Assembly: GCA_033345275.1 (NCBI GenBank)
Contig: JAWPOF010000007.1
Coordinates: 21,760-85,759, forward strand
From: Alphaproteobacteria bacterium
GTDB taxonomy: Bacteria; Pseudomonadota; Alphaproteobacteria; Rs-D84
DNA: 64,000 bases
Direction of reading: 5' to 3'
The notes beneath the pieces were generated by a model, which was given only the letters and a program-made list of their open reading frames with translations, was not told the origin of the DNA and made no database searches. Of the stretch, positions 1 to 64,000 are shown piece by piece (within the stretch, counting starts at the first letter, position 1; each line of letters opens with the position of its first letter). Made by a program: the position numbers and the translations under genes.

Positions 1-451
1 GATTCAAGCCCGCGAAATCAATAACGACTGGATTCTGAGCCTGGTGTTTATGTTCTGCACCCGCATAAACGTGCAGTTTTGTTAAACGCTGGTTCGCCAG
101 AGCAACCGCAGTACGACGACCCATCATGCGTTTTACAGCGTTGAAAACCAATTTTTCTGGTTTTTCGCTGCGCATCTGACCCAATGTGCGGGATTTCAAG
201 GAACCTGTCCACAAAGAGTGCCAGAAGAAACGGTCTTTGTCAGCCTTGTGACCAGACAAAGCAACCTTGTCCGCATTGATGATGATAACATGATCACCGC
301 AATCCATGTTTGGTGTCCATGTTGGCTTATGCTTGCCACGCAGGATGTTCGCGGTATATGCCGCCAAACGACCCAATGTGCAATCAGTTGCGTCAATCAG
401 ATACCATTTGGCTTCTAATTCGCACTTTTTTAACGATTTTGTCGCTGCCAT
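1..451 (-). CDS. rplM: 50S ribosomal protein L13, 3'-partial at window edge (start ATG at 449-451 on minus strand)
   Basis: Minus-strand translation MAATKSLKKCELEAKWYLIDATDCTLGRLAAYTANILRGKHKPTWTPNMDCGDHVIIINADKV... matches the conserved L13 N-terminus (WY.VDA....LGRLA...L.GKHK..YTP..D.GD.VI..NA.KV). The ORF runs off the window edge. Confidence 0.85.
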   Translation of the reverse strand, partial: MAATKSLKKCELEAKWYLIDATDCTLGRLAAYTANILRGKHKPTWTPNMDCGDHVIIINADKVALSGHKADKDRFFWHSLWTGSLKSRTLGQMRSEKPEKLVFNAVKRMMGRRTAVALANQRLTKLHVYAGAEHKHQAQNPVVIDFAGLN

Positions 452-554
452 TTTTATTTTATCCTTGTTTTTGTAAATTAAAGCGGAACCATTATGAAGC
501 AACCCCGCAGAAAAGTCAAGAAAAAACTGTATGGTATTATTGTACCATAATATT

Positions 555-2333
555 TCATTCTTGGATAAATCCCCCAGATTGCATTTTCCACAGGCGCGCG
601 TATTCGCCACCACGACGAAGCAGTGCGGAATGAGTTCCTTGCTCTATTACATGACCGTCTTTTAAGACAACAATTCTGTCCATATTGCGCAACGTTGACA
701 GACGATGCGCAATTGCTAATGTCGTGCGACCATCCGCCAGTTCGTCAAATGATTTCTGGATACAAACCTCGGTTTCAGAATCCAGGGCGGATGTGGCCTC
801 GTCTAATATCAGGATTGGTGCATTTTTCAAGAATGCGCGCGCGATTGCGACACGTTGTCGTTGCCCGCCAGACAATTTGATTCCGCGGTCGCCAACCATT
901 GAATCATATTTTTTATCCGTCCCCATAATGAAATCGTGCGCCATGGCGCGTTTTGACGCGCGACGAATTTCGGCATCCGTTGCCCCCGGTTTACCATATT
1001 CAATATTTTCACGCAGGGTGCGGTTAAACATTGTCGGTTCCTGGGGGATGAATGCGATTGATTCACGCAGAGAATCCTGGGAAACATTGCGGATGTTTTG
1101 CCCGTCAATCAAGATTTCCCCATGCGTTGGGTCATAGAAACGCATTAACAGGTTCACTAATGTGGTCTTGCCCGCCCCAGATGGCCCAACCACCCCCACA
1201 CGTTCTCCGCACTTGATTTTCAAATTAAAATTTCGCAACACCCATTTGTGTTTGTATTTAAATGACACATTGCGAAATTCGATTTCACCACAAGACACCT
1301 GCAAAGCCGGCGCGTTTGGCGCATCCATAACATCCACAGGAACAACCAATTCTTCATACGCGCGCGAAGCCGAACCCAAAGTATCTGTAATATTTGGAAT
1401 CTGATTTACAATTGCGCCGATTGTGCCCATAACTGTAAAAAATACAGAATTAGTAAACACAATTTCCGCAACCGTTATTTTGTTGTTCATGTACAGCCAC
1501 ACACACAGCAACAATGTTACGCCATAACAGATGTCCCATACAACCATAGGAAATCCCCAGAACCAGCGCTGGATATAATATTTATGTTTGTGCGCACGAA
1601 CCGCCTTTTGGCGCGAGGGTTCTAGATACGCACGTTCGCGCGAAACGCCTGCAAACAGCTTAACAATGGAAAAGTTGGAAATACTGTCTACGCTTTTCCC
1701 AGAAACTTCGCTGTTTGCGCTGCTGTAATCTTTGGCTGATTTGTTCATAGGCTTTACCATCGCCCAACTGTATGCGGCACGAAAAATAAAAACAATCCCG
1801 AACATTATCGCAACATAAGTATTTATCGAAAAAATCAACCCCATATTGACGATAATCACTGCAAACAGACAAACAATACGCCAGAAATCAACGATGGCAT
1901 CAAATCCCTTGGTGACATACAGAATCTGAGTATGAACCTTGCCCGCCATACGACCTGTCCAAAACGATATAGACTGGCTATGAACATAATCGCTGAGGTC
2001 TGTCCAAATTCGATTTGAAATTATTGGCGACCAGCGCGCATAAAAAATGCCACGTAATAAGGCGCTGATATCTATTGCCAACAACAAAGCAACTATTAAT
2101 CCAATCGTCCACAACGCATGCGACATAAAGGTTGTTCCAGCAGGCACAGGGTTTTCAAATAACGCGATGAACCAACGCTGAAAATTGGGGAACAAAACCC
2201 CATCCATAGATACAATGAAAAAGAATATCGCCCATGCAATCAACGCACCCCAAGAGCCCGGCACAGCGTATTTGAAATAAAATTTCCATAAAGATTTCGG
2301 TAAAACCGCATTTGTGTTAATAAACTTAGACAT
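555..2333 (-). CDS. ABC transporter ATP-binding/permease protein, MsbA-like lipid exporter
   Basis: 592 aa with an N-terminal six-TM region and a C-terminal NBD. Walker A GPSGAGKTT, ABC signature LSGGQRQRVAIARAF, Walker B ILILDEATSALD. Confidence 0.85.
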   Translation of the reverse strand: MSKFINTNAVLPKSLWKFYFKYAVPGSWGALIAWAIFFFIVSMDGVLFPNFQRWFIALFENPVPAGTTFMSHALWTIGLIVALLLAIDISALLRGIFYARWSPIISNRIWTDLSDYVHSQSISFWTGRMAGKVHTQILYVTKGFDAIVDFWRIVCLFAVIIVNMGLIFSINTYVAIMFGIVFIFRAAYSWAMVKPMNKSAKDYSSANSEVSGKSVDSISNFSIVKLFAGVSRERAYLEPSRQKAVRAHKHKYYIQRWFWGFPMVVWDICYGVTLLLCVWLYMNNKITVAEIVFTNSVFFTVMGTIGAIVNQIPNITDTLGSASRAYEELVVPVDVMDAPNAPALQVSCGEIEFRNVSFKYKHKWVLRNFNLKIKCGERVGVVGPSGAGKTTLVNLLMRFYDPTHGEILIDGQNIRNVSQDSLRESIAFIPQEPTMFNRTLRENIEYGKPGATDAEIRRASKRAMAHDFIMGTDKKYDSMVGDRGIKLSGGQRQRVAIARAFLKNAPILILDEATSALDSETEVCIQKSFDELADGRTTLAIAHRLSTLRNMDRIVVLKDGHVIEQGTHSALLRRGGEYARLWKMQSGGFIQE

Positions 2334-2386
2334 AGAACACTTCCCCCACTTAGAGCAGTATCGTTTATTTTAATAAATTTTTCAAC

Positions 2387-4198
2387 TTATTTCCCGACAA
2401 TAATTTTCCGGAATATTTCAGCGGGGATTGTGCCACCCGTAATAGATGAATCCATGGGGGAAAAATCGTCGTTCCCCATCCATACACCGATTACCAAATC
2501 ACGTGTTGCGCCAACAAACCAGGCATCACGATTTTCATTACTGGTGCCTGTTTTTCCGCCCAACACTCCGTCTGTATATGCGCGACCACCTGTCCCGCCG
2601 GGGGCAACTACATCTGTCAACATCCTGGTCATAGATTCTACGGTTGCGGGCTGTAATATCATAATTGAGTCTGATGGATTCCGTTCATAAATCACATTTC
2701 CCGACATGTCTGTTATTTTTGTAATAGAATAGGGACGTACCGATTGCCCATTATTCCAAATAACCGCATAAATATTGGTCAGGTCCAGCAAACTCATTTC
2801 CGATGCGCCCAGAACAGTTGAATATTCGCGACGCAACTTGGTACCGACGCCCAATCTGCCCGCCATGGACAGTACAGAATCTATGCCATATTGTTCGGTT
2901 AATTTCAAAGGCACCGAATTTACGCTTTTTGCAAATGCCGTTGCCAATGTAATATCTCCATAATATTTTCCGTTATAGTTTGTCGGGTTATAATCGCCAA
3001 TTGCAAAGGGTGAATCATTTACTGCGCTGTCGGGCAACAAGCCATTTTCCAATGCCACCAGATACACCACAGGTTTAAAAGCACTGCCCGGTTGTCGGTC
3101 GGCTGTGACACGATTAAATTGACTGGCTTGATAATTTGTTCCGCCAGACATGGCGCGTATCGCCCCGTCAGATTCCAGTGCGACCACTGCCCCCTGGTAT
3201 GGGGCGACGCTGTCAGATAAAGTTGCGGCAACATGGTCCTGTAATTGCATATCCAATGTGGTATACACGTACATATCTGACTCAAACGTACCGATTGTGG
3301 ATTTTAATTCATCCATTACATAGTCTGTCCAATATCGATACAGATTTGTATTTGTTGGTCCTGTGGCTGCTTGTAATGACTGCGCAGCCAGTCGTGCTTG
3401 ATTAATTGTTATATACCCTTGTCGCACCATCTGGGTCAAAACAGTGCGCGCGCGCGTGATATTTTTATTTGGATTCCTCAAAGGGCTGTATGTCGTTGGT
3501 GCTTTTAACATAGCGGCAATTTGCGCTGCCTGACCAATCGATAACTTTTCGGCGGGTACATTAAACAGTGTGCGCGCCGCGGCATCAATACCGCGCAATC
3601 CGCCAACCAGCGACACTCGGTTCATATACAAATCCAGAATTTGATTTTTATCAAAACGATTTTCCAACCAATACGACAAAATCAGTTCTTGGACCTTGCG
3701 TGAAATCTTTTTTTCACGCGATAAAAATATATTTTTTGCCGTTTGCTGAGTAATGGTGGAACCGCCCGACGCCACGCGACCAGACACCAGATTGCCAAAG
3801 ACCGCCCGTGTTATACCACGCATATCAATCGGACCGTGTTGGAAAAATCGTTTGTCTTCGATGGCAACAATTGCCTGCCATACATGGGGTGGCAAAGTTT
3901 CAACAGACACAGGCGTGCCCATAATGCGGTTCGTGCTGCGGATTTCGTTGCCGTCCCGGTCCAGAAACACAACCGCTGCATCGCGCGTTTCATTCAAAAT
4001 TGCATCCAATGACGGCATACGCAGGTAAATTACCGCAACATAACCCGCAACTGCAACACAGGCCAATAAAAACAAATTAAAACACCACACCAACAACCGC
4101 CGCCTTAGTGACGGCTTGGGCGTATCGTTTTCAAGATTTTTATTTGCACGTTTTTGCGCCACGTTCCCTCCTCGATACAGGAATTTTAGCATAAACAA
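2387..4198 (-). CDS. mrcA: Class A penicillin-binding protein (transglycosylase plus transpeptidase), compact PBP1A-family
   Basis: N-terminal TM then GT51 motifs (EDKRFFQHGPID, GGSTITQQ). Transpeptidase motifs SAFKP (SxxK), SVN and KTGT. 603 aa is short for PBP1A but all motifs are present. Confidence 0.8.
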   Translation of the reverse strand: MFMLKFLYRGGNVAQKRANKNLENDTPKPSLRRRLLVWCFNLFLLACVAVAGYVAVIYLRMPSLDAILNETRDAAVVFLDRDGNEIRSTNRIMGTPVSVETLPPHVWQAIVAIEDKRFFQHGPIDMRGITRAVFGNLVSGRVASGGSTITQQTAKNIFLSREKKISRKVQELILSYWLENRFDKNQILDLYMNRVSLVGGLRGIDAAARTLFNVPAEKLSIGQAAQIAAMLKAPTTYSPLRNPNKNITRARTVLTQMVRQGYITINQARLAAQSLQAATGPTNTNLYRYWTDYVMDELKSTIGTFESDMYVYTTLDMQLQDHVAATLSDSVAPYQGAVVALESDGAIRAMSGGTNYQASQFNRVTADRQPGSAFKPVVYLVALENGLLPDSAVNDSPFAIGDYNPTNYNGKYYGDITLATAFAKSVNSVPLKLTEQYGIDSVLSMAGRLGVGTKLRREYSTVLGASEMSLLDLTNIYAVIWNNGQSVRPYSITKITDMSGNVIYERNPSDSIMILQPATVESMTRMLTDVVAPGGTGGRAYTDGVLGGKTGTSNENRDAWFVGATRDLVIGVWMGNDDFSPMDSSITGGTIPAEIFRKIIVGK

Positions 4199-4256
4199 CT
4201 TGCGTTTTGCAAAAGATTATATTTATAATCTTAACACATAACAAGGGATATAAAAT

Positions 4257-4910
4257 ATGAAAAAATTAGCATTTGTTCTGGCGATAACTATGGCTGCCCC
4301 AGCGGTCGCAAATGACTATTGGGATGAATACGACTATGACTATGATTCTGATGCAGCGACACAAATGAATATCAGACGCGATACATATGTTGGTTTTCGG
4401 TTGCATAAAAACGAAAGTCTTGCGTTTGAATACGATGTACATGGTGGCAACGACACAAATGTCAGCAAAGACAACTGGGGCTTTGGTGTGGTTGTTGGTA
4501 ATCGGCTCAGCGACCATGTAAAAATTGAATATGAAACAATGTACACAGGGATAAGCCAAACAAAATATGCTACTTCGTATGATTTTGATATATGGGCAAA
4601 TATGCTGAACACCTATTTGTTTTACGAATTTGACAAAGCGATTGCCCCGTATGCAGGGTTGGGTATCGGTTTTTCCAGTATTTGGGGCGCTGTCTCAGTC
4701 CCAGGCACATCAGATTATGCATTTGATTTATCGTACAGCGCAATGCTGGGTGTAAACTTTGCATTAAACGACAGGGTGGATTTGAATCTGGGGGTCAAGT
4801 ATCAATATTATGGTCGGGTTGCTCACAAATTTAATGACGAAGAATTTGCGGTCACAGACATCGATTCCACAGAATTCTACTTTGGTGCGGTATATAAATT
4901 TGGATTGTAA
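4257..4910 (+). CDS. Outer-membrane beta-barrel protein (OmpA/opacity-like 8-strand barrel family)
   Basis: Signal peptide MKKLAFVLAITMAAPAVA, alternating amphipathic strands, aromatic C-terminus YKFGL typical of OMP beta-barrels. Confidence 0.6.
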   Translation: MKKLAFVLAITMAAPAVANDYWDEYDYDYDSDAATQMNIRRDTYVGFRLHKNESLAFEYDVHGGNDTNVSKDNWGFGVVVGNRLSDHVKIEYETMYTGISQTKYATSYDFDIWANMLNTYLFYEFDKAIAPYAGLGIGFSSIWGAVSVPGTSDYAFDLSYSAMLGVNFALNDRVDLNLGVKYQYYGRVAHKFNDEEFAVTDIDSTEFYFGAVYKFGL

Positions 4911-6947
<2,037 letters not shown>

Positions 6948-6950
<3 letters not shown>

Positions 6951-6977
6951 AAATCCCGCAAATGCGGGATTTTTTGT
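6948..6977. terminator. Bidirectional rho-independent terminator between convergent ligA and ackA
   Basis: Hairpin aaaatcccgcaaatgcgggatttttt flanked by A-run and T-run. Confidence 0.75.
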
Positions 6978-7007
6978 CTTGCTAAATTATTTGCTGCCAG
7001 TTTTAGC

Positions 7008-8261
7008 TCAGGATTTTTGTTTTTGTGCAAAACTGTAATCCATCATTAAATGATTTGGATTGTATTTTTTATTCATGATTGCCAAAGTATCTTCAACGAT
7101 TACCAATTCTTCGTTTGTTGGAATCATAAACAGTTTAACAGGACTGTCAGGTGTGCTGATGACGGTTTCACCTGCACCCTTTCTCGCAAGGGTTTCATTG
7201 TTCTTTTTAGTATCCAGCTTAATACCGATGTTTTCCAATCCTTCGCAGAATTTACCACGCAGATATTCATCGTTTTCACCAACGCCAGCGGTGAATACAA
7301 CTGCGTCAACACGTCCCAGTTCCGCCATGAATGCACCAATATATTTTTTTACATTGTGCACTTCCATATCAATGGCCAGACGGCAAGAATCATTTGTTGT
7401 TTTGTTTTCTTCTACATCACGACGGTCGGCAAAACATTCGGTTACCCCCTTCAGCCCTGAATCCTTGCTTAGATGTGTTTGCATTTGAGCTGGTGACAGT
7501 TTCAATTGTTCCATTACGTACAGAACAACCCCAGGGTCTAAATCCCCTGGACGTGTACCCATCGTCAAACCTGCCAACGGTGTCATCCCCAACGAAGTAT
7601 CAACCGATACACCATTGCGTATCGCAGTTGCAGATGCGCCCGAACCAATATGCATTGTAATCAAATTACACTGGTCAGCCGGTTTGCCTAACATTGCGGC
7701 CGCACGTTTTGACACGTACAGGTGACTGGTGCCATGAAAACCATATTTGCGTACACCCAATTCTGTATACCAGGCACGTGGCACCGCATAGCGATACGCA
7801 TAGTCTGGCATTGTCTGGTGGAACGCGGTGTCAAATACAGCAACCTGTTTCGCGTTTGGTAACAACTGTTTTGCGGTCATAATCCCACGCAATGCAGGTG
7901 GGTTATGCAACGGTGCCAGGGGCGATAATTTATCAATTGTCTTGATAACTTCGTCTGTGATTTCAACAGACGAGGCAAATTTATCGCCGCCCATAACGAC
8001 ACGATGACCGACACCGCCGATTTCATTCAGATCAATTGAAGCATCGCGCAACATGAACAAGACCACGTTTAATGCCTCGTCATGATTTTTCATGGATGTT
8101 TCTTTTTTTTGTTTAGTGCCGTCTGGGTATTTCTGGGTAACGAAAGAATCTGGCAAACCAATCTTTTCAACGTTACCGCCAACAATCGCCGTTTTGGAAT
8201 CTGCGTCAAAGACCTGATATTTCAGGGACGAAGAACCACAATTCAGTGCAAGTATATACAT
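7008..8261 (-). CDS. ackA: Acetate kinase (probable start at internal Met, MYILALNCGSSSLKYQVF)
   Basis: Conserved N-terminus LNCGSSS.KYQ, plus VGHRVVMGG, HNPPALRGI, AVFDTAFHQTMP motifs. Track ORF extends to 8348 but the family alignment supports the start at 8261. Confidence 0.9.
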   Translation of the reverse strand: MYILALNCGSSSLKYQVFDADSKTAIVGGNVEKIGLPDSFVTQKYPDGTKQKKETSMKNHDEALNVVLFMLRDASIDLNEIGGVGHRVVMGGDKFASSVEITDEVIKTIDKLSPLAPLHNPPALRGIMTAKQLLPNAKQVAVFDTAFHQTMPDYAYRYAVPRAWYTELGVRKYGFHGTSHLYVSKRAAAMLGKPADQCNLITMHIGSGASATAIRNGVSVDTSLGMTPLAGLTMGTRPGDLDPGVVLYVMEQLKLSPAQMQTHLSKDSGLKGVTECFADRRDVEENKTTNDSCRLAIDMEVHNVKKYIGAFMAELGRVDAVVFTAGVGENDEYLRGKFCEGLENIGIKLDTKKNNETLARKGAGETVISTPDSPVKLFMIPTNEELVIVEDTLAIMNKKYNPNHLMMDYSFAQKQKS

Positions 8262-8317
8262 AATAAAATCCTTTTTTTCTTCTTCGGCGGTCAGCATAGC
8301 AATGTTTTTTATATATT

Positions 8318-8890
8318 TCAATAATAAACTCGGAATAAAATGCGCCAATTTTCATCCGTCAATTCAGTCTTGTTCCCTGTATCGCGGTGCGCCGTCCAGT
8401 ATGTTTGTGTTCCAACCATCAGGCGCACATTTAATTCATTGATATTAAAGAAATAATTTACCAACGGGGACGCGTATTCGCCGATTCCAAACGCGCAGAC
8501 TTCATCGCCGGCAACATATCCCGCTTCGTCATTTTGGCAAACCAATGTCACGCGCACCATAGTTGGCATTTTGTCGCCACTAAATGCGCAGTTCACATAT
8601 GCGGTTTCGCTGTTCATTGGTACCATGTCCGATTCAACAATTGTAAATGGCGCAGGTGCGTGTTTAGCAAATAAATCCGTCCAAAATTCATCAGAAACCT
8701 CTGTTATATCAAATGTACCGGCGTTGGTTGCCGCGTCGTCTGCGCGTTGCAGGGCAAATCCGCCCAGTGTTTGCCCGTCGTGAACGCGCAACGTCTTGGC
8801 GTCTATATCCATTGTGATTTCGCCGGGCATACCGGTGAAACCGTCGTTTTGCGCGGTGGTGCCGCGACGCAATTGTAAAACACGTGTCAT
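8318..8890 (-). CDS. Phage tail-fibre/Mtd N-terminal-domain-like protein (orphan, 190 aa)
   Basis: N-terminus MTRVLQLRRGTTAQNDGFTGMPGEITMDIDAKTLRVHDGQTLGGFAL closely resembles, from memory, the N-terminus of Bordetella phage BPP-1 Mtd (MSTAVQFRGGTTAQHATFTGAAREITVDTDKNTVVVHDGATAGGFPL). This motif is also found in many tail-fibre proteins. The rest of the protein is short and unassigned. Confidence 0.5.
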   Translation of the reverse strand: MTRVLQLRRGTTAQNDGFTGMPGEITMDIDAKTLRVHDGQTLGGFALQRADDAATNAGTFDITEVSDEFWTDLFAKHAPAPFTIVESDMVPMNSETAYVNCAFSGDKMPTMVRVTLVCQNDEAGYVAGDEVCAFGIGEYASPLVNYFFNINELNVRLMVGTQTYWTAHRDTGNKTELTDENWRILFRVYY

Positions 8891-9012
8891 AACTAATCCT
8901 TTTGATTTTCATGAAAATAAAAAATCCCCACCACACAGGGCAGGGCACAAAAAACAAACGCCATCGTTCCCGATGACGCATGTTTACATTATATCACAAA
9001 TCGCAGAAAAAA

Positions 9013-11499
9013 TCAAGCTGCATATGAATAGCCCGACAAATAATCAGAAATGATTGTTTGCTTTTGCCCATCAAATTTTTCCTGGGCATTACCAGCCTTA
9101 ATCGGTTTCCAGTTATACATTTTACCCATGTGCGTGTTGCGACCTGTTTCCAGCATGTCCCAATATGCCATCAGTTCCATGAATTTATCTTTGTGGTCTT
9201 CGTCCCACTTGTCCATAACCTCGTTGCGTTTTGATATACGTTCGTTGATTTCTTCGATACTTTTGGTCGCGTTTTCCCACTTATTTATTCGATCTGTTTG
9301 TGCATTATTTCGATCAACCGTGTCATTATAGTTTTGCAATTCTTGTTCATATTGTTGCCCCATCTGTTGATCGGTTGCCCAATTTGGATTGCGCGTTATT
9401 TGTGCCAATTCGTTTGGAATCGCCTGTAATCTTTGTTGAATTTGCGCCAATTGATTCGCGTATTGGATTTTTTCATTAATCAATTCATGATTGCGCATAT
9501 CTATTTCCTGCTGGGAAGCACCAGGAATGTTTTGATTTTGTTGAATCTGAGCATCTAAATTTGCGATTTGTTGACTGATAGCCAGAACATTTTGATTAAG
9601 TGAATTCTGTTCCTGAATTAATTTATGATGGTTGTTATAGCGCTGAATCGCAGGATCTTTGGCGCGCTGGTCCAGGCGGGCTTTTTCTGCGCTCTCGGCG
9701 GTTCTGGCGTTCTCTAAATTTGTTTTTTGCTGTTTAAAGTTCACATCGGTAATAACCTGTTGACCGGGTTGCAAATTCTGATTTACATCATTTTTATTTT
9801 GGTTTTCTTGTTGAATTAATGTTTGGTCCTGGGCATTCATTGCGTTACGTCGCGCGTCCGCCGCCGCCCTGTCGGCTGAGTTTTGTGTTTCCCATTCGGA
9901 CTGTTTCTTTCCCAAGCGACCGCGGTGCCCCTTAAACTTGCTGCCCGACAGGTTGATTGCATTACCAACCATTGTGATACCATATCCGATACCCATAAAC
10001 GCGGTTTTAATACTTTTGTCCAGCGCCTTGGTAACAACTGCCATCCCCTCGTTTTTATTCCATGATAATTTGCCGTCTGAAAAGATGCTTAACTTTTCCT
10101 TGCCCATGGCATCCATGATCTTGCTGGTGGTATATCCGTATTTAATGACAGACAAAACCTCCATCGCAGTTTTAGCTTCATCCACCTTGCCATCACGGAC
10201 GGCAATCATAATCATCTCTTCGATAATTGCATGCATTTGGCGACCGTTGCGCAAGGCACCTTCGAACGCCTTGGGCATCGTGTTGGACAGCTCCCCCATG
10301 GTCTTTGCGAACCATTTGAAATGGTCGGTCGCCTTGGGCGATTTATACAATAACCCCTTTTCTATATCGCTCGCCTTGTCCAGAACGCCCTTAATCCCGT
10401 CAGTTGGTTTTACCTTAGCCTTGTGTATTGCGGCGACGATATTTTTTGCATTAGGCGAAAAATACAGCCGATCGCCCTTGAACTTTACATACTTTTCAAA
10501 TACATCTGCATATGTTTCATCCGCCCACTTGGAAACCTGTTGCCATGGGGTCAGTTTATCATCACGCTTTGGCGGGATATAATCTTTGCTGTTTTGGTCA
10601 TCATAGCCTGTCAGTTCTTTGGCGCGATCAAACGCAGTTCTTATCTTGTCGCTGGGGAATGCATCACGTGTTTTTTCTTCGCTGTACAGCCTGCGCAAGA
10701 TAATATCATACTCGCCATTTTTGAAATTAAGAAATTCCGCACTGCTTGCCAGATTAGTATCATCGTCTTCAAACCCAGATGAAATCTTGTCAAAATCACA
10801 ACCCTTAAAATCAATGGACACTAGCTCGGTTGTACTGGTACGGTAATAATCAAGATATTCAACCAGGTCTTTGAGTTGTTTTTGCAGTGTGGGATCGCTG
10901 TCGTATTTATATTTGCCGTCTTTTTCAGTAATTCCGCTTACCAGATTATCATAATCAATCAAGTTGTTTCTTGTCAAAAACACCCTGAAAAATCTTTCAT
11001 TATTTACGATAACGTCGCGCAACTTGGCAATTTCTAGTTTAGCATCTGGCTTTGCTTTTGTTGAATTGAATAATTTGCCCGCACCAAAATAATCATCCAA
11101 GAAATTTAGTGCCTTGTCGTTCTTGCCACCAAAATCAATTAAGCCTTCTAATTTCTTTTTATTCGCAGCCAATGCACGGAATGCACTGCGGAACTCTTTA
11201 AAGAATTTAATCCATTCTTCTTCCGTCAGATGAAAATCTGGACCATTTGGGTCCGGTAATGGCTTGGATTCCCAGTTGCCTTTAACCTGATGCATCAGGC
11301 TGTTGCGCCAGTCCTTCATGTGTCCACGAAAATCATCCTTGCCCAGATATTCCTGGTATTTTGCCATAACTTCAGCAGGCATCTTTTTTATACGCAACTG
11401 CATAAAGTATTGTAATAAAAAATTTTCCATTGACACATCGGCCATATTTGCACCTTTATCTATCCCATTTATTATAGTGCAAATTGCGGGGAATTTCAA
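9013..11499 (-). CDS. Large hypothetical protein with C-terminal Gln/Asn-rich coiled-coil region (possible secreted effector or phage-derived structural protein)
   Basis: 828-aa ORF (alternative start MADVSMENF at ~11448). The C-terminal ~270 aa is heptad-like and Q/N-rich (QQIANLDAQIQQNQN..., LAQIQQRLQAIPNELAQI). No recognisable enzymatic motif. Confidence 0.4.
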   Translation of the reverse strand: MKFPAICTIINGIDKGANMADVSMENFLLQYFMQLRIKKMPAEVMAKYQEYLGKDDFRGHMKDWRNSLMHQVKGNWESKPLPDPNGPDFHLTEEEWIKFFKEFRSAFRALAANKKKLEGLIDFGGKNDKALNFLDDYFGAGKLFNSTKAKPDAKLEIAKLRDVIVNNERFFRVFLTRNNLIDYDNLVSGITEKDGKYKYDSDPTLQKQLKDLVEYLDYYRTSTTELVSIDFKGCDFDKISSGFEDDDTNLASSAEFLNFKNGEYDIILRRLYSEEKTRDAFPSDKIRTAFDRAKELTGYDDQNSKDYIPPKRDDKLTPWQQVSKWADETYADVFEKYVKFKGDRLYFSPNAKNIVAAIHKAKVKPTDGIKGVLDKASDIEKGLLYKSPKATDHFKWFAKTMGELSNTMPKAFEGALRNGRQMHAIIEEMIMIAVRDGKVDEAKTAMEVLSVIKYGYTTSKIMDAMGKEKLSIFSDGKLSWNKNEGMAVVTKALDKSIKTAFMGIGYGITMVGNAINLSGSKFKGHRGRLGKKQSEWETQNSADRAAADARRNAMNAQDQTLIQQENQNKNDVNQNLQPGQQVITDVNFKQQKTNLENARTAESAEKARLDQRAKDPAIQRYNNHHKLIQEQNSLNQNVLAISQQIANLDAQIQQNQNIPGASQQEIDMRNHELINEKIQYANQLAQIQQRLQAIPNELAQITRNPNWATDQQMGQQYEQELQNYNDTVDRNNAQTDRINKWENATKSIEEINERISKRNEVMDKWDEDHKDKFMELMAYWDMLETGRNTHMGKMYNWKPIKAGNAQEKFDGQKQTIISDYLSGYSYAA

Positions 11500-11556
11500 T
11501 ATTTACTGTACTTTTTTATGAGATTTTGCTTATAATTTCCTCCAAAGGATGGGATT

Positions 11557-12726
11557 ATGAAAAGATTGCTGATTTCTCTGTATGGATTTGCGTTTTTTAA
11601 CAAGTTTTTATTGCTGACCCCCGTCTATTCTATTTTTATGTTGGAAAACGGTTTAACTGATTTGCAACTGTCCACAATGTTTATAATTTCGGCACTGGGG
11701 ACAATTCTGGGCCAGGCACCGATTACATATATAACAAACCGTGTGGGACAACGATGGTCTATGATTTGTGGACAAATTCTAAAGGCGATTGCGATTTTAT
11801 TATGGCTGGTGCTGCCAACATATGTGGGATTTGTTGTCGGGATGTTTCTGTGGGGCGTTCAGGCCGGGTTTCGCAGTGTCGCGTTTGAAGGTCTGGTATA
11901 CGATTCTGTATCAGAATACGGTAAAAAACGCGAATATTCACGTATTCTTGGGCGCAAGGCCACGTTCGAGTCCATCGGTACAGCATTGTCTGCGTTTGGC
12001 TCGTTGTTGATGTTTATGGGATATGATTGGGTGACCTGGGCATCGGTAATTGCGATTTTGATTTCTATGGCTTGTTTGCTGTTGGTTCCTTATCACAAAA
12101 ATCTTGCCACACAACAGATGAAATCTGTACCTATGCGTAAACTTATGCGCATAGGTGTCAAGGTGTGCCTTAAAACCCCATGTCTATTGTCGATAATGTT
12201 GTTGACTTTGTTGGCGGCCAATATCCCATATCTGGACGATTTTTTAAGTCCCATAGGGTTGCAAATTGGAATACCGACTGAATATGTTGGGATTGTATCT
12301 TTGTTCTTGTTGGGGTGCGCAACAATTGGTCAGCGATTTGCGTACAAGTTTGCAAACATATCTGAAAACTTGATATATTCGCTTATCGGTGTGGTCGGGC
12401 TGCTGTTCATTGGTTTTGGCGTTGCATATAATGTTGGCATGTTGTGGCTGATGGGAATCGCGTACATGTTGTTTTATGGGCTGTATACGTTATTATACTC
12501 TCAGTTTCAGCACATGGTGCCGTCGCGCCATCGTTCTGTTGTATTGTCTTTTTATACGACCATAAACTATGTAATATATATGATTGTTTGTGGCATTGTT
12601 GGGCTGGGCGCAACTTTTGGCAGTTGGCGTTTCAGCATAGTCATTCTGGGCAGCATGATGTTAGTGCTGTGCCTGTGGGCGTTTTTATTCCTGCGTGGCC
12701 GTTGTCAGATTCATCGCCTGGATTAA
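11557..12726 (+). CDS. MFS-type transporter (12 predicted TM helices)
   Basis: 389 aa, hydrophobic throughout, two six-helix halves with loop motifs such as GxxxDRxGRR-like (NRVGQRWS). Confidence 0.6.
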   Translation: MKRLLISLYGFAFFNKFLLLTPVYSIFMLENGLTDLQLSTMFIISALGTILGQAPITYITNRVGQRWSMICGQILKAIAILLWLVLPTYVGFVVGMFLWGVQAGFRSVAFEGLVYDSVSEYGKKREYSRILGRKATFESIGTALSAFGSLLMFMGYDWVTWASVIAILISMACLLLVPYHKNLATQQMKSVPMRKLMRIGVKVCLKTPCLLSIMLLTLLAANIPYLDDFLSPIGLQIGIPTEYVGIVSLFLLGCATIGQRFAYKFANISENLIYSLIGVVGLLFIGFGVAYNVGMLWLMGIAYMLFYGLYTLLYSQFQHMVPSRHRSVVLSFYTTINYVIYMIVCGIVGLGATFGSWRFSIVILGSMMLVLCLWAFLFLRGRCQIHRLD

Positions 12727-12768
12727 CTTCCTGTACATATTCATACCAATAGGTTGTAATATGCATGT

Positions 12769-13440
12769 ATGAAAATAAATATTCGCACAATACTTTTAAA
12801 GTCATTACCATATTTGCTGTCAATTGCAGGTGGAATTATTTTGTATACGGGTGCCATAGATAATGCCCCAAATGACAATATTCGTGACCTGGTGATAAAT
12901 GTGTCGGCATCACTGCTGTCGATTCCATTGGTTTTTTTGCTGTATGACTATACGAATTCGCGTGTTGCAAATCAGATGAAGCGTACGATGATTAACAGCA
13001 TGACGGACAAGTTAAATGTATTGATGATGAATATTATTGGGTTGTTGCGGGACTCGATGGGTGTGCACAGCAAACTAACGACTGAAAACTTGAACAGAAT
13101 GTTGATTTTACACACAACAGAAATTTCAAAACGACTGAAAATAACGCCGCGAATTTTGGAAAAATTGCACGAATATCATAACGATTTGGATACATTGTTG
13201 TTTCGCAACAGTCAAAATTCTGTGCTGAATGCCGAACAGGTACAAATTCTGTCAGGACTAGTACGCGATATGACCCACCTTATAAACGAAAATAAATTTC
13301 GCCGTAATCGGCACCTGTCTGCAAAATACACAGAATCAATGATGGGGCGAATTTTAGATTGGATGGAATCTGATAATGTTGCGGCGATGAACTTGGCGCA
13401 GCATATATCAGAAACGACCGAGACAACGGACAAAAAATAA
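12769..13440 (+). CDS. Hypothetical membrane-anchored protein
   Basis: 223 aa, two N-terminal TM segments followed by a soluble helical region. No recognisable motif. Confidence 0.35.
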   Translation: MKINIRTILLKSLPYLLSIAGGIILYTGAIDNAPNDNIRDLVINVSASLLSIPLVFLLYDYTNSRVANQMKRTMINSMTDKLNVLMMNIIGLLRDSMGVHSKLTTENLNRMLILHTTEISKRLKITPRILEKLHEYHNDLDTLLFRNSQNSVLNAEQVQILSGLVRDMTHLINENKFRRNRHLSAKYTESMMGRILDWMESDNVAAMNLAQHISETTETTDKK

Positions 13441-13547
13441 AATGCATTTTTTATTATTTTTGCTTGATTTTTAATTTTATATATGTCAAAATTGCCCCTG
13501 TACCTTGGAAACAGAACCTTGTGTTCTCCCTTTCCAGGTCCGGTTTT

Positions 13548-13623
13548 GGGGACATAGCTCAGTTGGTAGAGCAAATGACTTTTAATCATTGGGTCCAGGG
13601 TTCGAGTCCCTGTGTCCCCACCA
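13548..13623 (+). tRNA. tRNA-Lys (anticodon UUU)
   Basis: GGGGACATAGCTCAGTTGGTAGAGCAAATGACTTTTAATCATTGGGTCCAGGGTTCGAGTCCCTGTGTCCCCACCA. Near-identical architecture to E. coli tRNA-Lys, anticodon loop CTTTTAA, 7-bp acceptor stem, encoded CCA. Confidence 0.95.
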
Positions 13624-13630
13624 AAAATTC

Positions 13631-13659
13631 AACGACCGCTTGCCGGTCGTTTAATTTTT
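13631..13659 (+). terminator. Rho-independent terminator after tRNA-Lys
   Basis: Hairpin aacgaccgcttgccggtcgtt followed by taatttttg. Confidence 0.7.
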
Positions 13660-13759
13660 GTATGGGGCGCGGACGAGAACCCAAAAAGGGTTCGGAACGT
13701 TAGTTGCTGAAAACAAGCGTATGCGCCGTTTGAACCTTACGAAGTGAATGGGGATTTAC

Positions 13760-13778
13760 AGTCCCTGTGTCCCCACCA
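13760..13778 (+). repeat. 19-nt direct repeat of the tRNA-Lys 3' end (agtccctgtgtccccacca), an att-site-like scar
   Basis: Exact copy of tRNA positions 13605-13623, located 136 nt downstream of the intact tRNA. The upstream flank gggatttaca is a degenerate T-arm. Confidence 0.8.
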
Positions 13779-14055
13779 CAATAACCTGCTGAAATCAGCA
13801 TGTTTTTTGTTTGTTTGCCCCCACCGCCCGGCGGGCAATATCTTCTATCTTATGGGTGTGTGCAATCGCCTGGTGTGTGAACTTGAACTGTCGGCACAAC
13901 TAAAACGAGAATACGAAACGGAAATCAACTATACGGACAACTATCAATCCCGCCTGACCGTCATGCAAAAATGGTTCGGTATTGTGTTTGTGGAGTAAGA
14001 AATATTGCTTGATTTGTTTTTTTTATATATTACGCTAAAAAGAAACGGCTCAAAA

Positions 14056-15681
14056 ATGCTTCTTGTAAAAAATCTTGAGAAGTCTTTTGATAGTAATGTA
14101 ATTTTCAAAAACTTGAATTTTTCTGTTCAGGACGGTGAAAAAGTCGCTGTTGTCGGTTTAAATGGTGCCGGAAAATCCACCTTGTTTAGAATTTTATTGA
14201 ATCAAATTGATAGTGATGCAGGCGAATTCTATATGGGTAAAAGTCCACGTATTGGTTGGATGCCACAAACAATAGATGAATTGAATCTGCCGGATGATGT
14301 TATTGTTTATGATTTCTTGCGTTCGGGGCGACCTTTGGCCGAAATAGAACGACGTATGACGGAAATATACACCAAAATGGCCGAAGGTGATGATTCAGAA
14401 GAATTGTTACAGCAATTGGGGGTGTGTCAATCTGAATTTGAATACTGGGATGGATATACTGCGGAATCTGAATTAGAAACTATGATAGACCAGATGGGTA
14501 TCGATCGTCAAAATCTGAACAAAAAGTTGGGCGAATTATCAGGCGGTCAAAAATCCAAGATTTCATTTATCCGAACATTATATTCACGCCCCAGCATTTT
14601 ATTTTTAGACGAGCCGACAAACCACCTAGATGCCACCAGTCGTGAATGGATGACGGATTATTTGGTTGCAACAGATGCGTCGGTAATATTTATATCGCAC
14701 GATGAAGAATTCATAGACAAGGTCGCGGATAAGACTCTGTATTTAGATGCTATGATGCATACCGGGACATTATATGGGTTTGGGTACAAACGTTTCTTGC
14801 GTACATTGGCGGAAACAAACGAGAGTTTGGAACGGCAATTACAAAAGCAAATGCGTGAAATAAATCGTATCCAGGCATTTGTTGACAGCCAACGTGGCAA
14901 ATCGGGTAAGGCAAAAAGACAGGCGCAAAGTCGTGAAAAAATGTTAGATAAAATGCGTCAGAATCTGGTGGTTGCACCCATGGAAAAGAAAGATATTGAT
15001 TTGGAGCTAAGTCCAAATCGTGAAGCGGATATTTTGCCAATCACGGTGGAAAATTTAAACTTTTCATACGTTGCCAATAAGAAAGTAATTAAAAATCTTA
15101 CATTTTCATTAAATCAGGGCGAGAAGTTTTTAATTGTTGGGGAAAATGGCGCAGGTAAATCGACCTTGTTAAAATTATTACACAAAATATTAAAACCTGA
15201 TTCTGGTATTGTTCGTATTGGCAAAAAAACCGACTTGGGATACTATGCCCAGGAATACGAGACATTAAACCCAAATATAACAATTCTGGAAAACGCATCA
15301 AGTGTAACAAATATCAGTACATCAAAACTGCGTTCTGTTTTAAATCACTTTAATTTTGTTGGGGACAAGGTAAAACAAAGCGTAAAAACAATGTCGCCAG
15401 GCGAACGCAGCCGTTTAGAGCTGGCCAAATTATGTCTTGGTGGTGCCAATGTTTTATTATTAGACGAACCAACAAATCATCTGGATGTAGCAACCAAGAA
15501 AACCATCGCACAAAGTTTTTCAGAATACGGTGGTACACTGATTATAGTCAGCCATGATTTAGAATTTTTGAAACACCTGGGCATAGATAGAATGCTAATG
15601 TTGCCCAGTGGGCGATTACAGTTTTTTGATGAAAACGTTGTTCGTAGATACATGGAACAAGAAAAACTAAAAGGACATTGA
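14056..15681 (+). CDS. ABC-F family ATPase (EttA/Uup/YheS-like translation factor), two tandem ABC domains
   Basis: Two Walker A motifs (GLNGAGKST, GENGAGKST) and two signature motifs (LSGGQKSKISF, MSPGERSRLELA). Charged inter-domain linker, no TM domain. Likely start is MLLVKNLEKSF, since the track's TTG/ATG at 14005 adds a hydrophobic extension. Confidence 0.85.
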   Translation: MLLVKNLEKSFDSNVIFKNLNFSVQDGEKVAVVGLNGAGKSTLFRILLNQIDSDAGEFYMGKSPRIGWMPQTIDELNLPDDVIVYDFLRSGRPLAEIERRMTEIYTKMAEGDDSEELLQQLGVCQSEFEYWDGYTAESELETMIDQMGIDRQNLNKKLGELSGGQKSKISFIRTLYSRPSILFLDEPTNHLDATSREWMTDYLVATDASVIFISHDEEFIDKVADKTLYLDAMMHTGTLYGFGYKRFLRTLAETNESLERQLQKQMREINRIQAFVDSQRGKSGKAKRQAQSREKMLDKMRQNLVVAPMEKKDIDLELSPNREADILPITVENLNFSYVANKKVIKNLTFSLNQGEKFLIVGENGAGKSTLLKLLHKILKPDSGIVRIGKKTDLGYYAQEYETLNPNITILENASSVTNISTSKLRSVLNHFNFVGDKVKQSVKTMSPGERSRLELAKLCLGGANVLLLDEPTNHLDVATKKTIAQSFSEYGGTLIIVSHDLEFLKHLGIDRMLMLPSGRLQFFDENVVRRYMEQEKLKGH

Positions 15682-15682
15682 T

Positions 15683-16729
15683 ACGCAAGGATTTGGCTTA
15701 CAAATAAAACCCGCAGGCAATAATTGTAATCTAAGGTGTAAATATTGTTATGCGGCCCCTTTCGCCAAATCATGTATCAAAATAATGCCCCTGGATATTC
15801 TTGAAACTGCAATAAGAAAAAATTTAGCTTTTCAAGGCAGTGTATTTTTCTCTTGGCATGGTGGTGAACCGTTACTTGCGGGTATAGACTTTTTCAAAAA
15901 GGCAGTTGAATTTATAGATAAATATAAAAACAGTGAACATATTGTAACAAATATGGTGCAAACAAATGCTACACTAATAACCCCAGAATTTGCTCGGTTC
16001 TTCAAGGATAATGGTATCACTGTTAGTGTCAGCATTGATGGGCCAGAATTTTTACATAATTTGAACCGTGTTGACCATGCAGGGATTGGTAGTTTTTCGA
16101 ATGTAATGCGTGTAAGGGATGTTGGACTGCAACCACCGGTGATTGCAACAATTACGCAAGACAGCATAAAATACGGCAAAGAAATATTTGATTTTTTGGT
16201 TGTCAATGGGTTTACCGATATCAAATTTAGTCCAGTTTACGATTCTTGTTCTGATAATTTTAGTGTTAGTTCGGATGATTGGTTTTACTTTTTAAAAGAT
16301 GTATTACACGCATGGTTTGAACATGGTGACACATCTGTCAAGGTTCGCGAAATAGATGAAGTTGTTGCGTGGTTGTCAAATAAAACGATGAACCTGTGTG
16401 CAAGCAAACATTCTTGCTTAAGTTGGATATCTATAGACCCAGATGGGAATATTTATCCATGTGAATATCTGCGCAGTGAAATGCCATACGGAAACATATT
16501 AGACATGGATTTGGCTGATGTTTACAAGACTGCTTCTTATGCAAGATTTAAAAAACTATTTTTACACAAACCAGAAAAATGCCAGAAGTGTCGTTTTTGG
16601 GATTTGTGTGGAAATGGCTGTCCTGCGACTCGTGTCAAGGACGGTCTAATGACCCATGACGGTGTCTATGTTTATTGCGAGGAAAGAATCAAACTGTTTA
16701 ACGAACTAAAAATTATTCTTGAATCCTGA
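15683..16729 (+). CDS. Radical SAM / SPASM-domain enzyme (anSME / peptide-maturase-like); apparent start codon ACG
   Basis: In-frame translation from 15680 gives DTQGFGLQIKPAGNNCNLRCKYCYAAPF (CxxxCxxC rSAM cluster in the canonical N-terminal position). The C-terminus carries a SPASM motif CQKCRFWDLCGNGCPATR. No ATG/GTG/TTG lies between the upstream in-frame TAA (15668) and the motif. A good SD AAAAGGA sits 7 nt before ACG 15683. The first in-frame ATG (15785) is downstream of the Fe-S motif. Confidence 0.75.
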   Translation, partial: TQGFGLQIKPAGNNCNLRCKYCYAAPFAKSCIKIMPLDILETAIRKNLAFQGSVFFSWHGGEPLLAGIDFFKKAVEFIDKYKNSEHIVTNMVQTNATLITPEFARFFKDNGITVSVSIDGPEFLHNLNRVDHAGIGSFSNVMRVRDVGLQPPVIATITQDSIKYGKEIFDFLVVNGFTDIKFSPVYDSCSDNFSVSSDDWFYFLKDVLHAWFEHGDTSVKVREIDEVVAWLSNKTMNLCASKHSCLSWISIDPDGNIYPCEYLRSEMPYGNILDMDLADVYKTASYARFKKLFLHKPEKCQKCRFWDLCGNGCPATRVKDGLMTHDGVYVYCEERIKLFNELKIILES

Positions 16730-16771
16730 GCATAAATATCTTCATGTACAAAGATAGACAGGAGAACAAAC

Positions 16772-16867
16772 ATGAAAAAACAAATGTTGTTGGCCGCTAT
16801 CCATAGAATAGAAGAGCAATCTGCTATGAAATGGCGTGGCATCATGGTCAACTGGATGAAATGTTAA
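16772..16867 (+). CDS. Small peptide gene (31 aa, MKKQMLLAAIHRIEEQSAMKWRGIMVNWMKC), candidate RiPP precursor co-transcribed with the rSAM-SPASM gene
   Basis: Strong SD (gacAGGAGAacaaacATG), an ATG, 31 sense codons and a TAA immediately followed by a strong intrinsic terminator. It lies 43 bp downstream of the rSAM gene on the same strand. The C-terminus is rich in Trp/Lys (KW...NWMKC). Confidence 0.55.
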   Translation: MKKQMLLAAIHRIEEQSAMKWRGIMVNWMKC

Positions 16868-16870
16868 TAT

Positions 16871-16895
16871 TCCCCCGTAATGGGGGGATTTTTTA
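16871..16895. terminator. Rho-independent terminator (tcccccgtaatggggggatttttt) ending the rSAM-peptide transcript; also serves the convergent PLD gene
   Basis: 7-bp GC-rich stem, 4-nt loop, T6 run. On the opposite strand a short A-run precedes the hairpin. Confidence 0.8.
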
Positions 16896-17480
16896 CCTAT
16901 ACATCCCCCACAAATACTCAAATTGTTTGCTGTATTCTTGTGCTGGGTAGGTCAGGAAGATACAGTTTTCGTTGTTGTACTTGGTGGCGGCGGTGGTCCA
17001 GTTATAGGAACCCGTCACCATACTCATATTATCAAAGACGGCAAATTTATTATGTTCAATCTTGTGCTGGCGGTTGGTGCGGACGGGAATGCCGGCGGCG
17101 ACCAACTCCCCAATCATGGACGATTTATGCCCAGCCATAGTTCGGTCTGTGACAATTCGCACCCTTCCGCCCCGACGGTGGGCGGCAATAATGGCGTTCG
17201 CAATTTTCGGATTGGTTATGGAATATACGGCAACGTCGATTTTATCGGCCCGACCCAGCTCGGCAATTATGCGGTCTTCGCATTCGGTGCCGGGGGTGAA
17301 ATATGATTCTATGTGTGCGGGTATGCTGGGTGGTGCGACCGTCCGTGTGGGCAATTGCGCCCCAACGCCAACCCCAATGGCAAACGCAATCCCAATAACA
17401 AAAGTCCATTGTCTGACAACCATACAACCCCAAACAAAAGACCACTCAAATAAAGAGTGGTCGGGAGTTGATCGATTCAA
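16893..17480 (-). CDS. Phospholipase D-family protein (Nuc-like endonuclease / PLD superfamily), secreted
   Basis: HKIEHNKFAVFD matches the HxK(x)4D PLD motif. N-terminal signal/TM (VVRQWTFVIGIAFAIGVGVGA). Size (~170 aa mature) is typical of Nuc-type PLD nucleases. Confidence 0.7.
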   Translation of the reverse strand: MNRSTPDHSLFEWSFVWGCMVVRQWTFVIGIAFAIGVGVGAQLPTRTVAPPSIPAHIESYFTPGTECEDRIIAELGRADKIDVAVYSITNPKIANAIIAAHRRGGRVRIVTDRTMAGHKSSMIGELVAAGIPVRTNRQHKIEHNKFAVFDNMSMVTGSYNWTTAATKYNNENCIFLTYPAQEYSKQFEYLWGMYR

Positions 17481-17665
17481 GAACAGAACTCTGCGCCTTC
17501 AGGATAAACCTTATTATATAGCAACAGCATCCCGACCATTGTCGGGACATTAGAAGTTGTGGTTCTCGGGCGATCAAACCCGTTCTCACTTTTAATGTCG
17601 CTTGTACAATTACTTGCACACACATATTGTACAACATTTCCCACAAAAATCAAGGGCGGTGTGTT

Positions 17666-18532
17666 TTACATCACGATCTGTAATACTTTATTTACATTTC
17701 TGTCGGGTGATTTTCCCATTTCTAAATCTTCTTTGATATCATATAACAGATTTACTACAGATTGAAAACGCTGTCTTTCTGGGAAATATACGTCTCCAGT
17801 GTCGCCATATCCTGCCAGCAATTCTTTTGCACCATTGCCATAGTAATAGTGCATGTCGCGTGATGGTTCGGCATATCCCGCTTCGCCAAAGTCAATAAGC
17901 CCCACGATTTTTTTTGTGTTTGTATCGAACATCATGTTGCCAAAATGCAAATCACAGTGTGTCAAAACTGGTTTTACAGGATATTGTTCAGATAAGTATT
18001 TATATCTGTCGCGCACGGCGTTGATGTGCTGAATCTGCTCATCTGTGAATTGTTTTTTTACTATGTCAGGAAAGTATTCGTCAAACACTTCTAAGCTGTC
18101 TGTGTAATGTAATGGTGCATCTTGCAACCAACTGTAATCATTCTCCAGATTATGTAATTCGCGTGCAATTTTACCGATTTGACGTAATATATCGGATTTT
18201 GTTTCTTCGTCAAAAGAATCGTGCATTTCCTGGGTGTATGTCGTGCCGTGTACCAATGTTTCGCCAATGATGTTTCGACCTGACTTGTCCTTTTTGTGAT
18301 ATAAAATTTCTGGAACCTCAAAGCTCAACTTGCCTTTTAGAAAGTTTAATACTTTGATTTCTTTGTCAGGATTGTTAAATGGCGCGTCTTCTTTTTTAGG
18401 TATTCTGAATACAACGCTGTCATTAACCAATACAGCGATGACATTTCGTCCCGAACCTATTTTTTTTATACTTTTTATTTCTATTTCAGGAAACGTTTCG
18501 ATGATGGTTTCCTGGATTTGTTCAGTTGTCAT
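17666..18532 (-). CDS. Phosphotransferase-family protein (APH / choline-kinase-like kinase fold)
   Basis: Brenner motif HCDLHFGNMMFD and the downstream IDFGEAGYAEPSRD (DFG-like) typical of the aminoglycoside phosphotransferase / CotS / choline kinase family. Confidence 0.75.
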   Translation of the reverse strand: MTTEQIQETIIETFPEIEIKSIKKIGSGRNVIAVLVNDSVVFRIPKKEDAPFNNPDKEIKVLNFLKGKLSFEVPEILYHKKDKSGRNIIGETLVHGTTYTQEMHDSFDEETKSDILRQIGKIARELHNLENDYSWLQDAPLHYTDSLEVFDEYFPDIVKKQFTDEQIQHINAVRDRYKYLSEQYPVKPVLTHCDLHFGNMMFDTNTKKIVGLIDFGEAGYAEPSRDMHYYYGNGAKELLAGYGDTGDVYFPERQRFQSVVNLLYDIKEDLEMGKSPDRNVNKVLQIVM

Positions 18533-18914
18533 TTTTTTATTCCTGTGTTTTTAATTGCCAAAACACCCCAGAAATTCGTATGAATTTACTGGCTGTTTCG
18601 CAACAAATTATTGCGTGATTATATTTTTTTGAGATTTTGCGGCGGGTCAGTGCAATTGCACTATATTGACACATGCATTATAAGGTATGATATTGCAAAA
18701 GTCAAGATATGTGTTTCGGGGGACAAAAATCGTTTTTTACAAATGCACAACTTCTATGTAAGGAAATTGTGATGCGATGTATTCGGCGGCCAGTCTTCGG
18801 TGGCATTGGTGTGCGGTCTTTTCTGTGCACATCAGGCATATGCGGTCCAGTTCGTCCGGATTGCGCCCCGTCAATGGCGCACGCCCCGCAATCAGGCGTC
18901 TGTAAATCGGTTCG

Positions 18915-19736
18915 GTGTCGGCCCAGGTTGCCCCGGACAGAAATGTTGATACACGTGATGTAGAATGGTTAAAAAAATCACTGACCCAGTTAGATTGTTA
19001 TGAACCCGATACCCGTGCCAGCGAAAGTGCCGACAATCCAAACCCGTATCCGAACCAGAAGCTGTTTGATGCGATTGAAAAGTTCAGAAAGTTACAAAAA
19101 ATCAAAGAGCGTGGCGCTGTCAAACCCGGCTACTGGACAGAAGTAAAAATAAATCAAGAACTGGAAAAGAAACAAAGCGAGAAAAAAGATATGAAAGATA
19201 TTGATACAAACAAAGTGTCCGATATGAAATTTGAACAAGCATACAATAAATTACAATAACCCGAAGGTGGCTATACAGACGGTAAAGACCAAGTTGATGA
19301 TGAACCAACCAACATGGGAATTAAACAAAGCACGCTGGACAGATACGCTAACACGCATCCAGACAAAAATTTCCCAGCAGATGTAAAATATTTAACAGCC
19401 GCACAGGCCAAAGAAATTTATAAAAACGAATATTGGGACAATACAAGAATCCCAGAAATCAAAAACGACAGAATACCTGATGCAGTTTTTGATATGAATG
19501 TGATGGGAGGTGCTGGGAAGACAGTTCAACGTGCACTAAATTCTTTCTTGGACGCAAACTTGGTTGTTGATGGCGCAATAGGCAGCGAAACAATTAAATC
19601 CATAAATGCTATTCCCGATAACGCGGTCAACAAATTTATGGTCGCACTAAAATCTGAAAGAATAGATTACTTAAAACGCACAAAAAACTGGGTAACGGCA
19701 AAAAACGGTTGGTTGAAAAGAGTAAATAAATACTAA
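18915..19736 (+). pseudogene. GH108-like lysozyme / PG_binding_3 protein interrupted by an in-frame TAA (19257-19259) immediately before the catalytic EGGY motif
   Basis: Track ORFs 18915-19259 and 19314-19736 are in the same frame. Read through the TAA, the sequence gives ...FEQAYNKLQ*PEGGYTDGKDQVDDEPTNMGIKQST..., matching the GH108 N-terminal motif (F..A...L.hEGGY...DPGGETN.GIT). The C-terminus VDGAIGSETIKSIN resembles a peptidoglycan-binding domain. Confidence 0.6.
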
Positions 19737-20186
19737 TTACTGTCTAAGCCATATTCCTTCAAGTGTTGCTTGCATGCCACAAAATGCACTAAATGAATCT
19801 GTATTGATAAAATGCAGATTCATTTTATCTTCTGACTCCATGTGAAACAATATACCAACAGGAATAAAATATTCCGTATCTGTCTCTCTGTCATATTGAT
19901 ATTTTTTGCTGTTGTATTCTGCCTTATCCCAGCTGATTTATATTTTACCTTCAACATCACAGAGTCGCCGAACAATATACGCAAAGTTTTTACCATGTTC
20001 GCTATTATTTAAATTTGGCGTATTGTTGTATTTGTGACAACGTAATCAATCATAGGTTGTATATTGCGTTTGCGTTTAATTTTTGCTGGATTTTGGCGAC
20101 GGTATAAGAAATAATTCAACCTGGATTTGAAAGATATTTATTAAACAACCGAATAAAAGGAGGGATGAATTGGAACATAAAATATT

Positions 20187-20411
20187 ATGGGCGCAATTGA
20201 AAAGCTGGCACAGGCTCATGGGTTAACCTGCTCAGGCTTAGCAAGGCTCAGTGGCTTGGATGCCAGTACCTTTAACAAAAGCAAGCAGTTTTCACCGGAC
20301 GGTACACCGCGTTGGCCATCATGTTGTACGATTGCAAAAATTATACGCGCAACAAACACTACATTAGTAGAATTTGCCCAATTATGCATGTCGGGGCAGG
20401 GGGAAGAATAA
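20187..20411 (+). CDS. XRE-family helix-turn-helix DNA-binding protein (74 aa)
   Basis: HTH_3-like segment GLTCSGLARLSGLDASTFNKSK. Small size typical of Cro/CI-type regulators. Confidence 0.55.
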   Translation: MGAIEKLAQAHGLTCSGLARLSGLDASTFNKSKQFSPDGTPRWPSCCTIAKIIRATNTTLVEFAQLCMSGQGEE

Positions 20412-20425
20412 ATGAAAAACAAGAA

Positions 20426-21736
20426 TCATTTTATAATATCTCCGGACTTGATATATTCCGCATCTGTTTTTTGCAAATGTTTCTGTGCGCGTTTGGCATA
20501 TATTTTAGCTTCGTCTTTTTTTCCAATCATATTATTGTATTCAGCCATTGCCCATGCTGCGCGCCCTGGGTCGTCGTCGCCATATGCACGCGCTATCACC
20601 CAGTACGTCAGTGGCGCGGGCTCGATTAATATCGCGCGTTTACATAATTCGATTGCGCGCGCCGTATCGCCTGTTTTTTTTCTTTCGCCCAGCACCAGTG
20701 CCAACGCCGTCTGAATCTGGGGGGCTTCCCCCGCTAAAACCAATGATTTTTCATATGCTTCAACACTGTTGTCATAGTGTCCAAATTGATATTCTATATC
20801 CCCCAGCAACTCGTAAAAATACGGATTTTTTGGATGACGTGCTATTAATGTCCCAGTCCCCACACGCGCCCCGTCCAGATTGCCCTGACGCATATTTGCA
20901 ATTGCGCGCGCATAGATGGCAGCATCTGATTTATCTGAACTGGGATATTTTTCACGCACTTGGTTTGGTGTATCCAAATATCCTATCAGCTTTGCCCGCA
21001 CCAGTTCATATTCTGCCCTATTTATTTTGTTCCATTTTTTAGCAGTGTTTATTTGTGCAATCTGTTCTCGTACATTATTCAGTCTTTCTGTGGTCAGTGG
21101 GTGATTTACGCGATTTGGGTTGATTCTGGACTCCATAACCCCTGTCAGTTCTTGCATTTGTTCAAATACTGTGACAAATCCATCAGGGTTCTGATTGGCA
21201 CGCACCATCAAATCCACACCCAGATTATCCGCAATTCGTTCCTCGTCGCGCGTAAATGCCAGCATAGATTGTTGCGCAACCCCAGACGAACCCGCTAAAA
21301 CTCCGGCCCCCAGTGTCGGATTGCCCCCCGCCACCATCAGACCAACGCCCAACGCCTGAATCAACATAGTGCGCTTTATTTCCGCCGCCATGCGGTCGGA
21401 CATCTGGGCCATATGTCCGCCAAGTGTGTGTCCAAATTCATGCGCAATTACGGCCTGTAATGCATTTGGTGTTTTTATTTGTTTTAATAAACCGGTATAA
21501 ACATAAATATCTTCGCCCCCCATAACAAATGCGTTAAAGTCATCATCTTTGACAATATGAATTTTCATCCGATTTTCAGGGATGTTTGCCGCTTGTGCCA
21601 ATGGCATCATCAGTTTGGTTAATACGCGTTCCGTTTCTGTGTCGTTAATCAATGATGCACCCCACACAGGAACAGCGCATAATGTTATCAGCAAAGATAC
21701 AAAAAATTTACGCACCCAGCACCACCCCACGGTCAA
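20426..21736 (-). CDS. bepA: M48-family zinc metalloprotease with C-terminal TPR repeats (BepA/YfgC-like periplasmic protease-chaperone)
   Basis: Signal peptide, HEFGHTLGGH (HExxH) motif, M48 fold, then a TPR-like helical region (AYEKSLVLAGEAPQ..., YAKRAQKHL). Confidence 0.8.
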   Translation of the reverse strand: MTVGWCWVRKFFVSLLITLCAVPVWGASLINDTETERVLTKLMMPLAQAANIPENRMKIHIVKDDDFNAFVMGGEDIYVYTGLLKQIKTPNALQAVIAHEFGHTLGGHMAQMSDRMAAEIKRTMLIQALGVGLMVAGGNPTLGAGVLAGSSGVAQQSMLAFTRDEERIADNLGVDLMVRANQNPDGFVTVFEQMQELTGVMESRINPNRVNHPLTTERLNNVREQIAQINTAKKWNKINRAEYELVRAKLIGYLDTPNQVREKYPSSDKSDAAIYARAIANMRQGNLDGARVGTGTLIARHPKNPYFYELLGDIEYQFGHYDNSVEAYEKSLVLAGEAPQIQTALALVLGERKKTGDTARAIELCKRAILIEPAPLTYWVIARAYGDDDPGRAAWAMAEYNNMIGKKDEAKIYAKRAQKHLQKTDAEYIKSGDIIK

Positions 21737-23762
21737 AGAAATACATTAAATCATGCGCCCACGAATCTATATCGTTATCACGTGCCGCTGTTGATGCCAA
21801 TTTGAACAAATCCCGATGTTCGCGATAGTCAACAAAATAATATCGCATCCAACCGCTTTGTCGCGTGCCCAATAATTCGCCCACGCCACGCATCATCAAA
21901 TCTTGTTCCGCAATAGCAAATCCATCATCTGTTTCACACAGTACATCTAATCGTTTTAATCCATCGTCTGATACGTTTCGTCCAAATACCAGTACACAGT
22001 ACGATTGTGTGTTGCCACGTCCGACGCGCCCACGTAATTGGTGCAACGCCGCCAATCCGAACCGTTCTGCGTTTTCGATTACAATGATAGACGCCTGTGG
22101 CACGTCAATTCCAACCTCGATAACAGTTGTGGCGACCAGTATTGGCATATTGGAATCTGGTGCGGCAAATTCAGCCATAACCGCATCGCGTTCTTTCTTG
22201 TCCATTTTTCCATGAACCAGTCCCGCATTTGGGAAATATTCTGCCAGCATTTTATGCCGTTCTTCGGCAGCGGTCATGGCATTATCGTTTTCTGATTCTT
22301 CAACCAGCGGACAAACCCAGAACACCTTGGCGCCTGCGTTAACTTGCATATCTATGCGTTCTAATAAATCCATAATACGTCCGCATGACAGTTTTGTTGT
22401 TTTAATAGGCTTTCTTCCTGCGGGCTTTTCGTTAATAATTGATACATCCATATCGCCGTAAATCGTCATGGATAATGTACGCGGAATTGGTGTTGCAGAC
22501 AATGCCAGCAAATCGGGGTTATTGCCCTTGTTGCGTAATGCTTCGCGCTGGGCAACGCCAAATCTGTGCTGTTCATCAATTATCACCAGTCCTAAATCTT
22601 TATACTCAACATCCGCCGAGAACAATGCGTGCGTTCCCACAACAACGCGTGTTCGTCCCGAACGCAATGATATTAATTTTTCACGGCGTGCCACGCCTTT
22701 GTCCCGTCCGGTCAGAATATCGCATACAATACCAATTTTATCGCACATTGGTTTTAATTTTGCAAAGTGCTGTTGCGCCAACGTGTCCGTCGGGGCCAGT
22801 ATGGCTGTCTGCGCGCCCATTTCCGCCATGCGTATGGCAGCGGCCAATGCGACAATGGTTTTTCCGCTGCCTACATCCCCCTGAACCAGTCGCATCATAG
22901 GTACATCGCGCATCATGTCGGCAAATATTTCGTCGCAGGTGCGTTTTTGCGCGCCTGTCATTTCAAAAGGTAATGTTGCCCAAAACCGTTCCATTAAATT
23001 ATGTTTTTGCGCCCGCACGCTTCGCTGGTTCCGTACGTCCATTCGATTGCGCCGACTGATAACAATCGCCACCTGGTGCGCCAACAATTCACAATACGCC
23101 AGTTTTGCCATATATATGTTGTTCGGCGCCAAATCAGAATCTGACTTTGGAAAATGCACATGTTCCAGCGCATCAAAGAATTCCAATACCCGTTCATCAC
23201 TTTCGCCGCGCAGTTTATCTGGCAGGGCGGCAAAAATCTGGTCGCGAATATTTGCGAATACTTTCTGGGTTAAACCTTCGCCCGCCGGGTAAATTGCCTG
23301 GGCGGATGGTATTTTTGCTGCGTTTTGTAATTCTTCGATAAAGTCCGGGTGGTTAATTGTCGGTTTGGCTGTCTTTTCCAGTTTGCCCGATACCATACGC
23401 CACGTCCCCACCGGCATTTTATTCAGCCAATAATCCAGATATTTTGCGTTAAAGAATTGAATAATAACCGTATTTCCCAATTTATCGTTGCATGTAATCT
23501 GGGTCGGGCTGCGTCGTCCACGAAATGCGCGCCCCGCCCGATGGGATTTGATTAGCAATGGAATTGTAATTGTGTCTCCGGGATTTGCGTCCATAACATT
23601 TTCGGTTATTCCGCGTGCCCGCACATACGACGGGCGATGGCGCAGAAAATCCAATACTCGTCGTCCCCCCAAAACTTCGTCCAGACGCGCCGCCAACGCG
23701 GGTCCCACCCCGCGAATAAATTGCAGGTCAGTATTTAAAAAATCTATTACCTCGCGCCTCAT
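21708..23762 (-). CDS. recG: ATP-dependent DNA helicase RecG
   Basis: 684 aa. Wedge-domain N-terminus, helicase motifs GDVGSGKT (I), DEQHRFGV (II), SATPIPRT (III), LRGRVGRG (VI). Overlaps bepA by 29 nt. Confidence 0.92.
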   Translation of the reverse strand: MRREVIDFLNTDLQFIRGVGPALAARLDEVLGGRRVLDFLRHRPSYVRARGITENVMDANPGDTITIPLLIKSHRAGRAFRGRRSPTQITCNDKLGNTVIIQFFNAKYLDYWLNKMPVGTWRMVSGKLEKTAKPTINHPDFIEELQNAAKIPSAQAIYPAGEGLTQKVFANIRDQIFAALPDKLRGESDERVLEFFDALEHVHFPKSDSDLAPNNIYMAKLAYCELLAHQVAIVISRRNRMDVRNQRSVRAQKHNLMERFWATLPFEMTGAQKRTCDEIFADMMRDVPMMRLVQGDVGSGKTIVALAAAIRMAEMGAQTAILAPTDTLAQQHFAKLKPMCDKIGIVCDILTGRDKGVARREKLISLRSGRTRVVVGTHALFSADVEYKDLGLVIIDEQHRFGVAQREALRNKGNNPDLLALSATPIPRTLSMTIYGDMDVSIINEKPAGRKPIKTTKLSCGRIMDLLERIDMQVNAGAKVFWVCPLVEESENDNAMTAAEERHKMLAEYFPNAGLVHGKMDKKERDAVMAEFAAPDSNMPILVATTVIEVGIDVPQASIIVIENAERFGLAALHQLRGRVGRGNTQSYCVLVFGRNVSDDGLKRLDVLCETDDGFAIAEQDLMMRGVGELLGTRQSGWMRYYFVDYREHRDLFKLASTAARDNDIDSWAHDLMYFFDRGVVLGA

Positions 23763-23844
23763 CAGATATAAATTTAATGAAAAATGCGCAAATATTCAAT
23801 AACAAAAAGAAAAGTTGAAAACCCACAAAAAACTGCTAGAATCA

Positions 23845-24178
23845 TCCACTGTAAGATGCACAGGGCATGGCTGGCCAGAAATGGTCAGAGGAAAGTCCGG
23901 ACTGCACGGGACAGCGTACCGGCTAATATACCGGGCGGGGCAACCCGACGATCAGAGCAACAGTGACGTAAACGATTAAATTCGAGTGAAACGGGCAATC
24001 TCTGCGCGCAGCAACTTCAAATAGGCCCCCTATATGTGTCCCGCATCGGGGGCGGGTAGAAGGCTTGACATATCGCAGTAATGCAATATGCAGATTAATC
24101 ATGCCCACTACCGTGGGGTGGTATGCGAAACATACTGGCCTGCGGCATGACAGAATCCGGCTTATATGTTCATCTGCA
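23845..24178 (+). ncRNA. rnpB: RNase P RNA (bacterial type A)
   Basis: Universally conserved blocks present: GAGGAAAGTCCGGACTGCACGGGACAGCGTACCGG (P4/CR-I region), later ACAGAATCCGGCTTAT (CR-V / P4 3' strand). Followed by terminator atgcgcccacgggcgcat+T7 at 24181-24206. Ends approximate. Confidence 0.85.
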
Positions 24179-24261
24179 CCATGCGCCCACGGGCGCATGT
24201 TTTTTATCTTGTATATTTGTTTGCTTTTTTATGATAGAATATATCAAAACGGAGAGAGTAC

Positions 24262-25191
24262 ATGAAAATATCTATCATTGGAATTGGTTCTGTTGGTTCA
24301 GCGGTTGCAACCGCGGTTGCAAACACGGGGCTGGCACATGAAATTGTTTTATTTGACCGTGATGGCATTCGCGCCCGCGCCGCCGCCGAAGATTTGGGTC
24401 ATGCCGCCGCATTTTCATATGATATAAAAATAACGGCGGTAAATACATATCGTGCGATTCGTGGGTCTGAAATCGTAATAATTGCCGCCGGCGCAAATCA
24501 GAAGCCGGGTCAAACCCGTACTGATTTATTACATGCGAATGCGGCGGTAATATCAGACATTGTTCCACGTGTTATGGCAAATGTTGATGCAAAAAATGTA
24601 AAATTGATAATTGTCACTAATCCATTGGATGTCATGGTTATGCTGGCCCAGAAAATATCTAAATTGCCTGCGTCGCGTGTTATTGGAACCGGAACAATGC
24701 TGGATTCTGCGCGATTGCGTACGATTTTATCGCGCCAATTGTCCGTGTCAACCCAGTCTATTAATGCATACGTCCTGGGCGAACATGGCGACAGCAGCAT
24801 GATTGTTTGGTCGTCTGCATGTGTGGGCGGTATTGATTTGAATTCATTCTGTCGCCAGACGAAAATCAGTCTGCCCCAGACGACGCGAAAAACCATTGAA
24901 CACCGTGTCCACAATGCCGCATACGAAATCATCCAGGGCCGTGGTGCGACCTGGGACGGTATTGCGGGCGCAGTTGCGGATTTGGTGCGTTGCATAGTGA
25001 ATGACGAACGCAGAATTTTAACCGTGTCCACCGTTGACGGGCCGGGTGATAAAGCGTTGTCTATATCTTTGCCACGTATTGTGGGGCGGGATGGTGTTAT
25101 TGCGACCCTGACCCCCAAAATGGACGGATCAGAATCAACGGCGCTTCGTCGCAGTTCTCGAATAATTCGCAAAAACTTTGACTTGTTATAA
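24262..25191 (+). CDS. L-lactate/malate dehydrogenase-family oxidoreductase (LDH-like)
   Basis: Rossmann GxGxxG (IIGIGSVGSAVA), AGANQKPGQTR substrate loop, VTNPLDVM, catalytic-His region LGEHGDS. Confidence 0.85.
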   Translation: MKISIIGIGSVGSAVATAVANTGLAHEIVLFDRDGIRARAAAEDLGHAAAFSYDIKITAVNTYRAIRGSEIVIIAAGANQKPGQTRTDLLHANAAVISDIVPRVMANVDAKNVKLIIVTNPLDVMVMLAQKISKLPASRVIGTGTMLDSARLRTILSRQLSVSTQSINAYVLGEHGDSSMIVWSSACVGGIDLNSFCRQTKISLPQTTRKTIEHRVHNAAYEIIQGRGATWDGIAGAVADLVRCIVNDERRILTVSTVDGPGDKALSISLPRIVGRDGVIATLTPKMDGSESTALRRSSRIIRKNFDLL

Positions 25192-25267
25192 CAGCATCCC
25201 GCAATGCGGGATTTTTTTTGAATACAGTCCGATACAAAAAACGCCTTGGCTGTGTTATATTAAAAAC

Positions 25268-25567
25268 ATGTCAGATGTTGTTCAATATTTTATGTCAGAA
25301 ACTCGCAATGGATTTGATGCGATTGTATCTGGGCGCAAGATTGGCGAGATTACATTCGTTCGTATTGGTGCGGACAAATTAATTATTGATTACACTGGCG
25401 TTGCCCCCGAATATCGCAATCGTCACATTGGTTTATCCTTGGTTCGTAATGTTGCCAGCATGGCGCGCACACAGCATCGTCGTGTGATAACCCTGTGTCC
25501 ATTTGCCCAGGCCATGTTCAATCGTTTTCCTGAATTTGATGATATTCGTTTAGTAAATGCGCACTAA
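25268..25567 (+). CDS. Small GNAT-like acetyltransferase-fold protein (Acetyltransf_CG-type)
   Basis: About 100 aa with RNRHIGLSLVRNVASMARTQ (acetyl-CoA binding R/Q-x-x-G-x-G/A-like). Start taken at MSDVVQYF rather than the track's upstream start that overlaps ldh. Confidence 0.5.
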   Translation: MSDVVQYFMSETRNGFDAIVSGRKIGEITFVRIGADKLIIDYTGVAPEYRNRHIGLSLVRNVASMARTQHRRVITLCPFAQAMFNRFPEFDDIRLVNAH

Positions 25568-25632
25568 AAATGAGTTGCGTCCATTAGCATTTTTTTTCTA
25601 GACTATGTTGTATATATATTCGGGGGAAAGTT

Positions 25633-27015
25633 ATGCATAAACTATCACGTGCTACGTCGGTGTTTTTAATCTTTTTAAATGGTTATGTCAGTTTATCTTT
25701 GGAATTGGTTGTTCTGCGACAACTGTCTTTTTATGTTGGGTCCAGTGCCGTTATAACCAGTATTATTATGGCTATATTTTTAGGTTTTATGTCATTTGGG
25801 TATTTTATTGGCGAGACTCAAAAGATAAACAATGAAAAAATTCGCAAAGTTTTACACGCCAGTTTTCTGATAATCGCGATTTTATCTGTTTGCGCGGCCA
25901 GTTTCCCGCTTATCACAAATTATTTTGAACTAATGTACGCATGTGGTATTCAGTCAGGGGTTGTCCAGACATTTGTTTATTCTATGATGTTTTTGTCTGT
26001 GGGGCCATTTTTGTTTGGGCTTAACACGACTTTGCTGTCGCGCCAGTTGCGCGCATACAACAAAAATTGCATGGGTAACATTATGGCGTGGGATACAATA
26101 GGGTCGGTTTTTGGTTCAATTGCCACAACATTGTTATTAATGCCATTCATAGGTGTTAATTATACAGTTATTTTGGTTACATTATTATCAGCTGTGGGCG
26201 CTTTGATGTTATGTCGTCGGTGGCATGCGTGGCTTGTATGTTCGGTTGTGTTATGTGGCTCTTTGTATATCAACAGCAATATGTATCAACGTAAATGGCA
26301 TGGTATATTGGTTAACAATGCAAATTCTACCATCTCTGTATATAAATTAGGTGATGAAACACATGTACTGTACATGAACGGTTTACCTATGTCGTTATAT
26401 AACAAGAACGGTTATATGGCGGGATACATAGACTATCTGAATACAAACTTCATATATAATATGCCATCAGACAAGATATACAAAATTTTAGTTCTGGGGG
26501 CAGGGGGCTTTACACTAGGACTGAATGATACGCGCAATGATTATACTTTTGTTGATATAGAACACACGTTAAAAGACGTGTCGGAAAAACACTTTCTGAA
26601 TCAAAAGTTGTCGCCCAATAAAAAATTCATAGTCGCCGACGCCAGCCAGTTTTTAAAGAACACCACGGAACAATATGACTTTATATTGCTGGACGTTTAT
26701 TCAAATTCGTATCAGGTCCCAGAATCCTTAATTACGGCGGAATTTATGGAACGATTAAAATCGCGTATTGCGCCAAATGGCACAGTTGCGATGAATATGA
26801 TTGTATCACCTGAATATGATGACAAATATTCGCGTGTATTTGATAACACTTTCCACACGATTTTTCCACACAATACCACGCGCCAGGTAATTGGGTATTT
26901 TAACCCCTGGACTGAAATAGACGGTCCAGCAAACGTGTTATACATATATCATAACATTGAAAATGACGGGCGTATTTATACAATAAACAAAACCCCCGTC
27001 ATATATGACAGATAA
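25633..27015 (+). CDS. Membrane protein with C-terminal spermidine-synthase-like (aminopropyl/methyltransferase) domain
   Basis: N-terminal ~7 TM helices, then a Rossmann-like ILVLGAGGFTLG ... DFILLDVYSN ... NGTVAMNM pattern typical of the fused membrane/SpeE-like family. Confidence 0.6.
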   Translation: MHKLSRATSVFLIFLNGYVSLSLELVVLRQLSFYVGSSAVITSIIMAIFLGFMSFGYFIGETQKINNEKIRKVLHASFLIIAILSVCAASFPLITNYFELMYACGIQSGVVQTFVYSMMFLSVGPFLFGLNTTLLSRQLRAYNKNCMGNIMAWDTIGSVFGSIATTLLLMPFIGVNYTVILVTLLSAVGALMLCRRWHAWLVCSVVLCGSLYINSNMYQRKWHGILVNNANSTISVYKLGDETHVLYMNGLPMSLYNKNGYMAGYIDYLNTNFIYNMPSDKIYKILVLGAGGFTLGLNDTRNDYTFVDIEHTLKDVSEKHFLNQKLSPNKKFIVADASQFLKNTTEQYDFILLDVYSNSYQVPESLITAEFMERLKSRIAPNGTVAMNMIVSPEYDDKYSRVFDNTFHTIFPHNTTRQVIGYFNPWTEIDGPANVLYIYHNIENDGRIYTINKTPVIYDR

Positions 27016-27041
27016 AAAACCGGGATTATCCCCGGTTTTTT
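27014..27041. terminator. Bidirectional rho-independent terminator (aaaaaccgggattatccccggtttttt)
   Basis: Perfect hairpin with flanking A- and T-runs between convergent genes. Confidence 0.8.
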
Positions 27042-27042
27042 A

Positions 27043-28131
27043 TTATGCAGCATTCTGTTTGAATTGCCCAATTTGCCACATCTGTATTTGTTGTTGGAAT
27101 TTCAACTGCAATTGTGCACGTTGTTCCGCGCGGATTTCCAGACGCTGTTGCGCGACCTGAAATTCCTTGACCTTTTCTTCGCTTTTAACAATATTCTGCT
27201 GTTTAACATTGTCGCGAACCGCGGGCAGGGCGCCTGATTGCTTGACCGGTGCCGCGACCGCCTTGGGCATATGATGAACGATTGGTTTTTGTTTCTGTGC
27301 AACCACGGGCTTGACCGCGGGGTGTTCTTGCTTTTTCTCGATTGGCTTTGCCACGGCGGGCTTTGCAACCACCGTCGGCACTTCGACCGGTTTATCGGCA
27401 ATCGCGGTATTTGGGCGTTTTACCGCGTCGCGCACCATCGCAAACGCGCCCGATTGCTGTGCCGGCTGTGCAACCGATTTTACAGAATTTTGTGCCACTT
27501 GTTGTGGCGCCTGTGGCAATGCGTGCATTGGTGCCTGGGCTGGTGCTGACCCCGGTTGATGTGTGGGTTGTGCCTGTTCTGGGGTGTTTTGCGCCATCGC
27601 CATCACGGGTTGTGATTGCGTCTGTGCCATCGCCTGTGGCATCGCAGATGTATGCATTTGCGCTTTTTCCTTTGATTGCGTGGCAACCAGTTCTTCGACC
27701 CGTTCATTATATCGCGCCAGTATCAGATTAATCTTGTCCATGCTTTCGCGAATCATGCGTTCGCCATGTGCGCGTAATTTTTTGATTTCTTGGTCATCCG
27801 GGTTAATTACATTATCGCGCGCGCCATGCGTCATAATAACGCGAGACCAGTATTTTTTATGCGCATCACATACATTTTTCAAATATTTTGCCGCGGGGTT
27901 CTTTTTATTTTTAGTATCACAAAACGCGCCACATTGTGCCAATGCGGTCTGCCATGCCCGCCCCAGTGAATGTTTATTAGTCCAATTTCGCCATGCGAAC
28001 CCTGTGAACATTTGTAGATACGCCGCCGCTAATTCTTTGCGGTCAAATGGCGATACGATTTTTGCGATTTGTGGGTCAACGTGGATAATAAACTTTTCTT
28101 GGTTTTCAGCGATATTTTGTTGTGTATTCAT
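27043..28131 (-). CDS. Hypothetical protein with long Ala/Pro/Gln-rich low-complexity central region
   Basis: 362 aa. N-terminal ~150 aa globular (FTGFAWRNW..., CGAFCDTKNKK). Centre is a QAPMHALPQAPQQVAQ / AKPAVAKPIEKK-type repeat. C-terminal coiled coil. Confidence 0.35.
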   Translation of the reverse strand: MNTQQNIAENQEKFIIHVDPQIAKIVSPFDRKELAAAYLQMFTGFAWRNWTNKHSLGRAWQTALAQCGAFCDTKNKKNPAAKYLKNVCDAHKKYWSRVIMTHGARDNVINPDDQEIKKLRAHGERMIRESMDKINLILARYNERVEELVATQSKEKAQMHTSAMPQAMAQTQSQPVMAMAQNTPEQAQPTHQPGSAPAQAPMHALPQAPQQVAQNSVKSVAQPAQQSGAFAMVRDAVKRPNTAIADKPVEVPTVVAKPAVAKPIEKKQEHPAVKPVVAQKQKPIVHHMPKAVAAPVKQSGALPAVRDNVKQQNIVKSEEKVKEFQVAQQRLEIRAEQRAQLQLKFQQQIQMWQIGQFKQNAA

Positions 28132-28289
28132 GATAGAACCTCTTGATTAAAGTACTGCGGTTCCCCCACAGCAATTTTATATAGGTCGCCCGTCATAACT
28201 TTTCAAGCCCCCCATGTCAAGAAAATTTATTTTTTGACAAAGTTCCTATATTGCGCAAAAATAAGTTCGTTCATATCGCAAAAACATAC

Positions 28290-28350
28290 TGTTGCCAATA
28301 ATGGGCGGTGTGGATATGAACCCACATCTTGCCAATAATGGGGGTGTGGC
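28290..28350 (+). promoter_or_regulatory. Two ~21-bp direct repeats (TTGCCAATAATGGGCGGTGTGG / TTGCCAATAATGGGGGTGTGG) ~40 bp apart in the OMP promoter region
   Basis: Seen directly, 30-90 bp upstream of the 28380 start codon. Candidate transcription-factor binding sites. Confidence 0.45.
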
Positions 28351-28379
28351 ATTTCATCGAAAACTAAGGAGTTAAACAG

Positions 28380-29414
28380 ATGAAAAAAACTATCAGTGCA
28401 GCAGTTGCATTGTCGATATTCGCGGCACCTGCGATTGCGGCCAACCTGGAACACCCATTGTATATGCCATACAAGGGCGCGGTGTATTCCAAAACATCTG
28501 CGGGTGTTATGTACAAAATCGCAGATGATTCAGACGCACATGTTAAAAAGAATCATGATGGCGCAACAGAATTTCCAATCTGGCGTGTTCACGAAGAATT
28601 GGGATACGGTATCTTGGACAACCTGGAAGCGTACGCGAAATTCGGTTATACCCACGACGGCGACATTGATCGCAAGGGTATGCACCTGGGGCGTGCGGGT
28701 TTGAAATACCGTGCAATTAACACATATTCTGGTTGGGTATGGGATTTGTATGCAGACGCGCAATTGGGCGGAATCAGTGAAATGTCTGGTTCATTTGCGG
28801 CAAATGGTTTCACATACGATAACTATTCAAATGGTCGCTGGGGATTCCACGTTGGGACCCAGGTGGGCAAGGTGTGGAATAAATTCAGCACTGCTGGATT
28901 CATAGAAGTCCTGCGCACATTCGGCAATGACAACAACAGCATTGAACTGATTGCTATTGACACAGAAAGCCCATTGGGCATCCTAGGGCGTACTCAGTTG
29001 ACTGACTTGGGTTTCCCAGATGAAATCTCGGTTGACTTGAAATCTACAACCGAAGTTAATGCCGGTTTGAAAATGTTCTATCAATTGGATAATCGTTGGT
29101 CATTCGGTGGTGGTTTAACATATAAACACCATGCAGACAATGGCGTAGAAGGTTTAGCATCAGAATTAAAAACATTGCCTTCACCATATGCCGAGCAACA
29201 GGCGATGTTAGTAAACGGTTTATTAGACAAAGTTGCCGACATGAACGACGGGTTTGATGAATATATCATTAACCTGACTGCGGCATATCAGTTGACCGAT
29301 ATGATCCAGGGTGTCATCTATGGCGAGTACACATTCGATACGGCGCATGAACAATCCCAGAATGGCACAGATGTCAAGGCTGAAGCGGGTGTTCGCTTGA
29401 ATGTTCAGTTCTAA
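28380..29414 (+). CDS. Outer-membrane beta-barrel protein (porin-like surface protein), paralog A
   Basis: Signal peptide MKKTISAAVALSIFAAPAIA, shared paralog motif E.PLYMP..G..YSKTS.G, alternating beta-strand pattern, C-terminal RLNVQF (aromatic terminal residue). Confidence 0.65.
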   Translation: MKKTISAAVALSIFAAPAIAANLEHPLYMPYKGAVYSKTSAGVMYKIADDSDAHVKKNHDGATEFPIWRVHEELGYGILDNLEAYAKFGYTHDGDIDRKGMHLGRAGLKYRAINTYSGWVWDLYADAQLGGISEMSGSFAANGFTYDNYSNGRWGFHVGTQVGKVWNKFSTAGFIEVLRTFGNDNNSIELIAIDTESPLGILGRTQLTDLGFPDEISVDLKSTTEVNAGLKMFYQLDNRWSFGGGLTYKHHADNGVEGLASELKTLPSPYAEQQAMLVNGLLDKVADMNDGFDEYIINLTAAYQLTDMIQGVIYGEYTFDTAHEQSQNGTDVKAEAGVRLNVQF

Positions 29415-29460
29415 TTAAACGGAACTAAAAAACAAAAAATAAAACTAACATATATTGGAC

Positions 29461-29488
29461 AAAATCCCGCCATCCAGCGGGATTTTTA
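29461..29488. terminator. Bidirectional terminator between convergent OMP paralogs (aaaatcccgccatccagcgggatttt)
   Basis: Hairpin plus flanking A/T runs. Confidence 0.75.
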
Positions 29489-29512
29489 TTTAATATATTT
29501 GGTAAATTTTTG

Positions 29513-30673
29513 CTAGAATGTTAAATTCAATCGAATTCCCAGTTCTGCTTGAACATCAGCATTGTTCCGGAATATATTGAACGTGCATTCACTATAGGCC
29601 CCAATTTGTACAATGTCCGTTAATTGATATGCGGCCGCCATACTAAAAGTATATGTATCATACCAACCAAAATTGCTTATATATGACAATATTTTATTTT
29701 TGGTATTTATTTGCATTCCAGCTGTTGGCCAGCCATCTAAAAACTGTTGGGATGGAACCTTTGGGGGTGGGGTTACAGATAAGATAACACCCTTTTGCTT
29801 GTGCATAAATTTAAACCCGCTGCCAAATGACCAGCGATTATCATTCTGATAAAATATATTAAACCCCAGGTTATAATTTGTTCTGTCATCAAGTCTAACA
29901 GAAATCTCGTTTGGGAAGCCAAGTATATCCAATTTAGGTCGTATCATAACGTTATATACTGGGCGCATATCAACCTGTATCAGTTTTATTTTGTAGTCGT
30001 CATTGCTGAAATTTCGCTCAACCCCAACAAAAGCCGAAACACTGAACTTTGACCAAGTCTTGCCCAATTGTGTCCCAACATGAAGTCCCCGACTGCCATC
30101 GTAACAATTGTCCGGGATCAGCCCATGTGATGTTATTGAGCCACGCATTGCGCCAAATCCATTAGAATGGGCATCTGCATATAAATCCAATGTCCACCCA
30201 GACATTGTATCAATCGCGCGAAAATTCAAGCCAGCCAAAGCAAATTGAATGCCAGATTTCTGGGTATTGTCATCGCGCATATAGTCGATTTTTCCGTAGA
30301 GTTTCAGTGCGTTTAAAATGCCGATCCCCAGTTCTTCTCGTGCACGCCAGCTGGTTTTATTACGGGGGGTATCATCAGATAAAACGAACGTCGGTCCCAG
30401 TGACGTCTTGGAATATATTGTTCCTGGTTTAGGCATATAAAGCGGACTTTCCGCATTGGCGCTATGATCCATTTTGTTCTGGGGGGTATTAGATTTTTCT
30501 GTCTGTACGGTTCGATCTGTATTGCCTGACAAACCATATCTTGGTTGCTTATATACTTTGTTGCGTTGCACATATGCCCAATCATCGTCTGTGGATGTAT
30601 TATAGGGGGCGGCCGCGACCATGTGGGGGACAAATAAACACAATACAGCAGGTACAAAGAAATTTTTTTTCAT
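29513..30673 (-). CDS. Outer-membrane beta-barrel protein, paralog B (begins with an A8 tract in codons 2-4)
   Basis: 386 aa. SPLYMPKPGTIYSKTSLG motif shared with 28380-29414. C-terminal IRLNLTF. Signal peptide MKKNFFVPAVLCLFVPHMVAA. Confidence 0.65.
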   Translation of the reverse strand: MKKNFFVPAVLCLFVPHMVAAAPYNTSTDDDWAYVQRNKVYKQPRYGLSGNTDRTVQTEKSNTPQNKMDHSANAESPLYMPKPGTIYSKTSLGPTFVLSDDTPRNKTSWRAREELGIGILNALKLYGKIDYMRDDNTQKSGIQFALAGLNFRAIDTMSGWTLDLYADAHSNGFGAMRGSITSHGLIPDNCYDGSRGLHVGTQLGKTWSKFSVSAFVGVERNFSNDDYKIKLIQVDMRPVYNVMIRPKLDILGFPNEISVRLDDRTNYNLGFNIFYQNDNRWSFGSGFKFMHKQKGVILSVTPPPKVPSQQFLDGWPTAGMQINTKNKILSYISNFGWYDTYTFSMAAAYQLTDIVQIGAYSECTFNIFRNNADVQAELGIRLNLTF

Positions 30674-30836
30674 CTTTTATTGCCTCGTTGTTAACAGAAT
30701 ATTCCAAATGCTTTTTGATATACTATATTATCACTTATTTCAGGAAAAAAATCAAAGCATCTTTTTGCTGTTAACGCCCAAATTTCAGCATAGCCCCGAT
30801 TAAAAATCAAACAAAGTAATTATAAGACTATAAATA

Positions 30837-30859
30837 AACCCGCCACTCGGCGGGTTTTG
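30837..30859 (-). terminator. Terminator downstream of gap (aaacccgccactcggcgggtttt)
   Basis: Hairpin immediately 3' of the gap stop codon on the minus strand. Confidence 0.7.
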
Positions 30860-30863
30860 GACA

Positions 30864-31865
30864 TTATTTTATAAACTTGCCCATCTCGACAGCGGTGTCA
30901 TTCATGCGGTTTGAAAAACCCCATTCGTTATCATACCATGCGGTCACGTGCGCCAATTTTTTGTCCAAGACTTTGGTCAGGCCCGCATCAAAAACCGAAC
31001 TGTGTGCATCATGAGTAAAATCAATTGATACCAATGGCAATTCGTTATATCCAAATGTTTCTGATTGCGCCGCACGCATAGCTGCATTTATCTCTTCGAC
31101 TGTTGCGTCATGTTCCATATTTACAACCAGTTCCACAACAGACACATCTGGTGTTGGAACACGAATGGCCATACCATCCAGTTTCCCTGCCAGTTCTGGC
31201 AATACCAATCCAATTGCCTTGGCTGCGCCCGTACTGGTTGGAATCATAGACAAGCTTGCCGCCCGTGCACGACGGAAATCTTTGTGATTTTTATCCAGCA
31301 ACTGTTGGTCGCCTGTATATGCATGCACAGTTGTCATCCAACCCGACACAATACCGAATTTTTCATTCAATACTTTGACCACCGGTGCTAAACAGTTTGT
31401 TGTACAAGATGCATTTGAAACAATAATATCATCAGCGGTCAACGTGTCCTGATTTACTCCGAACACAATTGTTTTGTCAGCTCCGGCTGATGGGGCAGAC
31501 ACTAACACGCGTTTTGCGCCTGCGTCAATATGTACACGGGCCTTGTCAGCGGCGGTAAAAATACCAGTACATTCCATAACCACATCGATATTTAATTCGC
31601 GCCATGGCAATTTTGCCGGGTCACGTTCCGCGATACATTTAATGCGCTGATTGCCGACAACAATGTATTCGCCGTCCAGTTTCACATCCAACGGCATATT
31701 TCCATGCACAGAATCATATTTCAGCAAATAGGCATTTTGTTCCGCAGGCGCCAAATCATTAACCGCCACAAACTCAATATCATCGCGCTTTGATTCCAGT
31801 GCAGCCCGCAACACTAAACGACCAATGCGCCCGAAACCATTAATAGCTACTCTTAATTTTGACAT
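30864..31865 (-). CDS. gap: Glyceraldehyde-3-phosphate dehydrogenase (type I)
   Basis: INGFGRIGR N-terminus, active-site SNASCTTNCLAP, 333 aa. Confidence 0.95.
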   Translation of the reverse strand: MSKLRVAINGFGRIGRLVLRAALESKRDDIEFVAVNDLAPAEQNAYLLKYDSVHGNMPLDVKLDGEYIVVGNQRIKCIAERDPAKLPWRELNIDVVMECTGIFTAADKARVHIDAGAKRVLVSAPSAGADKTIVFGVNQDTLTADDIIVSNASCTTNCLAPVVKVLNEKFGIVSGWMTTVHAYTGDQQLLDKNHKDFRRARAASLSMIPTSTGAAKAIGLVLPELAGKLDGMAIRVPTPDVSVVELVVNMEHDATVEEINAAMRAAQSETFGYNELPLVSIDFTHDAHSSVFDAGLTKVLDKKLAHVTAWYDNEWGFSNRMNDTAVEMGKFIK

Positions 31866-31973
31866 ACTTATTTCCTTTCGTTTATTTAATTGGACTTGGT
31901 TATAATACCCCCGGCGGGAAAAAAATACAATATTTTATTTACATTTTGAACTTGTTGTCTATAATTCAGTTCA

Positions 31974-32867
31974 ATGAAACCAGTCGCATATATCATCACA
32001 GGACCAACTGCTTCGGGCAAATCGGACTTTGCTCACCAGTTGGCATGTCGTACAAATGGCACTGTTATAAATTGTGACAGTGTCCAAATATATCGTGGTA
32101 TTGAATCCATTTCGGCCAGTCCTTTTGTCAACCGTGATAATTTTGATGACATTGACGGCATTCCGTATCGCCTGTTTTCCATATTGCCATTAACAGACCA
32201 GATTTCTGTATCAGAATATTTGGAAATGGCGACAAGGGAATATGACGCAGCTGTCGCATCAGGGCGCACACCAATCTTTGTTGGTGGGACCGGATATTAT
32301 ATAAACGCATTGATAAACGGGATTTCGCCAATGCCGGACATTTCAGACGAGATTCGTCAACGTGCGCGTGAATTAGTCGCCACCGATTTGGATGGGGCGC
32401 GTCGCATGTTGCCACCCGAATTTGCTGCAACCGACCCGCAACGCGTTGCCCGCGCGGTCGAGGTTTTTTTTGCAACTGGTCGCCACATTACAGAATTTCA
32501 AAGCGCCCCCCGGGTTGGCGCAGTTGTACCATCTGCAAAACGCATTTTAATAAATCCAGATTCTGAATTGTTACGCGAACGCATTGCCGCGCGCATACCG
32601 TTGATGTTGAACGCAGGCGCCATGGCCGAGGCTCACAGAATTTTGGAATCAGGCTGGGATGAAAATCGTGCGATTGGCGCATCGCAGTTGTGCAGACTTA
32701 TTCGTGGCGAAATATCACAATCAGAATGTATTGAAAATTGGATAACTCGCACAAACCAGTATGCTAAACGTCAACGCACTTGGTTCCGCACCCAGTACAA
32801 TCCGGACATTGTTTTATCGCATGTTCCAACGACGAACGATATTGCAATTTTATTAGATAATATTTAA
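31974..32867 (+). CDS. miaA: tRNA dimethylallyltransferase
   Basis: P-loop ITGPTASGKSDFA, conserved GGTGLY-like VGGTGYYINALI, 297 aa. Confidence 0.9.
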   Translation: MKPVAYIITGPTASGKSDFAHQLACRTNGTVINCDSVQIYRGIESISASPFVNRDNFDDIDGIPYRLFSILPLTDQISVSEYLEMATREYDAAVASGRTPIFVGGTGYYINALINGISPMPDISDEIRQRARELVATDLDGARRMLPPEFAATDPQRVARAVEVFFATGRHITEFQSAPRVGAVVPSAKRILINPDSELLRERIAARIPLMLNAGAMAEAHRILESGWDENRAIGASQLCRLIRGEISQSECIENWITRTNQYAKRQRTWFRTQYNPDIVLSHVPTTNDIAILLDNI

Positions 32868-32893
32868 AATACAAAAAACAAAGGAGAAAACAT

Positions 32894-33433
32894 ATGTGGA
32901 CAGCAGTCGCAATAATCGCAGTTGTATTATTATATTTCATTGCCGTATATAACGGCCTGATAGCTCGTCGCAACCAAGTACGCGAGGCATGGGCAACCGT
33001 CGACACTCAGTTAAAGCGCAGATATGATTTAATTCCTAATTTGGTTGAAACTGTTCGTGGCGCAGCCAAGCATGAATCTGAAACATTGGCGGCGGTGACA
33101 AATGCCCGTAATGCGGCAATGGCGGCGAACGGCCCCGCATCAGGAGATGCGCAGAATAAATTAACCCAGACATTGAAAAGTTTGTTCGCGGTCGCTGAAT
33201 CTTATCCAGATTTAAAAGCGAACCAGAATTTTCTGGAATTACAGCGCGAACTGACGGATACAGAAACAAAAATCCAGGCGTCTCGGCAGTTTTATAATAC
33301 GGTTGTCATGGGGTTGAATACTCAGATTGAACAGTTCCCATCCAGCATAGTTGCGAACATTTGCAAAATCACACCGGAAAAAATGTTTGAAATTGACGAA
33401 GCGGAACGCGTCGCCCCCCAGGTAAAATTCTAA
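32894..33433 (+). CDS. lemA: LemA-family membrane protein
   Basis: N-terminal TM then the conserved LIARRNQVREAWATVDTQLKRRYDLIPNLVETV LemA core. 179 aa. Confidence 0.85.
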   Translation: MWTAVAIIAVVLLYFIAVYNGLIARRNQVREAWATVDTQLKRRYDLIPNLVETVRGAAKHESETLAAVTNARNAAMAANGPASGDAQNKLTQTLKSLFAVAESYPDLKANQNFLELQRELTDTETKIQASRQFYNTVVMGLNTQIEQFPSSIVANICKITPEKMFEIDEAERVAPQVKF

Positions 33434-33473
33434 GTCCAAGACATTTGAACCGATATATTCGTTAAAATAAACG

Positions 33474-34748
33474 ATGCTTGAAACGGTCGCCCCAATCTTA
33501 AACGCAACGCAGTTATCTGCATTTGATGCGATTGAACGCACTAATTCAAATATTTTAATATTGGGGCCGGCTGGAACTGGCAAATCGACATTTATAAATT
33601 ATCTTAAAAGCGCGTCGAAAAAGCGGATTATATGTGCCTGCCCAACGGCTGTATCAGCGCTGAATGTTGGGGGACAGACGATTCACTCTTTGTTTCAAAT
33701 ACAGCCGCGCGATTTCATATTGCCAGAATTTTTGAAATTAAAGGCCAAGCCTCGCAATATTCTGAACGCCACAGATGTTTTAGTTATCGATGAAATTTCG
33801 ATGGTTGCACCTGATTTGTTGGACGCAATTGACATTTTGGCTCGAATGGCCCGTCGCAACAATGAACCCTTTGGCGGAATCCAGATTGTGGCCATTGGCG
33901 ATTTATTCCAGTTGCCACCTGTAATAACGCGCGAAGCAACCCAGTATTACACATCTGAATACGGTCATCCCAACGCATACTTTTTTGACAGCAATGTTTA
34001 CCATCGGGCAAATTTTACAAAGTATAATTTTGATTTTGTATATCGTCAAAATGATTTGCCCTTACTAGAAAATTTGGTACAACTGCGCAACAACGATACC
34101 GCCAGTCTGGATTTTTTTAACGCATGCCGTATTGACGATGTCACTCGTCGTGCGAATGCGGTTTTAATCACGCCTTTTCGTGCTGTGGCCGAGCGTATAA
34201 ATGCGACTCGCCTGGCCCAGATAAATGAAACGCCTGTTGTGTACAATGGTGTACTGACTGGCAGTTTTTCCGAACGTGATGTGCCGGCACCATTGGCATT
34301 GGAATTAAAGGTTGGCGCATTGGTTGTTTTTGTGAAAAATGGCGACAAATGGCATAACGGTTCTATGGGATTGGTGCGCAGTTTATCTGCCCGTGAAATC
34401 ACGGTTCAGTTATTGTCGGATTCGCGTGACACGGTATCTGTCAAGCCTGACAAATGGGAAAAGATTGAATACACTCGTGATGAAAACGACCGTTTGATTG
34501 AAAACGAGATAGGCGCATATAAACAGTTTCCGCTAACATTGGGATACGCCATGACAATCCATCGAGCCCAGGGCAAAACCTTGGATGCGGTTGTGGTTGA
34601 TATTTCGCGTGGCGCATTTGCACACGGCCAAACCTATGTTGCATTATCTCGCACTCGGCGCAGTACCGACATGCATATTGCAACCCCACTTCGTCCACGT
34701 GATGTTATTTTTGATGAACGTGTTTTGGACTTTGTTTTGCGCGATTAA
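33474..34748 (+). CDS. PIF1/RecD-like SF1B DNA helicase (AAA_30-type ATPase)
   Basis: Walker A ILGPAGTGKST, Walker B VIDEISMV, C-terminal TIHRAQGKTLD...ALSRTRR motif characteristic of PIF1/RecD/TraA-like helicases. Confidence 0.7.
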   Translation: MLETVAPILNATQLSAFDAIERTNSNILILGPAGTGKSTFINYLKSASKKRIICACPTAVSALNVGGQTIHSLFQIQPRDFILPEFLKLKAKPRNILNATDVLVIDEISMVAPDLLDAIDILARMARRNNEPFGGIQIVAIGDLFQLPPVITREATQYYTSEYGHPNAYFFDSNVYHRANFTKYNFDFVYRQNDLPLLENLVQLRNNDTASLDFFNACRIDDVTRRANAVLITPFRAVAERINATRLAQINETPVVYNGVLTGSFSERDVPAPLALELKVGALVVFVKNGDKWHNGSMGLVRSLSAREITVQLLSDSRDTVSVKPDKWEKIEYTRDENDRLIENEIGAYKQFPLTLGYAMTIHRAQGKTLDAVVVDISRGAFAHGQTYVALSRTRRSTDMHIATPLRPRDVIFDERVLDFVLRD

Positions 34749-35742
34749 CTTTACCAAATAATTGTTTGCCCGTTGCCCGCATTCGTTGGACGTCGATATC
34801 GTTACCAGATACCAGTTGTTCGGGGCATGGGACCTCGGCGCCAGCTATTGCAGCATTGATGGCGTTATTTATTGCGTTTTGTTCCGCAGTAAAAATTATT
34901 TTTCCATTTTGTGTCAATTGTTCAGAATTGTTTTTATAGCCATAGCTAAATCCATGTTCTGCGCCATTTGTGGTATTTAATTTTCCTGCAATAAAAACAT
35001 TTGCATAGTCTTTGCCCATAAAAGCAGGTGCCAAATTATCCTGATGCAAAGCAATCTGTGAAAATTTATCATAAAAATTCAATGTGTCATCAGACGCAGA
35101 CATAAAATTTACAGTAGTGAACATAGCGTTTTCCAGCGGTGCTGTTGGATTGTGCTGAATTGCCACCACTGCGGCCAGACATCGTTTAATTGTCGCGTCA
35201 TCAAAGCCCGCATTTTGCATATTCAATGCAGCCATTCGGGCCAGTTCATTTGTCACCACCGCTCCATGGCAGTGCGAATAAATAATTAAATTACGCATAT
35301 TTTGCATGGTTGCGCCCGCGTCCCCATATACAATGCGAGGTTCAATCAGTTCATCATACACATCTTCGATATAGCCTGGGGTCGGTTCGTTTTCGTTTAT
35401 ATTGGCCAACTGTTGTTCTTTGCGTCGAGCTGCAACCTGATCTGTATCCAATGCAACCCTGCGCCCAGCGCGTCGAAAAATATCAGCCTTGACCAACATT
35501 GGGTCCAGTGATTCAAATTTATACACCGCCGCATACATGTTAATTTCAGACCTGGCTTGAATAATGCTGTCCAGGCGTTCCATGTACCCCAGCGCCTTAG
35601 CCTCGCTTACGGTCAGCGCCCCACCCAGCACCAGCAGTGCCGGTTTGTCTGTCGGGATATTTCCTGCATACACAAAGTGTTTGCCATTTGTGCTGGGCAA
35701 ATATTTTATGATCTGTGCGCTGCTGCCAACATATTGTGTCAT
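34705..35742 (-). CDS. Hypothetical protein (345 aa)
   Basis: No confidently recognisable motif. Convergently overlaps the helicase 3' end by ~44 nt. Confidence 0.35.
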   Translation of the reverse strand: MTQYVGSSAQIIKYLPSTNGKHFVYAGNIPTDKPALLVLGGALTVSEAKALGYMERLDSIIQARSEINMYAAVYKFESLDPMLVKADIFRRAGRRVALDTDQVAARRKEQQLANINENEPTPGYIEDVYDELIEPRIVYGDAGATMQNMRNLIIYSHCHGAVVTNELARMAALNMQNAGFDDATIKRCLAAVVAIQHNPTAPLENAMFTTVNFMSASDDTLNFYDKFSQIALHQDNLAPAFMGKDYANVFIAGKLNTTNGAEHGFSYGYKNNSEQLTQNGKIIFTAEQNAINNAINAAIAGAEVPCPEQLVSGNDIDVQRMRATGKQLFGKVNRAKQSPKHVHQK

Positions 35743-36125
35743 ATATCCTTCCTCATTATAATGGCATCAATACCATCGTAATATTTCGGGCGTATCCCAA
35801 TTTGTACAAAGTTGTTTTGCTTGTACAACGCGCGTGCTGGGGTATTATCCGCCGCCACCTCTAAAAATATATGTTTTACACCACGTTTTTTCAAGTCTAC
35901 TTCCATAATCCCAATCATCGCTGCGGCAATACCGGTACGTCGTGCCTCGGGCGCAACCCCAACAGTGATAATTTCTGCCTCGTCGCATGTTGCGCGATAA
36001 ACAATAAATCCATTTTGACTAGAGATAATTTCACATCCCGATTTTTTTAAATCGGCAAAATCGTCCGCAGACCATGGTTTGTGCGGAAAGCATTTTTGAT
36101 GAAGGTTTGCCAATTCATTTAACAT
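35739..36125 (-). CDS. rimI: Ribosomal-protein-alanine N-acetyltransferase (GNAT)
   Basis: GNAT motif A region VGVAPEARRTGIAAAMIG, ~130 aa, in the tsaB neighbourhood. Confidence 0.8.
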   Translation of the reverse strand: MLNELANLHQKCFPHKPWSADDFADLKKSGCEIISSQNGFIVYRATCDEAEIITVGVAPEARRTGIAAAMIGIMEVDLKKRGVKHIFLEVAADNTPARALYKQNNFVQIGIRPKYYDGIDAIIMRKDI

Positions 36126-36441
36126 TTTGTTTAAGGAGCTTCAGCTTTAACTGTTCGAATATTTGTTTTGCAAATTCAGTATTTGTTTCTTGAATTTTTA
36201 CATTTGTTTCGTCTATTTGCATAATAAAATGTAAATCAATACTTTGTTTGCTGTTATAGTCCCGGATGTGATAAACATCTAAAAATTCATTACTTTTCCA
36301 TATGCGATATGTATCTATATATTTATATGATTGTTTGCAAAATGGGGCATGCTGTAAAAAACAAACCTTTTCATTATCTGCAAGGCATTCAATACGACTG
36401 TGTATTTGGTTTTTTAATAAAGATTTGATATTTTCTTGCAT
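36115..36441 (-). CDS. Hypothetical small protein encoded by an AT-rich insert between tsaB and rimI
   Basis: 108-aa ORF. Local composition is markedly more AT-rich than the flanking genes. No motif recognised. Confidence 0.3.
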   Translation of the reverse strand: MQENIKSLLKNQIHSRIECLADNEKVCFLQHAPFCKQSYKYIDTYRIWKSNEFLDVYHIRDYNSKQSIDLHFIMQIDETNVKIQETNTEFAKQIFEQLKLKLLKQNVK

Positions 36442-36444
36442 ATA

Positions 36445-36987
36445 TTATTTGCCCTTGTTTTCTTCTGCATAGCTGGGACGCAGGTACATCGGCACCACAG
36501 GTTTAAAGTCTTTGGCGGCAATTTTATGTTGCACAAATTGCACCCCTAGTTTCAAATCAAATGGTTTATGTCCAACAGTGCGCGCCCATTCCATCTGTTT
36601 TGTTTCAATTTCATCTATTGTCATTGTTTGTGGTTCTAAACTGTCCGCTGCGACAAAGAAATCCCCCCGTCCAGAATCGATCGCAACAAATGCATCTGGT
36701 GCCGCCGCCAGATATAAATCAAACGCACTGATTCCAACAACTGGTATTTCTAAGCCCAACGCAATCCCTTTTGCGTATGCGATGCCCAGTCGAATACCTG
36801 TAAAACTGCCTGGCCCTACAACGACACCAATTGCAGATATATCGCGCCATGATGCCCCAGATTCTGTGATAAATTTTTCGCATTCAACGGGCAGGGCGCT
36901 TGATTGCTTTTCCGCCATCACAGATTTGTATTTGTTATCTAACACAAATTCCAGTCCTGCCCCAGATGTGTTAATAATCAATATCAT
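36445..36987 (-). CDS. tsaB: tRNA threonylcarbamoyladenosine biosynthesis protein TsaB (YeaZ)
   Basis: MILIINTSGAGLEFVL N-terminus and GPGSFTGIRLGIAYAKGIA motif of the inactive Kae1/TsaD-like fold. 180 aa. Confidence 0.85.
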   Translation of the reverse strand: MILIINTSGAGLEFVLDNKYKSVMAEKQSSALPVECEKFITESGASWRDISAIGVVVGPGSFTGIRLGIAYAKGIALGLEIPVVGISAFDLYLAAAPDAFVAIDSGRGDFFVAADSLEPQTMTIDEIETKQMEWARTVGHKPFDLKLGVQFVQHKIAAKDFKPVVPMYLRPSYAEENKGK

Positions 36988-38753
36988 ACACGCACCCCAA
37001 ATCCAATTTTTTTACCGCTGTTCAAGGTTCTTCTGATTGCCAGCAACTCGTCGATTTTTTCTGGCGTAAATTCCGTCTTAGTATCCACGCAGTTGTTTTC
37101 CAACAAAGAACGGCGCAATACTGCGGTCAATTCACGTTGCGCCTGGCGCACACCTTGTTCCGAAGTATATTTTTGAATCAAATGACGAATTGCATCATCA
37201 TTCATGATAATATCATCAATATTCCAGCCTGTGTCATGCGCCGCCCGTCCAATCAGATGTTCACGTGCGATTTTAACTTTGTCGTCCATTGAATAGCCTG
37301 GAATTTCAATGATTTCCATACGGTCTTTCAGCGCATTGGACATATTCAAACTGTTCGCAGTTGCGATAAACATAACATTTGACAGGTCAAAGTCCACCTC
37401 TAAATAATGGTCACGGAAAGCCTTGTTCTGTTCTGGGTCCAGTATTTCCAGCAACGCAGATTCTGGATCGCCGCGCCAATCTCGTCCCATCTTATCAATT
37501 TCGTCCAGCACGATAACCGGATTGTTTGCTTTGCACCGTTTCAGCGCATCCATAATTCGTCCTGTTTGTGCACCGATATATGTCTTGCGATGACCACGGA
37601 AATGAGCTTCGTCTGAAATTCCGCCCAGGGAAATGCGTTGATATTTGCGCCCCAATGCGGCTGCAATTGATTTGCACAGCGAAGTTTTACCAACGCCTGG
37701 CGCGCCAACAAAGCACAAAATTGAACCCAGATTAGATTTAGTTTTTTTCATTACAGCAATATGTTCCAGAATGCGTTCTTTGACTGCGTCCATACCCGAA
37801 TGTTCTCTGTCCAACACATCGCGCGCATGTTTCAAATCAATTTCTGTTTTGTCTGATTTGTCCCACGGCATAGCCAACAGTTCGTCCAGATATGTTTTCA
37901 ACAGGGCTCCTTCATTAGACGCAGGCGACATCGAACGCATGCGTTTCCATTCGGTCATTGCTTTTTCTTTGGCATCTGCTGGCATTGACGACATCAGGAT
38001 TTTTTTACGAATATTGGCGGTATCTACTTCGCCATCATCTTCGCCCATTTCTTTTTGCAGTGCGCGCATTTTTTCTTGTAATATAGCCTCTCGCCTGCCA
38101 GTTTCCATCTGCTGATGTATGCGTCGATTAATGGATTCTTCGATTTTGGCTGTTTCAAGCATCAGTTTGACTGCCTCAAGCAATATAGTCAGCTTATCCC
38201 TCCAACTGGTCGCCCTTAGAACACGCACAGCAACATCAGTACTAACATCAGCGGTCTGGATTACCGCATCGACAAACGCGGGCAGGGGATAGTTTTCAAT
38301 CACATTACGCAATTTATCCATTTTGAATTTGTGTGTAGAAAACGCCAGCGAACGCATATTATCCGCCAGCACATCGCGCAAAGCCAAGGTCTGCTCGGCA
38401 TTCATATCATCTTGGACAACGATTGGCGTTGCCTGGCCAGAAAATATTCCATCATTAACTTCAATATCAGATATCGATACGGCATCGGTCGTCCGAACCA
38501 ACAGGTGGACTGCCCCATCTGGCATAGACAACACCTGGACAACCTCTCCGATTGTGCCAACGTCATAAATATCATCGACGCTGGACGGATATGCCCAACT
38601 GCGCTGAGGCACCAGTATTAATTGTTGATGTCCCGTATTTGCAGCGGTTTTGATACAATTAACAGACATGTGATTGTCAACTAACACCGGCACAGGCTGC
38701 CCCGGAGAAACGACCAAATCACGAAATGGTAAAATATAGTTTTTCATGGCCAA
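36984..38753 (-). CDS. lon: Lon-like ATPase: Lon N-terminal substrate domain plus AAA+ module but no S16 peptidase domain (truncated lon)
   Basis: Strong collinearity with Lon through the LON N-domain and AAA+ (GAPGVGKTS Walker A, VIVLDEIDK Walker B, sensor regions). The ORF stops at ...NSGKKIGFGVRV, exactly where the protease domain would begin. No KDGPSAG motif. Stop overlaps the tsaB start. Confidence 0.75.
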   Translation of the reverse strand: MAMKNYILPFRDLVVSPGQPVPVLVDNHMSVNCIKTAANTGHQQLILVPQRSWAYPSSVDDIYDVGTIGEVVQVLSMPDGAVHLLVRTTDAVSISDIEVNDGIFSGQATPIVVQDDMNAEQTLALRDVLADNMRSLAFSTHKFKMDKLRNVIENYPLPAFVDAVIQTADVSTDVAVRVLRATSWRDKLTILLEAVKLMLETAKIEESINRRIHQQMETGRREAILQEKMRALQKEMGEDDGEVDTANIRKKILMSSMPADAKEKAMTEWKRMRSMSPASNEGALLKTYLDELLAMPWDKSDKTEIDLKHARDVLDREHSGMDAVKERILEHIAVMKKTKSNLGSILCFVGAPGVGKTSLCKSIAAALGRKYQRISLGGISDEAHFRGHRKTYIGAQTGRIMDALKRCKANNPVIVLDEIDKMGRDWRGDPESALLEILDPEQNKAFRDHYLEVDFDLSNVMFIATANSLNMSNALKDRMEIIEIPGYSMDDKVKIAREHLIGRAAHDTGWNIDDIIMNDDAIRHLIQKYTSEQGVRQAQRELTAVLRRSLLENNCVDTKTEFTPEKIDELLAIRRTLNSGKKIGFGVRV

Positions 38754-38942
38754 CTAAATATAATACATTTTATAGACTTTGCAAGATGAATAAAATGCTT
38801 GATTTTTCAAACAAAAGCGTATAGACTGTGCCTCGCTGGGTAATCAGAACTGATTAAACGGCGGTGGATTTTGGTCCCGCCCGCGATAAGGATTCTGTAA
38901 AATATCCGGCACCGTAAAACCAAAAATAAAAGGACAAAAATT

Positions 38943-39575
38943 ATGGCAAGAGCAGGCGCAAAGCGCAGCACACGCAAATTAAAGATTGGACGCTCGTTGG
39001 GTGTCAATCTGTGGGGCCAGGCTAAATCCCCATTTAACAAACGTAAATACAAACCGGGTCAGCATGGGCCAACATCTCGTGGTGGCAACTCATCTGATTA
39101 TGCAAAACAGATGCGTGCCAAGCAGACATTAAAGGGCTACTATGGCAACATCGGTGAAAAGAAATTCCGTAAATATTATATCGAAGCCGACAATATGAAG
39201 GGCGACACACCAGAAAACTTGATTGGTTTGTTGGAACGTCGTTTGGATGCGGTTGTATATCGTGCGAAATTGGCACCAACTGTATTCTCTTCACGTCAGT
39301 TAATCAGCCACGGCCACATCAATGTTAATGGCAAACGCGTAAAGATTGCATCGTACCAGGTTAAACCAGGTGATGTCATCACAGTCAGCGAAAAAGCCAA
39401 ACAGATGCCATTGGTCGTATTGGCGTTGGAATCTGCTGAACGCAACTTTGCGGACTATGTATCTGTTGACAGTGCGAACTTCACAGCGACATTTGTACGC
39501 GTACCTGCGTTCGAAGACGTACCATATCCTGTTCAGATGTTCCCAGAATTGGTCGTCGAATTCTATTCACGTTAA
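38943..39575 (+). CDS. rpsD: 30S ribosomal protein S4
   Basis: [53 protein letters not shown]-terminal VPYPVQM...VVEFYSR; alpha-type S4. Confidence 0.95.
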
Positions 39576-39590
39576 TTTACAACGAATACG

Positions 39591-39622
39591 AAGCCCCCCC
39601 CTGCACAAGGGGGGGATTTTTT
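39591..39622 (+). terminator. Rho-independent terminator after rpsD (aagccccccctgcacaagggggggatttttt)
   Basis: 8-bp G/C stem plus T-run. Confidence 0.8.
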
Positions 39623-39703
39623 ATTGCCAGCCTTATTAAAAAACTTCTAATATGCGGATTTGCAAGGTTTTTTGTTTACTTTTCAAAATGCTGTGTTATC
39701 ATT

Positions 39704-40606
39704 TTGCTTATGACAGAAAAAACATATTCCGGCTTTGTTGCTATTATTGGCCCCACCAATGCGGGCAAAAGTACTTTGTTAAATCAAATCATGGGACGCA
39801 AGGTTTCCATTGTCTCGCACAAGGTTCAGACCACAAGAACCCGCCTGCGCGCCGTTAAAATGGTGGGTGATAAACAGTTGATTTTTGTTGATACGCCCGG
39901 CGTTTTCAAGCCTTCGCGCCGTCTGGATCGGGCAATGGTTGCGGCCGCAATGGATGCGGTGTCTGACGCAGATGCGGTGCTGCTGCTGATTGATGCGCAA
40001 AAGGGGATAACCGAAACAATTCGCGCACTGGTGGAAAAAATTGCCGAGTGTCCAAACATCTTTGTCGCCTTGAACAAGGTTGATGCAGTTCCCAAGCTGG
40101 ATTTATTGCCAATGGTCGCAGAAATATCATCCATGGCGCCATGGCGTGAAATCTTTATGATTTCCGCGTTGAAAAACGATGGCGTTGAAAAAATGCTGAA
40201 CGCATTGGCGGACGTAATGCCGGCAGGCCCATATCTGTTTGACACTGTTGACGCCCCCGATGTGCCCGATGAATTGTATCTGGCGGAATTAACTCGTGAA
40301 AAGATTTACAAATATATCCACCAGGAATTACCTTATCATATTAATGTTGTCACCGAACGTGTTGATGTCGCAGATGATGGCGTTCTGGACATATATCAGA
40401 AAATTGCTGTGCGCAGTGACGCACACAAGAAAATTGTGGTAGGCAAGGGCGGCGAGCAGTTAAAACGCATTGGTACCGCCGCGCGCCATGACATTCAGGA
40501 CCAGTGGGGTGTAAATGCCCGTCTGCATCTGTTTGTTCGTGTCGAGCCAGATTGGGAAGAAAAGGCCGAAAACTACATCGACCAAGGATTGGAATACAAG
40601 AAATAA
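39704..40606 (+). CDS. era: GTPase Era
   Basis: G1 GPTNAGKST, G3 DTPG, G4 NKVD, C-terminal KH domain. Start TTG 39704 or ATG 39710. Confidence 0.93.
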   Translation: MLMTEKTYSGFVAIIGPTNAGKSTLLNQIMGRKVSIVSHKVQTTRTRLRAVKMVGDKQLIFVDTPGVFKPSRRLDRAMVAAAMDAVSDADAVLLLIDAQKGITETIRALVEKIAECPNIFVALNKVDAVPKLDLLPMVAEISSMAPWREIFMISALKNDGVEKMLNALADVMPAGPYLFDTVDAPDVPDELYLAELTREKIYKYIHQELPYHINVVTERVDVADDGVLDIYQKIAVRSDAHKKIVVGKGGEQLKRIGTAARHDIQDQWGVNARLHLFVRVEPDWEEKAENYIDQGLEYKK

Positions 40607-40607
40607 A

Positions 40608-42751
<2,144 letters not shown>

Positions 42752-42798
42752 AAATACAAATAAAGAACCCCCCCACAATTAACGTAGCAACAACAAAC

Positions 42799-43107
42799 AT
42801 GCCGGCCCCCAGTGGCATGCCATTATTAAACCTGTCAATGACTGACAAGATTTACCTAGCTGTATCGCGTCAGTATGCAGACAATTTGCATTATATCTAT
42901 ACACTGTTTTGTCGTGAAAATCGCCCCAATAATTATAACATGATTCCAGAAACAGAAATTGCCACATTCCAAGATGCCACACAGGCAGATGTTTATTACA
43001 ACACTGTGTTGAAAATCAAAGAATTTCAATCACGTGGCGAAGTGCACAAGGCCCTGTCGGGGTTCGCAGACATTTCTATTGCGGATTTTCAGAAAAGAAC
43101 GCGCTAA
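42799..43107 (+). CDS. Hypothetical protein (102 aa)
   Basis: ORF only; no motif. Confidence 0.3.
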   Translation: MPAPSGMPLLNLSMTDKIYLAVSRQYADNLHYIYTLFCRENRPNNYNMIPETEIATFQDATQADVYYNTVLKIKEFQSRGEVHKALSGFADISIADFQKRTR

Positions 43108-43171
43108 AAAAATATTGCAATATCACACGATAATCGATTAAACTTCTTGTATTACAGCAAAGGAGTTTTTT

Positions 43172-44203
43172 ATGGCACGTGCAAAAAAACAAATAGAAGT
43201 TATCGATATGGGGGGCGTAAAAACCGTTGCGAAAAAGAAATCGCTTATAAACGGCGTCAAACGCGCGATGTTAATATTTACAGTCATATGGTTTGCCTTG
43301 ATAATTTGGCTGCCTTTGCACATAAAGAATACTTATTCCCAACCGATTAAGAAATCAATTGTTGTGTCAATGTTTTTTGATTTGCAAAAGGGAATTGTAA
43401 AACAGTACGAAGCGTTATTAGATGGCGTTGCAGATTCCATCAATTTGGAAAAACCGATTGCTGTCGCCATAGATGGTGTCAAGATGGTAGAACAGGGGGT
43501 CGATAAAGTCTCGGAAACTACTGCCTCGGCCAAGGAAACAACGACCAAAGCATCAGATGCTACTGCCGATGCACGCGAAAAAACATCTGGTGTAAAAAAA
43601 CTGACCGGATTTGCAAAAATGCTGGGGGTTAAAACAGACACTGTTGATAATGCCGTTGATGAAGTGAACAAAGGGCTGGATAAGGCAGACAGTGCCATAG
43701 ACAAGGCCAACACAACAATCGCCAAAGTTGATGCTACTGCCGCCAAGGTAAATCAGCAACTAGACAAAATAAAAACAGATTTGACACGCGTTGCCCAGAC
43801 CGAGGTTGATAAAATGCTGGACGCAGCGATAAAAAAATCATTGGATAAACAGACTGGTGGTCTGGGGACAACATTTTTAACAAACTATGGTATTGAACAT
43901 GTTTATCCGTGGCGTCCATCTTCTTGGCCTGTGGCAACCAAGATTTATAACGACCTGTCACAGTCAGACGTCACAACGATTACAGTCATCACCAATACAG
44001 TTGATAAATACTTTGGCTATGTTGCGTGGGGATTGGTAATAGCCACATGGGCTGTTGGCGCTTATTTGTGGCTGTTGGTATTCAAAAAGGCCAAAGCCGT
44101 CATAAGACCGTTTAATGTGTGCCCACGCTGTGGCCATACTTATGCTGACAAGCGTACTGCGCTGGGGTTGTTAAAGGTATTCCAACCCTGGACATGGTTC
44201 TGA
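43172..44203 (+). CDS. Hypothetical membrane protein with extended Ala/Lys/Thr/Asp-rich coiled-coil ectodomain
   Basis: N-terminal TM (LIFTVIWFALIIWLPL), a long repetitive helical region (KVDATAAKVNQQLDKIKTDL...), a C-terminal TM pair and a CPRCGH zinc-ribbon-like tail. Confidence 0.4.
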   Translation: MARAKKQIEVIDMGGVKTVAKKKSLINGVKRAMLIFTVIWFALIIWLPLHIKNTYSQPIKKSIVVSMFFDLQKGIVKQYEALLDGVADSINLEKPIAVAIDGVKMVEQGVDKVSETTASAKETTTKASDATADAREKTSGVKKLTGFAKMLGVKTDTVDNAVDEVNKGLDKADSAIDKANTTIAKVDATAAKVNQQLDKIKTDLTRVAQTEVDKMLDAAIKKSLDKQTGGLGTTFLTNYGIEHVYPWRPSSWPVATKIYNDLSQSDVTTITVITNTVDKYFGYVAWGLVIATWAVGAYLWLLVFKKAKAVIRPFNVCPRCGHTYADKRTALGLLKVFQPWTWF

Positions 44204-44424
44204 TTTTTAATATGGCCCAACACAAACCCCGCACGCCAAGAAGGTTTGCGGGGTTATAATCTGGTTTAATAAAAGGCAATATGTTCCTGTAATAGGGCGG
44301 TATTCTTATTCAGGTACCTTTTCCTAAATGCTGTATTGCGATTGCGTGTTCTAAACGAAAGGTGTATAATATCAGTGTCTTATTTACAAGACATGTATAA
44401 CACCTTGAAAAGGAGAAAAAATAG

Positions 44425-44640
44425 ATGAGAGGACTTACAAACTATGTTCTTATACCATTGACATTTATTGGGGCCCTGAACTGGGGTCTGGTTGGTATCT
44501 TTGGTTTTGACTTGGTAGCATTTTTATTTGGCCCCGCAACTTTGGCCAGCAATATTGTATATGCTATTATCGGTATTGCAGCGTTGATATGGTTGATTTG
44601 GATGTTTATTAACCGTCCTATGTCACGCGACGAGCGCTAA
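44425..44640 (+). CDS. DUF378-family small membrane protein
   Basis: 71 aa, two TM helices with the conserved ALNWGLVGIFGFDLVAFLFG core. Own SD (aaaggagaaaaaatagATG). Confidence 0.75.
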   Translation: MRGLTNYVLIPLTFIGALNWGLVGIFGFDLVAFLFGPATLASNIVYAIIGIAALIWLIWMFINRPMSRDER

Positions 44641-44726
44641 TTATGTCACCAAAAGTTTCATGGCAGCGCCCCGCACAGGGGCGTTTTTTATATTAATAAA
44701 ACCTGCATTTTGCAGGTTTGTATTTA

Positions 44727-45023
44727 TTATAGCATTGGAACGCCGGCTGTTGCTTCGCCCATGATTTTATCTATCACGGAATCCACTTTATTTTTTGCAT
44801 CTGTATATGCTGCCGTAACAGCCTGCTCGACAGCAGGCACCCCACCCGCAAAAACATCTGGATTGATTGTCAATTTAACCAAATCGTATTTGCCGGTCAT
44901 ATCTACAATGCATACACCATTCGGAGCAATGCCTTTAACAATGGTTTTTCCCAATTGTTCTTGGGCGGCACTTACTTTTGATTGCAGTTCGGTGGCTTGT
45001 GCCATCAAAGATTCCATGTCCAT
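44727..45023 (-). CDS. ybaB: Nucleoid-associated protein YbaB/EbfC
   Basis: MDMESLMAQATELQSKVSAAQEQL...VKLTINPDVF matches the YbaB family. Start chosen at the internal Met by family length (~99 aa). Confidence 0.85.
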   Translation of the reverse strand: MDMESLMAQATELQSKVSAAQEQLGKTIVKGIAPNGVCIVDMTGKYDLVKLTINPDVFAGGVPAVEQAVTAAYTDAKNKVDSVIDKIMGEATAGVPML

Positions 45024-45401
45024 TTTATCCCCCTTTGGCTTTATTTTTTGTTTTTCATTTATATGCAACATCTAAATTGCGCGTGTCCGAACAGCAATAA
45101 GCGCCACATAAGAATCAGAGAAAGCCGTACGCGGCAAAACCCTTCCATTGGCACAGCAGGTTACATGTTCGGATGATTCAAATTCTTTGTCCGATGACAC
45201 AAATGACTGAACACGTTTCGCACCAGATGGCGCAACACTCAGTTTGGTCATTTGAAATGAATGCTTGCCCGTTTTCATATCGCGGGTAATGCCCGGAAAA
45301 TAATTTCCCGTCACCCATTGGCGTAATGCTGGGACGTCCCGGGCAACACACCTGGGGTGTGATGCCCATTGTTTGTCCGCCCAGGCTAATTGTTCAGGTC
45401 T

Positions 45402-47561
45402 TTATTCCTTTACAATTTCTTGACCTGTTTTCTGGTCAATACCAACCATAGACATGCGTGTTTTACCACGTTTGTCGGCACCCAGATAACGGACGTAAAC
45501 CGTATCGCCTTCCTTGATTTTTGTATCTTCGATTTTTGCGATACGTTCGCCAGTGATTTCAGAAATATGAACCATGGCTTCAAACCCATTCATAATTTTT
45601 ACAAACAGACCGAAATCTTTCATGCCCGATACGGTGCCTTTGTAAATCTGGCCAACTTCTGGTTCTGCAACAATGTCTTTTATGCGACGGATTGCTTCGT
45701 CAGCTTCTTCTTTGGTTGTTGCCATTATTTTGATAGTGCCGTCATCTTCCAGATCAATAATTGTGTTTGTTTCGCGAACCAGTGCCTGGATAACAGAACC
45801 ACCTTTGCCAATTACTTCACGAACTTTGTCAGGATTGATTTTCATCATATATGCCTGTGGGGCATATTCAGATACTTTTTCGCGTGGCTTTTTAATCGCC
45901 TTTTCAATCTTGCCCAAGATATGCATACGGCCATCTTTTGCCTGGGCCAGGGCACGTTCCATAATTTCAAACGTAATGGATGTGATTTTGATATCCATCT
46001 GCAGGGCGGTGATACCTTGGTCAGTCCCTGTCACCTTAAAGTCCATATCGCCCAGGTGATCTTCGTCACCCAAGATGTCTGTCAGAATTGCGTAATCATC
46101 GCCTTCTTTAATCAGGCCCATTGCAATACCCGCAACCGGACGTTTCATTGGGACGCCACCATCCATCATTGCCAACGTTGCGCCACATGTTGTTGCCATT
46201 GATGATGAACCATTGGATTCCAAAATATCTGACACAATACGAATGACATAGTCAAATTCGGCGCGTGTTGGCACCATCGGATGAACCGCGCGCCATGCCA
46301 AATTTCCGTGACCGATTTCACGACGACCAGGCGACTTTAACCCCTTGGCTTCGCCAACAGAATAGCCCGGGAAATTATAGTTCAAAATGAAATCGCGTTC
46401 TTCGGACCCATCCAAAGATTCGATTGGCAATGCATCTTTGCCACCACCCAATGTCAAAGACACCAGGGCCTGGGTTTCACCGCGTGTAAACAATGCAGAA
46501 CCGTGTGCACGTGGCATAACACCCAATTCGATTTCAATTGGACGAACTGTTTTATTGTCGCGACCGTCAATACGTGGTTTCCCTGCCAAGATATTTCCAC
46601 GCATAATACGTGCTGTCAGGTTTTCAATCACTTCATCCGCCCATGATTCCAGTGTAGATGTGGCACGCGTCGATTCTGGGAACAATTCTGGGATGCGTGC
46701 CTTGGCATCGGCATGGATAGACGCCAATGTTTCCAGACGAACCAATTTTTCTTTGATTTGCAGGGCTGCCTCAATCGCAGGTGCAAACTGTTCAAAATCA
46801 GATTCCATCGTTAATTGTTCTGGGGTCTTTTCAGGTATAGCCCAGCGTTCTTTGCCTGCTTTCTGGGCCAATTCGTTAATTGCGTTGATAACTGCCTGTT
46901 GTGCGTCAAATCCGAATTTAACCGCCCCTAAAACGGTCTTCTCATCCAGTTCGCCAATTTCAGATTCAACCATCAGCACACCGTCCTTGGTTGCGGCGAC
47001 AACCAAGTCCATTTCGGATTCTTCAACGAATTTTTTAGATGGATTTAAAATATATTTACCATCGGCAAAGCTAACACGTGCAGCGCCGATTGGGCCCTGG
47101 AATGGGACGCCAGATAATGCCAACGCCGCAGACGATGCAATCATCGCCAAAATGTCAGGCTGGTTCACTTTGTCATATGAAAATACCTGGGCGATAATCT
47201 GAACTTTGTTTTTAAATGTTTCTGGGAACAGCGGACGGATTGGACGGTCAATCAAACGTGCAGTCAATGTTTCAGCAGTTGACGCTTTGCCTTCACGGCG
47301 ATCGCGCGAACCTGGGATGCGTCCAGCAGACGCAAATTTTTCCTGATAATCAACCGTCAGTGGAAAGAAATCCTGACCTTCGACTGCGGCCTTTTCTGCG
47401 CAAACAGTTGCCAATACCATTGTTTCGCCCAATGTCGCCAGCACAGAACCGTTTGCCTGTTTTGCCATTCGACCGGTTTCCAAACGCAGTGCTGTATCTC
47501 CGTATGGGATTTCCACAACGATTGGGTTATTTAATGTGGTTTTTTCAAAACCAATTGCCAT
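45402..47561 (-). CDS. pnp: Polyribonucleotide nucleotidyltransferase (PNPase)
   Basis: 719 aa with two RNase PH domains, KH, and C-terminal S1 (GQIYKGTVSGMKDFGLFVKI). Canonical N-terminus MAIGFEKTT. Confidence 0.95.
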   Translation of the reverse strand: MAIGFEKTTLNNPIVVEIPYGDTALRLETGRMAKQANGSVLATLGETMVLATVCAEKAAVEGQDFFPLTVDYQEKFASAGRIPGSRDRREGKASTAETLTARLIDRPIRPLFPETFKNKVQIIAQVFSYDKVNQPDILAMIASSAALALSGVPFQGPIGAARVSFADGKYILNPSKKFVEESEMDLVVAATKDGVLMVESEIGELDEKTVLGAVKFGFDAQQAVINAINELAQKAGKERWAIPEKTPEQLTMESDFEQFAPAIEAALQIKEKLVRLETLASIHADAKARIPELFPESTRATSTLESWADEVIENLTARIMRGNILAGKPRIDGRDNKTVRPIEIELGVMPRAHGSALFTRGETQALVSLTLGGGKDALPIESLDGSEERDFILNYNFPGYSVGEAKGLKSPGRREIGHGNLAWRAVHPMVPTRAEFDYVIRIVSDILESNGSSSMATTCGATLAMMDGGVPMKRPVAGIAMGLIKEGDDYAILTDILGDEDHLGDMDFKVTGTDQGITALQMDIKITSITFEIMERALAQAKDGRMHILGKIEKAIKKPREKVSEYAPQAYMMKINPDKVREVIGKGGSVIQALVRETNTIIDLEDDGTIKIMATTKEEADEAIRRIKDIVAEPEVGQIYKGTVSGMKDFGLFVKIMNGFEAMVHISEITGERIAKIEDTKIKEGDTVYVRYLGADKRGKTRMSMVGIDQKTGQEIVKE

Positions 47562-47708
47562 TTGTTTTCTCCTAGTTTTTTATTTGGTTTTCAATTATGC
47601 GAAGAAAAATCATTCGTTTCTGCATTTTCTAACAAATGCACAAAAGAATAATTTAATCTTCGCCTCATAAAATTATAAGAAATATTTAATGTATTGCAAG
47701 TTTAATTC

Positions 47709-48620
47709 TTACTCGCTTGCACGTGGATGTGCATGTGTATATATGTTGGAAATTTCGGTCATGTTAACCTTGGTGTACAATTGGGTTGTAGACAACGAAG
47801 AGTGCCCCAACAGTTCTTGCAGACTGCGCAAATCCGCGCCGTCTGACAACAGTGCTGTTGCAAATGTATGTCTTAATGCATGCGGTGTCACATAATCTGG
47901 CAATTGCAAATAACTGCGCAATTGTTCGACTGTCTTTTCTGCCATGCGCGGCGACATAGGCAATCCGCGTACACTGCGAAACAACTTGTCGTCCGGCATA
48001 TTTCCGAATGGGCGCACAGATACGTATTTATCAATTGCGTTCCAAACCGCTGGCAACACAGGCACCAGCCGTTCTTTATTGCCTTTACCAACAATACGCA
48101 AAACATTTGGTTGTCCCTGAATATCTCGGTTGCGCAGGGCCAGGGCCTCGGATATGCGCAGCCCGCATCCAAATAACAACACCACCAACGCCCAATCTCG
48201 TGCCGCAATCCACGGTTTATTCATATCTATTTCACGAATTGCATCATGCATATTTTCTACATCAATTGGTTCTATTGCTTTGGACAGTTTGCGGGGCACG
48301 CGCGGCGAAGAAATCAGACCAATCGCATCGTTGTTTACCCCGTAATTTTTGGTCAAGAATTTATAAAATCCACGCAATGACGACAAGGCGCGCGCTGTTG
48401 ATTTTGCGGACATGCCACGCTTTTGTCGATCTGCCAGGAACGAACGAAAACATATGGTATCCACTTGTGACAAATCAGACAGATGTGCCACCCCGCCATT
48501 AAATTTTTCATAAAAGGTCAAAAAATCCCGAACATCTCTTTCGTATGCGATTGCAGTACAAGGCGAATAATTTTTTACCCTTGTTAAGTATTCCAGAAAG
48601 TCTGTAACAGCATTTTTCAT
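47709..48620 (-). CDS. Tyrosine site-specific recombinase XerC/XerD
   Basis: 303 aa. Catalytic R...HxLRH...Y pattern with HALRHTFATALLSDGADLRSLQELLGHSSLSTTQLYT. Confidence 0.85.
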   Translation of the reverse strand: MKNAVTDFLEYLTRVKNYSPCTAIAYERDVRDFLTFYEKFNGGVAHLSDLSQVDTICFRSFLADRQKRGMSAKSTARALSSLRGFYKFLTKNYGVNNDAIGLISSPRVPRKLSKAIEPIDVENMHDAIREIDMNKPWIAARDWALVVLLFGCGLRISEALALRNRDIQGQPNVLRIVGKGNKERLVPVLPAVWNAIDKYVSVRPFGNMPDDKLFRSVRGLPMSPRMAEKTVEQLRSYLQLPDYVTPHALRHTFATALLSDGADLRSLQELLGHSSLSTTQLYTKVNMTEISNIYTHAHPRASE

Positions 48621-48626
48621 ATATGA

Positions 48627-49358
48627 TTATTTTATTTCGAATACGGCGTGGACTGACACAAACACATCAGTGTCGCGCGACATAATTGTGCCTGACGCAT
48701 CCCCCATGGCAGCGGTCGCGACCATTTTTGTGCGCAATAAACCGTTAGTGGGTTGTGCGATGTTATCAGAATTTGCACCATACGAAACGGATAACAATTT
48801 TCCAACCTTGTCCCCATCGGCCATAACCAGAGCGTTTGCGCGCTCACGTGCATTTTCAACTGCAATTGACAAACACTTTTCTATTGCGGGTTGCAGTTTT
48901 TGGGGACTGGTGTACATACGCAGATTTTCAGAATAGATATTTGGTATCCCCGCAAAATCAGACAAAATCCTCTCGATTACATCAATACTGTCAGCGGAAA
49001 CTTCAACGGCAATCACAGTTTCGATTCCCAGCACCACAGATTTTTGTTTGTCGTGATTCCATTCAGTTTTTTCATACGAGCTGAACTGGGTGGTTTGCAT
49101 CTCGACAGGCAAATCCTTTAGATATTGCGTTAATTCCGCCATTTGTGTTGTCGCTGTACGTACAGACTCAATCGCCGTTGGGGCCAATGTTGCGACGCGC
49201 AAAGTAATTGCCGTTTTGTCGCGTGGTGCAGTTGTCAGACATTCTCCATTTGTTGCAACTGTGCGTGGCGTCGAGCGTCGTTCAAACGCGCCAAATGCCA
49301 AAGCCATCACCGCGGCCACACCAATAACAGTCCCAATCCAAATAAATGCTTTTTTCAT
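48627..49358 (-). CDS. SIMPL-domain protein (DUF541 / YggE-like periplasmic protein)
   Basis: Signal/TM then the typical SIMPL layout with VEVSADSID... and C-terminal VSVHAVFEIK. Confidence 0.65.
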   Translation of the reverse strand: MKKAFIWIGTVIGVAAVMALAFGAFERRSTPRTVATNGECLTTAPRDKTAITLRVATLAPTAIESVRTATTQMAELTQYLKDLPVEMQTTQFSSYEKTEWNHDKQKSVVLGIETVIAVEVSADSIDVIERILSDFAGIPNIYSENLRMYTSPQKLQPAIEKCLSIAVENARERANALVMADGDKVGKLLSVSYGANSDNIAQPTNGLLRTKMVATAAMGDASGTIMSRDTDVFVSVHAVFEIK

Positions 49359-49381
49359 ATTTGCTCCCTCGTTGTTTTTAG

Positions 49382-50380
49382 TTAACCCAACATAGCATGT
49401 TTAACCCGCACAATTGTCTCTTGTGCGACGGCGCGCGCACGCGTCGCACCCGATGCCAGAATTTTATCAATTTCGTCTGGGTTAGCCATCAAACGTTCAT
49501 ATTCCGCACGCGGTGCGGACAGAACAGAATTGATTTGTTCAAACAATATTTTTTTTGCGTCGCCATAGCCCATACCACCCACACGGAATTTTTCGGCAAA
49601 TTTTGCGGTTTGGTCTGGGGTTGCAAAATGTTTATACAGCTGATAAATCGTGGATTCATCTGGGTCTTTTTTGTCCGCAGGTAATTTTGAATCCGTGATA
49701 ATGCGCATAATTTTTTTCTTTAATTCAGATTCAGGCGCAAACAACGGGATGATGTTATCATAAGATTTGCTCATCTTACGACCATCTAATCCTGGGATTA
49801 AACCGGTGTCTGCCCCAATCACAGGTTCAGGCAACTTGAACGTATTTCCGTATATACGATTAAAATATTCCGCAATATCACGTGCAAATTCAACATGTTG
49901 CTTTTGATCTGCGCCAACGGGAACAATGTCTGAATTATACAACAATATATCGGCACTCATCAAAACAGGATATGTGTACAGCCCCATATTAATACCCGCA
50001 TCAACATCCAATCCAGCAGCTATGTTTTTATCCATGGCAGCCTTGTACGAATGTGCGCGGTTCATCAGGCCCTTTGGTGTAATGTTCATCAGTAATGTGT
50101 TCAACTGATAGATTTCATCAATATCAGATTGGCGGAACAATGCCGCATTTTCTAGATTCAGCCCCAACGCCACCAACAGCGCTGTGATTTCGTATGTGTG
50201 TTGCCGTATCTGTGAAGCGTCGCGGATTGTGTTCAATGCATGTAAATCCGCAATAAAAACAAATGCCTTATGTGTCTTTGATTGTTCTATCAACGGTTTC
50301 AGCGCACCAACATAATTGCCAAAATGTGGCATGCCAGTTGGCTTAATCCCAGTTAAAACAATTTTATCTGCGTTTGACAT
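49382..50380 (-). CDS. trpS: Tryptophan--tRNA ligase
   Basis: HIGH-type motif (TGMPHFGNY) and KMSKS. 332 aa. Confidence 0.93.
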   Translation of the reverse strand: MSNADKIVLTGIKPTGMPHFGNYVGALKPLIEQSKTHKAFVFIADLHALNTIRDASQIRQHTYEITALLVALGLNLENAALFRQSDIDEIYQLNTLLMNITPKGLMNRAHSYKAAMDKNIAAGLDVDAGINMGLYTYPVLMSADILLYNSDIVPVGADQKQHVEFARDIAEYFNRIYGNTFKLPEPVIGADTGLIPGLDGRKMSKSYDNIIPLFAPESELKKKIMRIITDSKLPADKKDPDESTIYQLYKHFATPDQTAKFAEKFRVGGMGYGDAKKILFEQINSVLSAPRAEYERLMANPDEIDKILASGATRARAVAQETIVRVKHAMLG

Positions 50381-50472
50381 AGTAAATACCCCTTTCAGCG
50401 CACAATTTTAATAATTATCCCAATAAATTAAAAGCCTAAAATTGCATCCCACCCAGTGATAACAGTGCAAAC

Positions 50473-51228
50473 TTATGTGCTTTTAATTTTTTTGTTTCTC
50501 TGCTTCTTTTTTTCCTGCAAAACATGATATTCCAGTTGTATTGCAACGCCTATGCCAGATTCTTGCATTTTTTTTGAAAAAGCGGTGCAATTTCTGAATT
50601 CCGTTTCCAATGGCCCCCATCCAGAATATTCCCAGTCAATCAGTCCAACAATATTCATTGTCTTTGTATCAACAATTATGTTGTTGCAAATATCATGATG
50701 GTTCCAACCATCCCCGTCAGATGTTTTTAAATCTGCCAGTTCCACCGGGTTCGCATTATGCATTGCGTCAATAAATTCTGCCAGTTGTTTTCCCCATTTC
50801 CATCCATTTTTTTCAATTGTTCGCAAGGGCATACGATTCAAATTTTTCCCTGGAATGAATTCATATTTATAAAAAATATATCCGTTTGATTTAACGATTT
50901 CTATTCTGGGTATGCGTACAGGCACGATTGGTGCGAACGCATCAGTTATCCTTTTTTCCCGCATAATCTTATCTGTTGGAACATCTTTGTTGCAGAACTT
51001 TCGAATTTTGCAAACATATTTATTGTCAATTATAAATCCGATATTCCAGCCACCTTTTATGACACGTACATGTTTGAAGTCGCCACGGGGTAACGAAGTT
51101 TTTAAAGCGTTAAATTTTTTACGATAGTCGTACAGTTTATTGCGTCTAATTTTTTCACGCCAGGCCTGATTCGGCACCAGCCCCACCAAGAAATCACAAA
51201 TCTCAAAATATAAGCGCCACAAGTTCAT
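50473..51228 (-). CDS. Phosphotransferase-family protein (APH/choline-kinase-like), paralog 2
   Basis: HHDICNNIIVD (Brenner motif) and IDWEYSGWG (DWE-type motif) as in APH/LicA-like kinases. Confidence 0.65.
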   Translation of the reverse strand: MNLWRLYFEICDFLVGLVPNQAWREKIRRNKLYDYRKKFNALKTSLPRGDFKHVRVIKGGWNIGFIIDNKYVCKIRKFCNKDVPTDKIMREKRITDAFAPIVPVRIPRIEIVKSNGYIFYKYEFIPGKNLNRMPLRTIEKNGWKWGKQLAEFIDAMHNANPVELADLKTSDGDGWNHHDICNNIIVDTKTMNIVGLIDWEYSGWGPLETEFRNCTAFSKKMQESGIGVAIQLEYHVLQEKKKQRNKKIKST

Positions 51229-51297
51229 AGAATCTCTCGCAAATTTTATGCCATAAATGGTATTGAAAAAAAAGAAAAAAACAAGTACTTTATAAAC

Positions 51298-53490
51298 ATG
51301 TTTGATTCTGGTACCGTTGTAAAAGTTTTAATATCCAATATTCCAAGCGCTGGCTATGATTATCGGCTGACGGCGCCTGCGGATATTGGAACATTTGTAT
51401 CAGTGCATGTTATGAACAGGCCATGCATAGGTGTCATTTGGGGAATTGGGGACAGTAATCTACCCCGGGAAAAAATACGCGATATATCAGCGGTGCATAA
51501 CGCGCGCCTGAACATCACAGATTTACAATGGATAAAACGTATGTCCGATTGGACTTTGATGGCCCCTGGTACGGTTTTACGTTTGATTGTAAATATTCCC
51601 GATGCATTTTCTGCCCCCCGTATGGAACCACTTTATTCATTCAATTTTGCATCTGAAGCTCGTGTAACTGAAAATCGTATGGCGGTTATGGATGCTTTTT
51701 CATCTAATGACAACGAACCAATGACGGTATCGGACATCCAGAATATCGCCCATGTGTCATCAGCGGTTGTGCGTACTATGATAAAGAATGGCACATTAAT
51801 CCCATCTGGTGCCCAGGATAAATTGCGCCAATTTATTCCAGATACCTATTGCGATTCGGGAAACATACGATTAAATGCCCAGCAACAATTGGCGGCAGAC
51901 ACAATTGCTGCTGCCATCAACCGGGGTGGCTTTTCGGTCCATTTGTTGGATGGTATCACAGGCAGCGGAAAAACCCAGGTCTATTTTGATTCTGCCTGGC
52001 GTGCCTATAAAAGTGGTAAATCGGTATTATTGATGATGCCAGAAATCGCCTTGACAGCCCAGTTTATGTCGCGTTTCGAAGCGCGATTTGGTGCACCGCC
52101 TGTTGTCTGGCACAGCAATTTAACTGCGGCTCGTCGCCGTGAAATTTGGCATGGTGTCCTGGATGGTCGGGTCAAGATGGTGGTCGGTACACGCAGTGCA
52201 TTGTTTCTGCCCTGGCAGGATTTGGGGCTGATTGTCATAGACGAAGAACATGACACATCGTATAAACAGGAAGATATGGGTAACTATCACGCCCGTGACA
52301 TGGCAATTTTACGTGCAAAAATTGCCGGGTTCTCAGTCGTTTTGGCCAGTGCCACCCCAGCAGCTGAAACATTAGAAAATGTGAACAATGGCAAATACAG
52401 CCGCTTGCAGTTAACATCACGATTTGGCGGCGCTCACTTGCCAACGATTACAACGATTGATTTGCGCCAGAATCGTCCTGCTTCATATACGGCAAATGCA
52501 GTCGAACAAACCGGATTTTTATCAGAACCATTATGCGCAGCGATATCAGAAACCTTGGCTGTCGGGCATCAGACAATGTTGTTTATAAATCGTCGCGGTT
52601 TTGCCCCTATTATTCAATGCAAAAAATGTGGATGGACGGCAACCTGTCCTGATTGCAGTGTTGGTATGACTTATCACAAACGCATCAGTAAATTACAGTG
52701 TCACATGTGTGGTCGTGTTTCGCCATTGAATGTACGTTGCCCAGATTGCGGAACTGATGTTTCTATGCGTGGTACAGGTATTGAAAAAATCCAGCAAGAG
52801 GTTAATGTTCGATTCCCGTCTGCCCGCACCGCATTGGTGTCCAGCGATATAATTACATCGCGTCAGGCACTAGAGCGTTTGGTGCGCAAAATGGAAAACG
52901 GTGAAATAGATATAGTTATAGGAACGCAAATCCTGGCCAAAGGTCACCACTTTCCAAACCTGACTCTGGTCGGGGTCGTTGATGCGGATATGGGATTGTT
53001 TGGCACGGATTTTCGTGCTGCCGAACATACTTTTCAACAGTTGTTCCAGGTTGCGGGGCGGGCAGGGCGGGGTGCTAACCCAGGCCGCGTTCTTATGCAA
53101 ACCTACCAGCCCGAGCATCCGGTTTTCGCGGCAATTTGTTCGGGGACTCGCGATGAATTTATGTCGACAGATATGGCAGGACGTCGTGCCGCGCAAATGC
53201 CCCCATATGGCCAGTTAATCGCCATTATTGTCGAGGCTGAACGAGAAAACGTTCTGCAAAAATACTGTGCAGATTTGGCTGCCGCAGCACCTGTGTTGAC
53301 GGGCGCAAAAATAATGGGGCCAATTGTTGCTCAGGTTTATCAAATACGCAACTGGTATCGCATGCGTTTTTTGGTCACAGGCGCTCAACATGCCGCCCTG
53401 CAACCGGCAGTATCCCATTGGTTAGCCAAGATAAAACAACCTGCCAACGTTCGTGTTAAAATTGATGTAAATCCGATAAATTTCATGTAA
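51298..53490 (+). CDS. priA: Primosomal protein N' (replication restart helicase PriA)
   Basis: Walker A GITGSGKTQVY, DEAH-like VIDEEHD, two Cys4 zinc-binding motifs (CKKCGWTATCPDC, CHMCG...CPDCG), helicase motif VI QVAGRAGRG. Confidence 0.93.
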   Translation: MFDSGTVVKVLISNIPSAGYDYRLTAPADIGTFVSVHVMNRPCIGVIWGIGDSNLPREKIRDISAVHNARLNITDLQWIKRMSDWTLMAPGTVLRLIVNIPDAFSAPRMEPLYSFNFASEARVTENRMAVMDAFSSNDNEPMTVSDIQNIAHVSSAVVRTMIKNGTLIPSGAQDKLRQFIPDTYCDSGNIRLNAQQQLAADTIAAAINRGGFSVHLLDGITGSGKTQVYFDSAWRAYKSGKSVLLMMPEIALTAQFMSRFEARFGAPPVVWHSNLTAARRREIWHGVLDGRVKMVVGTRSALFLPWQDLGLIVIDEEHDTSYKQEDMGNYHARDMAILRAKIAGFSVVLASATPAAETLENVNNGKYSRLQLTSRFGGAHLPTITTIDLRQNRPASYTANAVEQTGFLSEPLCAAISETLAVGHQTMLFINRRGFAPIIQCKKCGWTATCPDCSVGMTYHKRISKLQCHMCGRVSPLNVRCPDCGTDVSMRGTGIEKIQQEVNVRFPSARTALVSSDIITSRQALERLVRKMENGEIDIVIGTQILAKGHHFPNLTLVGVVDADMGLFGTDFRAAEHTFQQLFQVAGRAGRGANPGRVLMQTYQPEHPVFAAICSGTRDEFMSTDMAGRRAAQMPPYGQLIAIIVEAERENVLQKYCADLAAAAPVLTGAKIMGPIVAQVYQIRNWYRMRFLVTGAQHAALQPAVSHWLAKIKQPANVRVKIDVNPINFM

Positions 53491-53498
53491 AAATCACA

Positions 53499-53537
53499 AC
53501 AAAAAATAACCCCCGCAGATATGGCGGGGCGGTTATT
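53499..53537 (-). terminator. Terminator after rpoD (stem ataacccccgcagatatggcggggcggttat, T-run on the minus strand)
   Basis: Hairpin overlapping the rpoD stop codon. A8 run on the plus strand equals a T-run on the coding strand. Confidence 0.6.
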
Positions 53538-55626
53538 AGTCTTCCAAGAAGCTGCGTAATTTGCGTGCACGCGTTGGATGTTTTAACTTATTCAATGCCT
53601 TTTGCTCAATCTGACGGATACGTTCGCGTGTCACCCCGATATATTCGCCAACTTCTTCCAGGGTACTAGTCTTATTGGTGGACATGCCAAAACGTTGACG
53701 CAAAACGGTTTCTTCTTTTGGATCCAGTTCGGACAGAATGCGGGTAACAATTTCACGCAGATTCTTTTGTGCTGCTGATGTGAACGGATTTTTCGCAGTT
53801 TCGTCCGCGATAATTTCGATACGAGAACTATCATCTTCTGTTCCAACGGGCGCTTCTAATGAAATAGGCTTTAAATTCACCTTCATGGCTTTGTGAATCT
53901 TGTCCACAGGCAAATAGATAATTCTGGACAATTCTTCGGCAGTTGGCTGACGACCGTATTTATGCATAAATTGACGTGTTGCACGCTGAATCTTGTGAAT
54001 ATTGTCAATCATATGTACAGGAATACGAATTGTTCGCGCCTGATCGGCAATACTGCGCGAAATACCCTGTTGAATCCAATTTGTTGCATATGTAGAAAAT
54101 TTATTTCCCAAACGATAGTCAAATTTATCAACAGCCTTCATCAAACCGATATTGCCATCCTGAACCAAGTCCGAGAAATCCAACCCCAATCCGCGATTAC
54201 TGGATTTTTTTGCAAATTTAATAACCAGACGCAAATTAGCCTCGATCATTTCGCGTTTTGCACGTGCGGCTTCGGTCTGACCACGACGCACCAATTCAAC
54301 AACTTTTTTATATTCCGATGTGGGTTGCCCTGTTTCATTGGCGATTGCGGTAATATCCGCCTGGATTTTCAGAATATCTGCTTCGTGTTTTTTTGCGAAA
54401 CTTGCCCAAACTGGATTTTTATGTTTTAATAATCGTTTAACCCAATTACGGTTTAATTCATTTCCTGCATATTCAACCAAGAAATCTTCGCGTTTAATTT
54501 TGTTTGCCAATGCCAGACGCAACAATTTCCCTTCAAGTCCCATCAACAACTGGTCGCGTTTGGTTAATTGTTCCAAAATTTCCGCAATTCTGTCGTCATT
54601 CAGACGGATTTTGCTGACGTGTTCAAACAGCTCCAAGCGCAGTTTCGTGTACTTTTTTTCCAAAGCAGCATCGGGCGTGTCAGACGACAGCAGATTTTCC
54701 AGACGTTTGACTTGTAATTTTTGCATACTGTTAAATATGCGTTTGATTTTTGTGAATAAATCTAAGACTGTCGGCATCAAGGCTTCTTCCATAACAGGAA
54801 TTGGAACGCCGGATGTACTGCGTGGTGTGTCTTCTTTTTTTATTCCGTCTTCTTCATCCTCGTCGTTTAATTCATCTTCTTCCTCGGCACTGACCGAAGC
54901 GCTGGCCAAATCATCCAGTTCGTCATCATCCAGTTCGTCGACATGCTCGACACCCTTGGATTTCAAAGCCTCGGACAGCGCAGCCAATGATTTTTGTTCA
55001 GAATCACTGGAATACATAACCTCCAAATTTATGATATAGCGCAGACGAATATCTTCGTTTAATAATTGCTGATACCAATCCAGCATGGCTTGAATCGTCA
55101 TTGGGCTTTCGCACAGGCCATACACCATCAGACGCGATGCCGCCTCGATACGTTGTGCGATTGCGACTTCGCCTGCGGCAGTTAACAGCTGCACCGTTCC
55201 AATTTGCTTCAAATAAGATTGAACAGAATCCTGAACGCCAAGAACCAGCGAGCCAGTTTGGCTGCGTTCCAACTGTTTCGCATAATGTTCATAGTTGTCA
55301 TCATTAACATCAACTTGCTCTGCATCCGCATTCAGCAAATTGCGGGTTTTGTCGCGGGGTGCGTCATCCTCGTCTGTGCCGTAATATCGGCTCAGGTCTT
55401 GGGGATAGTTATCGGATTCCAATATCTCCAGTCCTAAATCTTGCTGAAAGAAATCCAGAACTTCATCATGTTCTTCTGTTGGGATTTCGTCCGCTTCGGT
55501 TGCGGACGCAAAATCCATACGCGACATATAGCCATTTTCAATTGCGTTATATGCCAATTTTTGCAGGTTTTCCGGCAAAGAATCAACCAATAAACGCGTT
55601 GCTTCGTCCAGTTTTTTTACCATCAA
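53536..55626 (-). CDS. rpoD: RNA polymerase sigma factor RpoD (sigma-70)
   Basis: Region 2/3/4 signatures ([43 protein letters not shown]). Acidic region 1.1 plus a non-conserved insertion. 696 aa. Confidence 0.95.
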
Positions 55627-55687
55627 TTACCCCGTCACAGTTGTTAAAGTTTTTCTGAAAAACACCCGTCAAAACAGATTATTTTTA

Positions 55688-56242
55688 TTAGTTATTTCTG
55701 TTTTTTTTCTTAGGCGCGCCTGCATGTTTTTGCGCCTTGGCAACAGCATCATGAATTGCTGATTCTGACACCAAACCCAAAACGATTGGATTTTGAATCT
55801 GTATAACAGAATAAGATGCATGCGTCTTATTGCGGACGGACGCAACAGTTGGGTTTGTGCTGCGCATCAGGCGCGCCACCTGGCCGTCAGACAATTCCGG
55901 ATAGTTTTTCAAAATCCACAAAATACCGCCCAAGCGATTTTGACGATGCAATTTTGGTGTATAACCAACGCCGCGTTTGTTTTGTTTTTGTTGGGCGTCA
56001 ACAATTTCTTTGCGTAATGTCAGACGTGCAGATGTGTCTGTTTCGCAAATTTCAATGTCCTCACGTGTTAACTGGCCGCTTAAAATTGGGTTTAATGGCT
56101 GAATTTTATATGTTTCAGCGTCTGCGATATTTTTGACTTCCAATTCATGCAGACCGCAGAATTCCGCAATTTGTTCAAATGTCAATGCTGTGTTTTCAAT
56201 TAACCACAGGGCTGTTGATTTTGGCATATATGGATAGTTCAT
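55688..56242 (-). CDS. DUF1013-family protein (alphaproteobacteria-restricted)
   Basis: MPKSTALWLIENTALTFEQIAEFCGLHELEV N-terminal block recalled as DUF1013. 184 aa. Confidence 0.55.
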   Translation of the reverse strand: MNYPYMPKSTALWLIENTALTFEQIAEFCGLHELEVKNIADAETYKIQPLNPILSGQLTREDIEICETDTSARLTLRKEIVDAQQKQNKRGVGYTPKLHRQNRLGGILWILKNYPELSDGQVARLMRSTNPTVASVRNKTHASYSVIQIQNPIVLGLVSESAIHDAVAKAQKHAGAPKKKNRNN

Positions 56243-56333
56243 GGAAATTTCCTCTATTGTTAACGTGGGGCAATATACACTAATATTGCCCCAATTTCAA
56301 CCGATTTTTATTATTTTTTATGTTTTTAGTAAT

Positions 56334-57758
56334 TTATGCCTTTTTGACAATTTTATACCCGTCTTTGCTGTCAATGACCGACCAGCCGGCATTTTCGATT
56401 TCCGCGCGCAGTGCATCCGCCACAGTCCAGTCTTTATTGGTCTTGGCCACCGCGCGTTTTTCCGCCAATTCGACTATTTCCGCCGGCGCACTTTCATTTT
56501 CCAGCGCACGCAACTTTTGCGCGCGGTCAATGAATTGCAGTCCCAACAAATCGTCTGCAAAACGCACCAATGCCAATTTCGTCGCATCGTCAATATCGGC
56601 GGATTTAATAAAGTCCTGGACCAAGACCAATACAGACGCCGTTTTCAGGTTATCAGACATGGCTGCCAACATATCGTCGTGCCATTTGGTATAAACACCT
56701 TGGTTAACCGGCGCGCCGTCAGACGCCAACAAATCCGCCACGCGACGTGTCAGGTTCGCATAACTTTTTGCCGTTGCGTCCATAGTTTCCCATGAAAACG
56801 CCAATTGCGACTGATAATGCCCCATTGCAACAAAATAGCGATATACCATCGGATCATAGCCACGATTGCGGACGGCATCCATCCCCAGGAATTCGCCCTT
56901 GGACTTGGCCATTTTTTCGCCGGATTTATCCAACAAGAAACTGTAATGCAGCCAAGTGTTCACCCATGGCGCGCCGGTTATCGGTTCGCTTTGCGCGATT
57001 TCGTTTGCGTGGTGTACACGCGACAGGTCTTCGCCACCAGTGTGTATATCAAAGTGATTGCCCAGTAATTTCATACTCATCGCGCTGCATTCTGCGTGCC
57101 AGCCGGGGAATCCGACACCCCATGGGCTGTCCCATTCCATTTGCCGCTTTGTGTCGGTCGGCGAATATTTCCACAATGCAAAGTCCGACGGGTTGCGTTT
57201 AGCATCGTTAAAGCCAACGCGCGCCCCCGCACGATTACCAGACAGTGACCCGCCCGTTAATGCGCCATATGCGGCAAATTTGGATGTATCATAATAAATA
57301 CCGTCGCCCGGGATTTCATAGGTATAGCCCAGGTCTTGTAATTTCTGCACCAGTTCGATTTGTTCGTCAATATAATCTGTTGCATGTGGCATAATCGTTG
57401 GCGCAATCATGTTCAGGTCATTAAAGTCGCGCATAAATTCGCCCTTGTAGAATCTAGCAATATCCCAGACCGATTTGTTGTCGCGGGCGGCACCTTTTTC
57501 CATTTTGTCTTCGCCAGAATCATCTTCGTCGTTGGTCAGGTGGCCCACATCTGTGATATTCATAACATGGCGCACATCAAAGCCGTTTGCCTGAAACATG
57601 CGTTTCAAAAAATCATTGTGTAAAAATGTACGCAGGTTCCCCAGGTGCGTATAGTGATAAACCGTTGGGCCGCATGAATAAAAACTAACTTTGCCTGGTT
57701 CCAGTGGGTGAAAGTCTTCCAGTTTGCGGGTTAATGTATTATATAGTCTGATCGTCAT
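56334..57758 (-). CDS. cysS: Cysteine--tRNA ligase
   Basis: Class I aaRS: CGPTVYHYTHLGN (HIGH region), KMAKSKG (KMSKS), Zn ligand cysteines. 474 aa. Confidence 0.93.
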   Translation of the reverse strand: MTIRLYNTLTRKLEDFHPLEPGKVSFYSCGPTVYHYTHLGNLRTFLHNDFLKRMFQANGFDVRHVMNITDVGHLTNDEDDSGEDKMEKGAARDNKSVWDIARFYKGEFMRDFNDLNMIAPTIMPHATDYIDEQIELVQKLQDLGYTYEIPGDGIYYDTSKFAAYGALTGGSLSGNRAGARVGFNDAKRNPSDFALWKYSPTDTKRQMEWDSPWGVGFPGWHAECSAMSMKLLGNHFDIHTGGEDLSRVHHANEIAQSEPITGAPWVNTWLHYSFLLDKSGEKMAKSKGEFLGMDAVRNRGYDPMVYRYFVAMGHYQSQLAFSWETMDATAKSYANLTRRVADLLASDGAPVNQGVYTKWHDDMLAAMSDNLKTASVLVLVQDFIKSADIDDATKLALVRFADDLLGLQFIDRAQKLRALENESAPAEIVELAEKRAVAKTNKDWTVADALRAEIENAGWSVIDSKDGYKIVKKA

Positions 57759-57921
57759 TGTATACGTCCTTTCGGTTTATTAATATTGGGATTTTAGTAA
57801 GTGTGTGTTTGAAATGCAAACGAATTAAGTTTGCGAAAGTGTATTATTAGCGACAACAGTAAAAATTAATAAAACGAATTGTCATACCCCTATTATGGCA
57901 CGATTGCCCCGCGTAAGTCAA

Positions 57922-57953
57922 GACACAAAAATTAAACCCGACAAAAGTCGGGT
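57922..57953 (-). terminator. Terminator downstream of tRNA-Ser(GCU) on the minus strand
   Basis: Plus-strand aaaaattaaacccgacaaaagtcgggtt; read on the minus strand this is a hairpin followed by a T-run. Confidence 0.65.
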
Positions 57954-57961
57954 TGAATTTA

Positions 57962-58049
57962 TGGCGGAGCGTATAGGACTCGAACCTATGGACCGAAAAA
58001 CCCGGTCACAGATTAGCAATCTGCTGCATTACCACTCTGCCAACGCTCC
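57962..58049 (-). tRNA. tRNA-Ser (anticodon GCU), type II with long variable arm
   Basis: Reverse complement is GGAGCGTTGGCAGAGTGGTAATGCAGCAGATTGCTAATCTGTGACCGGGTTTTTCGGTCCATAGGTTCGAGTCCTATACGCTCCGCCA. Anticodon loop TTGCTAA, 7-bp acceptor, encoded CCA. Confidence 0.92.
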
Positions 58050-58195
58050 GTGCAGGGAGTATTATATAGAAACACAAAAACAAATGCAAGTGGGAAAATG
58101 TTCCCACGATAAATAAAAGTTTATTTAATTAGCAAGTGGTTAGTGGTGTAGCTATAATGTGCGACAAATGTTGCACACAAACACTCTGCGCCAAC

Positions 58196-58230
58196 CACAA
58201 AAAACCCGCCATTCGGCGGGATTTTTATTG
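58196..58230. terminator. Bidirectional terminator (aaaaaacccgccattcggcgggattttt) 3' of the ferredoxin gene
   Basis: Hairpin flanked by A6 and T5. Confidence 0.75.
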
Positions 58231-58407
58231 CATATCTGGTGCGATTGCACCAACCGGACAAATTGCGGCGCATGTGCCACATGAAATACATTTACTGGGG
58301 TCAATTACACACTTGCCATCTGCGCCTGTTGAAATTGCGGCAACCGGACAAACACCCATACAGGTGTGGCAACCGATACATTTACTTGGGTCAATTTTAT
58401 AAGCCAT
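58225..58407 (-). CDS. 2[4Fe-4S] ferredoxin (60 aa)
   Basis: Two CxxCxxCxxxCP motifs (CIGCHTCMGVCP and CISCGTCAAICP). Confidence 0.9.
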   Translation of the reverse strand: MAYKIDPSKCIGCHTCMGVCPVAAISTGADGKCVIDPSKCISCGTCAAICPVGAIAPDMQ

Positions 58408-58435
58408 TTTATTTTCTCCTTGTTTGACTTACAGT

Positions 58436-59167
58436 TTATTCACGGTTAAACAAACTTAACAAATACTGGAACATTGCAATAAATGAAATATACAGATGTA
58501 ATGCCCCCAAAACAGCCAGTTGATTTTTCTGATGCTCGTCACCGATAACGGCATAAGCGCGTTTCAGGTTTTGCATATCATATGCAGTAAACAGTGCAAA
58601 CACCAACACCCCAATAAAGCATACTATTGTGCCGAATGTGCCACCCATCATTCCCGGCCAAATAAATGACAGTAATCCAACCAGAATCAGGCCAATCATG
58701 CCCATCATCAAGAAAATCCCCAAGAAAGACAAATCTTTGACGGTCTTATACCCAAACAAGGCCATGCAAGCAAACATCAATGCGGCAACAATAAATGCCA
58801 TCAGTATAGATGCAGGATTTACTGCCAGTGCGCTTGCAATCAAAGGGGTCATCGTCACGCCAATCAATACAGCGTACAGCACAAGCAACAGCGCCGCCGA
58901 CGCGGGTTTCATATTAAATACGCGCACCTGAGCCCAAATAGACAGCGCCAGCCCGCCAAACAGTAAAATATAGTACAAAGCCGACATGCCGCCTGTGTGG
59001 AAATTAATCAGATATTGCAATCCGCCACCCCAAATGGTCAGGTATGCAGCGACCGCAGTTATCCCAACCGCCCCGAACATTAATGCGAAAATGCGCTTTA
59101 AGTATAAATCAATACCACCATTATTTTGTGGGTTTATATTATGAATTTGTGCTTTTTGTCTCAACAT
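58436..59167 (-). CDS. Bax-inhibitor-1 / YccA-family membrane protein
   Basis: 243 aa, seven TM helices, charged C-terminal tail (YISFIAMFQYLLSLFNRE). Family-typical size and topology. Confidence 0.7.
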   Translation of the reverse strand: MLRQKAQIHNINPQNNGGIDLYLKRIFALMFGAVGITAVAAYLTIWGGGLQYLINFHTGGMSALYYILLFGGLALSIWAQVRVFNMKPASAALLLVLYAVLIGVTMTPLIASALAVNPASILMAFIVAALMFACMALFGYKTVKDLSFLGIFLMMGMIGLILVGLLSFIWPGMMGGTFGTIVCFIGVLVFALFTAYDMQNLKRAYAVIGDEHQKNQLAVLGALHLYISFIAMFQYLLSLFNRE

Positions 59168-59243
59168 CTGTTGTTTCTCCTTGCTATTCGAAAATATATA
59201 TAATACAATGCTCCAGCAAATTCAAGAATAAAAGGATTAAAAA

Positions 59244-59600
59244 ATGAATTCACCAAGAATGAAGTTGATTGCAGCGAATAAAAATTGGCTTGGTATGGAA
59301 AGGGCGGCAGAGGTAGCTATATTGTCCGCACACTATCGCAGAAAACAAACTTTGGAAGAAATTGAAGAAAAATACCACAAAATCGGCAAAGAAATCGAAG
59401 AGGAAATGCTCAGCAAATATCCAAGCGTTGAAACAATCAAGGCAAAAACATCAAAACGTGAAGAGCTCAAAGAAATGCTGGCTCGTTATGGTATCAAGGT
59501 CAAAAGTAAAATGAGCACAGCCATCGTATCAAGATACGAAGCAGCTCGCCAAGCAAGTCTTGACGCGATTCAAAAAAATCAATCACAAAATGTAAAATAG
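59244..59600 (+). CDS. Hypothetical protein (118 aa, Lys/Glu-rich helical)
   Basis: ORF only. Confidence 0.3.
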   Translation: MNSPRMKLIAANKNWLGMERAAEVAILSAHYRRKQTLEEIEEKYHKIGKEIEEEMLSKYPSVETIKAKTSKREELKEMLARYGIKVKSKMSTAIVSRYEAARQASLDAIQKNQSQNVK

Positions 59601-59607
59601 TTTTCCA

Positions 59608-60405
59608 GTGGCAATTACAATTAATACGATTTCGCCAGTTGCATTTTCCATATTGGGCATAGATATTCGTTGGTATGCGCTGGCTTATATCGTTGCATTT
59701 GTGATTGGTTATTGGCTGTTTTGCCGTTTAATGCGTCGCTCTGGCGGCGCATTATCATTGAATAAAAAGCAAATGGACGATTTGCTGACCGCGATTATAC
59801 TTGGGGTTATCATAGGCGGCCGTTTGGGGTATGTTTTATTCTATGACCTGGGGTATTTTCTGGCGCATCCGCTGGAAATTTTTGCGCTGTGGCATGGTGG
59901 CATGAGTTTTCATGGTGGGTTGCTGGGGGTAATTTTCGCGACATTTTTGTTTGCGCACCGTAAAAAGATAAACGCATGGAGTGTCCTGGATTTATTGGCG
60001 GTTGTTGCGCCAATTGGGTTGTTCTTTGGCCGTATCGCAAATTTCATTAACCGCGAGGTTATGGGGCGCCCAACCGATGTTTCGTGGGCGGTGGTTTTTA
60101 ATGGCGATACCCCAATACCGCGTCATCCCAGCCCATTGTACGAGGCGGCCACCGAGGGCATTTTGCTGTTTATCATAATGTATTGCCTGTATCGTTACAC
60201 AAATCTGCGCAAATACCCTGGTGCATTGGGGGGGATTATGGGCATGGGATACGCGCTGTTCCGCATGTTTTGCGAATTGTTCCGCGCCCCCGACGCCCAG
60301 ATTGGTTTTCTGACATCTTGGGGATTGACGATGGGGCAGTTGTTATCTTTGATAATGTTTTTTGCTGGGCTGGCGATTTTTATATTTGCAATACGAAAAA
60401 AATAA
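59608..60405 (+). CDS. lgt: Prolipoprotein diacylglyceryl transferase
   Basis: Lgt signature FGRIANFINREVMGRPT (G-x-GR-x-x-NF-x-N-x-E) and GGRLGYVLFY. 265 aa. Confidence 0.92.
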   Translation: MAITINTISPVAFSILGIDIRWYALAYIVAFVIGYWLFCRLMRRSGGALSLNKKQMDDLLTAIILGVIIGGRLGYVLFYDLGYFLAHPLEIFALWHGGMSFHGGLLGVIFATFLFAHRKKINAWSVLDLLAVVAPIGLFFGRIANFINREVMGRPTDVSWAVVFNGDTPIPRHPSPLYEAATEGILLFIIMYCLYRYTNLRKYPGALGGIMGMGYALFRMFCELFRAPDAQIGFLTSWGLTMGQLLSLIMFFAGLAIFIFAIRKK

Positions 60406-60508
60406 TGTACAATATGCGCCGTTGACCAAAACCAAGAAAGTCTGGTTTGCGAACACTACGAAGCGTCAGCGAAGTGCGGTGCGAGTATGATAAAATCATA
60501 CGCAGCAC

Positions 60509-60580
60509 CAAAACCGCAGGTTGAAAGACCGCGGGGAAAAGTTTAGGATGGTTGGCAGACGGGGCGTTGCGGCGGTCTTG
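60509..60580 (+). repeat. Pseudo-tRNA: tandem partial duplicate of the tRNA-Ser(UGA) upstream region plus its 5' half (through anticodon position 35)
   Basis: aaaaccgcaggttgaaagaccgcggggaaaagtttaGGATGGTTGGCAGACGGGGCGTTGCGGCGGTCTTG is ~90% identical to 60660-60732. Identity ends exactly inside the anticodon loop (CTTG|). Repeat period 151 nt. Confidence 0.8.
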
Positions 60581-60697
60581 CATACGAGTAAGCAAGACAA
60601 GCAAAGCGCGGTCGAGCGCTAACGAGTGGTGAGCAGTACCGTCAGGTACGGTCAGCGAACAAAACCGCAGGTTGAAAGACCGCGGGGAAAAAGTTTA

Positions 60698-60787
60698 GGA
60701 TGGTTGGCAGAGCGGTCGAATGCGGCGGTCTTGAAAACCGTTGTGGGGGCAACCCCACCGGGGGTTCGAATCCCTCACCATCCGCCA
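60698..60787 (+). tRNA. tRNA-Ser (anticodon UGA), type II
   Basis: GGATGGTTGGCAGAGCGGTCGAATGCGGCGGTCTTGAAAACCGTTGTGGGGGCAACCCCACCGGGGGTTCGAATCCCTCACCATCCGCCA. Anticodon loop CTTGAAA, long variable arm, encoded CCA. Confidence 0.9.
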
Positions 60788-60798
60788 TAAAAATCAGA

Positions 60799-60832
60799 CA
60801 TCCCGGGTCAATCCCCCGGGATGTTCTTTTTC
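60799..60832 (+). terminator. Rho-independent terminator after tRNA-Ser(UGA) (catcccgggtcaatcccccgggatg + T-run)
   Basis: 9-bp stem, ttctttttct tail. Confidence 0.75.
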
Positions 60833-61011
60833 TCCCCGTTTCAGGCAGTTTTTACCCGCGATATTACCAGTGTATATCACTCCATATGCCCAATTCACCC
60901 AAATCTTCACCTTTTATATACTTCGCCTATTTTAGGGATGTCACTGTTTTACAATTGTTCAGCAGAAGCGATTGCAAACAAATCACTAATATTTTTTGTT
61001 TGTTTGCCAGA

Positions 61012-61038
61012 TAAAATCTTATTGGCTATAAGATTTTA
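61012..61038. promoter_or_regulatory. Perfect 11-bp inverted repeat TAAAATCTTAT-(5 nt)-ATAAGATTTTA, candidate operator
   Basis: Seen directly, ~70 bp upstream of the GT2 fragment in an AT-rich intergenic region. Confidence 0.35.
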
Positions 61039-61107
61039 CATTTATAACCAATAGAGGCAAAATTTTACCAAGGACAAAGAATCAAATACGTATTAAATAT
61101 AAAAAAA

Positions 61108-61839
61108 AACTGTGGTCCAGCTACCGCACGTAATTTGGGATTGCAAATCGCAATTGGGAAATATATTGGATTTATAGATTCTGATGATTATGTCGATTTG
61201 GATTTCTATGAAAAATTGTATAGTGCTGCAATCGAACAAAAAGCCGATATATCCAAAACAACTGCCATAATGATTAATCCAGATGGCATTACAAAAAGTG
61301 TATTTGGCCCTGACTTTACGGACATACAAAAAAGCAAATCAGCCCTGTCGTATTCTTTTACCACGTGCATTTACAATCGCCGTTTCCTAAATAAATATGA
61401 TATTATTTTTCCAACAGATCTGAAACTGGCAGAAGATGCGTATTTTATTTTAAACGCATCATCGCATTCGAATAAAATCGCTTTGATTATGTCAACAAAT
61501 TATTATTATGTACGTCGTACAAATTCATTAGATTCTAGTTCTTTAAATTTAATAAAAATCAAACAGTTAATAAAATATGTATCAAAAATCATACAGTTAA
61601 TAAATAACTCGCCTTTGAGCGAGGAAGAATATAATCAAACTTTTTTATGGAAAATTAATTACCTTTTAACAGATATATTTTTTAGAACAAACAATAAAAA
61701 CTCACAAGCGTTCATTACAAAAAAAGCAAAACAATTGTGGGACCTATACAAATACAAAAAACAATATACCGCAAAATATATCAGCTATACCAACCACAAC
61801 AACCAACAGGGCATACAATTAACAATAACCCATATTTAA
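61108..61839 (+). pseudogene. 5'-truncated family-2 glycosyltransferase (lacks the N-terminal ~90 aa with the DxD/UDP-binding half)
   Basis: Frame opens right after a TAA (61045) with no start codon. Homology begins at NCGPATARNLGLQIAIGKYIGFIDSDDYV (GT2 xGPAxARN...G.Y..F.DSDD motif). An A9 homopolymer lies immediately upstream. Very AT-rich. Confidence 0.6.
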
Positions 61840-62723
61840 CCACTGATAAAATTACCAATAGCTGGTATTACCCATGCTTCTAAATCGCTTTCTTTTATTG
61901 CATGCAAAGATTCTTGGACATTTAACCAATAAACCAAGTTAACCGTTTCCACCATATTTAACTGATGCAATCTATTTTCATCAATATGCACACCCGTTTT
62001 TTGTTCATACTTCTGTGATACGATATTAAAGAATTCTTTACCAGAATCAGAAAAGAACAATCGCATAAAATCTTTAGTTCGTTCTCCTATTCCACAATTT
62101 CCCCAATCGAAAACCCCTGCAAGCCTATCGTTTTTATCCAAGACACAATTATTTCCATTAAAATCGCCATGACAAAACACCTTGTCAACCACATTAAAAT
62201 TTAATGCTTCATCATATTTCTTTGCCAAAATCATTAAATCATTCGCTGTAAAGAATGACTTTAAATAATACTCAAGTTCAGCAAAATCTCTAGGACCAAA
62301 TTCTTCATAATACAAATCGACATTTTCTAATTTTGTTTTACTGTTTACTTTATCCGCATCGAGTCCATGAATTTGAGACAGAAAATCCACACAATCATCC
62401 GCTAACGACATTTGTGCTTTTTCGTCCAAACCGCGAACATAATTCATATTCCATGTTCTGCCATCCAGCTTCTTGTGAATAGCGTATGGAAATTCCGCAT
62501 TTTTATTTACAAAAATACATGGCACAGAAAAAGAAATTAAATCACGAATAACATTACAAACAACCGATTCTTTGATATATTTTCCCGGATGTTCACGTGG
62601 AATTCTGACAATTTTATCATCAACCTGAAACGCGATAGATGTCCAGCCTTCACCAAGATATTTTATACATTCATTTGGGAAAGTTGTCTGCAAAAAATCT
62701 GTTAAAACACCCTTGTCTATCAT
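61836..62723 (-). CDS. Phosphotransferase-family kinase (APH / LicA choline-kinase-like), paralog 3, in a glycan locus
   Basis: HGDFNGNNCVLD (Brenner motif) and FDWGNCGIGER. Overlaps the neighbouring GT2 genes by 4 nt at both ends. Confidence 0.65.
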   Translation of the reverse strand: MIDKGVLTDFLQTTFPNECIKYLGEGWTSIAFQVDDKIVRIPREHPGKYIKESVVCNVIRDLISFSVPCIFVNKNAEFPYAIHKKLDGRTWNMNYVRGLDEKAQMSLADDCVDFLSQIHGLDADKVNSKTKLENVDLYYEEFGPRDFAELEYYLKSFFTANDLMILAKKYDEALNFNVVDKVFCHGDFNGNNCVLDKNDRLAGVFDWGNCGIGERTKDFMRLFFSDSGKEFFNIVSQKYEQKTGVHIDENRLHQLNMVETVNLVYWLNVQESLHAIKESDLEAWVIPAIGNFISG

Positions 62724-63610
62724 TTTCTTAACCTTTTTTTGGAAAATATCTTAATACAGCCAAATATGAAAACCCATATACATGTCTTAGACACCGCAAC
62801 AGACAGCAAAGGCAAACCTATTTTAAACCACCTTTTATCATCACACAAAGTTAATTTTATTTGCTTTTGCTTGTTTAAATCTTTTGTCAAAAAATCCAAC
62901 ATGTTTTGTTGAATTTCTGTTGCAACCCTGCGCTGTTTCTCGCTTCGACTATTAGACGAATTGTTCGAATGCCAACGATATTTTAATAAAACTTCGGGAA
63001 TATTCGCCATCTTTAAAACTTTTATCGCACGCGACCAAAGGTCATAATCTTCTGCGGGGGACACATCCGTATTGTACCAGAAACCAAATTTTTTAAAATC
63101 TTTTCTTCTAAACATAACGGCAGGATGCGCCAACCTACATTTTGACAGCATATCTAAATATCCAATTTCAGAAGGATATTCATAAGTAAATTCAACATCC
63201 CCAAAAAATCTTATCCAACTACCGACTACTGATATATCAGGGTTCGATGTTAAAAAATCTAGTTGTTTTTGTAATCTATTTGGCAACGAGATATCATCTG
63301 CATCCATCCTGGCAATAAATTCAGATTTTGATAATCTTAACCCATAATTTAACGCGTCTCCTATATCACCGTTTTCTTTATAAAAATACTTAATTCTGTT
63401 ATCCCGATACGAATCTACCGTTGCTTTCACATGCTTTTCGGTACTTCCATCATCTATTATTAGAAATTCAAAATCTTGATATGTTTGCCCCAATATCGAA
63501 TCTATAGCCTCTCTCAAATATTTTTCTGGCGTATTATAAACAGGCATAAGTACTGATATTTTAGGCATTATATCTCTTGTGTTTTTTAACTCTTTCTTGG
63601 AATGTATCAT
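62720..63610 (-). CDS. Family-2 glycosyltransferase
   Basis: PKISVLMPVYNTPEKYLREAIDSILGQTY..FEFLIIDDGS (GT-A N-terminal signature), DADD motif. 296 aa. Confidence 0.8.
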   Translation of the reverse strand: MIHSKKELKNTRDIMPKISVLMPVYNTPEKYLREAIDSILGQTYQDFEFLIIDDGSTEKHVKATVDSYRDNRIKYFYKENGDIGDALNYGLRLSKSEFIARMDADDISLPNRLQKQLDFLTSNPDISVVGSWIRFFGDVEFTYEYPSEIGYLDMLSKCRLAHPAVMFRRKDFKKFGFWYNTDVSPAEDYDLWSRAIKVLKMANIPEVLLKYRWHSNNSSNSRSEKQRRVATEIQQNMLDFLTKDLNKQKQIKLTLCDDKRWFKIGLPLLSVAVSKTCIWVFIFGCIKIFSKKRLRK

Positions 63611-64000
63611 CTTTCTTTAAATCTAGCAACAGAATTTTCAAATGTGTACTTTTTTGCATTCGCAAAAAATAAGCTATCATCAAACGAGTGTTGAATAGAA
63701 TTTTACACCGTTCTTTTTTTATAACTCCGCCAGTATTCTGGCATACATGCCGACACAGATAAAAAGCCCGCGATTCCGCGGGATTTTTCATGCATTGACT
63801 TTGGTATAGACCAAGAAAACCACATTTTTACACCCAAAAACACCTGTTTCTATACACTGGCCGTTTTCCGATAGTCAATGGTCAGGTTATTGACTTTTCA
63901 AATTAAACACACTATAATTATAAACATGAAAACACAAATTGCATTTTGTTCTTTCACTTGGTGGCTGTAGTCGCAGCCAGTATTCTTCACACCTATTATA

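What the first reader, a model, noticed from the sequence alone, without database searches (positions are those of the whole stretch)
60509..61140. Tandem pseudo-tRNA (promoter plus 5' half of tRNA-Ser-UGA) ending exactly in the anticodon loop, next to an AT-rich glycan island with a beheaded GT2 gene
A 72-nt block containing the upstream region and the first 35 nt of tRNA-Ser(UGA) is duplicated 151 nt upstream of the real tRNA. Identity breaks precisely after anticodon-loop position 35. This is not the usual 3'-end att duplication, which makes it unusual. It could reflect a rearrangement or recombination scar at a tRNA gene. It could also be a decayed second tRNA copy. A 5'-part-targeting integrative event is a third possibility. 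Immediately downstream lies a very AT-rich segment with an inverted-repeat operator, an A9 tract and a GT2 gene missing its N-terminal half. An LicA-like kinase and an intact GT2 follow. This is consistent with a horizontally acquired, decaying surface-glycan locus inserted beside the tRNA.
Basis: seen in the sequence. Interest (0 to 1): 0.5.

Follow-up and report, generated by a model that had tools for sequence, protein, structure and literature searches.

The report
Conserved half-tRNA leader RNA module
The "pseudo-tRNA" upstream of tRNA-Ser(UGA) is not a one-off scar but one copy of a conserved module of about 155 nt (tRNA leader + first 35 nt of the tRNA + an 80-nt folded RNA segment), found in front of this tRNA in many gut Alphaproteobacteria of the Enterousia group and not described in any RNA family library.

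Summary
The repeat is real: 60509-60580 repeats 60660-733 (38-nt leader + tRNA-Ser(UGA) positions 1-35). Identity stops after anticodon base G35.

It is not unique. The same architecture, leader + 5' half + ~80-nt segment "X", lies in one or two tandem copies directly 5' of tRNA-Ser(UGA). I found it in 20 loci from Candidatus Enterousia-like gut bacteria. Two shorter variants exist, and a beheaded copy of one sits at window 60440-60508.

X is 77-88% identical between species whose lgt genes are 68-75% identical. It keeps a plus-strand RNA fold: 99.4% of cells paired, six pairs with compensatory changes, 0/500 shuffles as good. It has no Rfam match and no phage or plasmid match.

The leader + 5' half blocks are more alike within a genome than between genomes, which indicates concerted evolution.

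Best reading: a structured leader module co-transcribed with the tRNA, created by recombination at the anticodon loop. Its function is unknown.

The downstream AT-rich glycan segment (60788-63732) is an insertion at the tRNA 3' end. Its left end matches elements carrying a large serine recombinase, and it is decaying among strains.

The "promoter" label is not supported. "Simple decayed duplicate" fails the tests I could run, though an ancient diverged paralogue is not excluded.

The parts
60385..60413 (+). Promoter-like site (TTTGCA-17-TACAAT) overlapping the end of lgt. It is the probable start of the tRNA-Ser precursor, which would contain all modules.
   Evidence: Consensus scan. The same -35/-10 arrangement is conserved at the lgt end or before the first unit in relatives. 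Function is inferred, not shown.
60440..60508 (+). Beheaded type-2 unit. It has lost most of its tRNA 5' half but keeps ACTACGAAGCGTCAGCGAAG and the hairpin at 60478-60509 (GGTGC-GA-GTATGAT-AAA-ATCATAC-GCA-GCACC).
   Evidence: Alignment with the intact type-2 units of L020 and L003. The hairpin is 97% paired with double changes in 4 of 7 pairs across 5 loci. Fold z-score is -3.6.
60509..60545 (+). Leader copy 1 (CAAAACCGCAGGTTGAAAGACCGCGGGGAAAAGTTTA), with a hairpin at 60514-60534.
   Evidence: Exact repeat of 60660-60691. The hairpin is conserved with a Y/R covarying pair (alignment A2, columns 128-145).
60546..60580 (+). Pseudo 5' half of tRNA-Ser(UGA), positions 1-35. All differences from the real gene lie in the D-loop.
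   Evidence: Not called as a tRNA. Upstream copies in other species are 36/36 identical to that species' own tRNA or differ only in the D-arm.
60581..60659 (+). Segment X of the type-1 unit, a conserved folded RNA domain. Its elements are a long irregular hairpin at 60589-60621, a hairpin at 60636-60649 (GTACC/GGTAC), and the invariant motifs CATACGAGT, AACGAGTGGTGAGCAG and AGCGAA. GCAAGAC at 60592-98 can alternatively pair with GTCTTGC at 60575-81 in the pseudo 5' half.
   Evidence: Covariance model R1 gives 102 bits here. The structure is 99.4% paired with 6 pairs showing double changes. The alternative hairpin is 100% paired through G-U changes.
60660..60697 (+). Leader copy 2, directly before the functional tRNA, with a hairpin at 60665-60685.
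60698..60787 (+). Functional tRNA-Ser(UGA).
   Evidence: ARAGORN and Rfam at 56.6 bits.
60797..60825 (+). Intrinsic-terminator-like hairpin followed by a T-run. It is the first terminator on the + strand after the promoter-like site.
60788..63732 (.). AT-rich insertion at the tRNA 3' end, a remnant of an integrative element. Contents: a conserved left end (60790-60933), a 5'-truncated GT2 (open frame 61048-61839; homology starts near 61075), an APH-family kinase (61836-62723, -), an intact GT2 (62720-63610, -), and a short repeat of the tRNA end, TCCGCCA, at 63726-63732.
   Evidence: GC 0.30-0.34. The left end is 74-82% identical to the sequence after tRNA-Ser in L008, L011, L012, L021, L022 and L115. 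L012 and L022 carry a large serine recombinase and DUF2924 there. The right junction TCCGCCA|GTATTCTGG aligns with the tRNA|flank junction of L088 and L019. Strain variants carry internal deletions.

Best explanation
The repeat is one "type-1" member of a family of ~152-165-nt modules. These sit as one or two head-to-tail copies immediately 5' of tRNA-Ser(UGA) in Enterousia-like gut Alphaproteobacteria. Each module has three parts: the tRNA's own leader with its hairpin, tRNA positions 1-35, and an ~80-nt segment X.

Shown:
- The architecture and the break after G35 recur in 20 loci.
- X is more conserved than a neighbouring protein gene.
- X keeps a plus-strand RNA fold through compensatory and G-U changes.
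- The duplicated leader + 5' half blocks evolve in concert within each genome.
- No promoter or terminator separates the modules from the tRNA.

Inferred:
- The module arose by a recombination event at the anticodon loop. X is bounded by CTTG| and |AAAACCG, the two sides of that loop.
- It multiplies and is lost by unequal crossing-over between the 72-nt repeats.
- It is transcribed from the promoter at the end of lgt as part of one long tRNA-Ser precursor.
- X folds on its own. Its GCAAGRC stretch can lock up the duplicated anticodon-stem strand, so the decoy 5' half does not compete with the genuine 5' half for the single 3' half.
- The leader is removed when RNase P cuts at G+1 of the real tRNA. 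This may release a hairpin-ended RNA of about 150 nt.

Whether that RNA has a trans function is unknown.
For: Recurrence:
- Extra 5' halves and X lie upstream of tRNA-Ser in L006 (two copies), L010, L011, L013 and L031.
- The same holds in 14 metagenome or IMG/VR contigs. Thirteen show the complete tRNA 152-165 nt after the unit start; the fourteenth, L152, ends inside X.
- Type-2 and type-3 variants occur in L003, L020, L034 and L035.

Selection:
- X is 77-88% identical between species whose lgt DNA is 68-75% identical. Flanking intergenic DNA does not align.
- In X, 99.4% of 323 cells are paired. Six pairs show changes on both sides (20 cells). No shuffle of 500 does as well, and slid controls reach at most 41% paired.
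- Additional covarying columns are 48-80 (A-U, C-G, U-A, U-G), 55-72 and 59-67.
- The window's own hairpin GTACC/GGTAC is a private double change.
- The type-2/type-3 hairpin is 97% paired, with double changes in 4 of 7 pairs.

Strand: many G-U pairs would be A-C on the other strand. The plus-strand fold has z = -3.6 against -2.5 for the minus strand.

Co-transcription: the only + strand terminator is at 60797-60825, and a promoter-like site lies at 60385-60413. In relatives the promoter-like sites precede the first unit.

Concerted evolution: leader + 5' half blocks are 91% identical within a locus and 84% between loci. For the leader alone the values are 90% and 80%.

Specificity: model R1 finds X only at these units in 2.15 Mb of sequence, including about 100 unrelated control loci. 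There is no Rfam family and no match in phages or plasmids.
Against: - No expression data exist, so transcription and processing are inferred.
- Close relatives differ by presence or absence of a unit (L003/L004, L010/L007, L020/L026). The module is therefore dispensable.
- The covariation-supported long hairpin is 4-15 kcal/mol less stable in the nearest-neighbour model than the fold containing the 5'-half hairpin. The fold that matters is not settled.
- The invariant single-stranded motifs argue for sequence-specific recognition rather than mere insulation. ACGAGTGGTGAGCA...GCGAAC recurs at the ends of integrase-less modules that separate tRNA-Glu from copies of its own 3' end (L032, L188). 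A module of this kind with a more diverged version of the motif follows tRNA-Lys in the window. This could be a DNA-level recombination signal.
- The sequences are related, so the shuffle statistics overstate significance. By host markers I count at least eight independent compensatory events, but that is my own reading.
Confidence: 0.55

Rival explanations
1. Inert scar of a 5'-fragment-type integrative island. An element crossed over in the anticodon loop and brought its own leader and 5' half. It displaced the native 5' half, and its body was later deleted. X would then be the fused att arms with no RNA role.
For: - A 5' tDNA fragment upstream of the intact gene is the known signature of a minority of islands: 159 of 3919, with anticodon-centred sites common (PMC4383910).
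- In L010/L007, L020/L026, L011, L013, L107 and L141 the first 5' half follows the native promoter and leader. The conserved leader always accompanies the unit.
- Displaced copies carry D-arm mutations.
- The same tRNA is a hot spot. Serine-recombinase elements and 3'-fragment modules lie downstream.
- The X motif is shared with tRNA-Glu modules and, in more diverged form, the tRNA-Lys module.
Against: - No integrase or body lies between the copies in any of 20 loci.
- X has a constant length, and its helices covary with G-U tolerance on one strand. Protein-binding att arms are not expected to do this.
- X is more conserved than lgt.
- The leader has no credible promoter, so a large element would have silenced an essential tRNA.
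- No copy occurs in IMG/VR, phage or plasmid collections apart from one host-like contig.
Confidence: 0.2
2. Diverged tandem paralogue. An ancient duplication of leader + whole tRNA-Ser occurred. The 3' half of the upstream copy evolved into a different structured RNA, while its 5' half is kept identical by gene conversion.
For: - The period of type-1 units (152-165 nt) is about leader + tRNA + a short spacer.
- The type-2 pseudo-tRNA part is exactly 90 nt, the same as the tRNA, and keeps CTTGA, which contains the UGA anticodon.
- X has a tRNA-Ser-like order of elements: 7-nt loop, 5 nt, long hairpin where the variable arm sits, 5-bp hairpin, 11-nt tail (my reading).
- Concerted evolution is demonstrated.
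- Downstream modules look like degenerate tRNA-Ser copies that keep only the 3' end.
Against: - X shows no significant similarity to the tRNA 3' part in Smith-Waterman tests against shuffles (p = 0.02 and 0.16).
- The tRNA covariance model gives no hit on type-1 or type-2 units at E<=10.
- No relative has two complete tRNA-Ser genes here.
- The change from ~100% identity to none at one base is sharper than decay predicts.
Confidence: 0.17
3. Miniature non-autonomous mobile element, of MITE/PATE or mini-island kind, mobilised in trans and targeting the loops of tRNA genes.
For: - X is inserted exactly between CTTG and AAAACCG with no target duplication.
- It has hairpins near both ends.
- Related motifs lie next to tRNA-Glu and tRNA-Lys fragments.
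- Units are gained or lost between close relatives.
Against: - X is found only in front of tRNA-Ser(UGA) in 2.15 Mb searched. It is not dispersed.
- No transposase or integrase partner was identified.
- X divergence largely follows host lineages.
- The similarity to tRNA-Glu modules is weak (18-19.5 bits, E 0.016-0.09).
Confidence: 0.06
4. Assembly artefact or chance repeat.
For: Short-read contigs carrying the identical Lgt end inside the first leader copy (L001, L002). This shows that the repeat does break assemblies.
Against: The two copies differ at defined positions. The same architecture occurs in independent assemblies of many species. The chance expectation is 0.00.
Confidence: 0.01

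Closest known systems
Displaced 5' tDNA fragments of genomic islands integrated in tRNA genes (Islander; anticodon-centred att sites)
   Same: An intact tRNA gene lies with a same-orientation copy of its 5' part upstream. The break is in the anticodon loop. Tandem repetition and a hot-spot tRNA are also shared.
   Different: The interval is 113 nt, with no integrase and no cargo in any of 20 loci. The interval is conserved across species and covaries as RNA. The duplicated block includes the leader and evolves in concert.
Functional spacers of bacterial tRNA precursors, e.g. the 3' external transcribed spacer of glyW-cysT-leuZ acting as an sRNA sponge in E. coli (from my own knowledge; the topic appears)
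   Same: A non-tRNA part of a tRNA primary transcript that is conserved and may have a role after processing.
   Different: Those spacers are short and pair with known sRNAs. Here the leader carries a half-tRNA copy plus an 80-nt structured domain, and no partner is known.
tRNA pseudogenes and tandem tRNA duplicates
   Same: Sequence identity to a neighbouring tRNA gene, in tandem orientation.
   Different: Identity covers only positions 1-35, and no tRNA-like fold or similarity follows. The unit is conserved rather than decaying.
Cis-mobilisable or degenerate islands lacking recombination genes (CIME-like remnants; from my own knowledge)
   Same: Flanked by att-like direct repeats, no integrase, and able to accrete in tandem.
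   Different: CIMEs are kilobase-sized and are not known to be constrained as RNA. Here the whole "element" is about 115 nt inside a tRNA transcription unit.
Integrative elements with a large serine recombinase (for the downstream island)
   Same: The left-end sequence is shared with elements in L012 and L022 that encode Resolvase+Recombinase and DUF2924 proteins next to tRNA-Ser. The island shows a compositional shift and sits at the tRNA 3' end.
   Different: The window's copy has no recombinase in the 2.9 kb. It carries glycan genes that are truncated or deleted in some strains.

Membership tests
tRNA-gene island with a displaced 5' fragment (Islander definition) | Intact tDNA plus a cognate fragment in the same orientation, with the 5' fragment upstream | tested here: met
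   60546-80 lies upstream of 60698-787 on the same strand. The configuration rule is quoted.
tRNA-gene island with a displaced 5' fragment (Islander definition) | Integrase gene inside the interval | tested here: not met
   The interval is 113-117 nt with no ORF. The same holds in all 20 loci.
tRNA-gene island with a displaced 5' fragment (Islander definition) | Interval of island length (kilobases) carrying cargo | tested here: not met
   Unit periods are 152-165 nt.
tRNA pseudogene (decayed duplicate) | Residual similarity or a tRNA fold over the whole gene length | tested here: not met
   No tRNA hit at E<=10. X versus the tRNA 3' part gives p = 0.02 and 0.16.
tRNA pseudogene (decayed duplicate) | Relatives with two intact copies at the locus | tested here: not met
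   A single tRNA-Ser(UGA) is called at the locus in every one of the 41 loci scanned.
Conserved structured non-coding RNA or cis leader element | Conservation across species beyond neutral expectation | tested here: met
   X is 77-88% identical against 68-75% for lgt DNA.
Conserved structured non-coding RNA or cis leader element | Compensatory base-pair changes supporting a fold | tested here: met
   A phylogeny-aware test was not available.
Conserved structured non-coding RNA or cis leader element | Evidence of transcription and of a defined RNA species | not testable with these tools
   No expression data. Only promoter and terminator scans were possible.
Any Rfam 15 family, including group I introns in tRNA anticodon loops | Match to a curated covariance model | tested here: not met
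   Nothing falls on 60440-60697 at E<=10, nor on units of L006, L096, L034 or L020.
MITE/PATE-like miniature transposable element | Multiple dispersed copies at unrelated sites | tested here: not met
   R1 hits fall only at tRNA-Ser units in 2.15 Mb, with two weak hits at tRNA-Glu modules. Whole genomes were not available.
Serine-recombinase integrative element (downstream island) | Large serine recombinase gene within the element | tested here: not met
   The three ORFs of 60788-63732 submitted to Pfam are GT2, APH and GT2. The recombinase is present in the homologous position in L012, L022 and L088.
Serine-recombinase integrative element (downstream island) | End sequence homologous to recombinase-bearing elements, with insertion at the same tRNA end | tested here: met

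The most novel reading that the evidence does not exclude
The modules encode a new class of tRNA-derived structured RNA. It would be about 150 nt long, headed by a tRNA-Ser 5' half, ended by the leader hairpin, and cut out of the tRNA-Ser precursor. It would act in trans or as a conformational switch, since two mutually exclusive, conserved pairings of GCAAGRC exist. Possible roles are a decoy or sensor for factors that recognise tRNA-Ser, or an RNA component of the recombination system that builds the fragment-bearing mini-modules seen at tRNA-Ser, tRNA-Glu and tRNA-Lys in this clade.
Probability: 0.25. Interest if true: 0.75.

Novelty: new variant of a known kind. Interest (0 to 1): 0.55.

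Why it matters
Partial tRNA copies next to tRNA genes are normally read as dead footprints of integrated elements. Here a footprint-like arrangement is conserved across a genus-level clade of uncultured gut Alphaproteobacteria. It is embedded in the transcription unit of the only tRNA-Ser(UGA) gene found in the window and at each related locus, and it carries an 80-nt domain with clear RNA covariation that is in no RNA family library. If the RNA is functional, it is a new example of tRNA-derived regulatory or structural RNA in bacteria. If not, it shows that selection for harmless folding can preserve insertion remnants inside tRNA precursors. It also warns against annotating such repeats as att scars or pseudo-tRNAs, and it gives a ready-made covariance model and testable boundaries.

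Tried and rejected
1. Known RNA family. Rfam at E<=10 on the window locus and on relatives gave nothing.
2. Group I intron in the anticodon loop. Rejected because the piece is too small, ends in a second 5' half, and has no Rfam hit.
3. X as the decayed 3' half of tRNA-Ser. Local alignment against shuffles was not significant.
4. Pairing of the pseudo 5' half with the genuine 3' half as a selected feature. Position 7 usually tracks the real tRNA, but L175 has T7 in the unit and G7 in the tRNA. D-arm-only mutations fit either selection or gene conversion, so this is unresolved.
5. Long-range pairings of the 5' half with X predicted by MFE folding differ between species and do not covary.
6. A small conserved ORF in the unit. 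The frame is broken by D-loop indels.
7. A phage- or plasmid-borne copy. IMG/VR patterns found only L088, a host-like contig with the same layout. INPHARED and PLSDB gave none.
8. A promoter inside the leader. Only TTGAAA-17/18-TAGGAT was found, and its -10 hexamer overlaps the tRNA.
9. Most of the 132 hits to the 16-mer GGTCTTGCATACGAGT in metagenome and viral scans were chance matches. Only 15 had the extended unit.
10. A look-up of the intact GT2 by exact sequence found nothing. The kinase look-up worked.
Full report
OBSERVATION

The repeat is real. Positions 60509-60540 and 60660-60691 are identical (32/32), and the similarity runs on to 60580 and 60733. The 32-mer occurs twice in the window against 0.00 expected from shuffles.

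The downstream copy is the start of a normal tRNA-Ser(UGA) at 60698-60787 (Rfam 56.6 bits). The upstream copy consists of the same 37/38-nt leader and tRNA positions 1-35 (60546-80). All its differences lie in the D-loop. Similarity stops after anticodon base G35: CTTG|CATACG against CTTG|AAAACC. Neither ARAGORN nor the Rfam tRNA model calls it as a tRNA, even at E<=10.

WHOSE GENOME

Lgt (59608-60405) is at most 79% identical to proteins of Candidatus Enterousia and related uncultured gut Alphaproteobacteria. In 20 of the related loci, tRNA-Ser(UGA) follows lgt on the same strand within about 1.6 kb (21 counting L023, about 5 kb away), so the locus is syntenic.

THE KEY RESULT

The half-copy is not peculiar to this genome. 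Extra 5' halves lie upstream of the tRNA in L006 (two copies), L010, L011, L013 and L031. The 75-80 nt that follow the half-copy in the window ("X") are about 90% identical there.

A scan of metagenome and viral contigs for the junction 16-mer gave 132 hits, most of them chance. Fifteen junctions in 14 contigs had the extended unit. In 13 contigs a complete tRNA-Ser(UGA) starts 152-165 nt after the unit start. The fourteenth, L152, is cut by the contig end.

The common architecture is: leader (CAAAACCGYAGGTTGAAAGACCGRCGG...AAAGTTTA), then tRNA positions 1-35/36, then X, then leader, then tRNA. This is the "type-1" unit.

Two shorter variants exist:
- Type-2 occurs in L003 and L020.
- Type-3 occurs in L034 and L035.

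The window also contains a type-2 unit at 60440-60508 that has lost most of its 5' half. The window's leader region is therefore: promoter-like site, beheaded type-2 unit, leader, pseudo 5' half, X, leader, tRNA.

IS IT MORE THAN A SCAR?

X is 77-88% identical between species whose lgt DNA is only 68-75% identical. The sequences upstream of the first unit do not align at all.

On 17 distinct X sequences, a structure with 19 pairs has these properties:
- 99.4% of cells form standard pairs.
- Six pairs change on both sides (20 cells).
- No shuffle of 500 does as well.
- Registers slid by 1-3 columns reach at most 41% paired.

The covarying pairs lie in a long irregular hairpin (window 60589-60621; alignment A2 columns 48-80, 55-72 and 59-67) and in a 5-bp hairpin (60636-49). 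The window itself carries a private double change there, GTACC/GGTAC against GCACC/GGTGC.

The leader hairpin also covaries. The hairpin of the type-2 and type-3 units keeps its shape with almost entirely different stem sequences: 97% paired, with 4 of 7 pairs changed on both sides.

Many pairs are G-U, which would be A-C on the other strand. The folded molecule is therefore RNA of the tRNA's own strand.

A second pairing is equally well kept. GCAAGRC of X pairs with GTCTTGC of the pseudo 5' half (60592-98 with 60575-81). All three variable positions change only between Watson-Crick and G-U. This hairpin is part of the minimum-energy fold in nearly every unit. The covariation-supported long hairpin, which uses the same bases, is 4-15 kcal/mol less stable in the model. 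Two alternative conformations are therefore conserved, and I cannot say which one acts.

TRANSCRIPTION (INFERRED)

Its -10 hexamer overlaps tRNA bases 1-4, which cannot serve the tRNA.

A better site, TTTGCA-17-TACAAT at 60385-60413, overlaps the end of lgt. It is conserved in relatives, where promoter-like sites always precede the first unit. The only plus-strand terminator is right after the tRNA, at 60797-60825. The modules are thus most likely part of one tRNA-Ser precursor.

CONCERTED EVOLUTION

Upstream 5' halves are often 36/36 identical to the tRNA of their own species, including species-specific bases. The 81-nt blocks of 45-nt leader plus 36-nt 5' half are 91% identical within a locus and 84% between loci. 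For the leader alone the figures are 90% and 80%.

The sharp end of identity after G35 is therefore the edge of a homogenised repeat, not the edge of decay. Tandem doublets are nearly identical in their X parts (identical X in L006, one difference in L197). Close relatives differ by one unit (L003/L004, L010/L007, L020/L026). Both observations fit unequal crossing-over between the 72-nt repeats.

ORIGIN

X sits exactly between the two sides of the anticodon loop, CTTG| and |AAAACCG. That points to a recombination or insertion event there.

A 5' fragment upstream of the intact gene is a known but rare island signature: 159 of 3919 islands in Islander (PMC4383910). In several loci the first 5' half follows the native promoter and leader, while the conserved leader travels with the unit. 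This is what that model predicts.

Against a simple scar:
- There is no integrase or cargo in any of 20 loci.
- X has a constant length.
- X shows RNA-type covariation.
- The leader lacks a promoter.

Against a decayed duplicate:
- There is no residual similarity after G35.
- There is no tRNA-model hit.
- No relative has two tRNA-Ser genes at the locus.

The invariant motif ACGAGTGGTGAGCA...GCGAAC of X recurs at the far end of integrase-less modules that separate tRNA-Glu from a copy of its own 3' end (L032, L188). Model R1 gives weak hits there, 18 and 19.5 bits. In the window, a module of the same kind with a more diverged version of the motif follows tRNA-Lys. This suggests that one recombination process creates fragment-bearing mini-modules at several tRNA genes in this clade.

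SPECIFICITY AND NOVELTY

Model R1 finds X only at the units in 2.15 Mb, including about 100 unrelated control loci. There is no Rfam family and no copy in IMG/VR except one host-like contig with the same layout. There is none in phage or plasmid collections.

THE DOWNSTREAM ISLAND

- GC falls to 0.30-0.34 after the tRNA.
- The 144 nt after the tRNA (60790-60933) are conserved after tRNA-Ser in six relatives. Two of them, L012 and L022, carry a large serine recombinase and a DUF2924 protein within 1-2 kb. L088 has the same pair next to its tRNA-Ser.
- At 63726-33 the sequence TCCGCCA|GTATTCTGG aligns with the tRNA-end|flank junction of L088 and L019. So 60788-63732 is an insertion at the tRNA 3' end.
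- The island holds a 5'-truncated GT2, an APH-family kinase and an intact GT2.
- Contigs from other samples carrying the identical kinase show further decay. 62930-63510 is deleted in L217 and L218, and 61065-61265 is also deleted in L217. L219 keeps more of the GT2 N-terminus.
- The truncation point is near 61075. The A9 tract lies inside retained coding sequence, and L219 has A8 without the ATA triplet.

VERDICT

The island interpretation is supported and sharpened. The pseudo-tRNA is reinterpreted as a member of a conserved, structured, probably co-transcribed leader-module family. It most likely originated by recombination at the anticodon loop. Its function is not known.

Noticed in passing
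window 13548-13778: tRNA-Lys(UUU) at 13548-13623 is followed 136 nt later by an exact 19-nt copy of its own 3' end (13760-78). The body between them has a terminator and the motifs GGGTTCGGAACGTTAGTTG and AACCTTACGAAGTG. These motifs are shared with modules after tRNA-Glu in L032 and L188. It looks like an integrase-less mini-island of the same kind.
   Followed up: partly
L004, L006 (12477-12989), L007, L010, L034, L035, L037, L096, L188, downstream of tRNA-Ser(UGA): Conserved modules of about 170-260 nt each end in a copy of the tRNA-Ser 3' end (AATCCCTC[A/C]CCATCCGCCA). L006 has three copies at an exact 171-nt period. An 8-bp stem covaries (GATTTTGC/GCGAAATC versus GATTTCAC/GTGAAATC). The 5' parts resemble a degenerate tRNA-Ser start. 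No Rfam or tmRNA call. The window has none of these.
   Followed up: partly
L032 11051-11205; L188 1803-2060 and 3625-3780; L033 2396-2620: Modules after tRNA-Glu(UUC) end in copies of its T-loop-to-acceptor segment. Two of them carry ACGAGTGGTGAGCA..GCGAAC directly before the fragment, the same motif as in X of the type-1 units.
   Followed up: partly
L215 1-120 (reverse strand) and L218, about 1.5 kb beyond window position 64000: In other samples of the same strain group, the island is followed by a tRNA-synt_1b (TrpRS-type) gene. After that gene comes GCCCGCCA|TAAAAATCAGACATCCCGGGTCAATCC, a second copy of the junction between the tRNA end and the island's left end. Both contigs break there. 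This suggests nested or tandem elements, or a larger island that includes the synthetase gene.
   Followed up: partly
L031, L115, L155, L175, L194, L197, upstream of the first unit: A five-codon ORF with a Shine-Dalgarno-like AAGGAG (ATG GGT GAC CCT GGY TGA/TAA, MGDPG) is conserved with synonymous changes between the promoter-like site and the first leader. L007 and L010 carry several short acidic ORFs in the same place. None is present in the window.
   Followed up: no
window 63790-63900 and L088 (minus-strand coordinates 3780-3960): Repeated motif TTGACTTTGGTATAG / GTCAATGGT with dyad symmetry (TTGGT..ACCAA), located between the island end and the next gene. It is possibly an operator of a GntR-type regulator.
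   Followed up: no
window 60478-60509; L003, L020, L034, L035: The type-2 and type-3 hairpin always has an internal loop, 5'-GA / 3'-GCA (also GAA or GC), between two stems of otherwise free sequence, and an A-rich three- to five-nt loop. This could be a tandem G-A motif that binds a protein.
   Followed up: no
L001 2548-2577 and L002 1158-1184: Short-read contigs that encode the identical Lgt stop inside the first leader copy. The 72-nt repeat breaks assemblies, so such modules are probably under-represented in MAGs.
   Followed up: no
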